In this document: piece by piece, positions 1 to 64,000 of the stretch
Numbering within the stretch: the stretch's first letter is position 1
Layout: the number at the start of each line of letters is the position of its first letter
Sequence record: MW248466.1
DNA length: 64,000 nt
Reading direction: 5' to 3' (one strand)
Notes under the pieces: generated by a model
What the model saw: only the letters and a program-made list of their open reading frames with translations
Told to the model about the DNA's origin: nothing
Database searches by the model: none
Translations under genes and position numbers: made by a program

Positions 1-2
1 AT

Positions 3-257
3 TTATATCAAATATTAGTTAAAGTGAATAGTTCTATATTGGAAATTTTATCACAAATTAGAGATCATTTTAATATAGAATTCTTTGTTTCAGATTCCTG
101 TTTCTCACATATACCAATAATTGATAAGAGAAATAATAAGGATATGGATGATAAATATTATAATTTATTTGATGAGTATAGAATATCTGGTGTATTTGAA
201 GAAATTACGGATGAAAGAGTCATTAAAAAATACTTAGTGAAAAATAATTTTAAATAA
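3..257 (+). CDS. hypothetical protein, 5'-truncated by window edge; paralog of next gene
   Basis: Frame is open from position 3 to the edge. C-terminus HFNIEFF...FEEITDERVIKKYLVKNNFK is nearly identical to that of 272..1099. Confidence 0.75.
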   Translation, partial: LYQILVKVNSSILEILSQIRDHFNIEFFVSDSCFSHIPIIDKRNNKDMDDKYYNLFDEYRISGVFEEITDERVIKKYLVKNNFK

Positions 258-271
258 AGGAGATCAATATA

Positions 272-1099
272 ATGAGTGCAATTAAAAGTGATAAAAAGTA
301 TTTCTTATGTAAAATAAATGATGAATTATTTGAAGTTGATAATAAAAATAATAGAGGGTCATTAGTTGATAATAAAAATAATAGATGGCCATTTTTATAT
401 GATTATTTACCTTTAATAATAGCTGAAAAAATAATTAATTCAGATGAAAAAGACTCATATGAAACTAGTGCATTAGATGTGCATTATAAAAAAGAAGATA
501 ATGTGATTACAGGAAATTTAAGATTTTTATCAAGATGTTTACCTCCTGTCCTTTACAATGTTAATGATAAAAATTCATTTGAAACAATTATAACTCTTGC
601 AGATTTTAAGTTTAAAAGAGATATCACTAAATCTCCATTTAGCATAGATAAGAATAGTGCTATTGACAAAATACTATTTACAATGGAACCTATACAAAAT
701 GAAATTGATGCAGCTTTATTTAATAGTATTATAAAAGATATTTTAAACGAAGAAGATGAAATAGAATTAGAAAGATTTATATTAGTTGATAATATTGAAA
801 AATTATTAAATGAAATTCAAGAACAGAATATAAAACATCATGATGAATTTAGAGGTTTAATTTCAGATATATTCAATAATTATCTTAATATATTAAAATC
901 ATTAAGACATCATTTTAATATTGAATTTTTCTTTGCTAAAACTTCTTTTTTAGATATGCTAAATATCTATGATTATGATGCCATTATTAATGATAGCTAT
1001 AAAATAAATATTTTTGAAGGCGATTTAGATGTTATATTTGAAGAGATTACGGATGAGAAAGTTATTAAAAAATACTTAGTGAAAAATAATTTTAAATAA
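272..1099 (+). CDS. hypothetical protein (tandem paralog family)
   Basis: 275-aa ORF with AAGGAG RBS; shares its C-terminal block with the upstream gene. Confidence 0.85.
   Translation: MSAIKSDKKYFLCKINDELFEVDNKNNRGSLVDNKNNRWPFLYDYLPLIIAEKIINSDEKDSYETSALDVHYKKEDNVITGNLRFLSRCLPPVLYNVNDKNSFETIITLADFKFKRDITKSPFSIDKNSAIDKILFTMEPIQNEIDAALFNSIIKDILNEEDEIELERFILVDNIEKLLNEIQEQNIKHHDEFRGLISDIFNNYLNILKSLRHHFNIEFFFAKTSFLDMLNIYDYDAIINDSYKINIFEGDLDVIFEEITDEKVIKKYLVKNNFK
334..385 (+). repeat. 22-nt exact direct repeat (period 30 nt) inside CDS
   Basis: AGTTGATAATAAAAATAATAGA at 334-355 and 364-385, encoding VDNKNNR twice. Confidence 0.9.
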
Positions 1100-1155
1100 A
1101 ATTAAAAATTTATAGTAACGGAATTATATTTACCAATAGGAGTTGAAACTGGATA

Positions 1156-3891
1156 ATGAAGATTAAAAGATTAAAGTTAAAGAATTTTATCGGTATTTAT
1201 GCTGGTATGGGGTTAAAAGAAGTTGAAATTGATTTTAGTAAAAGTAAAAATAATATGATAATGCTTCTTGGAGATAACGCTTCAGGTAAAACAACTATTA
1301 TGTCTAACCTTAATCCGTACAGAGAAACTAATGATCAACGTAAAACTATAGTATTAGAAGATGAAAAAGGATTAAAAGAAATTGAGTATATTAAAGATAA
1401 TGATGTTTATGAAATTAAACATCATTATGGAAAAAATAGTTCTCAAAATAAATCATTCATCAAGAAGAATGGTGAAGAACTTAATGAAAATGGCGGTATT
1501 AAATTATTCAATGAAATAGTGGATAAAGAATTAGGTGTATCTAAAGATTACTTTACTGTGGGACGTTTAGGTGATAATGTATCAAACTTTATCGATTATA
1601 CTACAGGTGATCGTAAATCATACATTAATAAATTTGTACCTAATATTGATAGATATTTAGAAGCTTATAAAGTAGCTAATGAGAAATTAAAAATCATTAC
1701 TAAAGATTTAAAATCACTTAGGTTTGATTTAGATAAATATAAAGAATTTGATGAAATTAAAAAAGAAAAAGAGAATTTAGAAACTTTAATTGATCAATTA
1801 CAAAATGAGCTTGATGAAGCTAATAAAGATAAAACAACTCATGAAACTAAAATGAACTCTATCATGGAAGATAAATACAAAGAGATTCATCCAACTGAAT
1901 ATAAAAATCAATTAATTAATGAAGTTAATGAACTTAATCAAGAATTAGAAAAAGAAAGAAAGTTAAAAGAAGATAATGAGAATTTAAATAAATATACTAT
2001 TGAATCTGCTAATGAGAAAAAAGATAAAATAGATACTATATTAAATAATACTAATAATGAGTTAACTTCTGTTGAAAAAGATAAAGAAAATAATCAAGAT
2101 AAATTAGATGACTTAATTAGTAGAAAATCTAAAATAGAATCTCGTATGAATGCTATCAAGTTTAATGAAGATTATGACGCTTCTGATGAAATTGATTCAA
2201 TTCTTGAAGGTTATAAAGAGGATTTAGAAAGTATTAAAGATGATGTAGATATTTCTAGAGGGTCTTTTGTAAGTGAATTCGGTTTACAAATTAAAGATAA
2301 TATTAAAGAGGATTCATTAAGATTATATGTAAATGATTTAATTTCTAAAATAGATAACTTTAGAGAATTTATTAATGATAATGAGTTTAAATATGATTCT
2401 ATTCGTGGAGATTTTGAAAGTGAAATTAAAGATAATAATGAAAAAATTTCTATGAACCAGAATGAATTTAATGAAATTAATACTAAGCTTAATCAAATTA
2501 AAGGTAAATCAGACTTATTAAAAATATTAGATCAAAAAGATCATGAACACTATAATGAATGTGTATTTGTTCCTTTAGTAGCTGACTTTAAAGATAATGA
2601 ATTTGATTCAATCTCTGAATTAGAAAGTAAAGGTAATCAACTTTATAAAGATAATCAAGAATTAGAAAAAGATAATAAACTATTATCTAATCATATTGAC
2701 TTATTACGTAAATTTAATGATATACTTACTAGTAGAAATAGTTTAATTGAATATATTGGATTTGAAATAATTGATATTGATAGTATTGAAGAAATATTCA
2801 CTAATGGTAATACATTCTCCAGTGAACTAAATAGTCTTAATTCATTAATTGAAAAGACAAATGAAATTCGTACTAATGAAACTAATAGAGACAGATTAAC
2901 TATTGAATTAGAAAGAAAAGAAAATGCTCTTAAAGAAGATTATTCTAATAAGAAAATATTAGATCAATATAAAGAAGATAAAGAAGATTTAATTAAACAA
3001 ATTGAAGGAATTAAAAATAAAAATAATGAGATTTCTGAAAATCTTAATTATCTTAATAGTCGTAAAGAAAAAGCTGTTACTAACTTAAATATTATTAATG
3101 AATTTATTAATCTAACAGAGAGATCTGAAGAAATTAAATTAAAAATAAAAGATAAAAATGATATAGTTGATGATATTGATAAAGATCTTTCAAAATTAAG
3201 TAATTTGTACGAACTTAATCAAAAAGCAGACAATAAGATTCAATCTATTAAAGATAATTTAACTATGAAGAAGAATGATTTAGAATCTACTAAAGAAAAA
3301 TACTTTGCAGTTAATTCTATTATTACTAAGATTGATGAAATCGAATCAGTATTATGGAAATATAATATGGTAGTAGATTCATTAAATCCTAAGAAAGACT
3401 CTATACCATTAATATTCATTACTAATTATCTTAAAGATATTGCTGTAAGTACTAATGAATTACTTTCAGTGGCTTATAATAATTCATTTAAAATTGACTT
3501 TGATTTGACAGATAAAGATTTCTTTATTAATGTGTATAAAGGTAATGGAACTGAACTTAAGGATATTAAAGAAGCTTCTCAAGGAGAAACAGCTTTAACT
3601 AATATCAGCTTATCATTATCATTATTAAACAAAGTATCTCAAGATTATAATATTCTATATTTAGATGAAATGGATTCAACATTAGATTCTAATAATAGAA
3701 GAAGATTTGTTGATGTGATTGATAGACAAATTGATTTAATGGATCTAGAACAAGTATTCTTAATCAGTCATAATGATGAATTCTATAGTGCTAATATTGA
3801 CTTAATTTTACTTAAAGGATACGAAAGTAAAATTGATATTAATGATGAAGAAATGATGCAAGGTAAAAATGTATTATTTAAAGTAAATTAA
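1156..3891 (+). CDS. sbcC: SbcC/Rad50/T4 gp46-like SMC-family ATPase
   Basis: Walker A GDNASGKTT, long coiled coil, signature ASQGE, Walker B ILYLDEMD, H-loop LISH. Confidence 0.92.
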   Translation: MKIKRLKLKNFIGIYAGMGLKEVEIDFSKSKNNMIMLLGDNASGKTTIMSNLNPYRETNDQRKTIVLEDEKGLKEIEYIKDNDVYEIKHHYGKNSSQNKSFIKKNGEELNENGGIKLFNEIVDKELGVSKDYFTVGRLGDNVSNFIDYTTGDRKSYINKFVPNIDRYLEAYKVANEKLKIITKDLKSLRFDLDKYKEFDEIKKEKENLETLIDQLQNELDEANKDKTTHETKMNSIMEDKYKEIHPTEYKNQLINEVNELNQELEKERKLKEDNENLNKYTIESANEKKDKIDTILNNTNNELTSVEKDKENNQDKLDDLISRKSKIESRMNAIKFNEDYDASDEIDSILEGYKEDLESIKDDVDISRGSFVSEFGLQIKDNIKEDSLRLYVNDLISKIDNFREFINDNEFKYDSIRGDFESEIKDNNEKISMNQNEFNEINTKLNQIKGKSDLLKILDQKDHEHYNECVFVPLVADFKDNEFDSISELESKGNQLYKDNQELEKDNKLLSNHIDLLRKFNDILTSRNSLIEYIGFEIIDIDSIEEIFTNGNTFSSELNSLNSLIEKTNEIRTNETNRDRLTIELERKENALKEDYSNKKILDQYKEDKEDLIKQIEGIKNKNNEISENLNYLNSRKEKAVTNLNIINEFINLTERSEEIKLKIKDKNDIVDDIDKDLSKLSNLYELNQKADNKIQSIKDNLTMKKNDLESTKEKYFAVNSIITKIDEIESVLWKYNMVVDSLNPKKDSIPLIFITNYLKDIAVSTNELLSVAYNNSFKIDFDLTDKDFFINVYKGNGTELKDIKEASQGETALTNISLSLSLLNKVSQDYNILYLDEMDSTLDSNNRRRFVDVIDRQIDLMDLEQVFLISHNDEFYSANIDLILLKGYESKIDINDEEMMQGKNVLFKVN

Positions 3892-3907
3892 AGTTGGTGA
3901 TTGTTTT

Positions 3908-4231
3908 ATGAATAAAAAAGGTTCTAGGATAATTAATGATGAGTATGGATATAAAGAAGAATCAAATGAATTTGATAAGATACAATCTCATCTTATAGAA
4001 TCTTTAAATGAAGAATATGATGTATCTAAATATTTTATAGAAATTTATGGTGTAAAAGAAAAGACATGGAAAAATAAAAAATTGTCAAATGATTTTAAAT
4101 TTATGTATCTTAGTGCATTTTATGATATAACAATTAAGATACATGAAGAAAATAATATTGAATATCCAGAAGACATTAAAAAAATTATTAAAACAATAAA
4201 GATGAGAAAAGTTAAAAATGCTTTTATATAA
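3908..4231 (+). CDS. hypothetical protein
   Basis: 107-aa ORF with typical codon usage, in the same operon. Confidence 0.75.
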   Translation: MNKKGSRIINDEYGYKEESNEFDKIQSHLIESLNEEYDVSKYFIEIYGVKEKTWKNKKLSNDFKFMYLSAFYDITIKIHEENNIEYPEDIKKIIKTIKMRKVKNAFI

Positions 4232-4247
4232 AAGGGGAAATATAATT

Positions 4248-4397
4248 ATGAATAGAATTCTATTAGGATCAATATCATTGGTAATATTATCTATTTCTAT
4301 AGTATCTACAAAAATAATATACGATAAAATAAAATATAGAGACGATGATATTGATACAGCAGAAGATCCATTTATGAAAGGTCCATTATTTATATGA
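4248..4397 (+). CDS. small (49 aa) predicted membrane protein, not in ORF track
   Basis: AAAGGGG RBS; MNRILLGSISLVILSISIVSTKIIYDKIKYRDDDIDTAEDPFMKGPLFI has an N-terminal hydrophobic helix. Confidence 0.6.
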   Translation: MNRILLGSISLVILSISIVSTKIIYDKIKYRDDDIDTAEDPFMKGPLFI

Positions 4398-4406
4398 TTT
4401 AAATAT

Positions 4407-4438
4407 TGCCAAACATTCTTTAAATAGAGTGTTTGGCA
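4407..4438 (+). terminator. intrinsic terminator
   Basis: 13-bp stem TGCCAAACATTCT/AGAGTGTTTGGCA followed by a T-rich run. Confidence 0.75.
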
Positions 4439-4520
4439 TTTTATATTTTAATTTTTTATGAAATTTAAGTAACGATTAAATTATCAAAGTAGCAATTGAA
4501 TTGAGGAGTGTTTAAAGATA

Positions 4521-6242
4521 ATGGGTAGATTTATTAAATCAACATATTTAAATAAAAAAGAGACACAATCAGGTAAAGAAAAAGTAGTAATGGTAGTTAA
4601 AGAAGAAGACGGTACTAAGAAACATATGGAAATAACTGATCCAATGATGCATTATTATGTAACTAAAGATGAACATTGGTTACCACCTAATAAAATTGTA
4701 GGTTCTATTGAAAAAGATAAAGTAAGAACTGTTACTTGTAAGCATAAAGATATTATTAAATCAGTGGTTAAAGAAGCTGGTAATGCTCAAGATAAAGCAG
4801 AATATGACAGAATTATGAAATCAGGTAATTGGCAAGAATATAGAAAATTAAGAGATTTTCATTTATTAAATAACGCTCATGGTTCTGATATTAATATAGA
4901 AGATTATAATATCAATGAGTATATTAAAAAGAATTTAGATAGTAAAGTCGGTATAGATATATGTCTATTCGATATTGAGGTTGATGGTTCTCAAGTAACA
5001 GGATTCCCGGATCCCGAAAAAGCTGAGGCAGAGATAAATATTATAACTGTAGTGGATTGGAGCAAGAAAAAAGTATTAACATTTGCTCTTAAATATGACT
5101 CTGATACTTATAGAGAAACTATGAAAGATCAAGATAAATTAATTAAAGACTTAAATGAAATCTATAATAATGAAAATAGTGAAATTGGTAAAGATTTAGG
5201 TTTAGAATTTGAAATATATGAATTAGATACAGAAATGCAAGTAATTAAATCTTTCTTGTATTATATTAATGAAATTAGTAAACCTGATATATGTACGGCA
5301 TGGAATCTAGATTATGACTTCCCTGCAATATTTGAACGTATTAGAGTTAATGGTGAAGATCCTGCAGATTATTTCTGTTCTAAAGAATTTGAAGATAAGA
5401 AAGCATATTATAAATTAGATAAAAATGCTACTGATATGGCTAATAGATCTTCTACATTTGAGACTAATTCTTATACTAACTGGATTGACCAATTAGCGTT
5501 ATATGCAAATATTAATAAACCTAATGGAGCTTTAGAGTCAGTTAAGTTAAATGATATTGGAGAAAAAGAAGCGGGAGTCACTAAAGATGTTTATGAAGGT
5601 TCTATCTCTGATTTACATTTTAGAGACTATTATACATTCATTCTTTACAATATTAAAGATACTGTATTAACTGCATTAATTGAACATAACACTAATATGT
5701 TTGATTTATTATTCTCTATTGTGGACATGACTAGAACAAGACCTAGCAAAGCACTTAAGAAAACTATTTGTTTAAGAAATCGTAGTTCAGTATTCTTTGA
5801 AAATCAAGGATATGTACTAAGTAATAATCATTCAAGATTATTATCAGATCCTAATGCAGATAAAATTCGTGGTGGTTTTGTAGCAGATATGATGTTAATT
5901 GAACGTAATGGAGATACATTAGTTAAAGGTAAAGATATTAGATCTAATAGATTATTTAGTAATGTTTGTGACTTTGACTTGAGTTCTCTATATCCATCTA
6001 TTATTAGAGCATATAATATAACACCTGAAGGACATGTAGGTAAGATGAATATTCTTGATAAAGATAGAATAACAGTACCTAAATATGAAGAAGATAAAGA
6101 TAACTATGATTTTAATACTGAATTCGTAAGTAAGTTTAACAGTCAAGATAATGTTGCTTTTGCTCAAGAATTTCATGGCTTGCCTTCTCTTATTGAAGCA
6201 TCTGATGATATTATTAAAGAATTAGAGGAGGAGATTAGTTAA
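4521..6242 (+). CDS. family B DNA polymerase, N-terminal part (3'-5' exonuclease + motif A) of a split polymerase
   Basis: ExoI FDIEVD, ExoII AWNLDYD, ExoIII YNIKD, motif A DFDLSSLYPSII. The ORF ends before motifs B and C. Confidence 0.85.
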   Translation: MGRFIKSTYLNKKETQSGKEKVVMVVKEEDGTKKHMEITDPMMHYYVTKDEHWLPPNKIVGSIEKDKVRTVTCKHKDIIKSVVKEAGNAQDKAEYDRIMKSGNWQEYRKLRDFHLLNNAHGSDINIEDYNINEYIKKNLDSKVGIDICLFDIEVDGSQVTGFPDPEKAEAEINIITVVDWSKKKVLTFALKYDSDTYRETMKDQDKLIKDLNEIYNNENSEIGKDLGLEFEIYELDTEMQVIKSFLYYINEISKPDICTAWNLDYDFPAIFERIRVNGEDPADYFCSKEFEDKKAYYKLDKNATDMANRSSTFETNSYTNWIDQLALYANINKPNGALESVKLNDIGEKEAGVTKDVYEGSISDLHFRDYYTFILYNIKDTVLTALIEHNTNMFDLLFSIVDMTRTRPSKALKKTICLRNRSSVFFENQGYVLSNNHSRLLSDPNADKIRGGFVADMMLIERNGDTLVKGKDIRSNRLFSNVCDFDLSSLYPSIIRAYNITPEGHVGKMNILDKDRITVPKYEEDKDNYDFNTEFVSKFNSQDNVAFAQEFHGLPSLIEASDDIIKELEEEIS

Positions 6243-7024
6243 TGTCTATTATTATTGAAGAATCAAAAATAGTAAATAAATTAGTAATGACTTTTGAAGA
6301 AATATCTAAATTATTCAATAATATTGTTGATGGAAGTAAATATATTAGTTTAAATAAAAATATTATAACGAATCATTCTAAATCAGATGATAATCCTAAT
6401 TCAGTTGAAGTGGAAATTGTAGAAGATAATCCAATTTACGATTATCTTCTTTCTGTTGAAAATTGTGTTTTTAATGTAGAAGACTTTATTGAAGTAAGAA
6501 AAAATAAGGGAGATAAAATTGTTAAAGTTGAATTCTTCAATGAAATTGATAATAGTGGTATTAGAATAACTAGAGAATCTGATTTAGAAACTATTATTAA
6601 TGGTGATGAATTTGATGAAGATTTATTAGATGAAGAATTAAATTATTCATTAGACGCTATTAATTATTTTAGTTCTTTTGAACCAAGTCTAAATTTTAAA
6701 TTAGATAATGATAGTTTATTAGATATCAAGGAAAGAAAACCTTCTGAGTTCTTTAAATTTATATTTACTGAAGATGATGTTATTGTTAAAGATCCTTATT
6801 ACATTTATAATGAAAAAGATTACCTTATTGATTTTAGAACTTCTAAAAAGTATTTATTAGGTCTAAAATATAAAAAGACTAAAGATAAAATAGTTTGTCC
6901 ATTAGTTAATATAGAAATATATGCCCCAGAAACAACTGTATATAGTGAATTGATTATGGTAAAATTTTCAATTTATCAAGACAAATTTGTTGCAAAATTG
7001 AAGAATTTAGTTTATAATATATAA
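6242..7024 (+). CDS. hypothetical protein translationally coupled to the polymerase fragment
   Basis: TAATG stop/start overlap; 260 aa; no motif recognised. Confidence 0.8.
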   Translation: MSIIIEESKIVNKLVMTFEEISKLFNNIVDGSKYISLNKNIITNHSKSDDNPNSVEVEIVEDNPIYDYLLSVENCVFNVEDFIEVRKNKGDKIVKVEFFNEIDNSGIRITRESDLETIINGDEFDEDLLDEELNYSLDAINYFSSFEPSLNFKLDNDSLLDIKERKPSEFFKFIFTEDDVIVKDPYYIYNEKDYLIDFRTSKKYLLGLKYKKTKDKIVCPLVNIEIYAPETTVYSELIMVKFSIYQDKFVAKLKNLVYNI

Positions 7025-7067
7025 TGTGAAAAAATACTTATAAATTAAGAGAAAATTCTAAAAAGTA

Positions 7068-9536
7068 TTGAAAAGGAGTGTTTTGAATTTGGCTGATGAG
7101 AATAAAACTCAGAGAAGTATAAATAACATCAATAGAGATATGGTTAGAGGGTTAGGAGATGAAGAAAATCCTAAGAACTTATCTGACAATATACCTGATT
7201 TTGATGATAGATTAAAAAAGATAAGACGTAAAAGCAATCATGGTAATAGTAATGGTGACATTCTATCTTTAGCATCTAAAGTGAGCGGTAAGGATAGAAA
7301 TGTTAGAAAATCTAATACAGGTGATGATAAAAAAGATTTCATTAAAGATTTCATAGAAGAGAATATTGAAAATCAAGATTTTTCATCTGAGATTGCTAGG
7401 GTTTCTAGATACGATGACTATAGAATTATAGATAAATTTATACCTGAAATATCAACAAGTATTGATGTATTCGCTACTTCTATTATTGCACCTGACGATA
7501 CTTCTAAATTATCATTGATGTATCGTTATGGTGATATAAATAATAAAAATGAATCAGAAAATAAAGAAGTTTTAAATGAATTAGATAGAATTGTAAAGAA
7601 ATATAATTTGGACAATTTGACATATACTTCTATTCGTGACGGTTTATTATTAGGTGATGTTTTCTATATTATTAAAGATACTAAATCTGACTTTGAAGAA
7701 ATACTTAATGAAAATGATGATGTATTAGGAAGAGAAACACGAGATGATCAAAAAGTGATTAATGAATCATTTATAGATCAGAACCTTAAAGAATCTGATT
7801 TAGACACTGTAATTAATGAATTTAATAATCAATTTGAAAAACCTATTAAAGATGAAGATCAATTAAATGAACAAAGAGCTAATTTTAAAAATGAAATATT
7901 AAAGAGTATTAATGAAAATGTAGCTTTCTTTGAAAATTCTTCTGAATTACTATCTGATATAGGTAAGTATAAAGGATCTAATGACTTACAAGCATTTTTA
8001 GATAAAGCAGATAACAAAAATAAGTCTAGTAAATTAAAATCTGGTTCAGTATATTTTAGATCTGTAGAACCTGAAGATATGATTAAATTAGAAATTGATG
8101 GTATGTGTATTGGTTATCTTTATATTGAACCTGACTCTGGAACTGACTTAAGAGGAGGAGCTAATCCTTTATTATCTGCTATGAATAATTTAATGGGAGA
8201 CGGATATCAAAAACAAGGTCAAACAGGATCATTTTCAAGTGGTATGGGAGTTACTAATTTAGATCCTGTCACTGGTGGTACTGCAGGAAATAATATGTCT
8301 AGCAATTCTAAAAATCCTAATTCAGGAATGAATGCTACATCTGGTTCATATTATGAAAATGGAAATACTGTTATGGCTTATCAAGGTTTAGTTGATGTTA
8401 TAGTTAAAGGTATTTCTCAAAAAATTAATATGGACTTTATTAATAAAAATGATTCATTTAAAGATATCATATATAGATTAATTCGTAAGAATTATATTAT
8501 TGAAAATGGTATTAAAATGACTTTCTTAGAAGCTGATGAAGTATTTCACCATAAATTAGACAGTCAAAAAACTTATGGAGTTTCTAAACTTAATAAATCA
8601 TTATTCTTTGCTAAATTATATTTAAGTACATTAATAACTACAATGATGGTTAAATTAAATCAATCAAGAGATAGACGTGTATTTAGAGTTAATGCAGGTT
8701 TAGATGATGATTATGAGGGAACAGTAGAAGAAATAATTCGTAATGTAAGACAAAATGAAATGTCTACAGGATTATTTGGAGACGGAACTTCCGTTCAGAC
8801 ATTATTCAATCAAGTAGGTAACTTAGAAAACATGTACATTCCTCAAAATAAAGAGGGTACTTCACCTTTAGAAATAGATACAATTTCTGGTATTCAGGTT
8901 GATATTAATGATGAATTCTTAGAATGGCTTAAGAAATCAGTTATATCAGGTACAGGAGTTCCTTTAAACTATATTGATGCTGAAACTGAAACTGATTACG
9001 CTCGTTCATTATCAATGCAGAATAATAACTTTGTAAGACGTGTAGTTAATTATCAAAAATCTTTTGGTGAATTCTATACTGGTGTATTAAGAAAATTATA
9101 TTATCTAGAAAATGTAAGTAAAAATAAAAAAGAAAATGAAGAATTAAATAATAGATTACAAGAAATTGAAGCTTACTTCCCAGCACCTGTATTCTTAAAC
9201 TTAGGAAACCTTAATGAAGAAGTTGGAGCTGTTACACAAATGATAGACTTCTTAGTTCCTTTATATACTTCAGAAGCTTCTGGTGACGAAGAAGAAGATG
9301 ATAATGAAAAATTAAAACGTCTATTCCGTAAAGAATTAGTTCAACAAGAATTCATGGCTAATTTAGATTATGATAGATACGAAGATATTATTAACAATAT
9401 TAAAGATGAAATAAATAAAGATAAAAAGAAAAATGACATGACAAATAATAATAATAATAATACTGATGAAGACGATTTATCTTCTTCAGATGGCTCTGGA
9501 AATAATTCAGAAGATAATTTTGAGGATGATTTCTAA
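7068..9536 (+). CDS. portal vertex protein (T4 gp20-like)
   Basis: RYDDYRIIDKFIPEISTSID, QSRDRRVFRVNAG, ENMYIPQ, LEIDTISG and GVPLNYI parallel T4 gp20 blocks. The start may be a slightly downstream TTG. Confidence 0.8.
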   Translation: MKRSVLNLADENKTQRSINNINRDMVRGLGDEENPKNLSDNIPDFDDRLKKIRRKSNHGNSNGDILSLASKVSGKDRNVRKSNTGDDKKDFIKDFIEENIENQDFSSEIARVSRYDDYRIIDKFIPEISTSIDVFATSIIAPDDTSKLSLMYRYGDINNKNESENKEVLNELDRIVKKYNLDNLTYTSIRDGLLLGDVFYIIKDTKSDFEEILNENDDVLGRETRDDQKVINESFIDQNLKESDLDTVINEFNNQFEKPIKDEDQLNEQRANFKNEILKSINENVAFFENSSELLSDIGKYKGSNDLQAFLDKADNKNKSSKLKSGSVYFRSVEPEDMIKLEIDGMCIGYLYIEPDSGTDLRGGANPLLSAMNNLMGDGYQKQGQTGSFSSGMGVTNLDPVTGGTAGNNMSSNSKNPNSGMNATSGSYYENGNTVMAYQGLVDVIVKGISQKINMDFINKNDSFKDIIYRLIRKNYIIENGIKMTFLEADEVFHHKLDSQKTYGVSKLNKSLFFAKLYLSTLITTMMVKLNQSRDRRVFRVNAGLDDDYEGTVEEIIRNVRQNEMSTGLFGDGTSVQTLFNQVGNLENMYIPQNKEGTSPLEIDTISGIQVDINDEFLEWLKKSVISGTGVPLNYIDAETETDYARSLSMQNNNFVRRVVNYQKSFGEFYTGVLRKLYYLENVSKNKKENEELNNRLQEIEAYFPAPVFLNLGNLNEEVGAVTQMIDFLVPLYTSEASGDEEEDDNEKLKRLFRKELVQQEFMANLDYDRYEDIINNIKDEINKDKKKNDMTNNNNNNTDEDDLSSSDGSGNNSEDNFEDDF

Positions 9537-9543
9537 TATTAAC

Positions 9544-9581
9544 ATTTGAATAACGGATTAAATACAATTCGTTATTCAAAT
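9544..9581 (+). terminator. inverted repeat / probable terminator after portal gene
   Basis: 12-bp stem ATTTGAATAACG/CGTTATTCAAAT. Confidence 0.5.
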
Positions 9582-9636
9582 TTATATTATATAAGTGTAG
9601 TACATAATATTTATTTATAAGGAGAATGAATTAGAT

Positions 9637-11550
9637 ATGACAAATGAAGAAATTGTTTTAGACTTGAAATTAGGTAAGTACAATGATTATTTACACTCAG
9701 ATAATTATTTTGAAACTTTAGAAGCTTTAAAGAAAGATATTATTAGTAATCCTCAAAAAAGAATGGAAGACTATTTTGAAGAAAATATATCTAAAAGTAA
9801 TTATTTCACTTTATTAGTACTAGGTAAACCTTTCAGAGATATGAATAAAGAGTTTACGGAAGAATATTTAGTTAATCCAACTGATATTGACGATTATTAT
9901 GATTATTTTGACAAAGTTGTTGTTAACTTTATTCATGAAGGACATGATCCGATAAAAGTTAGTCAATCAATTGCATTTGTTATTGACGAATTAACTATAT
10001 TTTCAAATGAATATATTTTACCTTTAGATGGACCATCTATCTCATTATACGATATTATGAGATTGGCTAATGAAGATAAAGAAATAGAGAAATTAATCAA
10101 CTTTGATAAAGAAGACATTGACCCTAACTTAAACTATCAGCAAATCATTAATGAAGTTCAAAAACCTAATATGCATAAATTAATTGATCGTATTAAATCT
10201 GATAAAGAAAATGATTATAAAACTTTCTTACATTCAGGAACAGGTATTAATAAGATACAATTGAATGAGGTTTTAAGTTTCGTAGGATATAAACCAGATA
10301 TTCGTGGTGATGTTGTAACTGATATTATTGATACATCATTCATGCGTGGTTTAAAAGATACAACTCAATTTGCTATTGATGCAGAATCTTCATTAAACGC
10401 ATTAATGAACTCTAAGAATAAAGTACGTGAATCAGGATACTTAAACCGTAAAATTACTTTATTAACTTCAGACTTAAAATTATCAGAAACTGAAGATTGT
10501 GAAAGTAAACATTTCGTTTACGTTAATATGAACAGTCAAGATAAATTAGATAGATTTAATGATAGATTCTATTATGATGATACAGATCAAGAATTGAAAT
10601 TAATTAATTCTAAAGAAGATAATCATTTAATAGGACAGATTGTCCCATTACGTTCACCTATTACATGTGCTGAATCTAAAGGAAAAATATGTCAAACTTG
10701 TTACGGTAAACGTTTATATAACATTAATAGAAACTTATCTGTAGGTATATTAGCTACTTTAAGATTAACAGAACCTATGACTCAAAAATTATTATCAACA
10801 AAACACTTACAAGCAGTACAATTATCTGAATTCTCTTGGCCAGATATCTTCAAAGAACACTTTGAATTCTCTGGAGATAATATTGTTCCACGTAATGAAA
10901 AGACTAAGGTTATTATTGATGAAATGGTTATTAATGAAGATTATGAATATGGAAGATATAAAGCTAATAGTTTTAAATTTAAAGTAGGTACTAAAATTCA
11001 TACAGTTAAATCACCTGTAATTCTTAAAATACCAGATCAAAATATTGAGACTATGGATAAATTTTACGATGAAGATGAAAATGCATTTATATTCAGTATG
11101 AAAGACTTAAAAGAGAATTTCTTATTTAATATTAAAATTAAAAATGAAGGCGTTGCTGATCCACTTCTTAAAATACGTTCTATATTAGAAAGTACTAAAT
11201 ACATTAGAAATGATTATGAAGAAAACAACTATCAAGCAATGTTCAATGATGTAACAGATTTATTACTTAAATCAGGTACAGATGTTATGAGTGTTCATTT
11301 AGAAACTATTATTAGAAACATGGTATTCTTAAATGAAGATTATAAAGAAAGAACTAAATATAGAGATCCTGAATTTGAACCTGATATTGAATTGAAGAAT
11401 GTAGGTAGTGCTATTTTAAGTTCACCTTCACCAGTTCAATCATTAATATTTGAGAAGATTAAAGCTCAGTTAAGTACTGATGACACTAATAACTTCTTCA
11501 GTAAAGATGGAGATTCAATGTTCGATCCGTTATTTGATTTTGATATTTAA
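9637..11550 (+). CDS. rpoC: phage multisubunit RNA polymerase beta'-like subunit, C-terminal part (probably non-virion RNAP)
   Basis: Bridge helix ESGYLNRKI, Zn site RSPITC...ICQTCYG, trigger-loop EPMTQKLLSTKH. Size matches the AR9 nvRNAP beta'-C subunit from memory (inference). Confidence 0.88.
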   Translation: MTNEEIVLDLKLGKYNDYLHSDNYFETLEALKKDIISNPQKRMEDYFEENISKSNYFTLLVLGKPFRDMNKEFTEEYLVNPTDIDDYYDYFDKVVVNFIHEGHDPIKVSQSIAFVIDELTIFSNEYILPLDGPSISLYDIMRLANEDKEIEKLINFDKEDIDPNLNYQQIINEVQKPNMHKLIDRIKSDKENDYKTFLHSGTGINKIQLNEVLSFVGYKPDIRGDVVTDIIDTSFMRGLKDTTQFAIDAESSLNALMNSKNKVRESGYLNRKITLLTSDLKLSETEDCESKHFVYVNMNSQDKLDRFNDRFYYDDTDQELKLINSKEDNHLIGQIVPLRSPITCAESKGKICQTCYGKRLYNINRNLSVGILATLRLTEPMTQKLLSTKHLQAVQLSEFSWPDIFKEHFEFSGDNIVPRNEKTKVIIDEMVINEDYEYGRYKANSFKFKVGTKIHTVKSPVILKIPDQNIETMDKFYDEDENAFIFSMKDLKENFLFNIKIKNEGVADPLLKIRSILESTKYIRNDYEENNYQAMFNDVTDLLLKSGTDVMSVHLETIIRNMVFLNEDYKERTKYRDPEFEPDIELKNVGSAILSSPSPVQSLIFEKIKAQLSTDDTNNFFSKDGDSMFDPLFDFDI

Positions 11551-11563
11551 AACAATATATTAC

Positions 11564-11595
11564 AACCAAACTTCTATTAACTTAGGAGTTTGGTT
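11564..11595 (+). terminator. hairpin terminator
   Basis: 12-bp stem AACCAAACTTCT/AGGAGTTTGGTT. Confidence 0.6.
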
Positions 11596-11624
11596 ATATA
11601 TAATAACTATAGGAGGAATTTAAT

Positions 11625-11918
11625 ATGAAAGAAGAAAATTTATTAAGAGACAATTTATACGAGCAATACGATTATAATAAGGATGATAAGTTAGAAAAGG
11701 CTATAATGAAGAATTGTTATATCGTTTTTGATAATCTAAGTGAAGATGGAGAGAAAAATGTCTATATAATATCGGAGCTAGAAGTAAATAAAGATCAAAT
11801 TTTATCATTTATCTTATTTAAAGATGATATACCTGTTTCAACTCATAGTTTTTCAATTGAAAATGTTTATGAATTTAATGAACTTGACAAGCTTATATTA
11901 AAAAGTATTAATTCTTAA
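11625..11918 (+). CDS. hypothetical protein
   Basis: 97 aa, AGGAGG RBS. Confidence 0.8.
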   Translation: MKEENLLRDNLYEQYDYNKDDKLEKAIMKNCYIVFDNLSEDGEKNVYIISELEVNKDQILSFILFKDDIPVSTHSFSIENVYEFNELDKLILKSINS

Positions 11919-11986
11919 AAAATTAATTTTTTATAATAACTGTTAGATATAAAATTTTAAAGTAAAAAAGGAGAATCTAATTTAAC

Positions 11987-12433
11987 ATGGAAATTTTCAA
12001 ATTAAAAGAATTAGAATGTAAACAAGAACAAACAATCGAATTAACTGGTGATGATAAAAATCTTAAAGAAATTAGAGAAGCATTCTTTAATAGTCAATCA
12101 GGTACTTATATGGTAAATAAAACTATCAATGATAATATTGAAGAATTCTTCAAACATGCTGAAGATGGAGTAACTGTAGATGATGTTTATAAACTTAATG
12201 TAATTGTTGAAGACGACAAACAAATTACTTTAGTTAAAGCTGAAAAAGATGATCAATTTAAGAAAGGATGTTTCTATATGGTATTTGACTTAATGGGTGC
12301 TGTACCTGTTTATACTGATTTAGAAAATCCTGAATCTACATTTGATTTGTCTGGTATGTTTAAAGAGGATGGTTTCGATTTCTTTAAAACTATTGCAGAA
12401 GTATTCCCTACTACTATTGAGCTTAAACAATAA
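11987..12433 (+). CDS. hypothetical protein
   Basis: 148 aa, AAGGAG RBS. Confidence 0.85.
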   Translation: MEIFKLKELECKQEQTIELTGDDKNLKEIREAFFNSQSGTYMVNKTINDNIEEFFKHAEDGVTVDDVYKLNVIVEDDKQITLVKAEKDDQFKKGCFYMVFDLMGAVPVYTDLENPESTFDLSGMFKEDGFDFFKTIAEVFPTTIELKQ

Positions 12434-12450
12434 AGAAAGAAGCTGATACT

Positions 12451-13998
12451 ATGGTAGTATTAAATGAAACAAGAAAAATAAAAGTATCTGTATATCCTAC
12501 TCGTATATTAGTTGAAAATTACGAGTTAGGATTTTGTTCTGCAGTAGAAAATTATTTATCAGTGTGGGATAAAATATATCATAAACACACTTATAAAGCT
12601 TTTAAATATGATGAAGAAAATAAAACTATATCTTTTCCAGCAGGTATTAATACTAAATTATTATTACAGTCATTAAAAAATCATGGAGAAATTGATTATC
12701 AAGATTTCAGAGCAGTTGAAAATTTATTCTTTAAACCTAAACCAAATTATGATGTTAAAATGAATTTTAAACCTAGAGATCTTCTACAAAGAAAAGCTAT
12801 AGAATTTTTAAATTCATTTAGTATATATGATCCATCAACTCAAAAATTTCTTTCATTACAAACTGGTGAAGGTAAAACTTTCTGTGCTTTAAAATCGGTT
12901 ATTGACAGAGAATTAGTACCTATGATTTTTGTTAATAACAATAAACTTAAAGAGCAATGGGAAGAAAAAATAAAAGAGTACACTAATGTTGATGATGAAA
13001 AGATATATGTGATTCAAGGGCGACCAAGTATCAATAAGCTATTTAAAATGAAATCTAAAGAAAGAAATAAAATAGATTTCTATATAGTAATGTATAAAAC
13101 GTTAAATTCTTTTATTCAAGAAGACGAAGAAAGATTACAAGAATTACTATTGAAAACTAAAGTAGGTATTAAGATATTTGATGAAGCACATTTAGATTTT
13201 CGCAGTTTAACTAATATTGATATACAAACAGATTTACCATCAATATACTTATCAGCCACACCTAGAAGATCTGATAAATCAGAGAATATGGTATTTAGTA
13301 ATATATTCTTAAAAACACCTATATTTAGCTCTGATAATTATGATAGACAAATAGCTAATAACAGAAAAATACCATCTAAATATCATGACGTATTTATTAT
13401 TAGATGGAATAGTAATCCTAAAGAAGTTGAATTAGCTGATTTCATGAAAGCTTCTAAACGTAATGGACTTAATGTAAATCATTATAGTAAATATTTAATT
13501 GAAGAAGATAAAAGAAGAAAAGAATACTTTGATATTGTATTTAACATTATTAATAATGTTGTTATGAAAGAAGAAGTTAAGAAGACTGTAGTTATGTTTA
13601 AATTGAAGAATATGATAGATGATTTTTATTCATATTTAGAAGATAAACTTGGCCCTGAAGGATTAGAATTTTTAAACTGTATTAGATACTATGATGGTAT
13701 TGATAAAGAAGAAAAAGATAAAGTATTAGAATCTAACTTGATTATTACTACTGATTTATCTTTAGGCACTGGAATAGATATACCTGGTTTAAAAGCTGTA
13801 ATTAATACAGTTCCTTTATCAAGTGAAAGTAAAGTAACTCAAATTATGGGTAGATTAAGATATATTGAAAATGAAAAATTGATGTTCTTTGATTTAATTG
13901 ATCATGGATTTAAAAAATTAGTTTCTCAAGGAAGTAATAGATTAAGAAATGTATATAAGAAAAAAGCTTTAAATATAACTGATTTTAAAATTAAATAA
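12451..13998 (+). CDS. superfamily 2 DExH helicase (UvsW-like)
   Basis: Walker A QTGEGKT, FDEAH, LSATP, motif VI QIMGRLR. Confidence 0.9.
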   Translation: MVVLNETRKIKVSVYPTRILVENYELGFCSAVENYLSVWDKIYHKHTYKAFKYDEENKTISFPAGINTKLLLQSLKNHGEIDYQDFRAVENLFFKPKPNYDVKMNFKPRDLLQRKAIEFLNSFSIYDPSTQKFLSLQTGEGKTFCALKSVIDRELVPMIFVNNNKLKEQWEEKIKEYTNVDDEKIYVIQGRPSINKLFKMKSKERNKIDFYIVMYKTLNSFIQEDEERLQELLLKTKVGIKIFDEAHLDFRSLTNIDIQTDLPSIYLSATPRRSDKSENMVFSNIFLKTPIFSSDNYDRQIANNRKIPSKYHDVFIIRWNSNPKEVELADFMKASKRNGLNVNHYSKYLIEEDKRRKEYFDIVFNIINNVVMKEEVKKTVVMFKLKNMIDDFYSYLEDKLGPEGLEFLNCIRYYDGIDKEEKDKVLESNLIITTDLSLGTGIDIPGLKAVINTVPLSSESKVTQIMGRLRYIENEKLMFFDLIDHGFKKLVSQGSNRLRNVYKKKALNITDFKIK

Positions 13999-14018
13999 TG
14001 AAAGGTTGTTGAGGTATT

Positions 14019-14729
14019 GTGTCTATTATATCTCGTGGAGAGGCTATTGATAATTATCAATACCTCAATGAATTATTTATAAGTTTTAGAAAAGAAATTA
14101 AAGAATTTTTATCTAGTGAGATATTTAAAATTAATCATACTGATTTTAAGAATTCTATTATAGGTAGTGTTAATTCAGAATTTAAAGTTAAAGAGGAAAA
14201 GGATTCAATATACTTGTTATTAGAAGATAAATTTATTGAATTCGATCTTTATGAAGGGTTTATCATTCTTTATGACTTTAAAGAGAATATTAGTTTAATG
14301 AAAGAAAAAATTGATATTCAAAAATCTATAATAGAGAATAAATTAGACACTAGATATAATGATAATTATAAACTTAAAAATAAGAATAAAAAATTTAATA
14401 ATGAAATAATTGACAAAAATAATGAACTTAATGAAAGAATTAAATTAGGTATTTTAACTAATGCATTACTAAATATGTTAAGAATGCCTAATTCATTTAA
14501 ATTAAGAGAAGAAATAGATGAACTTAATAAGAGTATTGAGAAGAATAATCTAATTATAGAGAATAATAATAGTAATATAAAACTATTAGAAGAAGATAAG
14601 AAAGATATTAGTAAATATGATTTTAGATTTACTAATGATAAATATTTATTCAATAAGATTAGTGAGTTTGTACAGTACTTTAAAAACGAATATGGTTTTG
14701 AATTTTATATTAAAAATGACACTATATAG
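14019..14729 (+). CDS. hypothetical coiled-coil protein
   Basis: 236-aa ORF with GAGG RBS. N-terminus resembles the next gene (KEIKEFLSSEIFK vs KEEIDRFFNNDLFK). Confidence 0.75.
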   Translation: MSIISRGEAIDNYQYLNELFISFRKEIKEFLSSEIFKINHTDFKNSIIGSVNSEFKVKEEKDSIYLLLEDKFIEFDLYEGFIILYDFKENISLMKEKIDIQKSIIENKLDTRYNDNYKLKNKNKKFNNEIIDKNNELNERIKLGILTNALLNMLRMPNSFKLREEIDELNKSIEKNNLIIENNNSNIKLLEEDKKDISKYDFRFTNDKYLFNKISEFVQYFKNEYGFEFYIKNDTI

Positions 14730-14740
14730 GGAGTAAATAT

Positions 14741-15397
14741 ATGAATAGCGAATTAAGCAAATTAAGTTTAGAAGATTTGAGTGATTTAAAAGAAGAAATC
14801 GATAGATTTTTCAATAACGATTTATTTAAATTTCCAAGAAAAGGTCTTGTGGATCATCTAACTTTACCTGTAGAGCATTATAATCTTTTAATAAGAAATA
14901 TAATAAAAGATAATGAATTAAAATTTACTTTTGTTGGTGCTGATATGATTATTTTTGATTTAAATGATTTGAAGGTAAAGATATCTAATAAATATAAACA
15001 TAAACTTCAATTAGCCAAAAAATCTCTATACTATAATTATGACGGTTTTTCAGGTAAAGAAAGTCTTTCAGATGTAATAAAAAACGAAAAGAAATTAATA
15101 GAAGAAAGATTTTTATTTGAAAATAATATAAAAGCTATTAATAATGAAATATCAAATATAGAGAATAAATTTGGTATTAAATTTGTTTTTAGTGAAAATT
15201 TTGAAGGATACGAAATAGAAATAAATGAAAAATCTGATGAAGCAGAAATTTATATTTCAAAAAATAAAGAAGAAACTGAAAAAGATAATATAATTGAAGA
15301 TAATAAAGTTACTAAAGAAAGTAATGAACATGAAATTACACATAGTAAAAAAGATTCTTTAATTAAAAGAATAATTAAGAGAGTGGTGAAATTTTAA
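14741..15397 (+). CDS. hypothetical protein (possible paralog of 14019..14729)
   Basis: 218 aa, GGGAG RBS. Confidence 0.75.
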   Translation: MNSELSKLSLEDLSDLKEEIDRFFNNDLFKFPRKGLVDHLTLPVEHYNLLIRNIIKDNELKFTFVGADMIIFDLNDLKVKISNKYKHKLQLAKKSLYYNYDGFSGKESLSDVIKNEKKLIEERFLFENNIKAINNEISNIENKFGIKFVFSENFEGYEIEINEKSDEAEIYISKNKEETEKDNIIEDNKVTKESNEHEITHSKKDSLIKRIIKRVVKF

Positions 15398-15997
15398 ATG
15401 ACTGAAGAAAAATTACCTGCATTAAATATTATTGCTTCTGCAGTAACTACTACACCTAAGACTAATACAGAATTTATTAATATGACATTTATGGTAGATA
15501 ATCCTAAATTTAAAAGTATGTATTTAGAATTTTCTGACATTGATTTATCAGAAGTATTTAAAAACGAAATGCTTAAAGAAGCTTATGAAAACGGCCAATT
15601 AGCAGAATATACTAAAATTGATCAGACTTTAGATAGTTACAATATTAGAATGATTAAAGATGATACAGTTGTACAAATACAACGTATTAGAGATTACTTT
15701 GAAGAATTATCTGAATATGCTGATAAATTAATATTTTGGGTTGATGAGATTACTTTATGGTCTCAGTTAATAGAATTAGTTTATGGAGGTTCGTCAGATA
15801 ACACATATGAATTACCTTCATACATTGACTTCCAACCTATCGATATTAAATCAGTGGTTAGAATGTCAGCTATAAGAGATGATGATTATTCATATGCAGA
15901 AGAACTAATGGGAACAAGTGAATCACTAACAGATTCATCTTTATCAATTTCATCATTCTTATTAACATTCATTAAAAATGCTGGAATATTAAAATAA
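15398..15997 (+). CDS. degenerate DEDDh/Rv2179c-like 3'-5' exonuclease-fold protein
   Basis: Pattern MYLEFSDID...IFWVDEITLWSQLIELVYG...LPSYIDFQPIDIKSV resembles this family, but the ExoI acidic residues are missing. Confidence 0.45.
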   Translation: MTEEKLPALNIIASAVTTTPKTNTEFINMTFMVDNPKFKSMYLEFSDIDLSEVFKNEMLKEAYENGQLAEYTKIDQTLDSYNIRMIKDDTVVQIQRIRDYFEELSEYADKLIFWVDEITLWSQLIELVYGGSSDNTYELPSYIDFQPIDIKSVVRMSAIRDDDYSYAEELMGTSESLTDSSLSISSFLLTFIKNAGILK

Positions 15998-15999
15998 AG

Positions 16000-16018
16000 T
16001 TTTAAATATATATTATAA
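16000..16018 (+). promoter_or_regulatory. phage early-type promoter motif TTTTAAATATATATTATAA
   Basis: Identical or near-identical copies at 38769, 41618, 53648 and 63182(-). Confidence 0.7.
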
Positions 16019-16068
16019 TGATGTATTAATAATAGAATATTTATTAATATAAATAATTTAAATGGAGA

Positions 16069-17328
16069 GTGTCAGATATTATGTTAACAAATTTTAAAGA
16101 TCATTTACACAGAGGCGGAAACCTTTCAGTTTCAATTTATACTTTATTTACTAGAAAGAATAAGAATACTGGTAATGCTATTCATGGCGAGTATATTAAC
16201 ACTTATCAATCAAGTCAATATAACAATGTACCTTTCTTAAGTGAAATTGAAAATAATGGTAATCATTATATTTCTTTCTCTTATAACAAGTTCCAACAAG
16301 GTCAAGCACCTATTCGTGAAGACGTATTAATCAGTTATCCACACTTACAAGAATTTAATAATTTCTTAAAAGCAACTTATACAAGCATTAGTGAGAATTT
16401 TAATAATATTTTCTCTAATAATCAAGTTAATCCGGAATATCAACAACATATTTGGCAATCACCAAAATTAGTATCTGGTAAAGAAATTGCTATTGCACCT
16501 GCAGTAATTCAAAATAATAGAACTAATAATTTTGAAATTGGTTTTAATATTATGGTAAATGATACTAATAAATATGATTTTGTATCATCCAACACATTTA
16601 TTAGTTTAGTTACTTTATTAGCTAAAATTACTAATGATCCATTGACATTTAGAAATCAATGTGTTCAAGCAGAAATGCAAGCTAAAGAAATTGAAAATAA
16701 TCAATTATTAAAAGGTCTATTAAGAGCTCAAGGTTTACCTACAGATATGAGTAATCATCATATGGATGAAAAATCAGCTCAAGGTAATGCTCCACGTAAC
16801 AATAACTTTAATAATAACAATGGTGGAGGTTTCAATAACAATAACCAATTCGGTAATTTCGGTGGTAATAACGGAAATTTTAACCAAGCTCCACAACAAC
16901 AAAATAAATTTAATCAACCACAATCTAATAATCAATCTCAAGGAAATTCTTTTGGAAATTTTAATCAACCTCAACAACAACAAAATCAACAACCAGTACA
17001 ACAAAATGATAACCCTTTTAACGTAAGTCCGCAACAATCAGCTCCACAACAAAGTAGCAGTAGTAATCCATTTAATGTTGGTCAAACGGATCAAATTAAT
17101 GATGACGATTTACCATTTGAAACTAAAGAAACTCCACAACAAGATGATAGACAAATTGATAAATCTAACATGTTTAAAGATGCTGAAGTTAACAAAGAAT
17201 CAGGTTCTTTAGAAGACTTATCAAATACAGTAAATACTGAAAGTGAAGGTAAAGCTAGTTCTTTACTAGATGATTTCATTAAAAAAGGTAAAGAATCAGA
17301 ACAAGAAGATGATGATTTAGGAATTTAA
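16069..17328 (+). CDS. putative single-stranded DNA-binding protein with long N/Q/G-rich disordered linker
   Basis: Structured N-terminal ~230 aa, N/Q/G/F-rich linker, SSB-like DDDLPF motif and acidic tail EDDDLGI. Confidence 0.55.
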   Translation: MSDIMLTNFKDHLHRGGNLSVSIYTLFTRKNKNTGNAIHGEYINTYQSSQYNNVPFLSEIENNGNHYISFSYNKFQQGQAPIREDVLISYPHLQEFNNFLKATYTSISENFNNIFSNNQVNPEYQQHIWQSPKLVSGKEIAIAPAVIQNNRTNNFEIGFNIMVNDTNKYDFVSSNTFISLVTLLAKITNDPLTFRNQCVQAEMQAKEIENNQLLKGLLRAQGLPTDMSNHHMDEKSAQGNAPRNNNFNNNNGGGFNNNNQFGNFGGNNGNFNQAPQQQNKFNQPQSNNQSQGNSFGNFNQPQQQQNQQPVQQNDNPFNVSPQQSAPQQSSSSNPFNVGQTDQINDDDLPFETKETPQQDDRQIDKSNMFKDAEVNKESGSLEDLSNTVNTESEGKASSLLDDFIKKGKESEQEDDDLGI

Positions 17329-17340
17329 GAATTAAATAAT

Positions 17341-17380
17341 ATGTGGTCTAATATGGATAAATATCTGTATTAGATCATAT
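17341..17380 (+). terminator. long hairpin terminator
   Basis: 18-bp stem with four G-U pairs, followed by a T-run. Confidence 0.65.
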
Positions 17381-17412
17381 ATACCTTTTATTTTTTATAA
17401 AAAATAAATAAA

Positions 17413-18264
17413 GTGAGTGAATATTATATGGCAAATAAAAAGGATCTAAGTGAGTTAGAAAGAATTATAAGTAGTATGGACACTATCGATGTTAGAGAAG
17501 TTTTTAAAGATGTAAGAAGTTCAGATAATGTTAATGAAGAAGATGATTTAAATTCATCTAAATATAAAGGTGATATTAAAGGTTTAGTAACTAAAGAAGA
17601 ATATGAAAGTCTTCCATATTTAGGTAAACGTGCTATTCAGTTTATGGAAAATATTGCAGCTGATAAAGAAAATTTAGATTTTGAATCTTATTTTGAAAGA
17701 TATGCAAAAGCATATGGTAAAGATGAAATTGATGCATTTAAAAACACTATGTACAGACTTAAAAGTAGTAAAGTTTTTACAATACAGTCATTAATGACAA
17801 TTACTGAAGCTATTGATTATAAAGTTCATATAATAACTGAAGAATTTAAAGATATTGATGAATTAAGATTATATGAACCTAAACGTAAAGTTAAATCTTC
17901 TAGATTTATGGGTAAATTAAAATTTGATTTAATGCCAGATGTTATATATGAAGACTTTATATTAGAGTTTGTAGAGTTTTTAGAAGAATTAGGAAAAGAA
18001 GGATATACTTTTGAGATGTTATTCGGAGAACTTGAAATTAATTCTGATGAGAAAAATCCTATAAGTAAAATTAAATCATCTATGGATAAAATGATCAAGC
18101 AAGGTAAACTAACTTGGAAGACTATGGAAACCATAACAGAGTCTTTAGGTATGAATATTAAAGTTGATTTTATAAAGGATGTTATTGATACTGATGAAGT
18201 TAATAAAATTGATGCATCTAATCAAATACAACTAGAAGATGATAGTATAATTCATAAGAAATAA
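17413..18264 (+). CDS. putative DNA-binding protein with two XRE-like HTH repeats
   Basis: Repeats FTIQSLMTITEAIDYKVHI and LTWKTMETITESLGMNIKV resemble the C-terminal half of Cro/C1 HTH domains. Confidence 0.5.
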   Translation: MSEYYMANKKDLSELERIISSMDTIDVREVFKDVRSSDNVNEEDDLNSSKYKGDIKGLVTKEEYESLPYLGKRAIQFMENIAADKENLDFESYFERYAKAYGKDEIDAFKNTMYRLKSSKVFTIQSLMTITEAIDYKVHIITEEFKDIDELRLYEPKRKVKSSRFMGKLKFDLMPDVIYEDFILEFVEFLEELGKEGYTFEMLFGELEINSDEKNPISKIKSSMDKMIKQGKLTWKTMETITESLGMNIKVDFIKDVIDTDEVNKIDASNQIQLEDDSIIHKK

Positions 18265-18271
18265 AATATAT

Positions 18272-18301
18272 CCCCTAACCTTATTAATTTAAGGTTAGGG
18301 G
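18272..18301. terminator. bidirectional terminator, repeated family
   Basis: CCCCTAACCTTATTAATTTAAGGTTAGGGG between convergent genes; same core at 40793 and 45721. Confidence 0.85.
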
Positions 18302-18319
18302 AATTTATATCATTTTTTT

Positions 18320-20227
18320 TTATTCTAAAGGTTCTTCTGGAGATTCTTCTACTTGTGAAGTAGAAATATTAATACTAATATCTTTATTTACACCATCAGA
18401 ACTTACTCTAATTTTAGCAGTTCCTGCAGCTTTAGCAGTTACAAGACCACTGTTGTTAACTGAAGCAAATTCAGTTCCTTCAGTAATAGAATAACTTACA
18501 GGATTTCCTTTAGGGTCTGTAGTTACATTTAATTGTTGAGTTTCATTGTCTTTCATATCAATACTATCAGGAGTAACAGTTAAGCTCTTAGTTTTTACTC
18601 TAGAAATATTAACTGTAACATCTTTAGTTACACTATCAGAACTTACTCTAATTTTAGAAGTTCCTTCAGCTTTACCTGAAACTAAACCACTTGTGTTTAC
18701 AGAAGAGAATGTTTCTCCTTCGATAACAGAATAAGATACATTATTCCCTTTAGGATCTGTAACAGAGCTTAGTTGTTGAGTTGATTCTGCATCTATGTTA
18801 ACTGTTTCTGGAGTAACAGTTAGATTTTTAGTTTTTACTCTAGTTACATTAACATTAACTGTCTTACTAATAGAATCAGAACTTACTTTAACTTTAGCAG
18901 TCCCTACTTCTTTAGCAGTTATAAGACCACTATCATTAACTGAAGCAAATTCAGATCCTTCAGTAATAGAATAACTTACATTGTTTGTAGATGGTTGAAT
19001 TTTAACGTCTAACTGTTGAGTTGATTCTGCATCTATGTTAACTTCTTCTGGAGTAACAGTTAGACTCTTAGTCTTTAAACGACTTACATTAACCTCTACA
19101 TTTTTAGAAACATTGTCTGATTTAACTGTAACATTTGCAGTTCCTTCAGAAATACCAGTAATATTTCCTTTATTATCTAATGAAGCAAATTCAGAACCAT
19201 CTTTCAATTCAAAAGTTACTGTTCTTCCTTCAGGTTCAGTAGTAACTTCTAATTTCTGAGTACTTCCTGCTTCAATATTAACTGTTTCTGGAGTAACAGT
19301 TAAGCTTTTAGTTTGATTAATACTTTCAAATTTACCATCTTTAGGATTATAAACTGAATATTCAATATTTTTATCGATTTCTTTTTGGATTGTTTCTTCA
19401 CTTAAAATACGAATATTGAAGTTAGTAATATTATCTTGAATACCTCTTTCAGATACTTTAACTAAAATTTCACCAGTTTTACTAAAGAATAATAAACGAT
19501 TTTTATCTTCTTGATATTTAGCATAGTTATCATCACTAATATTTACAGATAATAATTGTAATAGATTTTCTTTAGCTACAGGAGTAACTTCTTTAGTATC
19601 GAAATCTTTATAACCTAAGATTTTATCTAAAGGTAAAGCAGATTCTTTAAGAACGTTAATATCTTGTTGTAATTGAACAAGACGACCTGTAAATTTACCG
19701 TATTCTTTAACTTTAATAAAAATTGAATCTTTAACACGTTCAAAGATATTTTTATGTCCTTCAGAAATAGCAATATCATAATTTTCTGAAGCATCTTTAG
19801 GGAAATACAGTTTAAGTTCATATTCTTCATTAATCTCTAAATCAGAAGTAGGTAAACTTAAGATTTCAGATTTAATATCTTTAGCAGTATAAGTCTTAAC
19901 TACAGACTTATCTGAAAGTTTAATTAAGTCAAATTTTAATAATCCTAATACATCACGAGCATCTACAGGATTAATATAGAAAGGTACATTAATAAACTTA
20001 CCAGTTTCTCCTTCAGATTTGAAGTAAACTGTTCTTCTATCATATTTAATTTTACCAGTTTCAGGAAGAGGTTGAACATCAGTAACAGTCCAACCAGCTT
20101 GTTTCAAGCTAGCTAGATCATTACTAGAAAGAATAACGTTTTCACGAGGTCCACGTTCACCTAAACCTAAAAATGGAATTAATTTTTCATCTAATAATTT
20201 TACTTTAAAGTAGTTAGTAGTAGCCAT
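18320..20227 (-). CDS. virion surface protein with four bacterial Ig-like (Big_2) domains
   Basis: Four 80-aa repeats KSLTVTPE...GTAKI.VSSD...V.V.V. Confidence 0.85.
   Translation of the reverse strand: MATTNYFKVKLLDEKLIPFLGLGERGPRENVILSSNDLASLKQAGWTVTDVQPLPETGKIKYDRRTVYFKSEGETGKFINVPFYINPVDARDVLGLLKFDLIKLSDKSVVKTYTAKDIKSEILSLPTSDLEINEEYELKLYFPKDASENYDIAISEGHKNIFERVKDSIFIKVKEYGKFTGRLVQLQQDINVLKESALPLDKILGYKDFDTKEVTPVAKENLLQLLSVNISDDNYAKYQEDKNRLLFFSKTGEILVKVSERGIQDNITNFNIRILSEETIQKEIDKNIEYSVYNPKDGKFESINQTKSLTVTPETVNIEAGSTQKLEVTTEPEGRTVTFELKDGSEFASLDNKGNITGISEGTANVTVKSDNVSKNVEVNVSRLKTKSLTVTPEEVNIDAESTQQLDVKIQPSTNNVSYSITEGSEFASVNDSGLITAKEVGTAKVKVSSDSISKTVNVNVTRVKTKNLTVTPETVNIDAESTQQLSSVTDPKGNNVSYSVIEGETFSSVNTSGLVSGKAEGTSKIRVSSDSVTKDVTVNISRVKTKSLTVTPDSIDMKDNETQQLNVTTDPKGNPVSYSITEGTEFASVNNSGLVTAKAAGTAKIRVSSDGVNKDISINISTSQVEESPEEPLE
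18350..19309 (-). repeat. 4 x 240-bp tandem coding repeat (Ig domains)
   Basis: GAGTAACAGT recurs at 18571, 18811, 19051 and 19291. Confidence 0.9.
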
Positions 20228-20250
20228 TCTTAGAATTCACTTTCCTTTCT

Positions 20251-20838
20251 TTATTTTTCTAATAGTAAATCAATTAAATCTTGTTTACGAGCATTTTTAG
20301 TATACTCAATTCCTTTAGAATCTAATTCTTCTTTAAGTTCAGCTACAGTGAATTCATTTAAATCTTCTTCTGTAACATTAACTTCTTCAGAATCTTGTTC
20401 TTCTACTTTTTCATCAACTTTTTCTTCGACTCTCTCGTCTACTTTTTCATCGATAGTAGAAGCTTCTTCTTCAGAACTTTGTTCTTCTTTAGTTTCTTCT
20501 TTTACTTCGTCTGATACTTCGCTATCTGTTCCTTCATCCACTTGCTTCTCTTTGCTGCTGCTTTCATCATTGCTCTGTTCATCTTGTGATTGCGTATCAT
20601 TTGATTTAGAAACTGTTTCATTTTTATCTTCATTCTTATCTTCTTTTTTATTTGATTTATCGCTTGGATATACATAGTCTTCATCAACAATTGTTACTTG
20701 TAAACCTAAACGTCTAAATAAACGAATTTGTGAACCTGAAGCACGGAAAGGTTTAACAAAAGGTCCTTTACCTTTACCAGGCACAAATGCTTTTTCATTA
20801 ATAATAATGAAATTATTATCTTCATTGAAATTTAACAT
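20251..20838 (-). CDS. acidic protein with C-terminal HeH/LEM (SAP-like) domain
   Basis: C-terminal DLNEFTVAELKEELDSKGIEYTKNARKQDLIDLL; acidic disordered middle; N-terminal FVPGKGKGP module. Confidence 0.7.
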   Translation of the reverse strand: MLNFNEDNNFIIINEKAFVPGKGKGPFVKPFRASGSQIRLFRRLGLQVTIVDEDYVYPSDKSNKKEDKNEDKNETVSKSNDTQSQDEQSNDESSSKEKQVDEGTDSEVSDEVKEETKEEQSSEEEASTIDEKVDERVEEKVDEKVEEQDSEEVNVTEEDLNEFTVAELKEELDSKGIEYTKNARKQDLIDLLLEK

Positions 20839-20905
20839 AAATTAGTAATCTCCTTTATCATATTTTATAAATAAAAGTTAAAGAAGGATCTTATAAAAAT
20901 CCTTC

Positions 20906-21703
20906 TTAACTAAAAGTTCCCCATGAACTACCAATACGTTGTCCTTTACCATTTGATTTACCAACTGGAACGTAAACGTATTGTCCTTTAAATTTACCTG
21001 AAACCCAGATAAGACCATCAAAGTCTTGGATTTCTTCGTATTTAATAGAATCACCTTTTCTCATAAATGGACCTGTAGGCCATCCAGTCCATGGACCATT
21101 TTTACGAGTAATGATTCCTGAAGAAACATTACATTTGAAAGTAGCTCTTTCAGTTTTCCATAGAATACCTGCTGAATTACGTTTCCATTTAGCAGATGTA
21201 ACTGCTTTCTTAGGAGCTGCTTTCTTAACTACTTTTTTCTTAACTACTTTTTTCTTAGGAGCTGCTTTCTTAGTAGCTGTATTACTATAAGCTGGACGAA
21301 TTACACCCCAAAATCCTGTATAATCATGGAACACTTTAGCTGCAGGTGAACCATTGCTACCTGCGTTAAACCAGTTCTGATCAATTGAATAGAAATTGTT
21401 TAAGTTAGCTGAAGTAATAATACCTGTATGACCATATACATCATATGGAGGATTAGCCCAAATAGCTATATCTCCTGGTTGAGGTAAGAATGATGGAGTA
21501 TTTTTAATAAGTTTCCATCCTGAAGGCATTGTATTATTTTTAAGATCTTTAGCGTTACCCCAAGGCCAGAATTTTCCATCAGTTAAATAATGACAATAAC
21601 CAATAGTCAAGTCCATACATTGAGCTCCATAAGCACCATCCATATCAAGTCTACGACCAATACGATTATTAACCCAATTCAAAGCTTGAGTTCTAGTTTT
21701 CAT
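20906..21703 (-). CDS. endolysin, CHAP + SH3b
   Basis: DGAYGAQCMDL (catalytic Cys), YGHTGI (His), DQNW; C-terminal staphylococcal-type SH3b WKRNSAGILWKTE. Confidence 0.92.
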   Translation of the reverse strand: MKTRTQALNWVNNRIGRRLDMDGAYGAQCMDLTIGYCHYLTDGKFWPWGNAKDLKNNTMPSGWKLIKNTPSFLPQPGDIAIWANPPYDVYGHTGIITSANLNNFYSIDQNWFNAGSNGSPAAKVFHDYTGFWGVIRPAYSNTATKKAAPKKKVVKKKVVKKAAPKKAVTSAKWKRNSAGILWKTERATFKCNVSSGIITRKNGPWTGWPTGPFMRKGDSIKYEEIQDFDGLIWVSGKFKGQYVYVPVGKSNGKGQRIGSSWGTFS

Positions 21704-21746
21704 ATTTTATTCAAACCCTTTCGATAAATTTTTCTTTATTTCTTTA

Positions 21747-21758
21747 TATTTAGTTGTT
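21747..21758 (-). promoter_or_regulatory. late-type promoter AACA-N6-TA
   Basis: AACA ACTAAA TA upstream of the CHAP lysin. Further copies at 22849, 25330, 29158, 30655, 41569, 48263, 60962, 62605 (-) and 36780, 56759 (+). Confidence 0.65.
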
Positions 21759-21796
21759 CTTTTATAAAAATAATATGTTTCATAATAATATAAAAA

Positions 21797-21839
21797 TATA
21801 TACCCTAACGATCATATTAAAGATTCGTTAGGGTATATA
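21797..21839. terminator. hairpin terminator between the two lysin genes
   Basis: 15-bp stem TATATACCCTAACGA/TCGTTAGGGTATATA. Confidence 0.75.
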
Positions 21840-21869
21840 AAATTATAATTCACATTATAGAATCATTTA

Positions 21870-22820
21870 TTAACTAAATGTTCCCCATGCTGGACCAATA
21901 CGTTTACCATTACTATTTGATTTACCAACCGGTACGTATACATATTGTCCTTTAAATTTACCTGAAACCCAAATGTATCCGTTGAAATCTTGGACTTCAT
22001 CATATTTAATAGTCTCTCCCTTACTCATACGAGGACCTTGTGGCCATCCAGTCCATGGACCATTTTTACGAGTAATAATTCCTACTGAAACTCCACATTT
22101 AAATGTAGCTTTTTCAGTTTTCCATAGAATACCAGCAGAATTACGTTTCCAAGTACTTGAAGTTTCTGTACTTGTTTTCTGAGGTTTTGCAGGTGCCTTT
22201 TCTTTAGCAGGAACTTTAGTTGCAGTTTCTTTTTTAGCTGTAGAAGTTGCTCCTGACTTCATATAAGCTAGAACTTTTTTATCTACATTAGAAACACTAC
22301 GAGACATACCACATGCAGCTAATAAGTTACCTGGATCTTGTTTATTTGCTTGAATATTTTGATGACCTGGCATATTTGTACTTGCATTAATTTTATATTC
22401 TTTACATAAGAAAGCAAGAACACGACAATAGTTATCAAATGATTTTAATGAACGACTTCTATTATTAAAGTAACATCCTTCTACACCGATAGCTGCATCG
22501 TTTGCATCTACTCCATACCAAGCATTATCAGTTGGTGTACCATACAAAACATGCCATGCTTTTTCATCTAAAGGAACACAGATAATACATTCTTTATCAT
22601 CGACAAAGATATGAGCTGATGCTGTATAGTTCCAATCAATATTATATGAATTACGATAGTAATCAACATTATTTTGAGCTGTTGTATTAGGGTTTCCTGT
22701 GTCATGAGCAACAATAAATTTAGGACCGTTAAGCTTATCTCCAGCTCTACGAGTACCTATTGGTAAAAAATCAGTATAAACAGGAACACCGTTCCATGTA
22801 CCGATATGTTTTTTAGCCAT
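21870..22820 (-). CDS. endolysin, N-acetylmuramoyl-L-alanine amidase (Amidase_2) + SH3b
   Basis: IVAHDTGN, SAHIFVD, AWH, IGVE, GHQNIQANKQDPG; SH3b nearly identical to that of 20906..21703. Confidence 0.92.
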   Translation of the reverse strand: MAKKHIGTWNGVPVYTDFLPIGTRRAGDKLNGPKFIVAHDTGNPNTTAQNNVDYYRNSYNIDWNYTASAHIFVDDKECIICVPLDEKAWHVLYGTPTDNAWYGVDANDAAIGVEGCYFNNRSRSLKSFDNYCRVLAFLCKEYKINASTNMPGHQNIQANKQDPGNLLAACGMSRSVSNVDKKVLAYMKSGATSTAKKETATKVPAKEKAPAKPQKTSTETSSTWKRNSAGILWKTEKATFKCGVSVGIITRKNGPWTGWPQGPRMSKGETIKYDEVQDFNGYIWVSGKFKGQYVYVPVGKSNSNGKRIGPAWGTFS

Positions 22821-22885
22821 AAAAAATTTCCTCCATTTATTTTTATTATATTTAACTGTTTCTAAAAATCTATACTATCAATCTA

Positions 22886-25168
22886 TTAAAAGAATTTATT
22901 TACTAAAGGAAGTTTACCAAATCCAAAATATCCTTCAAAATTATATACTTCATTAATAGAAGTAGTATGAGAACTGTATGTCTTGGGATAAACTTTTTGT
23001 AATTTTTCATTTCTATGTTGTATAGAGAATAATCCATTACCGTATTTATCTCCATCTCTAGTATTATATTTCATTCTCAAAGTTTCATATCCATTTATAT
23101 TATCACATGTAATATAGAAATCTGGATAGCTATCAGAAAGGGCTATATAACCATAGGGGGCATCCTCTTCAATAGGTATATAAGAGTTATCATATATATT
23201 TAAATCATGTTCATTACCATATGAAGTTACTAATCTATCAGCAAATTCCGGATTAATTGTAAACATGTTTACATAACCACTAGATATACTAACTTCTTTA
23301 AGCCATTCAAATTTGGTATTAAATTTAACACCTCTAGATGTTATTGTAGATATACATATAACTTCACATACTTTCTCACCACTTGCAGAATTTATACCAA
23401 ATAAATGTTGAACTATTTTTAACTCATTAAATTGAGTTTTTGTGGCCGATGTATTTATAGAAACTTCTTTACCATCCAATAATATATACTGTTTTCCAAC
23501 ATCTGATAGTTTAAGTGTGCCTACATTATTGTGTTCAGGTATCCATTCTCTAGTATCATTATATCTCACATCAAATGCAAATTCTTTATTACTATCGTAT
23601 ATTACATTAACTGTATTATAACTTATACTACTATATTCAAAAGTTTCCCAGTTTCTATCATCTTCAGTAGTATCTAATTTAATCCATCCCCTTGGAGTTT
23701 CTACTGGGTTATTTTCATCTGCACCAATAAATTCTAATTCCAGAGTATGTTCCCCATCATCTAAACCTTTAGCTATTTCATTCTCTCCAACACTTGCTTG
23801 AAGCAAATTATCTGGCGTTTGTGCATTTAAATGAGTACTTACGTTTTTTACAAATTCACCATCTATAGAAGCCTTCCAAGAACCTCCTCTGTTATCTGTA
23901 TAATATCTAAATTTAACTCCATTTCCATTAAATTTAAAGGTTATTTTTACTCCTTGTGCAGTTGTATAAAAATTGTCACCTGATCCACTTAATGTACTTG
24001 CTCCGGATAACATTGTAGAATCATAGTTTTGATAAAATTTATTAGAATCTGTTCTAGATGTTAAATCGACTGTTCTAAATTTTAAGAAATCATCATTAGA
24101 GTTTTTTCTGAAATACATGTTGTAATTTTCTGTTTCTGAGAGATTTAACTCTATATTCAAATCTCTATCAGCATTTATAGTTAAATAATTATTTTTATCT
24201 AATGAACTATTCTCATTTAAGAAATTCATAAAGTTTCTTTCATCTTGTTTTTCTTTTAAAAATTTACTGTCTAATTCATATTCTTCTATATCAGGCGTGA
24301 AACCAGGATCTCCTTTAACTTTTAATGATTCTAATTGCTCTGAAGTGAAATCTTCATATTTAAATGGTTCTCCTTTAGCACCAGGAGTTCCTGGTTCACC
24401 TTTATACATCTCTGCATTTTCAACCATATAATTTCTGATATTTTCTTTATAATTATCTAAACTTTGACTAAATTCTTTTATATTATTATCCACATTTTCA
24501 TATTTACTATCCAAATCGTTTTTAAAAGTAGTGATATTTTGTCTTAAGCCTTCCATATCATCTTTTATACCTTTAATCATATTTACATTAGAACTTAAAC
24601 TTTCCATCTCTTCAGATAAACTCATAGTATTATTATAATCATTTTGAAATTTAATTTTAGTGCTCTCAAAAGAATTTAAAAATGATTCAATTTCATTTAA
24701 TTTACTTTTAACTTCATTAAATAAGCTTTCAATATTTTCTTTATCCCCTTGAATATCTATTTTTTTATCTTCTAAATCATATTTAACTTTATCCAAGTTA
24801 CTTAAATAATTATTTAATTCTTCTTCATTAATTTTATTGTCTTTAATTGAATTAAGTTTTTCTTCAATATTTTTATTAATATTGTTTGCATCGTTAGACA
24901 ACATTTTAATCTGTTTAAAAGCTTCATTAATTTGAAGATATTTTTGTTTTATAAAGTCTTCAATAGAGAAGTAATCAGATACATCATATTTCCCATCTAA
25001 ATTTAAATCAACATAATCATTTTTATTTACCTTTACATATTGAATGTTCATTAAATCATAATAATCCAATGTATTTCTATCAACATAATAAGGTTTATTT
25101 ATAGGCCCCATACCTTTACCCGGAATATAAGTTTTTTGAGGAACTATAATTAGTATACTATCTTCCAT
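22886..25168 (-). CDS. tail fibre / receptor-binding-like virion protein
   Basis: Coiled coil, collagen-like GEPGTPGAKGEPFKYEDFTSEQLESLK, then a carbohydrate-binding-like beta domain (FNGNGVKF...GGSWKASIDG). Confidence 0.6.
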   Translation of the reverse strand: MEDSILIIVPQKTYIPGKGMGPINKPYYVDRNTLDYYDLMNIQYVKVNKNDYVDLNLDGKYDVSDYFSIEDFIKQKYLQINEAFKQIKMLSNDANNINKNIEEKLNSIKDNKINEEELNNYLSNLDKVKYDLEDKKIDIQGDKENIESLFNEVKSKLNEIESFLNSFESTKIKFQNDYNNTMSLSEEMESLSSNVNMIKGIKDDMEGLRQNITTFKNDLDSKYENVDNNIKEFSQSLDNYKENIRNYMVENAEMYKGEPGTPGAKGEPFKYEDFTSEQLESLKVKGDPGFTPDIEEYELDSKFLKEKQDERNFMNFLNENSSLDKNNYLTINADRDLNIELNLSETENYNMYFRKNSNDDFLKFRTVDLTSRTDSNKFYQNYDSTMLSGASTLSGSGDNFYTTAQGVKITFKFNGNGVKFRYYTDNRGGSWKASIDGEFVKNVSTHLNAQTPDNLLQASVGENEIAKGLDDGEHTLELEFIGADENNPVETPRGWIKLDTTEDDRNWETFEYSSISYNTVNVIYDSNKEFAFDVRYNDTREWIPEHNNVGTLKLSDVGKQYILLDGKEVSINTSATKTQFNELKIVQHLFGINSASGEKVCEVICISTITSRGVKFNTKFEWLKEVSISSGYVNMFTINPEFADRLVTSYGNEHDLNIYDNSYIPIEEDAPYGYIALSDSYPDFYITCDNINGYETLRMKYNTRDGDKYGNGLFSIQHRNEKLQKVYPKTYSSHTTSINEVYNFEGYFGFGKLPLVNKFF

Positions 25169-25206
25169 ACTATATTTCCACTCCTTTAAATTTGATCTGT
25201 AAAATC

Positions 25207-25284
25207 CCCCTAATATATTTTTAAATCGATGATTATTCTATTCTTATAATTATTGGCTCATCGTTTAAAGTTATATATTAGGGG
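25207..25284. promoter_or_regulatory. long imperfect hairpin in leader of 22886..25168
   Basis: ~25 bp: CCCCTAATATAT/ATATATTAGGGG plus TTTTAAA-CGATGA/TCATCG-TTTAAAG. Confidence 0.6.
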
Positions 25285-25348
25285 AACTAATTTTAGTCGA
25301 AAAAAACTAACGAAAATTAATTTTTATTATATAATAATGTTATAAATT

Positions 25349-27826
25349 TTAACCATTAATAATCTTAAAATTATTTTCGTTTAATAAATCTCTTTCTAAT
25401 CTACTTTCTTCAGAAAGTTTTTCCATCAATTCTTCTTCTGTATATTCGTCAAAAGATACAGAATTATATCCATTAATAGAAATAGAAGATTCATTAACTT
25501 GAATTGATTTACTTACATTTAAATCACTGATATTTTCTTCTAAGAATTTTTTAAGACGTGTTTCATCTCTATTAGGTACATTTTCATAAGCTTCAAACAC
25601 TATATCTTCATAATATTCTTCTAATGATTCTTCATGTCCTTCATAAAGTGAATCATCTTTATTTCTTAATTGGAAATTAATATCTTCTTCTAGTAATTCT
25701 AAATTAACTTCTTCAGATAATCTTTCTTTAACATCTTCGTTAACTTCATCTAAAGGATTAAGGTAATCTTCTAAAAGACCTGATTGAGCTTCATTATTAA
25801 CACGTTGAATTGTATTCATATTAAATTCTTTTTCTAAGTTTTCTAAAGTTATTTCATTATCTGTATAGAATTCTTTAAGAACTTTATTTACTTTAGGTTC
25901 AACTACAATAACTTTCTTAAATCCTAAACCGAAATCAACTTTATCAACTAATAATGAAGAAGGATTATATACTTTAGGAACTTCATCCATATAAGATTCT
26001 TTACTAATAACTATATCAACACGTTTACCTAGAGATTCAGATAAAGCATTTGTATATCTAATTAAATCTTTAATTGTGTAAGTTTCATTAACTTCATCTT
26101 CATTAATAACTTTAGTTTTAAAATCAACATCAGTAGAACCACAATTTTCACATACTAATTCATCTTCATTAACATTAGGATCGACTGTTTCTTGAACTCC
26201 ACATTCATTACAAATTACTTCTCCAACTTCTTTAGAAGTTTTTAAAGATTCTTCAATTTCCTCATTACAATTTTCACATACTAATTCATTTGATTCATTC
26301 ATCGTTAGATTACTTCCACAATTTTCACAAATAGCTTTTCCATTTTCAATTTTACCTGTTTCATTTAAGATACGTCTAACAGTTTCAATTGATTCATTAG
26401 TAACAAAAATTTGTTTTTCATTTTCGTTCTCTAATTTAAATGTATTTAATAGAGTTTCATGAATTTTCTCTGAATGATTTTTAAATGATTTAACTACAGC
26501 AAAATCAGAATCTTCTCTCATATATACATATGGGAAAGCTTGATTGTTTTTATCATCAACATAATTTTCATTAGCAATTATATTTTGTTTTTCAGTATTA
26601 ACTTCTTTAGCTTCTGGAGTACCTATAGCATACCCTACTTCAGCAGGAGTATCTAAAATTCCATTTTTTAAATCTACAAAAGTAAATTCAGGAGCTGGAT
26701 CTTTATCGTATAAATAAGTTTCAGTAACTGCTCCTCCAACACTTGGAGAACTATTTGCAGCAGATAAACCTCCATCGCTAACAGAACCAACATTTGTATT
26801 TGCATTAGAAGTACTTACTGAATAAGTTGCATGTGGACCAAAAGTAGTAGGAACCATCATTTGAGAGTCTAAGAATTTAGCTCTTAATTCAGAATATCCT
26901 GGTTGTTTCTTATCTTCATCATCGTCTTCTTTTTCATCTTCGAATAAGTAATCTTCTTCAATAGAAATTTCAGGATCTGAGTTAGCTACATCAGTAACGA
27001 TAACTTCATCTTTATCAGCCACAATTGGTTGATCATAATCAGGATGATCTGAATCAATTACTTGAACATCATCTTCATCTTCGGCATCTTCAATTTCATC
27101 AAGATCATCAGATTCTTCGTCATCAATTTCTTCTTCATCTTCATTAATTAAGTTGTTAAACATTTCTTCTAATTCTTCATCATCTTCAGGAATGTCACGT
27201 TTTAATTCTTCATTCTCATCATCATTTAAATCATCTTCGAATAATAACATATCATTTTCAATATCTTCTTCTATGATATTTTTCTTAACTAATAAAGAAT
27301 GTATTTTATCATTAATTTTTTTCTTTTTATTTTCATCAGGTTTTATATTTGATTTTTCTACATTACCTTTTTTGAATTTGCTTGAAAGACCTTTAATTTT
27401 ATCAAAATTCTTTATAACTATATTTTTGAAACCTTCATTAGTATTTTCAAGATCTTCCTTGATATTTCCTTTTTTATCGAGAATCTCTTTAGCTGAATAT
27501 TTAGAAACTTTCAATCCAAACATTTGTTTGTTAATTTCTTCAACATAATGTGAAGTCACTGCTAGAAATACTTCGTCAAGCATATCTAAAGCTTCTTTTT
27601 CACTACGGAATTTTCTTACTAAAAATGATTTATCAAAAACTTCTAAATCTTTACTTACAAAAAATATCCCAGCCATTAATTTTTTATCAACAGTGTAAAA
27701 AACGGCACTATTAACAATCTCGTATCCTTCTTCTCTCAATGCTCTTGAATAAGGCATTACTAGATTTATTAAACCATTACTAAATTTATCTAATGTTTTT
27801 TCAAATTCTTTACTTTGTTTAGCCAA
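25349..27826 (-). CDS. large acidic head/scaffold-like protein with CxxC zinc-ribbon repeats
   Basis: 825 aa, D/E-rich; ICENCGS, VCENCN, ICNECG, VCENCGS; many x-N-E motifs. Confidence 0.6.
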   Translation of the reverse strand: MAKQSKEFEKTLDKFSNGLINLVMPYSRALREEGYEIVNSAVFYTVDKKLMAGIFFVSKDLEVFDKSFLVRKFRSEKEALDMLDEVFLAVTSHYVEEINKQMFGLKVSKYSAKEILDKKGNIKEDLENTNEGFKNIVIKNFDKIKGLSSKFKKGNVEKSNIKPDENKKKKINDKIHSLLVKKNIIEEDIENDMLLFEDDLNDDENEELKRDIPEDDEELEEMFNNLINEDEEEIDDEESDDLDEIEDAEDEDDVQVIDSDHPDYDQPIVADKDEVIVTDVANSDPEISIEEDYLFEDEKEDDDEDKKQPGYSELRAKFLDSQMMVPTTFGPHATYSVSTSNANTNVGSVSDGGLSAANSSPSVGGAVTETYLYDKDPAPEFTFVDLKNGILDTPAEVGYAIGTPEAKEVNTEKQNIIANENYVDDKNNQAFPYVYMREDSDFAVVKSFKNHSEKIHETLLNTFKLENENEKQIFVTNESIETVRRILNETGKIENGKAICENCGSNLTMNESNELVCENCNEEIEESLKTSKEVGEVICNECGVQETVDPNVNEDELVCENCGSTDVDFKTKVINEDEVNETYTIKDLIRYTNALSESLGKRVDIVISKESYMDEVPKVYNPSSLLVDKVDFGLGFKKVIVVEPKVNKVLKEFYTDNEITLENLEKEFNMNTIQRVNNEAQSGLLEDYLNPLDEVNEDVKERLSEEVNLELLEEDINFQLRNKDDSLYEGHEESLEEYYEDIVFEAYENVPNRDETRLKKFLEENISDLNVSKSIQVNESSISINGYNSVSFDEYTEEELMEKLSEESRLERDLLNENNFKIING

Positions 27827-27849
27827 TTTAATTTCAATCCTTTCAAATT

Positions 27850-29118
27850 TTATTTTCTAAAAGTTCCTTCAATACTATCTTTGATAATAAATAATATACA
27901 TGGTAGTAATACATAATCTTCCATATTCATATCATATTTATCATCATAGTAATTAAATACTTTACTTAATATTTTTTCTTCTATCTTTTCATCATTCATA
28001 TACATTGAAATTAATTTATATCTATCATCAAAGTAAGTTAAACTTTTAGTACCTTGATAATCTTCATTAACTTCATTGATCTTAGTTAAATTACTTAACT
28101 CTATAAAATCATTTAATCCATCTAATACTTTAGTGTCTTCTATACTTTTATGAATGAAACTTATTTCTTTATATTTCTCTCTAAACATTTTTAAGAAATT
28201 ATCTTTAGTATCATTAAGAGTGATAACATTAGGTAAAGACTTTTTATCTTTTAATTTTTCATATAGAGAGAATTTATAATTCTTTTGATTTATTCTTTCA
28301 TTCTTAGGATTTTTATCTTTATAAGGCAATATATTAGAAAGATAAGTACTAGATTTTACTAATAGATTATTATCATAAATAAATCTGGATAAATTCAAAT
28401 CAATATATTTAGTTGATGCAACTGCACTAAATTCATCTTCATAGTAAATAAAAGTATTTAATGAAGAATTATAGAAATAATCAATAAATATTTGTGAAAA
28501 TTCATCAGCGTATTTAATACTGTGATTAACTTGATAGAAATCTTCTTCTAATATCAATGATTTATTATCTGTTCCAATATTAGAAAATACTGTTCTATAT
28601 ACGTTTGATACTTGATTTTCAATATCCTCTGTATTAACATTAAAATTCTGATATTGTATTTTATAGTAAGCTGAATTCTCTAATGAACTCATTTCCACAT
28701 TAGTTACACGATATATTCTACTGGTTGCATTTTCTTTAGATTGATACTGAAATACAATAAAATCATCTGGTAAAGGTTCAATAGTGCCTGGTAATATAAC
28801 CGCTTCAGATTCTAAATCTTTTTCAGTTCCCCATTCTTCATCCCATTCAACGGTAGGATTCATTTCAGCTACGTTATACAAAGGGAAATCTTTTAATTTA
28901 TTATATTTCAAAGGAGAATTATCTCCAATAATTTCTTCAACATTATCTAGCGAACGATCAGAAGTAGATTTCTCATGATCTTTACTATAGTATGTAACAA
29001 AACTAGGAGCACCTGCTTGAAACTTACTATATTTTTCTGTACCGGATAAATATGAGGATACGTAACTATTTACAATATCTTTTGGTTGTAATTCATCATT
29101 CGATATAAATGTGCCCAT
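27850..29118 (-). CDS. putative virion structural (head-tail/neck-like) protein
   Basis: 422 aa under a late-type promoter; VTYYSKD...SPLKYNKLKDFPLY recalls jumbo-phage virion proteins (weak). Confidence 0.5.
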   Translation of the reverse strand: MGTFISNDELQPKDIVNSYVSSYLSGTEKYSKFQAGAPSFVTYYSKDHEKSTSDRSLDNVEEIIGDNSPLKYNKLKDFPLYNVAEMNPTVEWDEEWGTEKDLESEAVILPGTIEPLPDDFIVFQYQSKENATSRIYRVTNVEMSSLENSAYYKIQYQNFNVNTEDIENQVSNVYRTVFSNIGTDNKSLILEEDFYQVNHSIKYADEFSQIFIDYFYNSSLNTFIYYEDEFSAVASTKYIDLNLSRFIYDNNLLVKSSTYLSNILPYKDKNPKNERINQKNYKFSLYEKLKDKKSLPNVITLNDTKDNFLKMFREKYKEISFIHKSIEDTKVLDGLNDFIELSNLTKINEVNEDYQGTKSLTYFDDRYKLISMYMNDEKIEEKILSKVFNYYDDKYDMNMEDYVLLPCILFIIKDSIEGTFRK

Positions 29119-29196
29119 ATATTCTCATTATCCTCACTTTCTTTATTAATTTTCGTATATGGTATTGTTATCTTTGAATTTTGTTTTAATATAATA

Positions 29197-29230
29197 ATCC
29201 CAATACCTATTAATATTAAGGTATTGGGAT
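29197..29230. terminator. hairpin terminator
   Basis: 12-bp stem ATCCCAATACCT/AGGTATTGGGAT; identical stem at 58067-58098. Confidence 0.75.
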
Positions 29231-29253
29231 AAGAAAAAATGTATTATAAAGGA

Positions 29254-29763
29254 TTAAAGACCGAATTCTTTATCTAAAGATTCTTCTAAAGAACTAATTT
29301 CTTCATTAGTTTGTTCTTCTTCTTTAACAGCTTCAAATAAACTAAATAAAGCTTCTTCAACAGGACTTACAACTGAATCAATTTTATTTTCCATAGCTTC
29401 ATTTAATTTAGTAGGTAATTTTTTGAATAGTGCAATATATTTCTTTTCATTAGCTTGAGCCCATTTCTTAGCTCTCTCAGGATCTGAAAATTTACATACT
29501 TGAATAAAACGTTGTAATACAGAAGAAGATCCTGATTTATCAATTACTCTAAAAATAAAGTTAACTGATCCATCTTTTTCTGCTTCTAAACTAAATTCAT
29601 TTTCATCAAACTTTTTACCTTTAGCGATAACTTTAGCTTTCTTTTTAGTAGCACGTGCTATAAATCTATCTTCCGTATCTTTATCAGAAGGATTTACCAT
29701 TTTTCTAGCAGTATCTCTTACTTTACCTTCATTCAATAATGTTTCTTGTAAAAAATCTTCCAT
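29254..29763 (-). CDS. hypothetical (probable internal head) protein
   Basis: 169 aa; ends SLEESLDKEFGL, a motif also at the N-terminus of 29808..30638. Confidence 0.8.
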   Translation of the reverse strand: MEDFLQETLLNEGKVRDTARKMVNPSDKDTEDRFIARATKKKAKVIAKGKKFDENEFSLEAEKDGSVNFIFRVIDKSGSSSVLQRFIQVCKFSDPERAKKWAQANEKKYIALFKKLPTKLNEAMENKIDSVVSPVEEALFSLFEAVKEEEQTNEEISSLEESLDKEFGL

Positions 29764-29807
29764 AATTATAATTCCTACTTTCGTAATTTGTTTTTTATAT
29801 ATAAAAT

Positions 29808-30638
29808 TTAGTTCAAATTAAATTCTTCATCTAATATTTTTTCTAAATTTTCAACAACTTTATCATTTTCATCGTCAGTTTCAGTTGAGTCTTCTTCTTC
29901 TTGAACAGCCACATCTTGAGTGTTTCCACAATCTTCACATACTAATTGGTTAGATTCATTCATACTCATTTTAGATCCACAATCTTCACAAATAGGTTCA
30001 TCGTCATCATTAATATCTCTTTCTAACTCTTCCAAGATACCTTCTTGTAAAGTGAATTCGATATTTTCACTTTTCAATTCTTCGTAAATAGCTTTAGACA
30101 ATTCTAATGATTCTTCCATATTAAATTCAGCAGATTCTAAAGTTATATCATTTGAAGAATTAGTTTTTAGGAAGCTTTTAATTTCAGACTCTTTTAAATC
30201 TGTATTGATAATATACATTTTTTGTAATTTATCATCTTCATTATAAAGTCCAACAGTTACCCCTTTATCACCTACAGAGTCACCTACACGTCTTGCAATA
30301 CTATCAAATACAATAACCCAATGTAAGATATTAAAGAATGAAGTAGCAACATTTGATTTTCCTTTAGCTGCAACTATAGAAGCCACACCTCCTGCATTAA
30401 CACCAACTAAAGCGGCTAATTTTTTAAGACGGCGATTTCTTTTAAGATTTTTAAGATCTTCGTATTTTTCAACCTTTTTAACTACAATTTTCTTAGTATT
30501 AGATTTTTCTGCAAATTTAGTAATTTTGCCAAGTTTACGTTTAACATTAGATTCATTAAAGGCTCCTTCATTGACTAAACCAAATTCTTTATCTAAAGAT
30601 TCTTCTAGAGATTTAAAATCCATATTTATTTTCCTCAT
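29808..30638 (-). CDS. hypothetical (probable internal head) protein with zinc ribbon
   Basis: 276 aa; ICEDCGSKMSMNESNQLVCEDCG; late promoter at 30655-30666. Confidence 0.8.
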   Translation of the reverse strand: MRKINMDFKSLEESLDKEFGLVNEGAFNESNVKRKLGKITKFAEKSNTKKIVVKKVEKYEDLKNLKRNRRLKKLAALVGVNAGGVASIVAAKGKSNVATSFFNILHWVIVFDSIARRVGDSVGDKGVTVGLYNEDDKLQKMYIINTDLKESEIKSFLKTNSSNDITLESAEFNMEESLELSKAIYEELKSENIEFTLQEGILEELERDINDDDEPICEDCGSKMSMNESNQLVCEDCGNTQDVAVQEEEDSTETDDENDKVVENLEKILDEEFNLN

Positions 30639-30681
30639 TTCTTTTTATTATTAATATTAATGTGTTATAATAATTGAATAA

Positions 30682-30720
30682 TATCAACCCAATGTTTATA
30701 TAGATACCATTAGGTTGATA
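30682..30720 (-). terminator. hairpin after RNAP beta gene
   Basis: TATCAACC/GGTTGATA outer stem. Confidence 0.55.
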
Positions 30721-30725
30721 AATAT

Positions 30726-31893
30726 TTAGATCATATCTTTTACTTTACGTTTTAATTCTATTAAAGCTTTGTTAGTAAATAACATCAAGTAGATATCTGT
30801 AGTCATACGAGATACAATACTTAATGGAGAGAATATAGCTTCGATTTCTTCATCAGGTCTATATTCTGCATAAGGAGATTCATTAGGTGGAGTAACGTCA
30901 GCAATAACTGTTTTACATGCACCGTAGAAACTAATCTTATCACCGATACTCATATCATCTTCATACTCTGTAAAGATTTCAATAAGTACTCCGTCTACTT
31001 TCTCACCTTTAATTTTTTCACTATTAATTTTCTCTACAGCTGGAATATCTACATCTAATCCAGGTAATGTAGATTTATTATCTTTAACTGCATTTTTGTA
31101 TTCTTTATATTTGCTCTTAGATTTATTAATATAACCATTAACCAATTTAGCTAATGTAGGAGACATATTTTCAATATCATCATTATAGTAGATATTTACT
31201 TTTTTAATTTCTCCAGTATATTTAGATCTAACAGCTCTATTAGAAATATCTTGTATTTCTTGTTCAAATTCAGAACCGATTTTATCTAATAAAGAACCAA
31301 TACCTTCATCATCAAATGAATTCTCAAATATCATTAATGGATCTCCTGTACGTACATTTTGACCTTCTTTAACAATATATTGAATATTCGTACTAGAAGC
31401 TAAGTTGACTGTTTTCTTCATAGTAACTTTAGTTGACATCGCTTCAGACATACTATTAGAAATAATAGAACTATCCTCATACGTACCATAGCTTGAAGCT
31501 ACAGCAACTTTAGATAATTTACCAGCAGCAAATTGAATATCATTATTGCTACCAGAACCTGCAAAGTAATTATCATTTTTAGCTAATACTTGCCCTTTAT
31601 TAAATTTATTACCTACTTCAAATTGTGGAGTAAGTTTATTATTTTGATAGAAACCGCCATTAGAGTTCTTAGCAAGTTTCTCAGATATATCAATAACATC
31701 TTTATCTCCATTGATATATTCAACAGTCATTAAACCAGTCTTTTCATTAACAGATAAAACCTTGCCATCTTCTTTAGCTTTAAAAGCAAAAGTATCAGAT
31801 ATTTGATAAGCTAAAGCTTTATCTACACCAGAACCAACTAATGGACGGTCATTTGTTTTAGTAGCGATTAAATGCTTAGCCTGAGTTCCTGTC
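30726..31893 (-). CDS. rpoB: RNAP beta-like subunit, exon 2
   Basis: Frame is open 54 codons upstream of the tracked ATG (TGTQAKHLIATK...). Contains YEDS, GDKISFYGACKTVI and SRM beta motifs. Confidence 0.9.
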
Positions 31894-33195
31894 CGATATC
31901 TTCAATAGAGGTCGTAAATCTCTACCAGTTCTCTTATGAACTTCTTTAAGTTTTCCTTAAAGTCTAGACTATATCTTCACCCTATATTTTCATTATAGGG
32001 GATCACTATTTCGATTTAAGGGATTCTCACCCACTCCATTAACTTGAGCCCTACTCCTGTTGGTATATTTCAATACCCTATGGGATAGTCGTTGAGCTTT
32101 TTCCTAGACAATTTTCGATTTTTTCTTTTAATTTTCCTTCTTTTTGATCTTTATAATTTACTCTTATCAGATCTATTTTTTCATGATTTTCAAAATAGTT
32201 ATCTTTTATTTGGTCATTCTCTTTTAAAGTTTCAAATTTTTCTTTACCATTTTCATATCTAAAAGGTATGAAGTGCTGTTCACCATCAAATTCTATACAA
32301 AGATTATATTCTTCTAAAAAGAAATCAACTCTTAAATAATTTCCTTTTATACTTAAAAGATTATCGAATTTCTTTTCTTTTTCATAAGGTATTTTCATAT
32401 TATCCAGATATTCAGATATTTCTTTAGTACCTTTTGAATTATTGATATCACTACAATAAGGACAGCGATGACCTGATGAATAAAAACTTTCCCAATTCAT
32501 CTTGAATTCTCTTCCACATTCTTCATGTAAAATATCCATTTTAGTTCTACTATTGGAATATGAATTTGAAATTAATTCGTAATCAAATTTTTCTATATAA
32601 TCTTTTACTTCTTTAAGGTTTTTCTTTTTATTAGGTGCACAATGAGGACATCCATAACCCTGTTGAAGGTTACTGTATGTGGATTTGAATTCATTTTCAC
32701 ATAATGAATGGTATATTGATAATTTCTTTTTACTATTTTCATATTCACTCTTTAAAATATAAATATCCTCACCATGTAAGACATTTAATTTTTCTTGTAC
32801 AACTTCATTATCAACCACTCTTCCTGCACATTTAGGACACTTATAACCTTTAATAAAATTTGTTGGTAATACATCGTATTCATAATTACATTTTGAATGT
32901 TTTAGTCTTAATTTATTTTTATATAATTCAAAATCTTTTATGAAGATATACTCCTCATAATGTTTTAATCTTTCTTTACATTTTTTATGATATTCTTCTC
33001 TTTTATTCAATTATTTCCAACCTTTCTTGCGAAAAGCTTGTCTAGGAACTTAGTTGCTGATTACCCAATCTTAATGATTTTTAAGCATATCACGCTTACT
33101 GTTACCAGTTACGTTGTAGCTCATTAAGCTCTAAGGATTTTCCAGCAATTAAATGATTTTATACATATATATTACTATATAAGGGGACAAAATTT
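31894..33195 (-). mobile_element. group I self-splicing intron (1302 nt)
   Basis: P1 exon GGGAU pairs with IGS GUCCC (U-G at the splice site). P AAUUGCUGGAAA 33139-50, Q AAUCAGCAAC 33053-62, R CUCAACGACUA 32086-96, S AAGAUAUAGUC 31967-77, terminal G at 31894. Splicing restores the frame. Confidence 0.93.
32078..33010 (-). CDS. intron-encoded homing endonuclease (zinc-ribbon repeats + DUF559/Vsr-like PD-(D/E)XK domain)
   Basis: Three H..C.....F...G..CP.C repeats; C-terminal LRVDFFLEEYNLCIEFDGEQHF; TTG start. Confidence 0.85.
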   Translation of the reverse strand: MNKREEYHKKCKERLKHYEEYIFIKDFELYKNKLRLKHSKCNYEYDVLPTNFIKGYKCPKCAGRVVDNEVVQEKLNVLHGEDIYILKSEYENSKKKLSIYHSLCENEFKSTYSNLQQGYGCPHCAPNKKKNLKEVKDYIEKFDYELISNSYSNSRTKMDILHEECGREFKMNWESFYSSGHRCPYCSDINNSKGTKEISEYLDNMKIPYEKEKKFDNLLSIKGNYLRVDFFLEEYNLCIEFDGEQHFIPFRYENGKEKFETLKENDQIKDNYFENHEKIDLIRVNYKDQKEGKLKEKIENCLGKSSTTIP

Positions 33196-36100
33196 ATCCC
33201 AATTCTTGGTGAATCTGCATGTCTACTAGTATATGGGTTTAATAATTCTAATGGAGTATATAAAGCTGTATCACTTACATCTTTTTTACTACCATCAGTA
33301 TAACCACGAGTAGATTTAATTTGTGTATCATATGAAAGTTGTCTAACTATCCCTACCTTATTAGAGTCAGGAGTGGATATTCCTAATATACCTTGCATAC
33401 TTTCATCGTAAGAACGAATATCAGGTTCATATGATTGTTCAGAGTTACGTCCAGCAGGACCTTTAAATGTAACAGAAGTCATCTTATCTATTTCTAAGTT
33501 AGGGTTCAAATCAGATACTTCATCTACTGTAGGTTGTTCCATAATAGTTTTAATTAATTGATCTTGTTTAACTGAAATATTCTTAGGATTTTTATTATTA
33601 TAAGAATCTGAATATTCTTTGTAAGCATTAGCCATCATTTTATATAATAATGCGTTGATCTGTTCTGGACCACGTACACGATAAATTCCCATATCATTAT
33701 GATCTCTAGCAGATACATCTTCTAACATCGTATTAGCTAATAGTAACAATTCAACCATATTATCAGGAAGTTTTAAATCTCTTAATACTTCTTTAGTAAT
33801 AGGGTCCATTGCTAAATCCATAGTATTTTTAATACCTTTACCAACATTACGACTGTAGAATTTATCATTGAAATATTCTAAGTAAGGTGTTTCAGTTTCA
33901 AAATCACTGAAGTTGTATTGTGATGTAGGTAATACAGTTAATCCAGACATTAATAAATCAAATCTTAATTTATCAGTAGAATATATTAAATAACCATCTT
34001 GGAATTTAATCTTATTCTTTTTATCATGAATACTAATTCTTTCATTTTCAGTAGTAAATTTATAATCAACTTCATAAAGATCAAGAATATTAGTTAAACC
34101 TTTATAGAAACCTAATAATAGAATTGTAGGTACTAATTTATTAGTAATTTTAACACGTGAAAATGCCATAGTTTTACTAGCTTGTATATTCTTACTAAAT
34201 TTCTTATCAACGACTCCAAAGTCAACTTCATTGTCTAATTTATCAATAATATAGTCAAATATATTCATTTCCATTGACTTAATATTAGATTTACTACATT
34301 CATACATAACAGATTCTGTTTTGTCTGCTAATATTAATTTAGATTTATTAATATTATAACCGATAGGGAAATATTTATCTTGATCATAATCAATCTTAGA
34401 TAAACTAGCACTATCAGAAATCATTCCTAATAAACTTCTTTGGTTAAATATAAGTACATTAGTATCATCTTGGAAATTTAGTATATTTCTAGATAAACTA
34501 TTATAAATAACTGATGTTACATATTTATTATTGATTAAAGAAGCATTACCCTTTTTAACAGATAATTTAGATTTATTTTCAATATAATCTATAACTTGAT
34601 CGTCTTCAATAACTTTCTTAATCCATTCAGTTTCAGCATTTTCTTTATAACCAAATTTTTCTATAATGAATTTATTATAGTTAGTTGTAATCCAAACAGT
34701 ATCAGGTTTATATTTAACGATTGGCCACATCATTAACTGTTTAGTTAATACTTTTTTACCACCATTAAGTTTCATGTATTTACCATCAATAACTTTGGGA
34801 ACATCAAATTTAACATTATGAGTTAAACCATCTGGACTTCTAAATTGAACTTTAACTGTATTCTTTAATGATTGACTATCTGAATTATCTTCAATATTCA
34901 TTTTATTAATAAATACTGGAATATCTTCATTGTCATTAAAGCTCTTCATTATATCAATAAAGTCTTTATTAAATGTTTTTTGCATATAAGAAATATCAAA
35001 ATCATTAGAAGCAATATTGTTAATAGTCTCTTCATTGATATTATTAATATTTTCATTAATTTCTCTATCAATTAATTTATCTTCAGAAAAACTAAAATCT
35101 TCTAAATCATTAAGGTATTCATCTTGTTTCTTAGATAAAGCTAATATCTTTTTAGTATTTTTAAGAGCTTCATCTCCGATACTAGATTTATTTTTAATAT
35201 TTCTCTTGATTGATTTAAATGAATCATTCTTATCCAATACATCTGAATATAAAGTTTCAGTATCAATATCAATTAAATCTTTATTATCATTTAATTCTTT
35301 TTCAATTATCATAGCTATATTATATTCATCATCAACATCCATTTCAGTATTGTCTAATGATCTAATATAACTTATTGTAGAATCTATTTTATTAGATATT
35401 TTTTCTAATTGTTCATCATTTTCATATTCAACTTCATCATTCTGAGATTCAACAGGATCAATTGTACTTACATTATCAAATGCTTTCTTTTTAATTACTC
35501 CATCTACAGCTTCAGTATTGTCATCATCTTCAACTTTACTAATTTCATCAGTATCTAATGCTTGTGTATTAGTGTCAATCATTCTTCTTAATCTTTGTCT
35601 TAATCTCATATTAAGTTTATTATAATCTTTATAATCAAATTTAAACATTATTCCATTATCTAATGAGACAAATAATAAATTAACATTTTGATTTTCACCG
35701 TGAGGTAATTCCTCTTGATTTTTAATCATCATAAATAAACTTGACATGAAATCTTTTGTATTAGGTCTAATAGCTTGTTGAGAAGGTTTATTATAACCAT
35801 CAACATTAATTACATAAAGTAAATTATTATAATCTTCTGTATTATTTAAAGAGTTAAAAGTTGATTTAATTGAATTTAATACAGTATTAAAGTTTTTAGT
35901 CATTAATGATTTATCTTCTAAATCAATAAATTTAGTTGAATCAACAATATAGTTTCTACTTTTAAATAATTTCTCATTTCTTTCAACTCTATACTGTTTG
36001 TAAGATCTAGATTTAATTTCTTTTTGATAATCTGTTATATTCGTTAATAATCTAGTTCTTCTATTTTGAGTTCTATACAATCTTGGAGTATAGATATTCT

Positions 36101-36281
36101 TGAAATTCTGATGATATAATAATCCACTATTTAAGAAATCAGTAAATGAATTTTCTTTAAAACCTTTATAAATAACTAATTGGTCTTTTTTCTTATCTTT
36201 GATTTCTTCATCAATAGCTTTAATTTTATATCCAGATATTGAATAGAATTTAAGATTTTTTAATCTATTAAGATATTTCAA
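33196..36281 (-). CDS. rpoB: RNAP beta-like subunit, exon 1 (spliced product ~1417 aa; probably virion RNAP)
   Basis: TFKGPAG, GILGISTPDSNKVGIVRQL, RHADSPRIG|M (fork-loop and HDDANR-equivalent motifs). The last 12 codons of the tracked ORF are intron read-through. Confidence 0.9.
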
Positions 36282-36822
36282 TTATGCCATTCCTTTCCGT
36301 ATTTAATTTTATTGATTAATATATTTATATTACTTTTATTTTATAATATTATTCAATAAATTTCCTATATACAATAGTTTTGATTACTATCATTATGTAT
36401 TTTAATTGGATTTATAAAAATAAAATAACGAACTATGTGAGTTATTTTTTAATACATTTTTATGAAATAAAAATGTGTACTATCCCCTCATAATATTTTA
36501 ATTTATATAAATATACTATAAGAATAGTATATTTATTATTATAATATTTCATTATAATATAATTATAATATTCCGGACACTTTCAAATTTTTTATTACAT
36601 AATGATACAAATTTATAATTCTTCATATAATTTATTTTTATAGATTACATTAAGATAATATAAAATATTAACAGATTATCCTATCTTTATTAATATAATA
36701 CAATTAAATAATTAATATAAAAATATTTATTAACTTCATACATATTGTTTAATTATATAAAAATTATAAAATACACAGTAACATCTAAATATCAATAAAA
36801 TAACGAAAGAAGTGAAAATAAA
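36282..36822. other. extremely AT-rich (~13% GC) 540-bp divergent intergenic region
   Basis: Hand count gives 61 G+C in 480 nt (36301-36780); 13-bp inverted repeat at 36507-36536; no ORF. Confidence 0.7.
36780..36791 (+). promoter_or_regulatory. late-type promoter AACA-N6-TA
   Basis: AACA TCTAAA TA, 31 nt upstream of the RNAP beta' gene. Confidence 0.6.
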
Positions 36823-38049
36823 TTGGCTAATATGAATTATGAAAATAAAACACTTAATGAAAAAGAATTATCGACATTATTAAGTGTTGGTAAAGATGAC
36901 ATTACATTAGGCAAGTTAAAAGAATTATTTGCTTTTAGACAAAATACAGAACCAATGTATAATCCGACAGATAAATTTACATTAAAGAAAGATTTAGTGT
37001 ATAATAAAAAAGACGAAAAAACTACTGTAGGTAGATATATATTTAATAAATTTATTTTAGATAATAAAATTGGTCCAATTATAGGATATATGAATCATGA
37101 TATGGGTGGTTCTGGAGTAGGTAAACTTCAATCTGATTTATCAAACTTATTACTTAATGATATTATTACTACACAAGAAATGTCAAATTATATTGATAGA
37201 TTACAATGGTTAGGATTCTCTATAGCTAGCTTTATTAATTCTAGTTTAACTACTACAATGATGACTGCTACTGATAAAGTTAAACAAAAGAAAGAAGAAT
37301 TATTAGTTAAATATGAAAAAGCATTGAATACTCCCGGAGAAGAATTAAATGCAATATCAGTTATTGAAAAAGAATTAATTAACTTAAGTAAAGAAGAATT
37401 AAAAGGATTAGCCGATTTAGATATTTATGATAGTGGTTCACGTGGTTCATTCGGTAATAACTATAAATTGACTGCATTAATTCGTGGAGCTAATAAAAAC
37501 TTTGCTGATCCAAGTAAAATTAGAATTGCTAAAAGCTCACTAGCTGAAGGAATTGATCCTAATGAACTTTATATGTTTGGAGATATCATGACTGCAGGAT
37601 CAGCTGGACGTGCACTAGGAACTCAAGAAGGCGGGTACCAAGCTAAGCAGCTGATGTCGGCTTTCCAAACGACTGTTTTAGATAAAAAAGGTTCTGATTG
37701 TAGAACAAATCATTTCCTTAAATTGATATTAGATAAATCAAACGCATCATTAATGATGTATAGATATTTTAAAGATAATAACGCAAGATCAGGTCAATTA
37801 GTTTTATTAACTCCTGAAAATGTAGATGACCATATGGGTAAAGTTTTAGAATTTAGAAGTCCTATGTATTGTGCAAGTGAAGATATTTGTAGTAAATGTG
37901 CAGGAGAACTACCATATAAATTAGGAATTGAAAATATTGGACTATTAGTTAACCAAGTAGCACAAGCAATCGTAACAAGCTCAATGAAATCTTTCCATGA
38001 TATGACAATTAAACAGAATGAAGTAGACATAGAAAGTTATATAGAATAA
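36823..38049 (+). CDS. rpoC: RNAP beta'-like subunit, C-terminal part (probably virion RNAP)
   Basis: LGFSIA, DSGSRGS, AGRALGTQEGGYQAKQL (bridge helix), RSPMYC...ICSKCAG, SSMKSFH. Confidence 0.88.
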   Translation: MANMNYENKTLNEKELSTLLSVGKDDITLGKLKELFAFRQNTEPMYNPTDKFTLKKDLVYNKKDEKTTVGRYIFNKFILDNKIGPIIGYMNHDMGGSGVGKLQSDLSNLLLNDIITTQEMSNYIDRLQWLGFSIASFINSSLTTTMMTATDKVKQKKEELLVKYEKALNTPGEELNAISVIEKELINLSKEELKGLADLDIYDSGSRGSFGNNYKLTALIRGANKNFADPSKIRIAKSSLAEGIDPNELYMFGDIMTAGSAGRALGTQEGGYQAKQLMSAFQTTVLDKKGSDCRTNHFLKLILDKSNASLMMYRYFKDNNARSGQLVLLTPENVDDHMGKVLEFRSPMYCASEDICSKCAGELPYKLGIENIGLLVNQVAQAIVTSSMKSFHDMTIKQNEVDIESYIE

Positions 38050-38053
38050 TGAA

Positions 38054-38083
38054 AATATAGTGACATTAATTTGTCATTATATT
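38054..38083 (+). terminator. intrinsic terminator after beta' gene
   Basis: AATATAGTGACA/TGTCATTATATT stem plus a long T-run. Confidence 0.7.
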
Positions 38084-38285
38084 TTATTTTTTTTTATTTA
38101 GGATTTATAAATAACTATTTTAATATAGTAATAGATATATTTCTATTTACTATATTCGTAAATTCTTTTTCTTACTCAATCTCGTAATTTGCTTTTGCGT
38201 CAAGCAAGTTACATGGGCCTCCGACCCGTATAATATTGTACTACACATAGTGGATCATAGAAAAATGATCCACTTTATTTATTAT

Positions 38286-38356
38286 GTTCTTGTTGCTACT
38301 GGTTAAAGCATATCGAGTAAATCGGTATTTTGTGAGTTCAATTCTCACCAAGAACA
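38286..38356 (+). tRNA. tRNA-like cloverleaf, atypical (nominal anticodon UAA, G33, short variable loop, no encoded CCA)
   Basis: Acceptor GTTCTTG/CAAGAAC, D arm GCT-ACTGGTTAA-AGC, arm TATCG-AGTAAAT-CGGTA, T arm GTGAG-TTCAATT-CTCAC, discriminator A. Confidence 0.75.
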
Positions 38357-38723
38357 ACCCAATAGGATTAATCATCCTTACACTAAGGCTGCAGACTTAG
38401 TGTGAATAAAATACAGTATGAGTTATATGCCAATCTTATACTGTTAGATTCAACTAATGCTAAGGCATATCATTAGTTGTAAAATTTAAAACTTATATCT
38501 AATTTACTTTTAGTTATTAGATTGTATCTTTGTTAAAGAGGACTTATCCTACTTAATTGTAATAAGTATCTGACTTTAACTTAATTGGTTTTCTAGTTTT
38601 GACCCTAACAATAAAAACTAGACTATTAAATTTTTTATTTCTTTTTAGCTCACAACTTAAAAGAAAAACTAGGTGGATCATTTTATGCTTTTTGGATCGG
38701 CTAAAAACTAATAAAGCACCCTT

Positions 38724-38760
38724 ACCCTAACCTCATTAAGTTGAAGGTTAGGGTTATTTT
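38724..38760 (+). terminator. terminator, variant of the CCCTAACC family
   Basis: ACCCTAACCT...AGGTTAGGGT followed by TATTTT. Confidence 0.75.
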
Positions 38761-38768
38761 ATACATAG

Positions 38769-38787
38769 TTTTAAATATATATTATAA
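38769..38787 (+). promoter_or_regulatory. early-type promoter motif
   Basis: TTTTAAATATATATTATAA, followed by hairpin 38791-38808. Confidence 0.7.
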
Positions 38788-38839
38788 AAATGAGATATAA
38801 TTGTCTCAAATACTTTTATAATATGGAGATGAAAAAGAT

Positions 38840-40786
38840 ATGATAGGTTCAAAGATTAGAAAATCATTAAATGAAAAATTTGGGTATCATTATAAGTTTT
38901 TATTAGAAGACTTTAAGAAAGATTATGATTTAAATAATGATACAATTATGGTAACTAAAGAAGCTAGTGATATTACAAAAGAATATAAAATAAAATCATT
39001 AAAGTATACTAAAGACATTGAAAAATTAGATAAAGACTTTAAGAAAGAGGAAGAAGAATTAAATATTAGAAAATCTAGAATTTTTAATTTAGATGAATTA
39101 GGTTTAGATGAAGACCTTAGAAATATCTGTAAGTATATAGATAGTACTACTAAATTAAAAGTAAAAGTTAGAGAGTATAAAAAAGAAAGTAAAGAAAATA
39201 TTGAGTTCTTTTACAAGAATTTTGCTAATTATACTTATAATAGTGTAATATATGATATGAGTAATTTTAAACCATCAACAATTAGATCTAATCAGAAAGT
39301 TATATGCAGAAAACATGGACCTTTCTTTACTACTCCAGTAGATTTCTTTATAAAGAAAAAAGGATGTCCAGTGTGTGAAAAAGAAACAGAGGAAGAAAAG
39401 AAAGACACTAGTTGGAAGGATGAATTCATAGAAAATAACAATAAAAAAATATATCAAGAAGTAAAGGAAGAAAAAGAAAATAAAAAATCTAAAAAAGAAA
39501 AGGTAGATGTGAAAAAAGAAAATAAAAAACTTTTAGATGAAATATTAAATCCACCTGAATTAGGATATTACAGAGAACCGGATAAGATACCTAATAATGA
39601 AAAAGAAAATGAGAAATTCTTAAAGAATATTAAAGCTATAGATAACGATAAAGTTGAAGAATCTAAAGAAGTTCAAAAACCAAAAGAAATTGTTAAACCT
39701 AAATTAAATAAAAAGTCAGTTGATCAAATAATAGGAGACGATAATACTAATTTAGGTAGAAAGATTAAATATATAAATAAAAATATCTACACGGAAAATG
39801 AAAGACAAGATTTCTATAAAAAATTAACTGATCGTAAACATGGTAAAAATAAATATAAGATTGACAAATTCAGACCTAAGACTATCAAAGAAAAACAAGA
39901 AGTAATTTGTCTTAAGCATGGTCCTTTTAAAGTAACAGCTGAAGAATTATTAATTAAAGGCAAACAGTGTCCTAAATGTTCTTCTACTAGCACTTCGATA
40001 ACAGAAACTTTTGTAAGGGAGTACATTCAAAGTTTAGATTTTGAAGTTAATAATTATGAGATAGAAGATTTAATCAGACCTTATGGTGTTGATATAGTTA
40101 TAGAAAATTTAAAATTAGCTATTGAAGTTCAAGGTATTAAATATCATTCATCTGAAACAAGATCAGAATCTTCAAATAAATACCATCAATTAAGAAAATT
40201 AAAAATGTTAGAAAATAAAGGTTATCATTTATTGAATATATATGATGATGAAATCCCTAATAAGAATAAAGGAATTGGCTGGGATAAATTTGGTAGATTT
40301 TTATCTGAATTAATGATGTTTGATAAAAGATTTGATATTGAAGAAATGGATACAAATTCAATAAAGATAGATACAATTAGTTATTACAAATTCAGAGAAT
40401 TCTTTGAAAATTCTAGACAAAATTTTGTTACTGGAGATACAGAGTATAAAGGTGTAGTTTATAAGAATAAATTAATCTCAGTGTTCTCATATAATAAAGA
40501 AACAAGAGAATGTCATAACTATCATACTATGACAAATAATAAATTTGATTTGGAATTAATTAAAAGAAAATACAAAGATTTAAAATTTGTAGTTAAAAAA
40601 GATTCTTATGTAGCGTATAAAATGAAAAGCTATGAAATGTTACCAATAGCAGAAACGGAACCTGACTTCTGTAACTTTTCAAAGACCAATGGAAATAGAA
40701 AAAATAACTATATAAGACAAAAAAGAAAGGATGAAAATGATAAAAACAAAGTATATAACTGTGGAAATATAATTTTTGTATTTTAA
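38840..40786 (+). CDS. free-standing homing-endonuclease-like protein (2 x C..HG.F....CP.C zinc ribbons + Vsr/DUF559-like nuclease)
   Basis: VICRKHGPF...KGCPVC, VICLKHGPF...QCPKC, VDIVIENLKLAIEVQGIKYHS. Confidence 0.75.
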   Translation: MIGSKIRKSLNEKFGYHYKFLLEDFKKDYDLNNDTIMVTKEASDITKEYKIKSLKYTKDIEKLDKDFKKEEEELNIRKSRIFNLDELGLDEDLRNICKYIDSTTKLKVKVREYKKESKENIEFFYKNFANYTYNSVIYDMSNFKPSTIRSNQKVICRKHGPFFTTPVDFFIKKKGCPVCEKETEEEKKDTSWKDEFIENNNKKIYQEVKEEKENKKSKKEKVDVKKENKKLLDEILNPPELGYYREPDKIPNNEKENEKFLKNIKAIDNDKVEESKEVQKPKEIVKPKLNKKSVDQIIGDDNTNLGRKIKYINKNIYTENERQDFYKKLTDRKHGKNKYKIDKFRPKTIKEKQEVICLKHGPFKVTAEELLIKGKQCPKCSSTSTSITETFVREYIQSLDFEVNNYEIEDLIRPYGVDIVIENLKLAIEVQGIKYHSSETRSESSNKYHQLRKLKMLENKGYHLLNIYDDEIPNKNKGIGWDKFGRFLSELMMFDKRFDIEEMDTNSIKIDTISYYKFREFFENSRQNFVTGDTEYKGVVYKNKLISVFSYNKETRECHNYHTMTNNKFDLELIKRKYKDLKFVVKKDSYVAYKMKSYEMLPIAETEPDFCNFSKTNGNRKNNYIRQKRKDENDKNKVYNCGNIIFVF

Positions 40787-40792
40787 ATAATA

Positions 40793-40822
40793 ACCCTAAC
40801 CTTATTAATTTAAGGTTAGGGT
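40793..40822. terminator. bidirectional terminator, repeated family
   Basis: ACCCTAACCTTATTAATTTAAGGTTAGGGT between convergent genes. Confidence 0.85.
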
Positions 40823-40840
40823 ATTTTATATTATTTTTTT

Positions 40841-41524
40841 TTATTGAACTATTTTATTTGGTTTAACTTCACTTTTCATTTTGATTTCAGTTTTAACTTT
40901 GTCAAGAACTTCCGATTCATATAAAGAAGGATCTTCTTCATATTTTTTAGTCATTTTCTTAACAGCGGCTAATTTATTTTCCAATGGTGCTTCTAATTCT
41001 ACTTGATTAAATAATCCTTCAAAATTACCGAAAACAAATTCTTCATTTAATGGAATAAACAGATCTCCATTATGTGCTAACTCATGGGCAGTATAAGATA
41101 AAGGTACAATTCCTATATTACCTTCAAAATGCATTTTAATAACGTCTTCAGCTATTTTAAAACTTTCATATGATTTTTTATATTCATAATTAGTTTTAAG
41201 TTTTTCTCTATAGCTAGATACTATATCATATAAAGACAATGGGTAGTGATGCATTTCCATAGTTAATCGCTTATCATCATTTATATCAACTTCTGGTATA
41301 AACTTACATTTAGTTAGATCCATTTCAGTTTTCAAAGCTTTAATAAATGATTTGTATTCATATGAGCTTCTAACTATTTTTTCAATATATTTATTAAATG
41401 TCTCTTCAGACTTTATATCATCTTCATTATTATACATTTCGAATTTCTTTGTTTCATCTACATTTAATTCTATTGTTTCGATTAATTTTGGAAGGTCTTT
41501 TTTATCTACTTTTGGCATTTGCAT
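40841..41524 (-). CDS. HNH-like motif protein
   Basis: MEMHHYP...GIVPLSYTAHELAHNG resembles the beta-beta-alpha-metal motif; late promoter at 41569-41580. Confidence 0.55.
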   Translation of the reverse strand: MQMPKVDKKDLPKLIETIELNVDETKKFEMYNNEDDIKSEETFNKYIEKIVRSSYEYKSFIKALKTEMDLTKCKFIPEVDINDDKRLTMEMHHYPLSLYDIVSSYREKLKTNYEYKKSYESFKIAEDVIKMHFEGNIGIVPLSYTAHELAHNGDLFIPLNEEFVFGNFEGLFNQVELEAPLENKLAAVKKMTKKYEEDPSLYESEVLDKVKTEIKMKSEVKPNKIVQ

Positions 41525-41617
41525 AGATTTAATACCTTCTTTCTAATTTTCTTTTATTTATATTAGTATAATTAAATGTTATGAATATTTTTTAGTCTTT
41601 ATGCGTTTCATGCAAGT

Positions 41618-41636
41618 TTTTAAATATATATTATAA
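41618..41636 (+). promoter_or_regulatory. early-type promoter motif
   Basis: TTTTAAATATATATTATAA, followed by hairpin 41640-41668. Confidence 0.7.
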
Positions 41637-41698
41637 AAGTGAAGTACTAATTAGCTAATAGTATTTCATAAAAATTACACTAGGAGAGTGAATAGGAT

Positions 41699-43771
41699 AT
41701 GAGTAGAATAATACTAAAGAAAAACAACTTATCAGAAGAAAATATCAGTTTAAAGGAGGTTAAACGTTGGTTTAAGAAAGAAATAGATGTTAATCAACCA
41801 TCTAAAATGATAAATGATAAAAATTACGTAAATAATGTAAATAATCTTTTTGATGGCGTTATTAATATTATGAAAGAAAATAAAATAACAGATACAATGT
41901 TTAGATTTATTTCCAATGATAGTAATGAAGATATTAGAAATATTTTTATTATTTATTCAATTGATAGTATTCCTTTTGTTACTAGAGTATATGGACCAAA
42001 AATGAATCTTAAAGATAAAAATAGTGATGTAAATGTAGATGCATTATTAAAATTTATTAAATCAAGTATCATTGACAATTTAATGATTTACAAATTTTAT
42101 AAAACTACAGATTTTAGTTTCCATAAAAAACTAAGTAGTTTCGGTAATTATGAAAGAAATACATTATATGATTTAATTGCTGAAATTAATAAAGAATCTA
42201 TTATTTCAGCATATAAAGAATTAAGTGTAGATAATTTAGGTAGTTATTTAATTTCATTAAACAATGAGGAACTACTAAATAAATCTTATGACGCAATCAA
42301 TTATTTTGATTTACTAATGGATGCTAATATAAATGTTAGAAGTAAAGAAGGTAAATTGATTGAAAAGATTGACAGAAATGATATATTCTCAAATAGAACA
42401 TATTCTGAAGTGTTTACATTTAGTCAACGTTCAGATTATTATTTCGCTAGTAATCCATTATTCAATATTCCAAGAGTAAGTGATGTAAGGGATGATACTA
42501 GAGTAGATTTATTTATATGTACAAATGGAAAAGAACAAAAAATAAGAGATACAAATATCTTAACTAGAGAAAATTTATATTTCAATCCATTTAGACAACG
42601 CTTCTTGTCAGTTAGCTATGACCATCCTATTAGAGAGACATTGATATATGATTTATTCTTAAGTTTCTTCGGTATAGAAAATATTGAAAATACTTTAAAG
42701 AGATTTACATTTGAACTTCTTCAAGGTGTTTATTCAGGAATATATTCTAAAGGGAACGTTAATGAATTTACTTCAAAATCATATTTATTAAATTCAGAAA
42801 ATAAACGTGGATATACTAAGAAGAAGAAAAATGAGTATCCATTAAAAATGAATATATTAGAAGCATCAAGCACTAGTACTCATATAGTAGGATATACTTT
42901 ATTCAATAACTTCTTATTTGAATATATACAGTCAAGTAATAAAACTATAAAACTTGATGATTTCAATGTTATAAAATTAATGAAATTCATTACTTTTGAA
43001 AATAATAACACTGATTTTAATGAAGATATTAAAAATGTCTTTACGTCAAGAAAATCTATATTTGATAGTAGTAAACGTATTAATACATCTTCACATAGAT
43101 ATACAAATCTAAAACTAAGTTTAGAATCTTCATTAAATGCAATATTTAATGAGGATAAAAATTATATTGATGCATTTACTAATCAATATCAAAATATAAT
43201 TGAAGGAAAATATGCATTTTCTAAACCTGAAAAAGAAAGTATTATTGAAATCAATAATGAAGATGAATTAAAAGAAATACAGGAAGAAATTAAATCAAAA
43301 GATTCTAATATAAAATATGTAGAAGAAACTAAAAATGATAAAAAAGAGGAGAAATTAAATATGTCATATCAAATTATTAAAGAAAATAAATTCACTAAGG
43401 ATGTATCATTTAAATATGCAGGTTCTACGCATAGAATTGATAAAATTCGTAAAGGTGATATTGAATTAGAAATTGCTAAACGTAAATTATTCATTAATAA
43501 ATTAATTAATGATAATACTAAATTTGCTTTCGTAGATAGCGTAGAGTTCTCGGATAGTCATACTATTAAAGTTACTAATATTGATGGTGAAGTTCAATTT
43601 GTTAGTGATTATATTGATGTTCTTGAAGGAACAGATACTTTAGAAGACATTAGAATTAAAGTTACTAATAAAGATTTAGATAGTGATGAAGATTTAGTTA
43701 AATTAATTACTGGTGAAGAAACTGATGTTAATTCTTTAGATGAAGAAATCTTAGATTCATTTATGGTTTAA
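41699..43771 (+). CDS. large hypothetical early protein
   Basis: 690 aa, AGGAG RBS, no recognisable motif. Confidence 0.85.
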   Translation: MSRIILKKNNLSEENISLKEVKRWFKKEIDVNQPSKMINDKNYVNNVNNLFDGVINIMKENKITDTMFRFISNDSNEDIRNIFIIYSIDSIPFVTRVYGPKMNLKDKNSDVNVDALLKFIKSSIIDNLMIYKFYKTTDFSFHKKLSSFGNYERNTLYDLIAEINKESIISAYKELSVDNLGSYLISLNNEELLNKSYDAINYFDLLMDANINVRSKEGKLIEKIDRNDIFSNRTYSEVFTFSQRSDYYFASNPLFNIPRVSDVRDDTRVDLFICTNGKEQKIRDTNILTRENLYFNPFRQRFLSVSYDHPIRETLIYDLFLSFFGIENIENTLKRFTFELLQGVYSGIYSKGNVNEFTSKSYLLNSENKRGYTKKKKNEYPLKMNILEASSTSTHIVGYTLFNNFLFEYIQSSNKTIKLDDFNVIKLMKFITFENNNTDFNEDIKNVFTSRKSIFDSSKRINTSSHRYTNLKLSLESSLNAIFNEDKNYIDAFTNQYQNIIEGKYAFSKPEKESIIEINNEDELKEIQEEIKSKDSNIKYVEETKNDKKEEKLNMSYQIIKENKFTKDVSFKYAGSTHRIDKIRKGDIELEIAKRKLFINKLINDNTKFAFVDSVEFSDSHTIKVTNIDGEVQFVSDYIDVLEGTDTLEDIRIKVTNKDLDSDEDLVKLITGEETDVNSLDEEILDSFMV

Positions 43772-43866
43772 TAAAATTAATAAATACTAGAAACTTCTTA
43801 ATTATCTATTAAAATGAAGAGAGTTTAAATACTCTCTTCTTTATTTTTTTTTTATAACTTTTAGGG

Positions 43867-44490
43867 ATGTGTATAAGATTGATAGACTTTAAAAAATTGC
43901 TTAAAGAGAATGCTAGGAACATAGAAATTTATTGTGATGGAGCAATAAAAGGTGTTAAATCTAAAGGAACTAAATATGGAGGTTTAGGTATTATCCCTGT
44001 TGAAGATAATATATTCGATTATCTTGCAATACCTTATATAGGAGAAGATTTAACTAATAATAAATTAGAAATATTATCAGTACTATTTTCAATAATGTTT
44101 GCTATAGATTCTTGTGATTATAAAGGTAAAATTAATATTAATATAAAATCAGACAGTCAATATGTAGTTAATAGTTATAATAAATATATTGATAATTGGA
44201 TTGAAAATGGATGGAAGACTAATTCTGGATCAGATGTTAAAAATATAGAATTATGGGAATTAATGAATAGAATTAAATCTTATGTAAATAGAAATAGATA
44301 TAAATATTATATTGATGTTCAATGGACTAAAGGACATAATAATGAAAAATATAATGACTTAGCTGACGAATATGCAGTAAAAGCTAAAATGGATGCTATA
44401 GAAAATAATGACAATGCTTTTTCTATAGAATATGCTATTGATAAAGCTGATAAATTTATAACTAAATTAGAAAAGAAAGAGGTATTGTAA
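43867..44490 (+). CDS. rnhA: ribonuclease HI
   Basis: IYCDGA, TNNKLEI, IKSDSQYV, WKT...VKNIELW, WTKGH...NDLADEYA. Confidence 0.92.
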   Translation: MCIRLIDFKKLLKENARNIEIYCDGAIKGVKSKGTKYGGLGIIPVEDNIFDYLAIPYIGEDLTNNKLEILSVLFSIMFAIDSCDYKGKININIKSDSQYVVNSYNKYIDNWIENGWKTNSGSDVKNIELWELMNRIKSYVNRNRYKYYIDVQWTKGHNNEKYNDLADEYAVKAKMDAIENNDNAFSIEYAIDKADKFITKLEKKEVL

Positions 44491-45045
44491 ATGGCAACTA
44501 AAATAGATTTTAACAATGAAGACGATTATAATAACGTATTAAATATAAATGATTGGAATAGACTATGTATGGATTTCTGTATTAGATCTTCTAGTATTAG
44601 TAAATGTGCTGCTAAACAAGTTAGTTCAATTGTAGCTGATAAAGATTCTATATTCTCTCTTGGAGTAAATGGTTCTTTTCCGGGTAAATTAAATTGTAAT
44701 GAAATATTTAAAAAAGAAGATGGAATTTGGTACGTAAAAGATCTTAATGAAGAAACTAATTTAATTGAATGGATTAAATGTGAGGATCAAGAACAACATC
44801 ATAAATGGTCTTTATTAAATGAAGTTCATGCTGAAATAAATGCTTTATCTAAAATGAATAAAAAAGGTATTTCTACTGAAGGATTAGATTTATATTGTAC
44901 TCACTCTCCATGTTATAATTGTGCTAAAAGTATAATTGCTGCCGGAATTAAAAATGTTTATTTTAATGAATTATATGATGGTTATGAAGATGTTATGGAA
45001 TTATTAGTTTCAAATAATGTTAACTTTATTAAAGTGGAGGTCTAA
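44491..45045 (+). CDS. dCMP deaminase
   Basis: GVNGSFPG, VHAEINAL, LYCTHSPCYNCAKSIIAAGIKNVYF. Confidence 0.92.
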   Translation: MATKIDFNNEDDYNNVLNINDWNRLCMDFCIRSSSISKCAAKQVSSIVADKDSIFSLGVNGSFPGKLNCNEIFKKEDGIWYVKDLNEETNLIEWIKCEDQEQHHKWSLLNEVHAEINALSKMNKKGISTEGLDLYCTHSPCYNCAKSIIAAGIKNVYFNELYDGYEDVMELLVSNNVNFIKVEV

Positions 45046-45049
45046 AATT

Positions 45050-45229
45050 ATGTCTTGGTTACCTCTATCAATATTTATATTTATAGGAATATTACTTATT
45101 TTATTAACAAATGAAACAAAAAGAATGGTAAGAACTGAAAAATTGAAAGAAGAAAAAGATTATTTAAAAAGACAAAGATTTAATAATTTAAGAACTAGTC
45201 AAAGAAAGCGAGGAAAAACTAGATGTTAG
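45050..45229 (+). CDS. small membrane protein (59 aa)
   Basis: GGAGG RBS before ATG 45050 (tracked 45017 start is likely too long); MSWLPLSIFIFIGILLILL TM helix and basic tail. Confidence 0.75.
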   Translation: MSWLPLSIFIFIGILLILLTNETKRMVRTEKLKEEKDYLKRQRFNNLRTSQRKRGKTRC

Positions 45230-45714
45230 ATAATGTAATTATACTTAGTGTTTTATCTATAGTATTCTTTTTAACTACTTTAACATTTGTATTTATATCA
45301 ATTCATTTTAGAAAAGAATTAATTAAAAATGTTAAAATGAATAAAAATTATAGAGATAAAATAGCTATTTTAGAAAAGCAATCAACTGGAAAAGATGTAT
45401 TAGATTCATTAAATTCTATGATCGATGATTTTTTAAAACCAACTTATGATTTAACTATAGAAGAAACATACATGGATTTAAAATTAGACAATCCTTTAGT
45501 TTCAAATAGAAATATAACTATATCTGAACAAAGGAAAAATGTTATACTTGAAGATGTATTTGAAAAATTCATGAATTATCTATCTGATGATTTTAAAAAT
45601 AAATTATCTTTAATATATAAAGAAGATGAAATAGAAAATATAGTACTAGATATAATGTACTATAAATTAACTGTATATATAAAAGAACGTAACGAGTTAC
45701 AAAAAAATTCTTAA
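45223..45714 (+). CDS. membrane-anchored hypothetical protein
   Basis: N-terminal TM helix VIILSVLSIVFFLTTLTFVFISI; adjacent TM gene, holin/spanin-like role not established. Confidence 0.75.
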   Translation: MLDNVIILSVLSIVFFLTTLTFVFISIHFRKELIKNVKMNKNYRDKIAILEKQSTGKDVLDSLNSMIDDFLKPTYDLTIEETYMDLKLDNPLVSNRNITISEQRKNVILEDVFEKFMNYLSDDFKNKLSLIYKEDEIENIVLDIMYYKLTVYIKERNELQKNS

Positions 45715-45720
45715 AAATAT

Positions 45721-45750
45721 CCCCTAACCTTATTAATTTAAGGTTAGGGG
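45721..45750. terminator. bidirectional terminator, repeated family
   Basis: CCCCTAACCTTATTAATTTAAGGTTAGGGG between convergent genes. Confidence 0.85.
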
Positions 45751-45768
45751 GGTTTATATTATTTTTTT

Positions 45769-46536
45769 TTATAATAAAACATTTATTAAATCCGTCAAAA
45801 ATCTCAATTGATTTTTATAAGACAAATCTTCAATTCTTACTTCTTCATTAATATCATCTTCAATATACATTTCCAATGTATCCATCTCAATGATATATTT
45901 ATCTTCAATTATATCTTTATAATAACCAGAAGTTAAATTATAATTAATCATATTATCTTTAAATAATAGAAGTTTCTTATACAGATCCATTTTATCTTTC
46001 TTTTTATCTTCCCAGAGACACTCTATTAAAAATTTAAACATATAATCAGTATGATGTTCTTTAACACCATTTTGATAACCTTTTACATCTATTTTATTTT
46101 GATATAAGTTTATATAGTGTTCTTTACCTAATATATTTATATAATTATCATACTCTTCACTTTCAGCAAATCTAACATGTTTTGATATCTTTAAATTATT
46201 ACATTTCTTACCAATAACAAATATAGCATCTTTTTTAATACTTAAAATATCACTATCTTTAAGATTATTATTCTCTATAAAGATCTTTCTAGCTATTTTA
46301 AAACCATCCATTAATGTCTTATTCATATCTTTATTATTCTTTAACATCTTGCCGATAATAACATTTCTTTCATATTTTTGAGTATTTCTTAATCTATTAT
46401 ATTGTTCTTCATTAAGATAACCTGAATCATATAATATATTCATACCAGCTGATTTAATATCATATTCAGTAATTACAGTATCTTTAATATATCTTACTTC
46501 TGATGTGTAATTAGTTCTCATGTATAAATTAGACAC
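45769..46536 (-). CDS. small divergent DNA-polymerase palm-like protein
   Basis: TEYDIKSAG (motif A-like) and ILSIKKDAIFV (motif C-like); GTG start with GAGGAGG RBS. Confidence 0.5.
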   Translation of the reverse strand: MSNLYMRTNYTSEVRYIKDTVITEYDIKSAGMNILYDSGYLNEEQYNRLRNTQKYERNVIIGKMLKNNKDMNKTLMDGFKIARKIFIENNNLKDSDILSIKKDAIFVIGKKCNNLKISKHVRFAESEEYDNYINILGKEHYINLYQNKIDVKGYQNGVKEHHTDYMFKFLIECLWEDKKKDKMDLYKKLLLFKDNMINYNLTSGYYKDIIEDKYIIEMDTLEMYIEDDINEEVRIEDLSYKNQLRFLTDLINVLL

Positions 46537-46550
46537 TGCAATTACCTCCT

Positions 46551-46607
46551 CTATAATATTTTAATAAACCAATTACTATTTAAAAATACATTAGCTAAGC
46601 AATTCAT
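46551..46607 (-). CDS. possible 18-aa micro-ORF
   Basis: GGAGGA RBS; ATG immediately follows the stop of 46608..46742; MNCLANVFLNSNWFIKIL. Confidence 0.3.
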   Translation of the reverse strand: MNCLANVFLNSNWFIKIL

Positions 46608-46742
46608 TTATAATCCTCCTATATAATCATCGCCAGCCTCTTTACTAATTTCATATTCTCTCTCAATATCTTCTTCTGATTTGCCTTGTAATCCTTCTGC
46701 AACTTCACCATATTCATCTAATAAAAAATCTAAAAATCCCAT
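46608..46742 (-). CDS. 44-aa acidic small protein, not in ORF track
   Basis: GAGGAGG RBS; MGFLDFLLDEYGEVAEGLQGKSEEDIEREYEISKEAGDDYIGGL. Confidence 0.7.
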   Translation of the reverse strand: MGFLDFLLDEYGEVAEGLQGKSEEDIEREYEISKEAGDDYIGGL

Positions 46743-46853
46743 TATAAAACCTCCTCAAAATAGTAATCTAATTATCTTCGTAAATTTTATGCCATTCTTT
46801 AATTTCTCTTTGTAATCTGTAACTTCTTGTCCTCCGCCTTCTTTTATAATATT

Positions 46854-47414
46854 TTAACTCTTAACAAAGTTATGTTTCATCAATGTCTTAATAAATTCTT
46901 TATTAGTTAACCAATCTCCAGTATTATTAATCACTTCAAGATCAGTTACTTCATCTAAATCTTTCTTTTCTTTTTCTAAATCTTCTTTATTTCTTCCTTC
47001 ACGTTTAACTTGATTCTTTTCGTTAATTACTTGAATAGTAATAATATCAGAATCTTCTCCATATTTCTCTTTAATATCTCTTACAGAAGCATCTCTACCT
47101 TCTCTATTTACAATAATAATATTTACATTATAAATACCATTTTGCGGATATTCTAAACTCTGATCAATTGTACCGTAATAATTTTCATAGAAATTAGTCT
47201 TAGCTATTAAATTACCTTTCATATCATCATATTCTTCTTTATTTAAGAATACATAATCTACTCCATTTGTTTCATCTTCTCTTTGTTGTCTAGTAGTTAC
47301 TTGATCTAATTTTTTAAAGAATAAATGCGGATATTCCTTTTGATCTGATAAATTATTTGCTAATACAGTTTTTCCTGTACCTGACACGCCACATAATAAG
47401 ATAAATTTTTTCAT
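46854..47414 (-). CDS. guanylate kinase-like nucleoside monophosphate kinase
   Basis: P-loop GVSGTGKT, VTTRQQREDETNGVDYVFL, ENYYGT. Confidence 0.85.
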   Translation of the reverse strand: MKKFILLCGVSGTGKTVLANNLSDQKEYPHLFFKKLDQVTTRQQREDETNGVDYVFLNKEEYDDMKGNLIAKTNFYENYYGTIDQSLEYPQNGIYNVNIIIVNREGRDASVRDIKEKYGEDSDIITIQVINEKNQVKREGRNKEDLEKEKKDLDEVTDLEVINNTGDWLTNKEFIKTLMKHNFVKS

Positions 47415-47490
47415 AACTAGAAACGACCTCCAAATTTTATTATCTAATATTATTTGGTTTTCTATATTTTTTAGAAAAATTCGTTATAAA

Positions 47491-48222
47491 TTATGATTTA
47501 ATTCCATCAGATTCTCTTAATTTATCAATCAATTCTATAAATTCATTATATTTCTTATCTACAATTTTAATGTAATTATATTGAGAATTAGAAGCAACTT
47601 CATCTTTTTTCTTTTCTTTTAATTCATCACGCTTTTGATAGTGATTATTTTTACCTTTAATTTCTATTAATAAATTAAAATCAGGAAGATAAAAATCAGG
47701 CATGTAAAAATGTTTTTTATTAGCAAATGTATAAGGAATAGCTATATTAGAAGGAGATAATACATTATTAGATTTAAAATCCATCTGTTTATCTAAGAAT
47801 TCTAAGAAATCCTTTTCATAAGATCCAACATATTGAGTAGGTAGACCTTTACCGGAACTCCAATGATATTTACCTGAAATTTTTCTATTTTCTAACATTT
47901 TATTTTGCATTTCAGGATCATTTAATAAAGTAGTCTTACCGTATTTTTTATTCATTCTATCTTTAAATTGTTGTCTATATTTATCTTTACATATTTTATC
48001 ATGTACACGTTCGTACTTTTCAGTTTGTTCATTGAATTTAGTAGGTTTACCACATATAATGCACGTACCATGAGTTTTCTTATTTCTGAAATTAAAATAT
48101 ATATTAGCTGCGGATAAATCACCTAATTCTTTTTCATGAAATTTCTCCATATGATTATAAAGACCTTTTTTATCTACATATTTCTTTGTACAGAATGGAC
48201 ATTTATGATATTTTGTAGCCAT
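47491..48222 (-). CDS. C2H2 zinc-finger + PD-(D/E)XK (TnsA/T4 gp4-like) nuclease
   Basis: CPFC...LYNHMEKFH, CIICG, YMPDFYLPDFNLLIEIKG; late promoter at 48263-48274. Confidence 0.65.
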   Translation of the reverse strand: MATKYHKCPFCTKKYVDKKGLYNHMEKFHEKELGDLSAANIYFNFRNKKTHGTCIICGKPTKFNEQTEKYERVHDKICKDKYRQQFKDRMNKKYGKTTLLNDPEMQNKMLENRKISGKYHWSSGKGLPTQYVGSYEKDFLEFLDKQMDFKSNNVLSPSNIAIPYTFANKKHFYMPDFYLPDFNLLIEIKGKNNHYQKRDELKEKKKDEVASNSQYNYIKIVDKKYNEFIELIDKLRESDGIKS

Positions 48223-48401
48223 TATTAATTCTCACCGTTCTTTCATTATCATTATTTAAGTATAAATGCTTGTTTCTATTGTTTTGTTATAAAAAATTAA
48301 GAACGCATTTATTTATAAATATAATATTATATATTACATTAATTGAAAGTTGGTGATAGCTAATCGCTAATAAAAAGAAACATTTTAGAAATGAAATATT
48401 C

Positions 48402-48803
48402 ATGGCTCAAAATATTTATAACCATCAGCATATGTTAGAAGATATGGAAGCTATGGGTCAAACAATTCAGAATTTAATTATAATGAAAAAAGGAACTTAT
48501 CCTAATACTCCAAATTTAGGAGTAGGAATAGAGGATTATTTATTTGAAATACTAGATAACGAAACTATATCTGATATTACTAGTAATATTAATAATCAGA
48601 TAAATCAATATATAGTATCTTCTTCTGTTAATATAGATGTTAAAGTAATACAATTAAAAAATAGTAATGCAAATTTAAATAGTTTAAAAATTGATGTTAC
48701 GCTATCAGATACAATTGATATTTCTAATATACAAAGATTTTCTTATGTATTTGCAGCTAATATGTTAACTAGGAAAATGATAACTAAACTTGTTTTAAGT
48801 TAA
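48402..48803 (+). CDS. baseplate wedge protein (T4 gp25-like)
   Basis: QNLIIMKKGTYPNTPNLGVGIEDYLFE matches the gp25/GPW pattern. Confidence 0.8.
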   Translation: MAQNIYNHQHMLEDMEAMGQTIQNLIIMKKGTYPNTPNLGVGIEDYLFEILDNETISDITSNINNQINQYIVSSSVNIDVKVIQLKNSNANLNSLKIDVTLSDTIDISNIQRFSYVFAANMLTRKMITKLVLS

Positions 48804-48844
48804 GACTTCAAAAATAAAAAAGAAAAGAATGGAGAAATAAATAA

Positions 48845-50350
48845 ATGGTGAAAAAAGCAGATAACAATGAACTTAATGATTTTATGTCTGAAGAAGAATT
48901 AAATGAAGTTAGTCAAGGTTCTTCTAACAATGATGGGAAACAGGAACAAAAACAAAGTAATCAAAAACAACAAAATAATCAAGGTAATAAAAAGAAAAAT
49001 AACAATCGTAGAAGAAACAACAATAATAAACAGAATCAACAGAATAAGAAACAAAATCAAAATAACAAATCAGCAATTCCAACTCAAAGAAATAAAGACA
49101 ATCAAACTATGATGAGTGCTAGTGTTGATAATGATAATCAACAAGAACAAACTAAAACGGATCATATCAATTTAGAAGGTCCTCAACCAGGCGAAGGTTT
49201 TGTTGATTATGAAAACTTAACTTCACATGGATTTGATGAAGGAAAATCAAATGAAGATACTTCTAGTATGACATTATCTGATTTTGAAGAACAACAAGAA
49301 CAAAAAGCTAAAAAAGACTTTGAAAATCAAAAAGCTATTAGTGAAATTGAAAGCATTAGTAGTGATGAAAGAGCTAGTCTATTAAATAATATTAATGTAG
49401 ATTTAGACAATATTGAAATTATTTCTGATATCGATTATGATATTGATAAAGAAAATACTAATTTCGTATTAAATAGTAAAGCAACTCATCAAGTTGTATT
49501 ACCGCAATCAGCTTATATTGCTCATATGGAAAGTTTACGTAACCAAGAGATTTTATCTATTGCTGAATCTATTGATGATGATTACAACGCAATGTTAAAA
49601 CGTTACCAATTATACTTCCATAAAATGAACACGAATTCATTAGGAATTAATAATTTCCAAGATTTCGCTAGATTGACTTCTGTATATGATGTTAGTACTG
49701 TTGAATACGGATTATACAATATTTCATTCCCTGGTGAAACTAAATTTGACATTAGATGTGGTAGCTGTAAAGCTGAATTAAAAGATGTTAAAGTTTCTAA
49801 TGATCAATTAATGTCATTCAAAGATGAAGATGCTTTCGAACATGTTACTAAAAATGTTAAGAATATTACTAGCGTTGATGAAAATAAAGAACACTCATTA
49901 ATCTATACGGAACAACGTATTGCTTTAAAAGATTCTAAAATTATCTTTGAAATTGTAACTCCTACTGTTGAAAAACACTTAAGAGTTTTAGGTAGTATCC
50001 ATACGGACGGTTTAACTGAAGATGAATCAGAAAGATTTAAACAAAATGCTACAGCTTTAATGCATGTTAAAAATGTTTATATCCCTGACTTAAAAACACT
50101 TAAAGAAGGACAAAAACCTAAATTCCGTAAATTAGGTGAAGATAATATGAAAGATAAAATGCAAATTATTGAAAATCTTTCTATTCGTGATGGACATCAA
50201 TTAACTGATGCTATTTATGATCGTGTTAATAAACATGCCATTGAATACGCTATTAAAGGTGCAAGCTGTCCTAATTGTGGAGAAGATTTAGGTAAGATTG
50301 ATATTGATATGAGCGAAATGCTTTTTCGGGAAGCGCTGCATTTGGTTTAG
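48845..50350 (+). CDS. baseplate hub / tail assembly chaperone (T4 gp26-like) with Q/N-rich N-terminus
   Basis: FPGETKFDIRCGSC, CPNCGE and D.SEMLF end; directly after the gp25-like gene. Confidence 0.6.
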   Translation: MVKKADNNELNDFMSEEELNEVSQGSSNNDGKQEQKQSNQKQQNNQGNKKKNNNRRRNNNNKQNQQNKKQNQNNKSAIPTQRNKDNQTMMSASVDNDNQQEQTKTDHINLEGPQPGEGFVDYENLTSHGFDEGKSNEDTSSMTLSDFEEQQEQKAKKDFENQKAISEIESISSDERASLLNNINVDLDNIEIISDIDYDIDKENTNFVLNSKATHQVVLPQSAYIAHMESLRNQEILSIAESIDDDYNAMLKRYQLYFHKMNTNSLGINNFQDFARLTSVYDVSTVEYGLYNISFPGETKFDIRCGSCKAELKDVKVSNDQLMSFKDEDAFEHVTKNVKNITSVDENKEHSLIYTEQRIALKDSKIIFEIVTPTVEKHLRVLGSIHTDGLTEDESERFKQNATALMHVKNVYIPDLKTLKEGQKPKFRKLGEDNMKDKMQIIENLSIRDGHQLTDAIYDRVNKHAIEYAIKGASCPNCGEDLGKIDIDMSEMLFREALHLV

Positions 50351-50613
50351 TAACAACGACTAACTCCAAGCAATATAGAAAAAAGGTCTTTGATGATGCA
50401 GCGTATATAGCATATTTGCTTGATTTATTTGAAGGACGTTTATCTTTTAATGAAATTCTTAATATGGAATTAAATATATTAAATTCTATGGTTAAAGCTA
50501 AAGAAAAAGAAATGAAGAATAAACGTATGCAACAACAAAAATTAGAATCTGCTCAAAAAAGAGATTTTAATAATGGAATGCCTAAAGTAGAACTACCAAG
50601 ACATTTAAATTAA
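50323..50613 (+). CDS. -1 frameshift extension of 48845..50350 (gp51-like domain); predicted fusion 589 aa
   Basis: The -1 frame is open from 50308. Slippery CTT TTT C; no RBS at tracked TTG 50416; stem GCGCTGCAT/ATGCAGCGT 6 nt downstream. Confidence 0.7.
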   Translation, partial: FSGSAAFGLVTTTNSKQYRKKVFDDAAYIAYLLDLFEGRLSFNEILNMELNILNSMVKAKEKEMKNKRMQQQKLESAQKRDFNNGMPKVELPRHLN

Positions 50614-50645
50614 AAAAAAAAGAAATGAAAGGAGCTGACTATTGA

Positions 50646-50939
50646 TTGGTTACTAATACTAAAGATAGTCAGAAAATCCTTCATATTTATGATTCTCTTG
50701 TTGAAGATGATGATAATATTTTATCATCTCTATGTCATTCTAATAAAGGTTTAGTATTTGTAAATCTTTTATATGATGTAGATTATAAAATTAAAGAAGG
50801 ATTTTCTAAAAACTATAATGAATTTGATTACATTATTTTGGAAACAGAAGACAAAGAAAAATTAAAAGAAAAAGTTTCATATATAAAAAATTTAAAATTT
50901 GAAGACAACAAGAATACTATAAGAATTTCAATTGTGTAA
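50646..50939 (+). CDS. hypothetical protein
   Basis: 97 aa, AAGGAG RBS, TTG start. Confidence 0.7.
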   Translation: MVTNTKDSQKILHIYDSLVEDDDNILSSLCHSNKGLVFVNLLYDVDYKIKEGFSKNYNEFDYIILETEDKEKLKEKVSYIKNLKFEDNKNTIRISIV

Positions 50940-50956
50940 AGTGAGGTCTAAAAAGA

Positions 50957-52699
50957 ATGTTAGATAAGAATAAAGAAAAGAAAAAATTAATTTCAAATAT
51001 TGTAGACGAAGATTCATATAAAGATATAGCGGAATTAACTATTGATACTATTTCAAATACGTTAATGAAGTCATTAGGTTATTTTGGTTCTACAACTATT
51101 TTTGATGACGGTATTAGCAGATATGTAACTAAAGACGGTTATAATATCTTAAAAAATATTAGATTTCAAGATACAATCGCTACAGCTATTTTGAATTTCA
51201 TTAAAGAAGTATCGTTATCATTAGTTAAGTCTGTTGGAGATGGATCAACTTCATCAGTAATTAACTCACAAGCTATGTTTAAAGAGATTAACAAAAGATT
51301 AAAAGAAAAAGATGATTTAGGTGGTTATTCTCGTAAAGAAATTTCAGATTCATTAAATAATATGAAAGAATTAATTTCTAAAGAGTTAACTTCAAAATCT
51401 ACTAAAATTGATCAAGATAATTTCCATAAATTAAAAAATATCGCTACAGTATCTAATAATAATGATGAAAAATTAGGAGAAATGGTTTATGAAATTTTCT
51501 CTAAAATTGGTAATAAAGGTTTTATATTCCCTGAAGTTTCTGATAATGAAGAAGACCATTATTCATTAACTAGAGGTATTGAAACACCGCATGCATTATT
51601 AGATAATAAATTAATTAATAATAAAGATGATCATTCAGTTGATTTTAGTAAACCTTATGTAGTTGTTGTTAATGATAAACTAACTGAAGAGGATATTGTA
51701 TGGACATCAAATATTATTTCTAAAGTTAAACCTTTCTCAGGACAAGGATTAATATTCTTTGCTCCAGCTTTTTCTAAAGAATTTAAAGACTACATTAAAA
51801 ATAATTTGCATGCTAATAGAAATAATGGTTCATTACAAGCAGTTGAAACTGACTTTGAATTAGCTATCGGTTCTCATTATCATGATCCAGAAAAATTAGA
51901 AGATTTAGCTATATATACAGGCGGATCTATTATTGATAAAACTATGGAAAAAGAAGATTTCTATAAGCAAGTTGAATCTATTGTAGAACTTCCTGAAAAT
52001 GATCCAGAGTGGTTATTATTTAATGAAAATATGATTGGTAGAGCTGAAAGAATTACTATTGATAATTTTAAAACACAAATTGTTAATGGTTATGGTAATG
52101 GCACTCAAAAACTTAAAGATAGAATTTCAGAAATTAATAATGAGATAACTTATTATACTGACATGAATTCAGATCAAGCTATTACAGCTATTACTGATTT
52201 ACAAAAACGAGCAAATTCTTTAAATAACGCTATTGCTAAATTATACGTTGGTGGTTCTTCTCAAGCAGAAAAAACTTCTAGACTATACTTAGTAGAGGAT
52301 TCAGTACATGCTTCTAAATCTGCTTTAGAACATGGTTATGTATCTGGAGGTAACTTATCAGTAAATAAAGTTATTAAAAATATTAATAGAGAAGTTTTAA
52401 GTGATTTAGATAATCTAACATTAGATTTAATAGATATATCTTCAAGAGAAGTTTACCATAAAGTATTAGAAAACTTTAATAGATTTAGTTCAGGAGAAAT
52501 TGAATCCATTACTCAAACTTGTATCGATAAAGATGCTATATTGAATATTAAAAATAATGAATATGAAGATGATGTTAATACAGATATTATCAACTCAGTA
52601 GAAACAGATATTAAAATATTAGAAACAACTATTAGTATTATAGGATTGATTTCACTAAGTAACCAATTCTTAACTAATTCAGTCATTATCCCACAATAA
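50957..52699 (+). CDS. groEL: GroEL-like phage chaperonin
   Basis: VTKDGYNIL, VGDGSTSS, LYVGGSSQAE, EDSVHASKSALEHGYVSGG. Confidence 0.92.
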   Translation: MLDKNKEKKKLISNIVDEDSYKDIAELTIDTISNTLMKSLGYFGSTTIFDDGISRYVTKDGYNILKNIRFQDTIATAILNFIKEVSLSLVKSVGDGSTSSVINSQAMFKEINKRLKEKDDLGGYSRKEISDSLNNMKELISKELTSKSTKIDQDNFHKLKNIATVSNNNDEKLGEMVYEIFSKIGNKGFIFPEVSDNEEDHYSLTRGIETPHALLDNKLINNKDDHSVDFSKPYVVVVNDKLTEEDIVWTSNIISKVKPFSGQGLIFFAPAFSKEFKDYIKNNLHANRNNGSLQAVETDFELAIGSHYHDPEKLEDLAIYTGGSIIDKTMEKEDFYKQVESIVELPENDPEWLLFNENMIGRAERITIDNFKTQIVNGYGNGTQKLKDRISEINNEITYYTDMNSDQAITAITDLQKRANSLNNAIAKLYVGGSSQAEKTSRLYLVEDSVHASKSALEHGYVSGGNLSVNKVIKNINREVLSDLDNLTLDLIDISSREVYHKVLENFNRFSSGEIESITQTCIDKDAILNIKNNEYEDDVNTDIINSVETDIKILETTISIIGLISLSNQFLTNSVIIPQ

Positions 52700-52708
52700 A
52701 AACTTATT

Positions 52709-52740
52709 GCCGAAACCATTTGAACATTAATGGTTTCGGC
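52709..52740 (+). terminator. intrinsic terminator
   Basis: 12-bp stem GCCGAAACCATT/AATGGTTTCGGC followed by TTATTTTT. Confidence 0.85.
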
Positions 52741-52869
52741 TTATTTTTGTGAATATAATTATCTTAATAATCTTTTTTACAAAATTAGATTTTTATGATT
52801 TTTTATTTGCTTTTTTGCTAATTTTTTGTTATAATTAAAAATATATTAAGTAGGAGGAATTATATAAAA

Positions 52870-53643
52870 TTGACTAATTTTACAGCTTCTCAATTTCTCA
52901 AAAACCCTACAGGAAAAGGTTCAGCTACAGTAGCTAGACGTGATAGAATCATATTAGATATGAGAACTAGATTTTCTTATCTTTATAAAAAGAATAGAAA
53001 GAGTTTTAAATTAAAGATATTCTTGTATCAAGATAAATATTACTTCTATTTCCAAATACCTTCAGAAGACTATTTTAAAGAAAATCTATCTTATGATGTT
53101 ATTATTGAATTTAGACCGCCTAATGAAAGAGCAGCTAAAGCAAAAGATCTTAATAATTACTTAATAAGATTTATTAGTAATTCACCTAACTTTATGTTTA
53201 CATACGGTTATCTATATAATAAAGATGATTTGCTAATAAGTTGGTTAAGTTATAAATTAGGACCTAAAGCTTTAAATCAACCTCCAGAAGTTAGAAACCC
53301 TAGACTTGAATATGGTTTTGAGAAATCAGTTTATTTTGCACTTTTGTATCTAGAGACTAACCCTAAAGCATTAAAAAATCCGCTTCATTTGACACTACCT
53401 AACAGACAAAGAATTAAAAGTTCTTTTAAATCTTCAGAATTAAAATTACGTGAATACAATAAGATTAAACAACAGAAAACTTCTTCTAAGAAAAACTCAT
53501 CCGGTATTAAAAAACAAATAAGTAATCGTGTCGATAAAAGAAATGAAGAAAAGAAAAGAGTAACTAAACCTATTAATAGAAAAGTTAAACCTATAGGTAA
53601 AGTTAAAAAAGTTAAGAAGAATAACTCTATAAAACGAAAATGA
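52870..53643 (+). CDS. hypothetical protein with basic C-terminal tail
   Basis: 257 aa, AGGAGG RBS, K/R-rich tail. Confidence 0.8.
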   Translation: MTNFTASQFLKNPTGKGSATVARRDRIILDMRTRFSYLYKKNRKSFKLKIFLYQDKYYFYFQIPSEDYFKENLSYDVIIEFRPPNERAAKAKDLNNYLIRFISNSPNFMFTYGYLYNKDDLLISWLSYKLGPKALNQPPEVRNPRLEYGFEKSVYFALLYLETNPKALKNPLHLTLPNRQRIKSSFKSSELKLREYNKIKQQKTSSKKNSSGIKKQISNRVDKRNEEKKRVTKPINRKVKPIGKVKKVKKNNSIKRK

Positions 53644-53647
53644 TTTA

Positions 53648-53663
53648 TTAAATATATATTATA
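53648..53663 (+). promoter_or_regulatory. early-type promoter motif
   Basis: TTAAATATATATTATA, followed by the 10-bp hairpin 53667-53691. Confidence 0.65.
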
Positions 53664-53719
53664 TAAATGATAAATAATACTTATTTATCATAATTATTAT
53701 TTAAGGAGAGTGCCTGATA

Positions 53720-55453
53720 TTGGATAAAGTTAAAGAATTAGAGTACAAAGAGGATTTAGATTTGAAAAAGATTGATGAATTAGTTAATAATGACGTAGAA
53801 GTACCCCTATTATCTAGTAATGTCAATAAGCTTAAAAGAGTCTCTGGTAATTTTGATTTGACTAATGAATACATTAATTCTAAAGACCTAGATACACTTG
53901 AAAGAAAAAATAAAAATGGTAAAATTGAATTGGAGTACATACAGAGAACAGATATTCTTCAATTAGTTAAATTTGTTGAAAGTGAAAAGAATGATACTAT
54001 ATTTATAGATTTCAATAAGATATTAGAGACTGATAATCGTGAAGTACCTAAAGATGAAGAATTTGATAATATATTCACTATTCAAATTAAACAGAGATCT
54101 TACAAGAGTATTTTAGATTATATTGTAAATGATATGAACTTTATAGTTAATGAGATTCCTCACATAATGATTAAAGGTGCTACTATATTAAGTAAGATAG
54201 CTAAATTAAGAGAGAATTATAAAGAAGATGATTTCTTCAGAGATATTCAGAATATTATTGAAGATGAAGATTTAAGAAATGTTATTAGAAATATTGTTGA
54301 TAATAATTATACAATTAATTTAGATCAGACTAATGCTGAAGCTATGTTACAAAGTAAAAAAGTTATCAAGAGAGACTTACAAGTAACTGACCAAGTAAAT
54401 AAATCATTCTTATCCACAGCTGTAATGCAAAGATTTATTATTCCATTTATTAGTCAATATTATGTAATTACTAATAAATATCATTGTGAAAATTCAGATG
54501 CAGATAAGGAAAGAACTAAAAATGGTTACTTTAAAGCATTTAATTATTGTATGTGTATTTCTTCATTTGATTATAACGTAAGTAATAATAATAAACTTTA
54601 CAAAATTGTAGAACCTAAAGTAATCAAAACAAAATACAATGATAGAGTTATTTGGAGATTCTTAGATTTACGTTCAATTGATCCTGACACTGTTATTAAT
54701 AAAATAATGGATAAAATCATTAGACAAATTGTATGTAAATTATTAGTAGATACTTCTGCAGTATCTTATTTTACGTCTGTTATTAAATTCTCAATCGATT
54801 ATGAATTCCAGTACAAATATCCAATTAAGTTTAGATCAATACGTTTATCTACAGATGATGACGATGATGAAGATAGTTTCGATAAATTCCAAATGAATAA
54901 CTTCCATAAAGTTAATGAACGTTTAGATTTAGCTAATAAAATCACTATTGATAGATTTATTAATGAACGTTTAGAAGAATTAAATATTGATGATGATTAT
55001 ATTAATTGTTTATATGATAAATTTGATTATATTAATGATTTACAATCTCATTTAATTAAAGTATATTTTGCTGAATACTTTAACGTTAATACAAATGATA
55101 GAAAGAGTATTGTTTCATTACTAGCTATTATGTCTAAAGAACTTATTGAAAATAATATGGAAACTTTAGGAAAAATAGTAGCAAGTAAAGTTGTTTCAGG
55201 CACAAAAGCTAAAAATGTAGGTAAATTATCATTAGACGTAATTGCAGATAAATATTATATTGCTGCTTGGGATAAATATAGATTTATCAATGATATTACT
55301 GAAAAAGATAACTTTATCTTACGTATAGCATTAGTAAATGGATATTCATTTAACTTTACTCCTGAAGATAAAGAAGAAGATGAAGAAGTTATTGCTGATA
55401 TTGATAAGAAATACTTTATCTCTGAAGTATCACAATTTATTTCTCAATACTAA
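53720..55453 (+). CDS. putative nvRNAP promoter-specificity (sigma-like) subunit, AR9 gp226/phiKZ gp68-like
   Basis: All-helical 577 aa with an acidic DDDDDED loop and an early promoter; lies two genes from the chaperonin as recalled for AR9 (inference). Confidence 0.5.
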   Translation: MDKVKELEYKEDLDLKKIDELVNNDVEVPLLSSNVNKLKRVSGNFDLTNEYINSKDLDTLERKNKNGKIELEYIQRTDILQLVKFVESEKNDTIFIDFNKILETDNREVPKDEEFDNIFTIQIKQRSYKSILDYIVNDMNFIVNEIPHIMIKGATILSKIAKLRENYKEDDFFRDIQNIIEDEDLRNVIRNIVDNNYTINLDQTNAEAMLQSKKVIKRDLQVTDQVNKSFLSTAVMQRFIIPFISQYYVITNKYHCENSDADKERTKNGYFKAFNYCMCISSFDYNVSNNNKLYKIVEPKVIKTKYNDRVIWRFLDLRSIDPDTVINKIMDKIIRQIVCKLLVDTSAVSYFTSVIKFSIDYEFQYKYPIKFRSIRLSTDDDDDEDSFDKFQMNNFHKVNERLDLANKITIDRFINERLEELNIDDDYINCLYDKFDYINDLQSHLIKVYFAEYFNVNTNDRKSIVSLLAIMSKELIENNMETLGKIVASKVVSGTKAKNVGKLSLDVIADKYYIAAWDKYRFINDITEKDNFILRIALVNGYSFNFTPEDKEEDEEVIADIDKKYFISEVSQFISQY

Positions 55454-55471
55454 AAAAAAAATATTAAAAAT

Positions 55472-55506
55472 TACCCATACACTCTATATTAATGAGTGTA
55501 TGGGTA
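55472..55506. terminator. bidirectional terminator
   Basis: 13-bp stem TACCCATACACTC/GAGTGTATGGGTA between convergent genes. Confidence 0.8.
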
Positions 55507-55538
55507 TATTATTTTTTTTTTTCGGATCATAGAAAATT

Positions 55539-56699
55539 TTACCTATTTAATTCGCCTTCAAATAAATAATCTATATTAATGTAAGTTCTTTCAAATATTT
55601 CTTCATTAAGTCTTTTAATCTCATTAGGGTCATTGAAATCTATTATTTGAGAAGATAATATATTTTGAATTTTACTTCCATCAATTTCATCAACTATATG
55701 AGGATGATTGAATAGTTTAAACCTCTTAATTAACTCTTCTAATTTTTCTTCTTTTATTTCATTTTCGAATAGTTTTCTTAAAGATGATTCATTATTGTAT
55801 TCTTTTAAAGGAGATAATTTTAAATCAGATATCATTTTATCTAATAATTTTACAGTTGATACTGGACCATAGCTTGGAATTGATTTATATTCTTGATCTT
55901 TATGTTCCATAAATAAGTTATATAAGTCTAATATATTATAATCTATATTAACAAAATCGTTAATATCTTTTTTAGTACTAGAACTAAATAACTCATCTTT
56001 AATATTCTCTTTAGTTATTACTTTACTCTTTTCTGATCCACGTAGTTCTAATAGTAATAATCTATCCTTATATTTTAATAATTGTCTATATATTTTATTA
56101 TTACTAACAATTAATGAATAATCGTTATCATTTTCAATATTAGTTTTAGATAATATATAATAAGGTAATATAGTTGGTTCTATTTTATAAGTATCTATAA
56201 AATATGCGTTAGGTATATATTTAACTATCGTTTTAACTAATTCTAAAGTCGATTTAATAGTTTTATTAGTGTCTCTATAAGTTATATTATCCTTATCCAT
56301 CTTTTTATAATATTCTTTCTTATACTCTTCATCAATATTAGTATGATATATTGATTCTTTATCTGAATAGAATAAGAAGAATCTACTATGCATATTTAAT
56401 CTACTAGCAAAGAAATGACGATAATGACCTATTATATTAACTAATTCAACAACTAAATTTAATCTATCTTTAGTTTTTACATGTGTAAAATTTTCAGCTA
56501 TTTGAGGTGAATATAATTGTTTAATAACTGAATTTAAGTCTACATATATAGTTACATTATCATTTTTAGTATTACTACCAAATCTACCTCCTTCTACATA
56601 AGGTCTAACTAATTCAGTCATTTTATTATAATTCAGTTTTTTAGAGTTTATTATACGCTCTATTATACTAATATCCATACGTATTTCACGTCCTTTCAT
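55539..56699 (-). CDS. 5'-3' exonuclease/flap endonuclease (T4 RNase H-like) fold, degenerate active site
   Basis: IYVDLNS, YKIEP, IVSNNKIYRQL (vs SGDKDL.QL), SIPSYGPVSTVKLL (H3TH-like). Confidence 0.6.
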   Translation of the reverse strand: MKGREIRMDISIIERIINSKKLNYNKMTELVRPYVEGGRFGSNTKNDNVTIYVDLNSVIKQLYSPQIAENFTHVKTKDRLNLVVELVNIIGHYRHFFASRLNMHSRFFLFYSDKESIYHTNIDEEYKKEYYKKMDKDNITYRDTNKTIKSTLELVKTIVKYIPNAYFIDTYKIEPTILPYYILSKTNIENDNDYSLIVSNNKIYRQLLKYKDRLLLLELRGSEKSKVITKENIKDELFSSSTKKDINDFVNIDYNILDLYNLFMEHKDQEYKSIPSYGPVSTVKLLDKMISDLKLSPLKEYNNESSLRKLFENEIKEEKLEELIKRFKLFNHPHIVDEIDGSKIQNILSSQIIDFNDPNEIKRLNEEIFERTYINIDYLFEGELNR

Positions 56700-56805
56700 T
56701 GTTATAATATATAATTATATATTAATTCGTAATTTTATAAAAATTGATACTACCTAGTAACATTCACTTATAATAATATGTATCGGGAAGTCGGTGAATT
56801 AAAAA

Positions 56806-58080
56806 TTGATAGAAAGTTTGATTACTAAAAAAATATTTAATATAAAATTAATAGCATTATATTCAGATGGAACTACTGATGATTTATCTCAATTTATTAA
56901 AAGATCTAGAATAGAAATGAACTTCCAAGAATATATTATGCCATACTATAGATTTATATTAAGATTACCTAAAGAGACTATAATTAAGATTAATAAAGAT
57001 AGAGACAAAGTGGTATTTTCTTTTGCTTCAGATATGATTACTACTGATGCTGAAAGTGAAAGTTTATCTATTCCTTTTTATGAAGAAATAATATTAAAAC
57101 CATTAATGGATTTAAGCAATCCAGTTAATTATGATGATAGAGTAACTAGAACTGATGAAGATCAAAAACATTTATTTGATAGATATGAATTAGTTGCTAT
57201 ATCTGAAGAAACGTTAAAAACTAATAAACCTATAGTTTCAGGTATATATAATAACTGTACTGTCAGTGAAGTAGTTACTGATTTATTAAGTAATTTAAAA
57301 AATAGAGAAATATACTTACATGAAATAGATAATAATAAAATATACGAGCAGATTATCTTACTTCCTGCAAACGTATATGATAATATAAAATTTATTGATG
57401 ATGTATATGGTATATATAATAGGGAAATTAAGATGTTTAACCATGAAACAGGTTTAAATATTTTACCAATGTCTGGATTTGATCCTAATGATATAGGTAA
57501 AGTTAAAGTAGAAATAAGATTCCCTTCAAATCAAACTGATGAGGAAATCATAGAAGGATCTTACGAGCAAATATCTGAAGAAGATGACTTAGTTAGAAAT
57601 AAAAATATAGTAACAAGAATTAATAATGTATCTCTAGTAGATAATACAAGATTATTTAATGAATTAATCGGTTCAGAAATTAATTTATTTGGAATGGATA
57701 ATGAGACAGAATACACTAAATTAAATACATATCGTAGAGATATGGAAGATAGAAATGGACCTATTAATAAAGTTAAAGTATATGACGATATTTATGATAA
57801 TCCTTATAGTCTAGAAAAAGAGTTTAATAATAGTAAAGATATAATATTAAAGATACAATTAAATGATATTGATTTGACTATGGAAGATACTTTCAAGCAA
57901 TTTGATATAGAGTTCTTTAATGAATATTATAAACACTATAATGGTTTTTATGAGTTGTTATCAATTAATCAAGAATATAAAAATGCAAGTAAAGCTCTAG
58001 TATTATCAAACTATATTACATTAAGAAAGATAACTGATCATACATTTATTAAAAATGATAAAAATAATCCCAATACCTAA
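56806..58080 (+). CDS. putative baseplate/tail structural protein
   Basis: 424 aa under late promoter 56759-56770; GIYNNCTVSEVV and DDVYGIY blocks are hub-like (weak). Confidence 0.5.
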   Translation: MIESLITKKIFNIKLIALYSDGTTDDLSQFIKRSRIEMNFQEYIMPYYRFILRLPKETIIKINKDRDKVVFSFASDMITTDAESESLSIPFYEEIILKPLMDLSNPVNYDDRVTRTDEDQKHLFDRYELVAISEETLKTNKPIVSGIYNNCTVSEVVTDLLSNLKNREIYLHEIDNNKIYEQIILLPANVYDNIKFIDDVYGIYNREIKMFNHETGLNILPMSGFDPNDIGKVKVEIRFPSNQTDEEIIEGSYEQISEEDDLVRNKNIVTRINNVSLVDNTRLFNELIGSEINLFGMDNETEYTKLNTYRRDMEDRNGPINKVKVYDDIYDNPYSLEKEFNNSKDIILKIQLNDIDLTMEDTFKQFDIEFFNEYYKHYNGFYELLSINQEYKNASKALVLSNYITLRKITDHTFIKNDKNNPNT

Positions 58081-58098
58081 ATTAAAAGGTATTGGGAT
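58067..58098. terminator. bidirectional terminator
   Basis: Same 12-bp stem as 29197-29230; convergent genes. Confidence 0.8.
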
Positions 58099-58104
58099 AA
58101 ATTA

Positions 58105-58839
58105 TTAACCAATATATTTTTGAACATCATTTAATACATCTACATGACTCTTCATAGCATTATTAATTACTTTTCTATAAAGTACATTAAGTTTATTAAG
58201 ATCATTGACTAATTTTTGATTTTCTTTTATCTTTTCTTCTTCAATTTCTTTATTAGCAAATTTAATTGAAGTCTCTGAAGCGGATTTCATTGTATCTGCT
58301 GAAATCTTAAATGATTTAGCAAATGATTTAGCTTCATTAAACTGTTCAAATGATTTATTAACAATATAGTCTAAATCAATAGACATTGTTAATGGTATTT
58401 CCAAGTAATGATCATTTTCTTCTAATTCTTTTTCGAAGTCATAGTATTTCATTGAGAAATTATCATGACCTGCATAATTTAAAGTATTTTCATATTTTCT
58501 TAAATCAGCAGCTTTCCATATACTAAATACTGAAGCTGGACCTGAAAGCTTACTCATTACGTTATTTATTTGCTCTTTATTCTTTTTAATTTTCTTAAGA
58601 GTAGATTTAGTTTTAATTGTAACTCTGTTAAAATTAGTATTAAAGAACTTCATAAATTTAACTAAACCATTCTTAATTAATGATAGTATATTTAGGAAAA
58701 ATTCTTTAATTGTTTGGAAGAAATCTTTAACAGGAGATTCATTTAGACTATTTAATTCATCATTAAACTTTAATGATTCACTTACAATTTCAATTTCTTC
58801 CTTTAAGAATTCATTATTATAATCTTTATTTTCTAACAA
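58105..58839 (-). CDS. probable internal head protein
   Basis: 244 aa; acidic N-terminal propeptide ending SLNES, then FFQTIKEFFLNIL helix. Confidence 0.6.
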   Translation of the reverse strand: MLENKDYNNEFLKEEIEIVSESLKFNDELNSLNESPVKDFFQTIKEFFLNILSLIKNGLVKFMKFFNTNFNRVTIKTKSTLKKIKKNKEQINNVMSKLSGPASVFSIWKAADLRKYENTLNYAGHDNFSMKYYDFEKELEENDHYLEIPLTMSIDLDYIVNKSFEQFNEAKSFAKSFKISADTMKSASETSIKFANKEIEEEKIKENQKLVNDLNKLNVLYRKVINNAMKSHVDVLNDVQKYIG

Positions 58840-58873
58840 GAAGAATCTTTCTCCTTTCTTTATTAAATAAAAA

Positions 58874-58906
58874 GACCTAATACCCTATTATTAAGAGTAT
58901 TAGGTC
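58874..58906 (-). terminator. hairpin terminator
   Basis: GACCTAATAC/GTATTAGGTC stem. Confidence 0.6.
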
Positions 58907-58926
58907 CTATATACTATAGAAATTTA

Positions 58927-59763
58927 TTATTTAGCTGCTTTTTTAGCATCTTTCTTAGCAGATTGTACGCCCTCACCAGTACTACCAGTGTTACCACGTA
59001 ATAATTCTTTAGTTGCAGCGTAAGCTACAGCTAAAGCTTTGTTTGACATAGAGATTGATTTAGAGTTAACAGATCTAGCAAAGCTATTAAGTTTAGAAGC
59101 TTTAGCAATTTCAGCTTTTTTAACTTTAACTGTTTCGTTATCATTACGAGCAGCTGATTGAATACCTTCTTTAGCTTTTGTTTGTACTTCTTTGTTAGAT
59201 TCTTTAACTGCATCAGCTGAAGCTTTAACATCTTTAACAGCTTTTTTAACTGTATTTACTGCACTTAATGCTGAACTATAGTCTGTAACAGTTCCACCTT
59301 TAATTTTAGAACCATTAGTTAAGTCATTTTTAGTTTGTTCGAACACTTTATCAAAACGATCATCAGAAGGTTTAAGAGTTTTAAGTGAAACTAAAGCACC
59401 TGGACTTAAGTATTGATATTCTTTAGCTGTTTCTAGTTTTTTGCTAGAATCAGAAATTTTAGATTTAGCATCTTTAATGAATTTTTCAACATTTACAGTG
59501 CGAGATTGTAATTTGTTGAATGCTTCAACGAAGAAAGCAGTGAATTTTTTGAATGCTTCAGCAATAGCTTTAGCAATTTTAATGAAGAAATCTTTAGCTT
59601 TTTGAGCATATTCTTTCAATTTGCTAGAACCTTGCTCTTCACCTGCAGCAGCATCTTCAGCTTCAGTAAGTACATTAACACTTTCTAGAACAAAAAGTTC
59701 TGTTTGAGTTGCTTCTAATTCCTCTTGTAGAGAAACAGTTTCGAATGATTGATTTTGTAACAT
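58927..59763 (-). CDS. probable internal head protein (A/K-rich)
   Basis: 278 aa; acidic propeptide SLQEE..VLES..LTEA, then AKDFFIKIAKAIAEAFKKF helix; highly expressed-type codon use. Confidence 0.65.
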   Translation of the reverse strand: MLQNQSFETVSLQEELEATQTELFVLESVNVLTEAEDAAAGEEQGSSKLKEYAQKAKDFFIKIAKAIAEAFKKFTAFFVEAFNKLQSRTVNVEKFIKDAKSKISDSSKKLETAKEYQYLSPGALVSLKTLKPSDDRFDKVFEQTKNDLTNGSKIKGGTVTDYSSALSAVNTVKKAVKDVKASADAVKESNKEVQTKAKEGIQSAARNDNETVKVKKAEIAKASKLNSFARSVNSKSISMSNKALAVAYAATKELLRGNTGSTGEGVQSAKKDAKKAAK

Positions 59764-59807
59764 TATATAATTTCCTCCATTTATTTTATAATTTAAATTT
59801 TTTAATA

Positions 59808-60866
59808 TTAAAAACTAATATTAAAATCAGTTTCTAATTCTTTTCCTATTTCTGCATCTATTTGTTCTGATTCTGATTTACCTTGAACTTCAGCTACTCC
59901 AGAATCAATATCAATTTTATCAGCTAATTTATTTAAACGTTCAGTAGCTTTATTTTGTTTTTCACGTGCTTTATCTGATAAATCATTATTTCGTTCACCT
60001 TCAATGATTTTAACAGCTTCACGTAAATACTCAGCTATATCTGAACGAGTTTTAATTACTTTAATGTAAGCCTGTTTTGTTAAATATAAAGCTAGCATAG
60101 AACCTGCAATGGCTGATATTGTGATAGCTCCATATATACCAGCTTTTTTAACATTGTTAGCATTTGTTAAGAGTTTATTATCTTTTAAGAATTTACTATC
60201 TTTAGCTTTTTTAGCTAAATCCACTATATCATCAAAATTAAATTCTTCATTAGCACTTACAAAAGAACCATCAAATTTAAAAATATCTTTAAGCTTTCCT
60301 GCTTTATACATTTTTAAAACATTTTCCAAAGTATTTACTTCTAAAGAATTTTTATTTTTAAGTTTTTTATCATCAAATTGTAATTTACCATCTTCATTAC
60401 TGAATCCTAAGAAAAACAATTGTGAAGTTAATAACATAACTGTTGATGCTAAAGTAGTATAAACAATCTGACCAACTTCATTACCATTATTAAAACATTT
60501 TTTAAAGTTATTTTTTTCTTTTTCAAGTAAGTTTACAGAATTCTCAATAGTATCAAAAACGGAAATAAGTTTAGGATCAAAGCTATTAGATTTTTGACTC
60601 TTTATGTAATTAAAAGTCTTTTCAAAATCTTTATAAGCTTTAATCTTTTTAAAATCGCCTTTACTAGAAAGGATCGATTTTAAATTTTTATTTCCAGATT
60701 TTTTCAACATTTTTTCAGATGTTTTAGAGATTGCAACCGAAAGAGCTTCCATCTTTTCTTCTGGTTCTAATCTTTTAAAAGGTCTGAATGGTAAAGAGAA
60801 CTCCTGTAAAACTCTTTGTGTCATTGCATCTTCAGTTAGAAGATGTTTGCTTTCAAGAAGTTCCAC
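59808..60866 (-). CDS. probable virion protein with hydrophobic segment
   Basis: 352 aa; GIYGAITISAIAGSMLALYL; late promoter at 60962-60973. Confidence 0.65.
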   Translation of the reverse strand: MELLESKHLLTEDAMTQRVLQEFSLPFRPFKRLEPEEKMEALSVAISKTSEKMLKKSGNKNLKSILSSKGDFKKIKAYKDFEKTFNYIKSQKSNSFDPKLISVFDTIENSVNLLEKEKNNFKKCFNNGNEVGQIVYTTLASTVMLLTSQLFFLGFSNEDGKLQFDDKKLKNKNSLEVNTLENVLKMYKAGKLKDIFKFDGSFVSANEEFNFDDIVDLAKKAKDSKFLKDNKLLTNANNVKKAGIYGAITISAIAGSMLALYLTKQAYIKVIKTRSDIAEYLREAVKIIEGERNNDLSDKAREKQNKATERLNKLADKIDIDSGVAEVQGKSESEQIDAEIGKELETDFNISF

Positions 60867-61043
60867 AGGGAATCTCCACTTCCTTTCTAGGAGTTAATCC
60901 AAATATAATAAAATAATAAATGAAACCTACACGCTAATATAAATTTTCATTTTATATTTTATAAATTTTTGTTCTAAATATAATTTCATTAATTTATTCA
61001 GATTAAGAAATATATCTTATTATATAATAACTGTTTCTATTAA

Positions 61044-62570
61044 TTAACGTTTTAATAATTTTTCAAGCATTTCTGAAGTTAAATCTTTTTGATTATTCTT
61101 AACTTTGTAAGCACCAAGTTTACTTTCTTTAATAACTTCAAATTTATTATGATCCGGTAAATATTTATAAACTAATTCTCTAGTTTGATCTAATACAATA
61201 AAGTCTAATAAGAAGAATTCATTATAAATTTTCTTAGCAGCTCTACGATCAGATAATAAGTCTACGCCAGTTTTACGTTTAACTTCTTGAACTTCATCAA
61301 TAGTAATCATTAAAGCTGTTGTTGGAATATAGTTAGCTTTAGCTGACTTAGCAATTCCTGCAGCTTTATTAACTGTATAAAGAGAATTTAATTTGTTCCA
61401 GATAGCTCCAGAACGTCCTCTTTTAGAATCTTGTGCAATTTTCTTAACTTTATCAGCGTCTAATAATAAATCTTTAACTAAACGTAATTCACCTGTAGTA
61501 AATTTAACTAATTTAGTTACTAAGTTTGAACCACGAGATTTATCAGAAAGATAGAAAATGATGTCTTCAGTTTTAACAACATGAACTACTGTTTTAACAC
61601 CAAACTTAACTTCTTTAGGAACTAATACTCCTGGTATAGGTTCACCTTTACTATCAGTTCCCATAAAAGTAACTTTAGAAGAAATAGTTGTAGGTAAAGA
61701 AGAATTTATTTTATCTTTATCAATAACTACTTTTGCACCGAATTGTTCATCTACATCATTTTTAGCTCCAGAAATATACGAAGAAGACAAATCATTTAAA
61801 AATGCATCTAAAACACCATCTTCAATTACCATGAAATCTTTCCCATGATCATCTTTGTGTTTTTCACCGTTTAATAGATATTTAATGTTTCTTGAAGGGT
61901 CACTTTCTTTAAGATTTTTAAATTCATATCTTTCAGTTCTAATTTTATCTTTCTCTATTTTATTTCCATTTTTATCTTTTTTACCCTCTTCTACCGTTAC
62001 TATTTTAACTTTTAAATCATAGGTATTTGAGAGCTCTTCTTCTTTTTTAGATTTAAGAAAATCTGCTTCTTTAAAATCAAAATCATAAGTGGTACCTGTA
62101 TGACCACCTTGTACTTTAATTCCTTCATTTAATAATTCTTTCATTTCTTCTCTAGTGATAGTCATATCATTTAAAGAATTCATGTTAAATTTTTCTTCAG
62201 GAGTTTCTAATAAATAATCATTAGATCTTTTAATATCTCCTTTTGTACTTTCAGCTAAATTTACATTATTATGCAAATCAGCCATAAATGAAGTAGGGTC
62301 CTTTGGATTAAATTCTTGTAAAGGAGAATTCGTTAATACAAAATCAAACTCAAAAGCTCTTTCTAATTCTAACTGATTCCTCATTAATTCAACTGTGTCT
62401 TGTTCTATAGTGTCAGATGTAACTAAAGGAAATTGTAAGATGAAATCTCCTGCTCTAGATTTCATGGAACGTTTTCTTCTAATATCTTTTTTATAATTTC
62501 TTTTTACGCTACTTGGTCCTATATCTTGTAAGAGTCCTATTACATCTGTAAGTAAATTTACTTTGGCCAA
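61044..62570 (-). CDS. probable virion structural protein
   Basis: 508 aa; late promoter at 62605-62616. Confidence 0.7.
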   Translation of the reverse strand: MAKVNLLTDVIGLLQDIGPSSVKRNYKKDIRRKRSMKSRAGDFILQFPLVTSDTIEQDTVELMRNQLELERAFEFDFVLTNSPLQEFNPKDPTSFMADLHNNVNLAESTKGDIKRSNDYLLETPEEKFNMNSLNDMTITREEMKELLNEGIKVQGGHTGTTYDFDFKEADFLKSKKEEELSNTYDLKVKIVTVEEGKKDKNGNKIEKDKIRTERYEFKNLKESDPSRNIKYLLNGEKHKDDHGKDFMVIEDGVLDAFLNDLSSSYISGAKNDVDEQFGAKVVIDKDKINSSLPTTISSKVTFMGTDSKGEPIPGVLVPKEVKFGVKTVVHVVKTEDIIFYLSDKSRGSNLVTKLVKFTTGELRLVKDLLLDADKVKKIAQDSKRGRSGAIWNKLNSLYTVNKAAGIAKSAKANYIPTTALMITIDEVQEVKRKTGVDLLSDRRAAKKIYNEFFLLDFIVLDQTRELVYKYLPDHNKFEVIKESKLGAYKVKNNQKDLTSEMLEKLLKR

Positions 62571-62653
62571 TGTATTTCCGCCTTTCTTTTTCTTATTATT
62601 TTTATAAAGATATGTTTGATCATGAGAATCAATAAAAAAGTAAAAAAAAAAAT

Positions 62654-62695
62654 AAATTTAGATATCGTATCAACTAAGACACGATATCTAAATTT
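62654..62695 (-). terminator. hairpin terminator
   Basis: 15-bp stem AAATTTAGATATCGT/ACGATATCTAAATTT, followed on the minus strand by a T-run. Confidence 0.7.
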
Positions 62696-63181
62696 TTTGT
62701 GAGTGAGTTATTTTTGAATATCCATCATATTCGAGAAGTTCTATTTTAAATTCTATCATAATTAGATAAAATCTCTTTATTTCTAAAATCTTCGGAATCA
62801 TTCCTTATTACATAAGGTTCATTTCTTACATTTTCACTAACATTTTCATTAAGTAATTCGATAAAACTTTTTTCTTTCTTTTCTGATACATTATCTTTAT
62901 TCAATTTTTGAATCTCTCCCCATTTATATTACTACTATTAAATATATTACATAAATATGTGTGAACGGACTAACCACCTTAAATACAATAGATATGACTG
63001 TTTGATTGTTGACCTAATGTCATTTGGTAATCTTTTTATTGTTTAACTCACTCTGTTCACATTTTGTTATTTTATACTTCCATTCATTTTAGTATAGGGG
63101 ATCTAAAATGGATCGGCATATTTATATATCTTAGTAGAATATAGTATATTAATGAGAAGTTAATTTCTTAACTTCTCACTT

Positions 63182-63200
63182 TTATAATATATATTTAAAA
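63182..63200 (-). promoter_or_regulatory. early-type promoter motif
   Basis: Reverse complement TTTTAAATATATATTATAA, followed by the 11-bp hairpin 63153-63178. Confidence 0.7.
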
Positions 63201-63240
63201 ACTATTTACAAAAAAAAAAGAAGAATCTTGAGATTCTTCT

Positions 63241-63717
63241 TTATCTATAAAAATCTGGATTATCTTTTTTCAGTTGTGCTATATAAGCATCCACTCCGTA
63301 AAAATGACCATCGTCATCTTTTTCATAAGGATTAGAAACAGAAATTGGTATATCCTTTTCTTTAGCTTTGAAAGCTATCATTGAGTTAGCTTCATAAAAT
63401 AGTTTATAATGTTTCATTCTATTTATATGTCCCCAACTATAACCATTTCTTTTTAAATAATATTTAGCTTTTTGATAGTCGGACATTACATCTTTATTAA
63501 ATTGTAATTTATCTAAACCTTCTTCTTTCATAAAATTATCTTTTTTATTTTCTATTTCTTTTTTTCTTTCATTAATTTCACGAAGTTCTTCTTTTATTCT
63601 CTCTTCTTCTATTTTTGCTTCTTTAATTCTCATTCTTTCTCTTTCTTTTTCTTCTTTAATTCTTTTTTGTTTTGCTATTCTTCTATCACGTTTAATTTCT
63701 TTAATTTTATTTAACAT
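63241..63717 (-). CDS. hypothetical protein with charged coiled-coil N-terminus
   Basis: 158 aa, AAAGGA RBS. Confidence 0.8.
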   Translation of the reverse strand: MLNKIKEIKRDRRIAKQKRIKEEKERERMRIKEAKIEEERIKEELREINERKKEIENKKDNFMKEEGLDKLQFNKDVMSDYQKAKYYLKRNGYSWGHINRMKHYKLFYEANSMIAFKAKEKDIPISVSNPYEKDDDGHFYGVDAYIAQLKKDNPDFYR

Positions 63718-63848
63718 ATTAATCCATCCTTTTTTATTTTTTTTTATCTATACATATTTACTTCCATTTGAATTTCTCTTCAATAACTTCTTTTACTTCT
63801 TCTGATATTCCGCTAGAATCCACTTTCTTCTCTTATTTCCTACCCTAC

Positions 63849-63977
63849 TCACTGCTCAAAGTCTGTTTCTCTAATAAGTCTAATAAGTTCTTCTTTTTCT
63901 CTTTCTTTTTCTTCTTTAATTCTTTTCTGTTTTGCTTTTTCTATTTCTTTAATAATTTCTTTAATTTTGTTTAACAT
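63849..63977 (-). pseudogene. truncated paralog of 63241..63717 (42 aa)
   Basis: Same RBS and N-terminus MLNKIKEI...AKQKRIKEEKERE; stops at TGA with two further in-frame TAG codons downstream. Confidence 0.55.
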
Positions 63978-64000
63978 TTTAAATCCATCCTTTTCTTTTA

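Follow-up and report, generated by a model that had tools for sequence, protein, structure and literature searches.

Detailed analysis of a window of 64,000 nucleotides from the Staphylococcus jumbo phage MarsHill (MW248466.1) showed that the virion RNA polymerase (RNAP) beta gene is interrupted by an insertion, which is with high confidence a mobile group I intron (phage IA type). Its presence was known before, because the MarsHill record already lists, for the same DNA, a two-exon joined CDS (CPT_MarsHill_161, 'viral RNA polymerase beta subunit'), and RNAP subunit genes were counted as intron-disrupted by Korn et al. (bioRxiv 10.1101/2020.12.14.422802). In the text of that paper 'group I' has 0 occurrences, the intron class is unnamed and no RNA structure is given; the intron ORF is labelled there as a hypothetical protein, whereas here it is assigned to a Vsr-like homing endonuclease. 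The splice junction GGGAT/GACAGG described below corrects the GenBank junction. The locus comprises the following parts:

33196 to 36281, minus strand: exon 1 of the gene for virion RNA polymerase beta (C-terminal part), translating without stops
31894 to 33195, minus strand: very probable group I intron of 1302 nt, with A33195 as its first base and G 31894 as its last
32078 to 33010, minus strand: intron ORF of 310 aa with a TTG start, situated in the P6a loop
30726 to 31893, minus strand: exon 2, consisting of G (third base of the Met1029 codon), 388 codons and a stop

Exon 1 consists of a TTG start, 1028 codons in all, and AT as bases 1-2 of the Met1029 codon. It agrees with GenBank QQM18076.1 at every one of residues 2-1028 and matches PHROG 38251/3148 'RNA polymerase beta subunit' (E 1.6e-146). 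Exon 2 matches Pfam RNA_pol_Rpb2_6 (E 1.1e-8) and PHROG 14872 (E 1.6e-91), and a tblastn match to the 'RNA polymerase beta subunit' of phiKZ was also obtained. The original prediction had proposed a joined subunit of ~1417 aa; translation of the exons gave 1028 aa, Met (AT/G) and 388 aa, i.e. 1417 aa, reading ...RHADSPRIG-M-TGTQAKH..., the same as the intron-less S6 product across the junction motif (...RHADSPRIGMTGTQAKH...). The proposed mis-splitting of the gene is true of the mechanical ORF list, with minus-strand frames at 33159..36281 (1040 aa) and 30726..31730 (334 aa) and a third at 32078..33010 (310 aa) in between, as well as of the PALS_2 GenBank record, where three separate hypothetical proteins are shown at the locus.

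Along the minus strand, exon 1 finishes with ...ATTGGGAT at 33196, GTCCC is found at 33188-33184, the inserted stretch ends ...GATATCG at 31894 and exon 2 opens with GACAGGAACTCAG at 31893. In the intron-less alleles of phages S6, UFV_DC4 and SA1 the gene is uninterrupted (1417/1418 codons). MAFFT alignment against these alleles, a check suggested with the prediction, gave a gap at exactly 33195..31894 (minus strand, 1302 nt) and supported the bounds of exon 2; the gap has one placement, any slide being blocked by unequal flanking bases (T vs G, A vs G). The intron is absent from two metagenome contigs as well, in which exon 1 is joined to 31893. The predicted end of exon 1 and its U-G pair with the guide GUCCC were confirmed by the sequence, the Rfam placement of P1 and the intron-less alleles. 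The predicted omega-G 31894, with exon 2 from 31893, agrees with the exact gap against the three alleles, in which this G is the last inserted base; five related introns likewise end in G. Because of the intron-less alleles and the U.G and terminal-G rules, the splice sites are fixed to the base, and the junction falls within a Met codon (AT/G). The Gly codon is GGG in the intron-bearing alleles (MarsHill, PALS_2) and GGA in the intron-less ones, and an A-C mismatch in P1 is therefore removed in the former.

The GenBank junction lies 7 nt downstream on both sides, with exon 1 ending at 33189 and exon 2 starting at 31886, giving ...SPRIGINFTQAKH... (IGINFTQ vs the conserved IGMTGTQ). The deposited QQM18076.1 has exactly this reading, and its length is also 1417 aa, but according to the record's note the junction was derived from protein alignment to AR9. 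It would make the intron end in A instead of G, move the P1 loop into the exon and replace the M-T-G encoded by every intron-less allele with the same flanking DNA, and the sister record Madawaska, by the same authors, reads IGMTGTQ. When conservation of the restored motif was counted over 24 homologues, R1026 and Q1033 were invariant and D1023, M1029 and H1036 were each conserved in at least 90%; of these, M1029 would be lost with the GenBank junction, which is very improbable as the genuine one. The profile of the 24 homologues matched bacterial beta 8i23_C with E 1.1e-18 over the whole chain and 9.4e-8 over the motif stretch, where ...rhaDppRigmqstQskh... was aligned to ...NDDANRALMGANMQRQ... 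of the bacterial protein. The predicted equivalence to bacterial beta is borne out by this profile: as aligned, the restored motif RHADSPRIGMTGTQAKH corresponds to bacterial beta ...DDANRALMGANMQRQ, and homology over the intron-split motif places the product among the multisubunit RNAP beta subunits.

The RNA elements of the intron were located as follows:

33184 to 33200, minus strand: P1, exon GGGAU (33200-33196) with guide GUCCC (33188-33184) and loop AAAUUUU, from the sequence and Rfam alignment; splice-site pair U33196.G33188
33166 to 33181, minus strand: P2 hairpin UAUAUA-GUAA-UAUAUA, from the sequence and Rfam alignment
33143 to 33154, minus strand: P3 5' strand AUUUAA (33154-33149), then P element/P4 5' strand UUGCUG (33148-33143)
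33038 to 33053, minus strand: P6/P6a 5' strand CU, then AAG, then UUCCUAGACAA; partner at 32111-32097
33021 to 33036, minus strand: hairpin CUUUUC-GCAA-GAAAGG immediately 5' of the endonuclease start, from the sequence
32097 to 32111, minus strand: P6a/P6 3' strand UUGUCUAGGAA-AA-AG, within the final codons of the ORF
32083 to 32096, minus strand: R element CUCAACGACUAUCC, overlapping the last codons of the ORF; P7 5' strand GACUAU at 32090-32085
32014 to 32077, minus strand: peripheral P7.1/P7.2-type hairpins, GGUAU-UGAAA-UAUACC at 32077-32062 and stems within 32065-32018
31967 to 32000, minus strand: P8 hairpin (CCCUA 32000-31996 with UAGGG 31984-31980), J8/7 and S element GAAGAUAUAGUC; P7 3' strand AUAGUC at 31972-31967
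31894 to 31962, minus strand: P9 (31962-31944), P9.1 (31941-31928), P9.2 (31926-31904) and tail ...GAAGAUAUCG

All of the predicted core elements, P (AAUUGCUGGAAA), Q (AAUCAGCAA), R, S and P3, could thus be found; the P4 partner in Q is CAGCAA (33059-33054), and the P3 3' strand UUAAAU (32019-32014) closes the P7.1/P7.2 block. The insertion carries the U.G pair at the 5' splice site, the terminal G and the P3-P4-P6/P7-P3'-P8 core of group I introns. The P7.1/P7.2 pairing is modelled loosely and is the least certain part of the structure model, and no clear P10 pairing was found in the MarsHill intron. Across the ORF the P6/P6a duplex has -20.1 kcal/mol, and this bridging of the ORF recurs in five other introns with unrelated sequences. 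The hairpin at 33021..33036 (minus strand) contains the annotated RBS (GenBank L001:6259-6262, window 33023-33020) and may have a regulatory role.

The proposed check against group I models succeeded on the separate halves of the intron, where RF00028 matched P1-P4' with 22.4 bits (E 7e-4) and P8-P7'-P9 (32000-31946) with 26.2 bits (E 4e-4), but at the gathering score (50 bits for RF00028) no Rfam hits were reported in the whole window, likely because the 933-nt ORF in P6a splits the match. The ORF-less neighbour intron of Madawaska reached 55.9 bits. By blastn the core halves matched 313 and 399 phage records, including T4, ICP1, PBS1 and the Kayvirus lysin intron, and with hundreds of group I introns from phages matched by each half these features are far above chance. 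The lysin intron of Sepunavirus BE25, which has no ORF, shares 89% identity with the 3' core and has an identical R element.

Covariation was evaluated over the 3' half of six related phage introns, with 500 shuffles as control. The proposed helices were paired in 98.2% of cells, and pairing fell to 30-48% when the partner strand was slid. Changes on both sides were observed in 12 pairs (P9 4, P9.2 6) vs 4.2 in the shuffles, 0 of 500 reaching the observed value, a significance which is overstated by this control because the six introns are related. Compensatory changes support P6a, P8, P9 and P9.2; P7 (invariant in 6/6) and P9.1 gain no such support, because neither varies among the six. The predicted group I identity is accordingly upheld by the RF00028 matches on the halves, homology to phage introns and covarying helices.

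The MarsHill DNA gyrase A gene contains an intein (Korn et al., bioRxiv 10.1101/2020.12.14.422802), and an intein or a group II intron could be considered here as well. Read-through of the intein type is impossible, because the exon frame stops 12 codons into the insertion (33159) and the ORF lies in another frame with its own start. No group II hit was obtained in the Rfam search of the window and the intron halves, and the sequence and structure of the insertion are those of group I. Both identities are ruled out by the sequence itself, and their probability is negligible.

A further alternative is that the insertion no longer splices, leaving either two polypeptides, as at other natural RNAP splits of jumbo phages, or a pseudogene. 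In jumbo phages several genes naturally encode the parts of beta and beta' (Korn et al., bioRxiv 10.1101/2020.12.14.422802), and the public RNA runs searched contained no run with this stretch; RT-PCR or proteomics are not reported in the MarsHill paper. However, the break falls within an invariant motif, the upstream frame enters the intron for 12 codons and then stops, and the first ATG of the downstream part lies 54 codons beyond the junction, so that a start there would lose the conserved TGTQAKH... stretch. Moreover, the core pairings are all intact and are kept by compensatory changes with respect to PALS_2 (95% identical), e.g. its P2 UAUACA-GUAA-UGUAUA, and MarsHill is a viable phage that could be propagated (Korn et al., bioRxiv 10.1101/2020.12.14.422802). 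Loss of splicing is therefore very unlikely, and an intact group I intron is the preferred reading.

For such an intron, the course of splicing can be proposed from the sequence. The RNAP beta gene would be transcribed as a single precursor, in which the intron would fold to P1-P9 with P1 formed by exon GGGAU and guide GUCCC. An external guanosine would attack directly after U33196, and the freed exon 1 would next attack after the terminal G 31894. Ligation would give ...AUUGGGAU-GACAGG..., restoring the Met1029 codon and the motif RHADSPRIGMTGTQAKH, and the spliced message would encode one 1417-aa subunit. A precedent among relatives is phage fRuSau02, in which the I-KsaI intron interrupts the lysin gene and N-terminal as well as C-terminal lysin peptides were detected in virions (PMC5618024). 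The I-KsaI homologue intron in phage Sb1_8383 shares ~85% of the MarsHill 3' core.

Judged from its predicted structure, the product of the intron ORF is a homing endonuclease in which three treble-clef zinc-finger repeats precede a Vsr-like (EDxHD-type) nuclease domain at the C terminus. It matches PHROG 559 (E 8e-64). In residues 1-190 a treble-clef module containing CxxC occurs three times (Pfam DUF4379, CapR), visible as repeated strand-strand-helix units in the N-terminal part of the AlphaFold model (pLDDT 86.9). Residues 192-307 matched the catalytic domain of I-Bth0305I (3r3p_A) with Z 11.9 and rmsd 2.4 A over 96/97 residues, and Vsr with Z 11.6 (1cw0_A) and 10.6 (1vsr), the next unrelated folds reaching Z of at most 7.8; Foldseek gave probability 1.00 and target TM 0.68. 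Among 26 homologues no change occurs at D229, E240, G243, H246, D266 or K269, while D242 and Q245 are at least 90% conserved; the Glu and the last Asp are probably equivalent to the EDxHD catalytic residues of I-Bth0305I. By analogy with that enzyme, the endonuclease would cut intron-less alleles near the insertion site in co-infection, and repair of the cut would copy the intron into them.

Among relatives, four group I intron sites are present in the 14-codon motif RHADSPRIGMTGTQAKH: after D1023, inside M1029, after G1031 and after H1036. Flanking sites are occupied by ORF-less miniature introns, one of 165 nt in Madawaska and a pair in AH12 that encloses a micro-exon of 24 nt. It is tempting, though rather doubtful, to regard the motif as a contested landing pad, the flanking mini-introns as immunity elements and the MarsHill enzyme as the first of its kind. 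The ORF-less introns may persist because they disrupt the site recognized by the Vsr-like endonuclease of the MarsHill type and, if so, would protect against homing, or against interference, in co-infection. In addition, no EDxHD-type enzyme before this endonuclease would have had a zinc-finger array, and its substrate would be uracil-containing DNA.

The T4 td intron is likewise a phage IA-type group I intron with its endonuclease ORF looped out of P6a, and T4 records are among the blastn matches of the MarsHill 3' core. Its host gene is thymidylate synthase and its enzyme, I-TevI, is of the GIY-YIG type, unlike the Vsr-like MarsHill ORF. The Kayvirus/Sepunavirus lysin intron (I-KsaI of phage K relatives; ORF-less in BE25) is 85-89% identical between P7.2 and the terminal G (3' core), is alike in P1-P2-P3-P4 and shares the ORF insertion point in P6a. 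It differs in its host gene (endolysin), its guide (GCCC vs GUCCC) and its ORF (HNH endonuclease or absent), and the MarsHill intron has an additional P5 extension of ~50 nt. I-Bth0305I, from the group I intron in recA of Bacillus phage 0305phi8-36 (PDB 3R3P; PMC3239194), is an EDxHD homing endonuclease likewise encoded by an intron of a Firmicute phage, and it shares the C-terminal catalytic fold and the Asp...His spacing of 17 (D229-H246 in MarsHill, D196-H213 in I-Bth0305I), while sequence similarity between the two was undetectable by HMMER against PDB. The N-terminal DNA-binding part consists of zinc-finger repeats (DUF4379) in MarsHill and has no NUMOD/helix-turn-helix region as in I-Bth0305I, and the ORF is positioned in P6a vs P5. 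Finally, for the Pseudomonas chimallivirus PhiPA3 an endonuclease encoded by an intron within a virion RNAP subunit gene has been described (Birkholz et al. 2024, as reviewed in PMC12908238). Compared by arrangement alone, as given in that review, both are homing-endonuclease introns in a jumbo-phage RNAP gene, targeting, or in MarsHill presumably targeting, the intron-less allele of a co-infecting relative, in different phage lineages.

The interrupted gene lies on the minus strand of the MarsHill record and comprises the following features (window coordinates unless a record is named):

33196..36281, minus strand: exon 1 of the virion RNA polymerase (RNAP) beta gene
31894..33195, minus strand: intron
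32078..33010, minus strand: intron ORF, 310 aa, predicted homing endonuclease
30726..31893, minus strand: exon 2
MW248466.1 154726-160281, minus strand: the whole RNAP beta stretch, 5556 nt, 100% identity to the MarsHill record

By tblastn, the gene is homologous to the virion RNAP beta gene of phiKZ. In GenBank (MW248466.1) the stretch is a single two-exon CDS, CPT_MarsHill_161, 'viral RNA polymerase beta subunit', with a note that the exon junction was predicted by alignment to protein YP_009283093. MarsHill has been described as an AR9/PBS1-like jumbo phage with presumed uracil DNA, in which several RNAP subunit genes are disrupted by introns and the mature products were predicted from protein alignment; the intron class is never named in that genome paper, and no RT-PCR, cDNA or proteomics is reported there (Korn et al., bioRxiv 10.1101/2020.12.14.422802). 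Given this annotation and publication, the presence of the intron was already on record. The insertion is a mobile group I intron of an ordinary phage type, previously annotated and published, and the corrections to the record are limited to a 7-nt error in the GenBank junction and the classification of the endonuclease. In a mechanical ORF list the gene is mis-split, as the original prediction had pointed out, into two truncated pieces with the 310-aa ORF between them. Phage PALS_2 (MN091626.1, locus L003:1001-6554) shares the intron and its insertion site with MarsHill (95% identity), and in its record exon 1, the endonuclease and a truncated exon 2 are filed as three separate hypothetical proteins.

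The sequence elements quoted in the original prediction were all found on the minus strand where it had placed them. For the splice sites, the uninterrupted gene was available from S6, UFV_DC4 and SA1 (4254, 4254 and 4257 nt, respectively), and the MAFFT alignment placed a single gap in these alleles opposite exactly 33195..31894 (1302 nt), in agreement with the predicted borders. Exon 1 ends in T whereas the intron ends in G, and the intron opens with A whereas exon 2 opens with G; even a one-base shift of the gap is therefore excluded. Exon-by-exon translation gave 1028 residues, a split Met codon (AT|G) and 388 residues, which together make up the 1417 aa expected for a subunit predicted at ~1417 aa, and the joined motif ...RHADSPRIG-M-TGTQAKH... 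is identical to the S6 protein across the motif. The exons were searched one by one, with the intron-less S6 allele as a proxy for the spliced product; exon concatenation was used once, when the translated string was tested for equality with the GenBank product. Ligated exons would read ...ATTGGGATGACAGGAAC... in an RNA 1302 nt shorter than the genomic sequence; none of the public RNA runs contains the stretch, and splicing is inferred rather than observed. Around the insertion site the intron-less S6 and UFV_DC4 sequence is ...CGTATAGGAATGACAGG.... In two metagenome runs, DNA contigs of relatives join 31893 straight to exon 1 with the UFV_DC4-like 12 bases TCGTATAGGAAT, and the endonuclease ORF is present on another metagenome contig; therefore both allele types occur in nature.

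The deposited MarsHill product QQM18076.1 (1417 aa), found in the S6 protein cluster, reads ...SPRIGINFTQAKH... and equals the translation of 36281..33189 followed by 31886..30726, which puts both GenBank borders 7 nt too far downstream. This junction was rejected: the intron would end in A, and M-T-G would be replaced, though it is encoded by every intron-less allele and in the Madawaska product. R1026 and Q1033 do not vary among 24 homologues, in which D1023, M1029 and H1036 are at least 90% conserved. From the conservation of M-T-G and the terminal A of the GenBank intron, the predicted junction represents a small but real correction. The three wrong residues of QQM18076.1 (INF for MTG) lie in a motif that is among the enzyme's most conserved, and modelling or expressing the protein from the database entry means that a wrong sequence is used. 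A profile of the 24 full-length homologues matched bacterial RNAP beta chains (best 8i23_C, E 1.1e-18), and the equivalence of the split motif to bacterial beta, also predicted, was recovered with ...rhaDppRigmqstQskh... aligned to ...NDDANRALMGANMQRQ... (E 9.4e-8 for that stretch). The split Met is presumably M681 of E. coli beta, in the segment with R678 and rifampicin cluster III residue 687.

The assignment to group I was borne out by the Rfam group I intron model RF00028 on the region alone, with 26.2 bits (E 4e-4) for P8-J8/7-P7'-P9 and 22.4 bits (E 7e-4) for P1-P2-P3-P4-P5-P4'; these halves are below threshold, and Rfam at gathering score gave no match over the whole window. With blastn, the 5' half matched 313 phage records and the 3' half 399, including T4, ICP1, T7-like Yersinia phages, PBS1 and the Kayvirus/Sepunavirus lysin and recA introns. 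The ORF-less lysin intron of BE25 shows 89% identity over the final 171 nt and also resembles the MarsHill intron in P1-P4. Comparison with BE25 placed the R element CUCAACGACUAUCC at 32096-32083, within the final codons of the intron ORF, which sits in the P6a loop. A pairing of CUAGAC (33046-33041) with GUCUAG of the S region as R/P7 was rejected once this comparison had shown the true position of R; CUAGAC is part of P6a. In P6a, UUCCUAGACAA (33048-33038) is fully complementary to UUGUCUAGGAA (32111-32101). The closing pairs and the AAG/AA internal loop recur in five related introns, where the stem, at least 9 bp long, is of unrelated sequence.

Covariation was assessed on the 3' halves of six introns, with a structure of P7, P7.1/7.2, P8, P9, P9.1 and P9.2. 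In this alignment 98.2% of cells were paired and 12 pairs had both sides changed versus 4.2 in shuffles (0/500 reaching the observed value), figures which count as support and not proof since the six introns are related. Sliding the partner strand lowered pairing to 30-48%. P7 and P9.1 are invariant across the six introns and thus uninformative for covariation. A compensatory change from U-A to C-G was seen in P2 between MarsHill and PALS_2; the MAFFT alignment of the 5' halves misaligns P2 between the two intron groups, and the pair counts cover the 3' halves. The phiSA_BS1 locus (L010), whose linear record opens inside the intron, was left out for the whole intron. The Gly1028 codon (33198-33200) is GGG in MarsHill and PALS_2 and GGA in all intron-less alleles and metagenome contigs, a synonymous change by which an A-C mismatch becomes a G-C pair, completing the P1 helix. 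Within the 12 nt preceding the insertion site, MarsHill and UFV_DC4 differ at five synonymous positions, which may mark a co-conversion tract. The annotated RBS of the endonuclease lies on the 3' side of a hairpin, CUUUUC-GCAA-GAAAGG (window 33021-33036). The 5' strand of this hairpin could alternatively pair with CGAAAA (32117-32112) and so lengthen P6a, an arrangement that may restrict translation of the endonuclease when the precursor is folded.

The intron ORF is 'hypothetical' in GenBank and matches PHROG 559 (E 8e-64), labelled 'HNH endonuclease'. This label was not retained: no HNH domain or motif is detectable in the ORF by Pfam. Treble-clef zinc-finger modules were found by Pfam, and for the C-terminal domain Pfam and NCBIfam gave a sub-threshold DUF559 match (E 0.054) and otherwise noise. 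Sequence searches of the PDB, with the single sequence or a profile, yielded no meaningful match, and fold comparison alone was informative. In the AlphaFold model (pLDDT 86.9) three zinc-finger repeats precede a C-terminal domain, whose best fold match is the catalytic domain of I-Bth0305I (3r3p_A; Z 11.9, rmsd 2.4 A, 96/97 residues), with Vsr at Z 11.6 and 10.6 and unrelated nucleases next at Z <= 7.8. A search found 25 homologues. Six residues never vary (D229, E240, G243, H246, D266 and K269), and two more, D242 and Q245, are conserved in at least 90% of the sequences. I-Bth0305I is the prototype EDxHD homing endonuclease and is encoded in a phage group I intron (PMC3239194); the MarsHill enzyme has the nuclease domain in common with it but lacks its NUMOD-type DNA-binding region. 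The intron ORF was classed as a putative EDxHD-like enzyme, its place in that family being only partly shown, and this analysis adds its classification as Vsr-like (EDxHD-type) with a different DNA-binding module. Elsewhere in the window, the hypothetical protein CPT_MarsHill_164 (~38840-40786, plus strand) has an annotated HHpred match to mitoribosomal protein mS74 (6HIY_DS), and the fold search with the Vsr-like endonuclease domain also returned related mitoribosomal chains; CPT_MarsHill_164 may hold another such nuclease domain.

Among relatives, tblastn of the S6 protein placed introns at four sites in a 14-codon stretch of the motif, a cluster added by this analysis.

Intron sites in the RNAP beta motif (tblastn with the S6 protein)
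After D1023: Madawaska, AH12, LY01
Inside M1029: MarsHill, PALS_2
After G1031: Machias (212 nt, locus L007:5006-5217), AH12, LY01
After H1036: PBS1 (locus L013:5108-5467)

The sister phage Madawaska (MW349129.1) is without the MarsHill intron and has an ORF-less intron of 165 nt situated 15 nt upstream (locus L002:4070-4234), with a 5' exon ending in U, an insert ending in G and P1 formed by GCGGAU/GUUCGC. Its length is well below the usual group I intron size; RF00028 scored it at 55.9 bits, above the gathering score. In AH12 (OR455461.1, L014:3385-3782) a 24-nt micro-exon encoding SPRIGMTG (L014:3547-3570) lies between two short introns. An RF00028 search of the MarsHill, Madawaska and S6 records did not recover the RNAP beta intron, because of its ORF; further matches in the MarsHill record measure 150-195 nt (best 55.5 bits) and are located outside the window:

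MW248466.1 252372-252554: RF00028 match
MW248466.1 252187-252353: RF00028 match
MW248466.1 253187-253345: RF00028 match
MW248466.1 58259-58409: RF00028 match
MW248466.1 58587-58782: RF00028 match

The 3' ribozyme core (31894-32062) is 85-89% identical to the lysin intron of Kayvirus/Sepunavirus (loci L008:2501-2664 and L012:1501-1664). These phages are otherwise unrelated to MarsHill, and in their lysin introns the corresponding P6a position is occupied by an HNH endonuclease or has no ORF. One ribozyme core is therefore common to different host genes with different endonucleases, and the analysis adds that it circulates between jumbo phages and Kayvirus/Sepunavirus lysin genes. Mobile group I introns in conserved active-site-proximal motifs are well described in phage DNA-metabolism genes and lately in jumbo-phage RNAP genes. 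The MarsHill intron is one more mobile group I intron in such a motif of an essential phage gene. In PhiPA3, an endonuclease-bearing mobile intron in a jumbo-phage virion RNAP gene was studied functionally (Birkholz et al. 2024, as cited in PMC12908238).

Follow-up and report, generated by a model that had tools for sequence, protein, structure and literature searches.

Programmed frameshifts in phage assembly genes are found mainly in the tail assembly chaperones, with a few further cases in capsid and tail-tube genes. In 10A/10B of T7, ribosomes shift to the -1 frame close to the 3' end of a structural gene, at a U-rich site with a Phe codon, and give a minor C-terminally extended form with no classical pseudoknot nearby. 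In T4 the gene order is 25-26-51, and gene 26 yields a second product by internal initiation, a device other than frameshifting; we know of no frameshift in T4 gene 26 or 51. Both gp26 and gp51 are listed among the chaperones of hub assembly, with gp51 missing from the particle (PMC3004832), and the product of gene 51 is called 'baseplate hub assembly protein' (PMC12115623).

Here we describe a gene of Staphylococcus phage MarsHill, an AR9/PBS1-like jumbo phage, that very probably encodes two proteins by means of a programmed -1 ribosomal frameshift. The window, by which we mean the whole stretch of 64,000 nt analysed (MW248466.1), contains the following features at this locus.

48402-48803, + strand: gp25-like baseplate wedge or sheath-initiator gene CPT_MarsHill_175, the upstream neighbour, which opens the operon
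48845-50350, + strand: 0-frame ORF CPT_MarsHill_176, 501 aa, ending in a TAG stop, the short product (ORF list, translation)
48845-49351, + strand: low-complexity N-terminal region rich in Q, N, K and E, of variable length and sequence between relatives
49352-50347, + strand: conserved domain of ~330 residues with a predicted fold like that of T4-like baseplate hub assembly proteins
50308-50347, + strand: zone open in both the 0 and the -1 frame, in which the shift must fall
50308-50613, + strand: 101 codons and a stop, open in the -1 frame directly after a TGA (translation)
50321-50326, + strand: C+T5 run read as the Leu-Phe codons CTT TTT and followed by CGG, the proposed shift site
50326-50610, + strand: C-terminal extension, the last 95 codons, which would end the long product
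50333-50404, + strand: long-range stem 50333-50341/50396-50404 enclosing the hairpin 50347-50351/50359-50363, present in the sequence, unsupported as a conserved element
50416-50613, + strand: annotated small gene CPT_MarsHill_177 with a TTG start, within the -1-frame stretch
50646-50939, + strand: conserved 97-aa ORF of unknown function, downstream in the same operon
50957-52699, + strand: GroEL-like chaperonin gene, downstream in the same operon
52709-52740: terminator after the GroEL-like gene

The upstream neighbour, named 'baseplate protein' in the GenBank record, matches the 'baseplate wedge subunit' families PHROG 261 and 43 (E 4e-14 and 2e-6), with a weak match to Pfam GPW_gp25 as well. 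It stands beside the two-frame gene in all relatives, and the downstream order of 97-aa ORF and GroEL is the same in AR9, BpSp, phiR1-37 and metagenomic contigs. No terminator was found between the 0-frame and the -1-frame parts. Two CDSs are annotated in all ten Staphylococcus phage records as well as in AR9, BpSp and phiR1-37, so that annotation everywhere presents two unrelated genes despite a layout common to every relative examined. We judge the recoding site to be real and apparently unreported, our literature search having returned no mention of a frameshift in this gene or phage group.

A product read in the 0 frame through the Phe codon (494 codons) and then in the -1 frame (95 codons) would have 589 aa. 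The sequence facts given by an earlier, sequence-only reading of the window are all correct, among them the lengths of 501 and 589 aa, the TAG end and the -1 opening to 50613. The open -1 frame exceeds chance expectation: with 0.21 -1-frame stops per codon in the genes of the window, the probability of an open stretch is ~8e-4 for 30 codons and ~4e-11 for 101.

The layout was checked at the DNA level in 15 distinct lineages spanning 25-99% protein identity, comprising MarsHill, SA1, DC4, S6, LY01, Machias, AH12, AR9, Internexus, BpSp and phiR1-37 together with two IMG/VR contigs and seven metagenomic contigs; the sequence of the GC-rich contig L021 stops at the stop codon, short of what is needed to judge the layout. 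In 15/15 lineages a downstream domain of ~95 codons is encoded in the -1 frame, which shares 28-73 nt with the 3' end of the upstream gene, and throughout the -1 frame is open back over the T-run, which sums to ~134 codons over the 15 lineages at a stop frequency of ~0.2 per codon. An HMM of the extension placed it in the -1 frame only in 7 metagenomic lineages (E 2.5e-27 to 6.6e-6) and never in the +1 or 0 frame of the metagenomic contigs. Length variation in both the linker and the tail of the 0 frame shows that indels have occurred here while the frame relation persisted. Conservation of slip site and overlap in relatives, which the sequence-only reading had named as a check, is thus present in 15/15 lineages, and its proposal of a -1 shift at the T-run yielding a C-terminally extended product is supported both by this conserved layout and by the -1-frame coding pattern presented below.

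On the C+T5 run, tRNA-Phe would be able to re-pair one base back. The slip pair is NTT-TTY in every lineage (CTT, ATT or GTT, then TTT or TTC), the encoded (Leu/Ile/Val)-Phe pair is nearly invariant, and the run, of 4 to 8 T, always lies inside the overlap; there are 8 T in BpSp, 7 in L023, 6 in L014 and L020, 5 in most lineages, and 4 followed by C in the Machias clade. All codons preceding Phe end in TT, even though CTT is a minor choice for Leu, accounting for 13% of Leu codons in the window and 3 of its 60 Leu-Phe pairs. The next 0-frame codon, CGG, occurs 0.11 times per 1000 codons. Among the matches listed, Phe occupies the slip column in 133/137 family representatives, with the 0-frame ORF stopping a median of 9 residues after it and at most 25 residues from it in 136/137. 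In Listeria phage LPJP1 the T-run is present and the record stops just after it. Given U-UUY at the Phe codon in all 15 lineages and in LPJP1, tRNA-Phe can re-pair, whereas the CTT, ATT or GTT codon follows a varying base and its tRNA therefore cannot re-pair in the -1 frame. The site accordingly differs from a canonical tandem-slippage heptamer in that re-pairing is possible for the Phe tRNA only. Substitutions in the overlap zone match the 0 frame better than the -1 frame, and it is thus conservation of the run alone that points to the exact shift codon within 50308-50347.

A stimulatory role had been proposed for the long-range stem downstream of the run. The pairing itself is present, with 9 pairs in the stem (8 Watson-Crick and one G-U) and 5 in the inner hairpin, all of them in the minimum-free-energy fold, but a stimulatory role is not supported and the stem was rejected as a conserved element, being neither better than shuffled sequence (z-score -1.0 to -1.4; 18/200 shuffles fold equally well or better) nor conserved. 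Invariant within the MarsHill clade, it is uninformative there; in the Machias clade, substitutions synonymous in the -1 frame disrupt 4/9 stem pairs with no compensating change, and one pair of the inner hairpin fails to form in even the closest relatives. Folds of 45, 70 and 100 nt revealed no common downstream hairpin across lineages (z +1.1 to -3.9, with no common shape), and the long-range stems of AR9, BpSp and L014 (z -2.3 to -3.9) differ in structure. No SD-like element was found upstream of the slip site and Rfam gave no match at E<=1. With no conserved stimulator, SD-like element or Rfam match, the efficiency of the shift is not arguable from sequence. The local GC-richness noticed earlier is correct: G+C is 60% in the 20 nt after the T-run versus 25.3% in the window, where 0.14% of 20-nt windows reach 60%, and the G+C of the 24 nt after the run exceeds the local value in 15/15 lineages. 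This elevation could equally be explained by Gly, Ala and Ser codons of the linker. A phage tRNA-Phe aiding the slip, an idea from the DC4 paper, was also considered and rejected, there being no tRNA of any kind in the window and none in MarsHill, and relatives carrying different tRNAs or pseudo-tRNAs.

A conserved homopolymer run, long in some lineages (8 T in BpSp) and accompanied by no conserved RNA stimulator, is also what one might see if an extra U were inserted in the run during transcription, bringing both parts into one frame on some mRNAs with no slip of the ribosome. The phage polymerase is a non-canonical multisubunit RNA polymerase that transcribes uracil-containing DNA, and one added base gives the identical frame change. 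RNA polymerases, however, are known to slip on runs much longer than 4-5 T, whereas the run here is mostly 5 T, with 4 and then C in the Machias clade, and no selection for long runs is obvious. We consider such transcriptional slippage improbable.

Even less probable, in our estimation, is that the two parts are separate genes, the small protein having its own start, either the TTG at 50416 or a non-canonical codon, or being made by ribosomes that re-initiate beyond the stop of the 0 frame. This is how all GenBank records present the locus, with two CDSs; the annotators of phiR1-37 placed an RBS before g242, and start-like codons with moderate SD scores precede the motif in L022 and L023. However, the TTG at 50416 has no RBS (anti-SD duplex -0.1 kcal/mol), in comparison with -7.9 to -12.0 kcal/mol at 4/5 scored neighbouring gene starts, the gp25-like gene having only -2.0, and the GenBank record itself carries an RBS feature on genes 176, 178, 179 and 180 and none on gene 177. 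Between the run and the conserved motif there is no ATG, GTG or TTG in SA1, BpSp, L017, L018 or L019; in lineages that do have a TTG, it lies within the motif and lacks an SD. The annotated starts of the small gene vary among genomes, and some truncate the conserved motif. The earlier view that 50416 does not initiate independently is in line with the missing SD and with the several lineages devoid of a start codon before the motif.

The -1 frame is, moreover, coding upstream of 50416. Of the codon changes between MarsHill and Machias over positions 50351-50415, 7 are synonymous and 7 non-synonymous when read in the -1 frame, versus 1 synonymous and 15 non-synonymous in each other frame; judged by these substitutions, the stretch between the 0-frame stop and the annotated TTG has a coding pattern in the -1 frame only, and this signature lies upstream of any start codon. 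Conservation of the -1 frame in tblastn starts exactly at the T-run, and farther along an LLDLFxG(K/R) motif is kept in Staphylococcus, Bacillus and Yersinia phages. The frame is, further, always -1, and its being always open back over the T-run would be unneeded for independent genes.

A sequencing mistake, or a decaying gene formerly in one frame, has next to no probability: homopolymer runs are typical sites of sequencing error and both parts occupy one ORF in P0040, a contig of a PBS1-like phage in a draft assembly of Bacillus subtilis, but the same layout recurs in >20 independently sequenced genomes and contigs from various laboratories and platforms, 136/137 family representatives among the matches listed share the 0-frame end near the Phe, and purifying selection acts on both frames, so that conservation refutes this explanation as far as sequence comparison allows. 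Relative to AR9, P0040 has two single-base indels in the gene and its upstream part is uncalled, and it thus looks to be of draft quality; we rejected it as proof of an in-frame fusion, counting it as evidence neither way, and a search with its C-terminal part returned no further one-ORF case.

The short product, CPT_MarsHill_176, starts behind a good RBS (anti-SD duplex -7.9 kcal/mol) and matches PHROG 18873 (function unknown; E 6e-80), with 439 representatives matching it in phmmer at E<=1e-3. Its N-terminal region is gapped or unalignable beyond the Staphylococcus phages. The ~330-residue domain contains four invariant cysteines (C136, C139, C306 and C309), which form two CxxC pairs with ~170 residues between them. 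Its AlphaFold2 model (pLDDT 94.4, pTM 0.89) gave 58 Foldseek matches in BFVD at E<=1e-3, including models named 'Baseplate hub assembly protein, bacteriophage T4-like' and 'Baseplate hub subunit' and also chaperone-named proteins; for the hub-assembly-named models E was 6e-8 to 1e-5 at a Foldseek probability of 1.00 and a target TM of 0.5-0.68. The fold search against the PDB with this domain yielded nothing below E 0.3, and a sequence search with it against solved structures gave no match. In Pfam the MarsHill protein has no match at E<=0.1, PF12322 included, and 7/37 relatives match PF12322 weakly and below threshold (best E 4.3e-4), none of them above the gathering score. The extension is modelled as two long helices forming a helical hairpin (pLDDT 75), with nothing below E 3.9 in the fold search and noise only, at E about 0.4, in the sequence search of solved structures. 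The suggestion that the fusion joins gp26- and gp51-like domains is therefore not supported: as modelled, the ~330-residue domain alone covers whole T4-like hub assembly proteins (216-285 aa), and the extension matches nothing.

The 0-frame tail is also constrained (3 synonymous changes, with REALHLV versus KEALHLV) and completes the last helix of the AlphaFold2 model, both of which are consistent with two functional products. The only virion proteome of a close relative, a shallow survey listing 15 proteins of DC4, includes neither part. In the record of phiR1-37, a 'phage structural protein' note is attached to g237, g239, g240 and g244 and not to g241 or g242.

By the proposed mechanism, most ribosomes would stay in the 0 frame as far as its TAG (50348-50350) and produce the 501-aa protein, in which the variable low-complexity N-terminus precedes a four-cysteine domain with the predicted T4-like baseplate hub assembly fold. 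Some ribosomes would slip one base backward with tRNA-Phe on the UUU of C-UUUUU (50321-50326), the tRNA re-pairing with the overlapping UUU, a slip that the very rare CGG in the A site may aid in the MarsHill clade. The shifted ribosomes would continue in the -1 frame to 50613, giving a 589-aa form that has exchanged the last seven residues of the short form for a Gly/Ser/Ala-rich linker, a basic patch and the conserved two-helix hairpin. Both forms probably have roles in baseplate hub assembly, and the shift would set their ratio.

A frameshift of this kind would be located in a gene for hub assembly in the AR9/PBS1/phiR1-37 group and many metagenomic relatives, and the annotation of two 'hypothetical proteins' would be corrected in every sequenced member of the group. 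Baseplate hub assembly would also be the first functional lead for a family that comprises at least 439 sequence clusters and has a confidently predicted fold with no solved relative. For recoding, the interest lies in an efficient-looking -1 shift on a single-tRNA U-run with no obvious stimulator.

Among described systems, the T4 hub assembly proteins gp51 and gp26 (PF12322) are close, the predicted fold of the upstream domain of the MarsHill protein matching BFVD models that bear such names. As in T4, the MarsHill gene directly follows a gp25-like gene, but its protein is about twice as long as the T4 proteins, with an extra low-complexity N-terminus and insertions. A synteny check by way of gp25 hits in T4-like phages took the comparison no further, the gene after gp25 being unrelated in CP220 (hhalign probability 0.1) and gp6 in S-RSM4. 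A relative in need of two isoforms at a fixed ratio would offer a new handle on T4 hub assembly and on the roles of gp26 and gp51.

The resemblance to lambda G/GT is one of logic only, not of family. In both systems a morphogenetic, probably non-virion assembly factor occurs in two forms with a common N-terminus, the longer one arising when ribosomes move into the -1 frame shortly before the first ORF ends (in MarsHill, by our reading), and the arrangement outlasts detectable sequence similarity. However, the G/GT pair sits between the tail tube and tape measure genes, whereas the MarsHill gene sits between the gp25-like gene and the 97-aa ORF and GroEL, and the annotation of the 38 kb surveyed includes neither a tube nor a tape measure gene. 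The MarsHill slip site, unlike that of G/GT, re-pairs one tRNA only, the extension is short (95 aa), and the protein has no tail assembly chaperone match in Pfam or PHROG, its named fold matches being hub assembly proteins. The sequence-only reading, which had classed the site as a G/GT-type chaperone frameshift, thus gains support for a role in baseplate assembly, whereas membership of the G/GT family conflicts with the different genomic position and the lack of a Pfam tail-chaperone match. The -1 frameshift of T7 10A/10B resembles that proposed for MarsHill, although the protein, a minor capsid form, and the phage group are unrelated.

The upstream domain is also matched by BFVD models from phiKZ-like jumbo phages (E 1e-14 to 1e-9, TMq about 0.6), for example Erwinia phages Special G and phiEaH2, Ralstonia phages RSF1 and RP12 and Klebsiella phage Eowyn, pointing to a fold common to the other big group of jumbo phages; these proteins, of unknown function, have 500-690 aa and 11-14% identity to the MarsHill domain. 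It is conceivable, and we suggest it only tentatively, that the shift is an ancient, family-wide device of hub assembly in jumbo phages, and as such a second 'universal' morphogenetic frameshift beside G/GT. If so, it would persist in hundreds of lineages with a minimal U-run and no common RNA stimulator, fixing the ratio of a short factor to a long form tethered by its hairpin to a partner, for example the hub or the phage chaperonin encoded nearby, and its range may include the phiKZ-like and T4-like homologues detectable by fold comparison only.

The lytic jumbo phage MarsHill (266 kb, AR9/PBS1 group), whose record MW248466.1 matches the region at 100% identity, carries CPT_MarsHill_176 and CPT_MarsHill_177 within a short operon (record positions minus 124000 give the window positions used here):

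48402..48803, plus strand: gp25-like baseplate wedge gene, first in the operon
48845..50350, plus strand: CPT_MarsHill_176, labelled 'hypothetical protein' in the record
50416..50613, plus strand: CPT_MarsHill_177, labelled 'hypothetical protein' in the record
50646..50939, plus strand: 97-aa ORF, after gene 177
50957..52699, plus strand: GroEL-like chaperonin, after the 97-aa ORF
52709..52740: terminator at the operon end, 3' of GroEL

The last feature, a perfect hairpin of 12 pairs that has T-runs on both strands, resembles a bidirectional terminator at the end of the operon. The 97-aa ORF, of unknown function, has a strong RBS; it always lies between the frameshift gene and GroEL in AR9 (g229), BpSp, the Staphylococcus phages and metagenomic contigs, and seems to be missing from phiR1-37. 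Elsewhere in the window, the CDS of the virion RNA polymerase beta subunit (30726-36281, minus strand) is recorded as a join of two pieces with a 310-aa ORF (32078-33010) between them, an arrangement suggestive of an intron or intervening element inside an essential RNA polymerase gene. For a 648-aa hypothetical protein (38840-40786) the record's annotators note an HHpred match (99.7%) to mS74, a small-subunit protein of the trypanosome mitochondrial ribosome, which is an unusual resemblance for something encoded by a phage.

Genes 176 and 177 are very probably joined by a programmed -1 ribosomal shift at a T-run, a proposal of the sequence-only reading that is supported by the frame layout, the run, the coding signature of the -1 frame and the missing start codon and RBS. 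The frame change is read as a possible recoding signal in a gene that is intact, the phage being viable, and not as a disruption. As that reading described, the 0 frame ends ATG CTT TTT CGG ... TAG (stop codon at 50348-50350) and the -1 frame is open to 50613. The open stretch begins at 50308, giving a 40-nt overlap that contains C followed by five T at 50321-50326. The products would be 501 aa for the 0 frame only and 494 + 95 = 589 aa after the shift, the lengths originally proposed. Long ORFs of the window have 0.21 stops per codon in their -1 frame, which puts such openness far above chance (P ~8e-4 for 30 codons, ~4e-11 for 101 codons).

The same two-CDS annotation was found in 10 of 10 related Staphylococcus phages, and tblastn with the -1 piece placed the beginning of protein conservation exactly at the run, with 76.6% identity in the Machias clade. 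Homologues of the upstream protein (25-41% identity) are present in PBS1, AR9, Internexus, Goe21, BpSp, Listeria phage LPJP1 and Yersinia phage phiR1-37, where a small ORF comes next in the +2 (that is, -1) frame, except in LPJP1, whose record stops too early for the downstream part. In these isolates, the -1 frame stays open for 31-73 nt upstream of the 0-frame stop, and this overlap holds a T-run, always at the same Leu-Phe pair. The run is present in LPJP1 too; the LPJP1 gene is unannotated because the boundary of the linear record (MZ422438.1) falls inside it, a few bases past the run, and the downstream part was not located at the opposite record end. Two IMG/VR contigs and seven of eight metagenomic contigs picked for diversity share the layout (the eighth ends at the stop codon and was left out), and an HMM built from the -1 pieces matched only the -1 frame of these seven (E 2.5e-27 to 6.6e-6).

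Slip site and overlap are both kept across the 15 lineages compared at the DNA level, with CTT, ATT or GTT followed by TTT or TTC and a run of 4 to 8 T. CTT makes up only 13% of MarsHill Leu codons and occurs in 3 of 60 Leu-Phe pairs; the T-ending codon therefore reflects a nucleotide-level constraint beyond that on the protein. A phmmer search of 1.84 billion representatives yielded 439 family members at E<=1e-3. In an alignment of 137 sequences, comprising the domain from the window and 136 of the matches listed, Phe occupies the run column in 133, preceded by Leu (122), Ile (6) or Val (6), and the ORF continues past this column for a median of 9 residues (at most 25 in 136 of 137). Transcriptional slippage by the polymerase at this run is an unlikely source of the fusion; the ribosome, not the polymerase, would make the shift.

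Synonymous/non-synonymous codon changes per frame, MarsHill versus Machias, ungapped alignment
50200-50307, upstream of overlap: 0 frame 12/7; -1 frame 1/20; +1 frame 3/20
50308-50347, overlap: 0 frame 3/3; -1 frame 1/6; +1 frame 1/6
50351-50415, 0-frame stop to TTG: 0 frame 1/15; -1 frame 7/7; +1 frame 1/15

Judging by these counts, 50200-50307 appears to be coding in the 0 frame only and 50351-50415 in the -1 frame only, while the substitutions in the overlap seem to fit the 0 frame better. The seven-residue 0-frame tail is almost identical between the MarsHill and Machias clades, which suggests that the short product matters too.

Independent initiation or re-initiation of the downstream part is still less probable than transcriptional slippage. 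The TTG at 50416 indeed lacks an SD, with an anti-SD duplex energy of -0.1 kcal/mol, whereas four of five scored starts of neighbouring genes reach -7.9 to -12.0 kcal/mol, and the record has no RBS annotated for gene 177. No ATG, GTG or TTG was found from the run to the motif LLDLFxG(K/R) in SA1, BpSp and three further relatives (L017, L018, L019). In other lineages the start candidates lie within the motif and have no SD, and loci L022 and L023 have start-like codons with moderate SD scores before it. Annotated downstream starts vary among genomes, falling past the motif in Machias, SA1 and LY01. A frame error is hardly credible. Among the neighbouring starts, the ATG of the gp25-like gene (48402) also shows nearly no SD pairing (-2.0 kcal/mol), and its real start or initiation mode may not match the annotation. 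Both parts occur in one ORF in a 1.9-kb contig (QANM01000070.1) of a Bacillus subtilis draft assembly (GCA_003052465.1), which is 96.8% identical to AR9 across the locus and has two single-base indels relative to AR9 inside the gene; PBS1-like phage DNA present in the culture, together with sequence of draft quality, is the probable explanation.

With a programmed -1 ribosomal shift, tRNA-Phe would slip from UUU (UUC in the Machias clade) onto the overlapping UUU, and the short form would be the major product. Both elements of the stimulatory stem proposed for this step, a 9-pair complement and an inner hairpin, are present and belong to the minimum-free-energy fold, but the stimulator role is supported neither by shuffles (z -1.4 for 94 nt and -1.0 for 100 nt; 18 of 200 equally good) nor by the Machias clade, where four of nine pairs are lost without compensation. 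These changes are synonymous in the -1 frame (3' arm) or the 0 frame (5' arm). The MarsHill/SA1 clade is uninformative because both arms are invariant there, and one inner-hairpin pair is already unpaired in DC4, S6 and LY01. Folding 45, 70 and 100 nt past the run in eight lineages revealed no shared structure; long-range stems (z -2.3 to -3.9) occur in AR9, BpSp and the relative L014, other lineages being without them. The local GC-richness noted earlier was confirmed: the 20 nt past the run have 60% G+C versus 25% for the window, and 0.14% of 20-nt stretches attain this level. The 24 nt past the run exceed local G+C in 15 of 15 lineages. These bases encode both a Gly/Ser/Ala-rich linker (-1 frame) and the short-form tail (0 frame), so the raised G+C can be explained by this double coding, without structure. 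In the MarsHill clade and locus L025, Phe is followed in the 0 frame by CGG (0.11 per 1000 codons), and a slow A site would favour P-site slippage; other lineages have ordinary codons instead.

The N-terminal ~170 residues of gene 176 (48845-49351) form a Q/N/K/E-rich low-complexity stretch whose length and sequence differ greatly even between Staphylococcus phages and which is unalignable with the Bacillus and Yersinia phages. The remaining upstream domain (residues 170-501) has no Pfam match, and in PHROG it matches only the unknown-function family 18873. Its model, built from 137 aligned sequences, is confident (pLDDT 94.4, pTM 0.89), and its four invariant Cys in two CxxC pairs probably form a zinc site. 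Sequence and fold searches of solved structures found nothing that resembles the domain. Against predicted viral structures (BFVD), 58 fold matches were obtained at E<=1e-3, those beyond its own family including phiKZ-like jumbo phage proteins and also many proteins of 216-285 aa that carry the names 'Baseplate hub assembly protein, bacteriophage T4-like', 'Baseplate hub subunit' or 'Baseplate hub assembly chaperone'. PMC3004832 lists T4 gp26 and gp51 as chaperones of hub assembly and gp51 as absent from the particle, and the gene 51 product is named 'Baseplate hub assembly protein' (PMC12115623). These matches, weak PF12322 (T4_baseplate) hits in 7 of 37 relatives and the position after the gp25-like gene support a putative role in hub assembly, in which the short and long forms may cooperate. 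The -1 extension is modelled as two long helices (pLDDT 75), and neither sequence nor fold searches found relatives beyond its own family. Since only the upstream domain matches hub assembly proteins and the extension has no such relatives, the suggested fusion of gp26- and gp51-like domains finds no support.

Neither the examined records of MarsHill and its relatives nor the literature searched mentions a shift in gene 176/177. The tie of the domain to T4-like hub assembly proteins is remote and at the level of fold, not Pfam membership. The G/GT label given by the sequence-only reading did not hold either, the likeness to G/GT tail chaperones being one of two-product logic alone. The type of mechanism is already known, and what appear to be new are the gene family and the breadth of its conservation.
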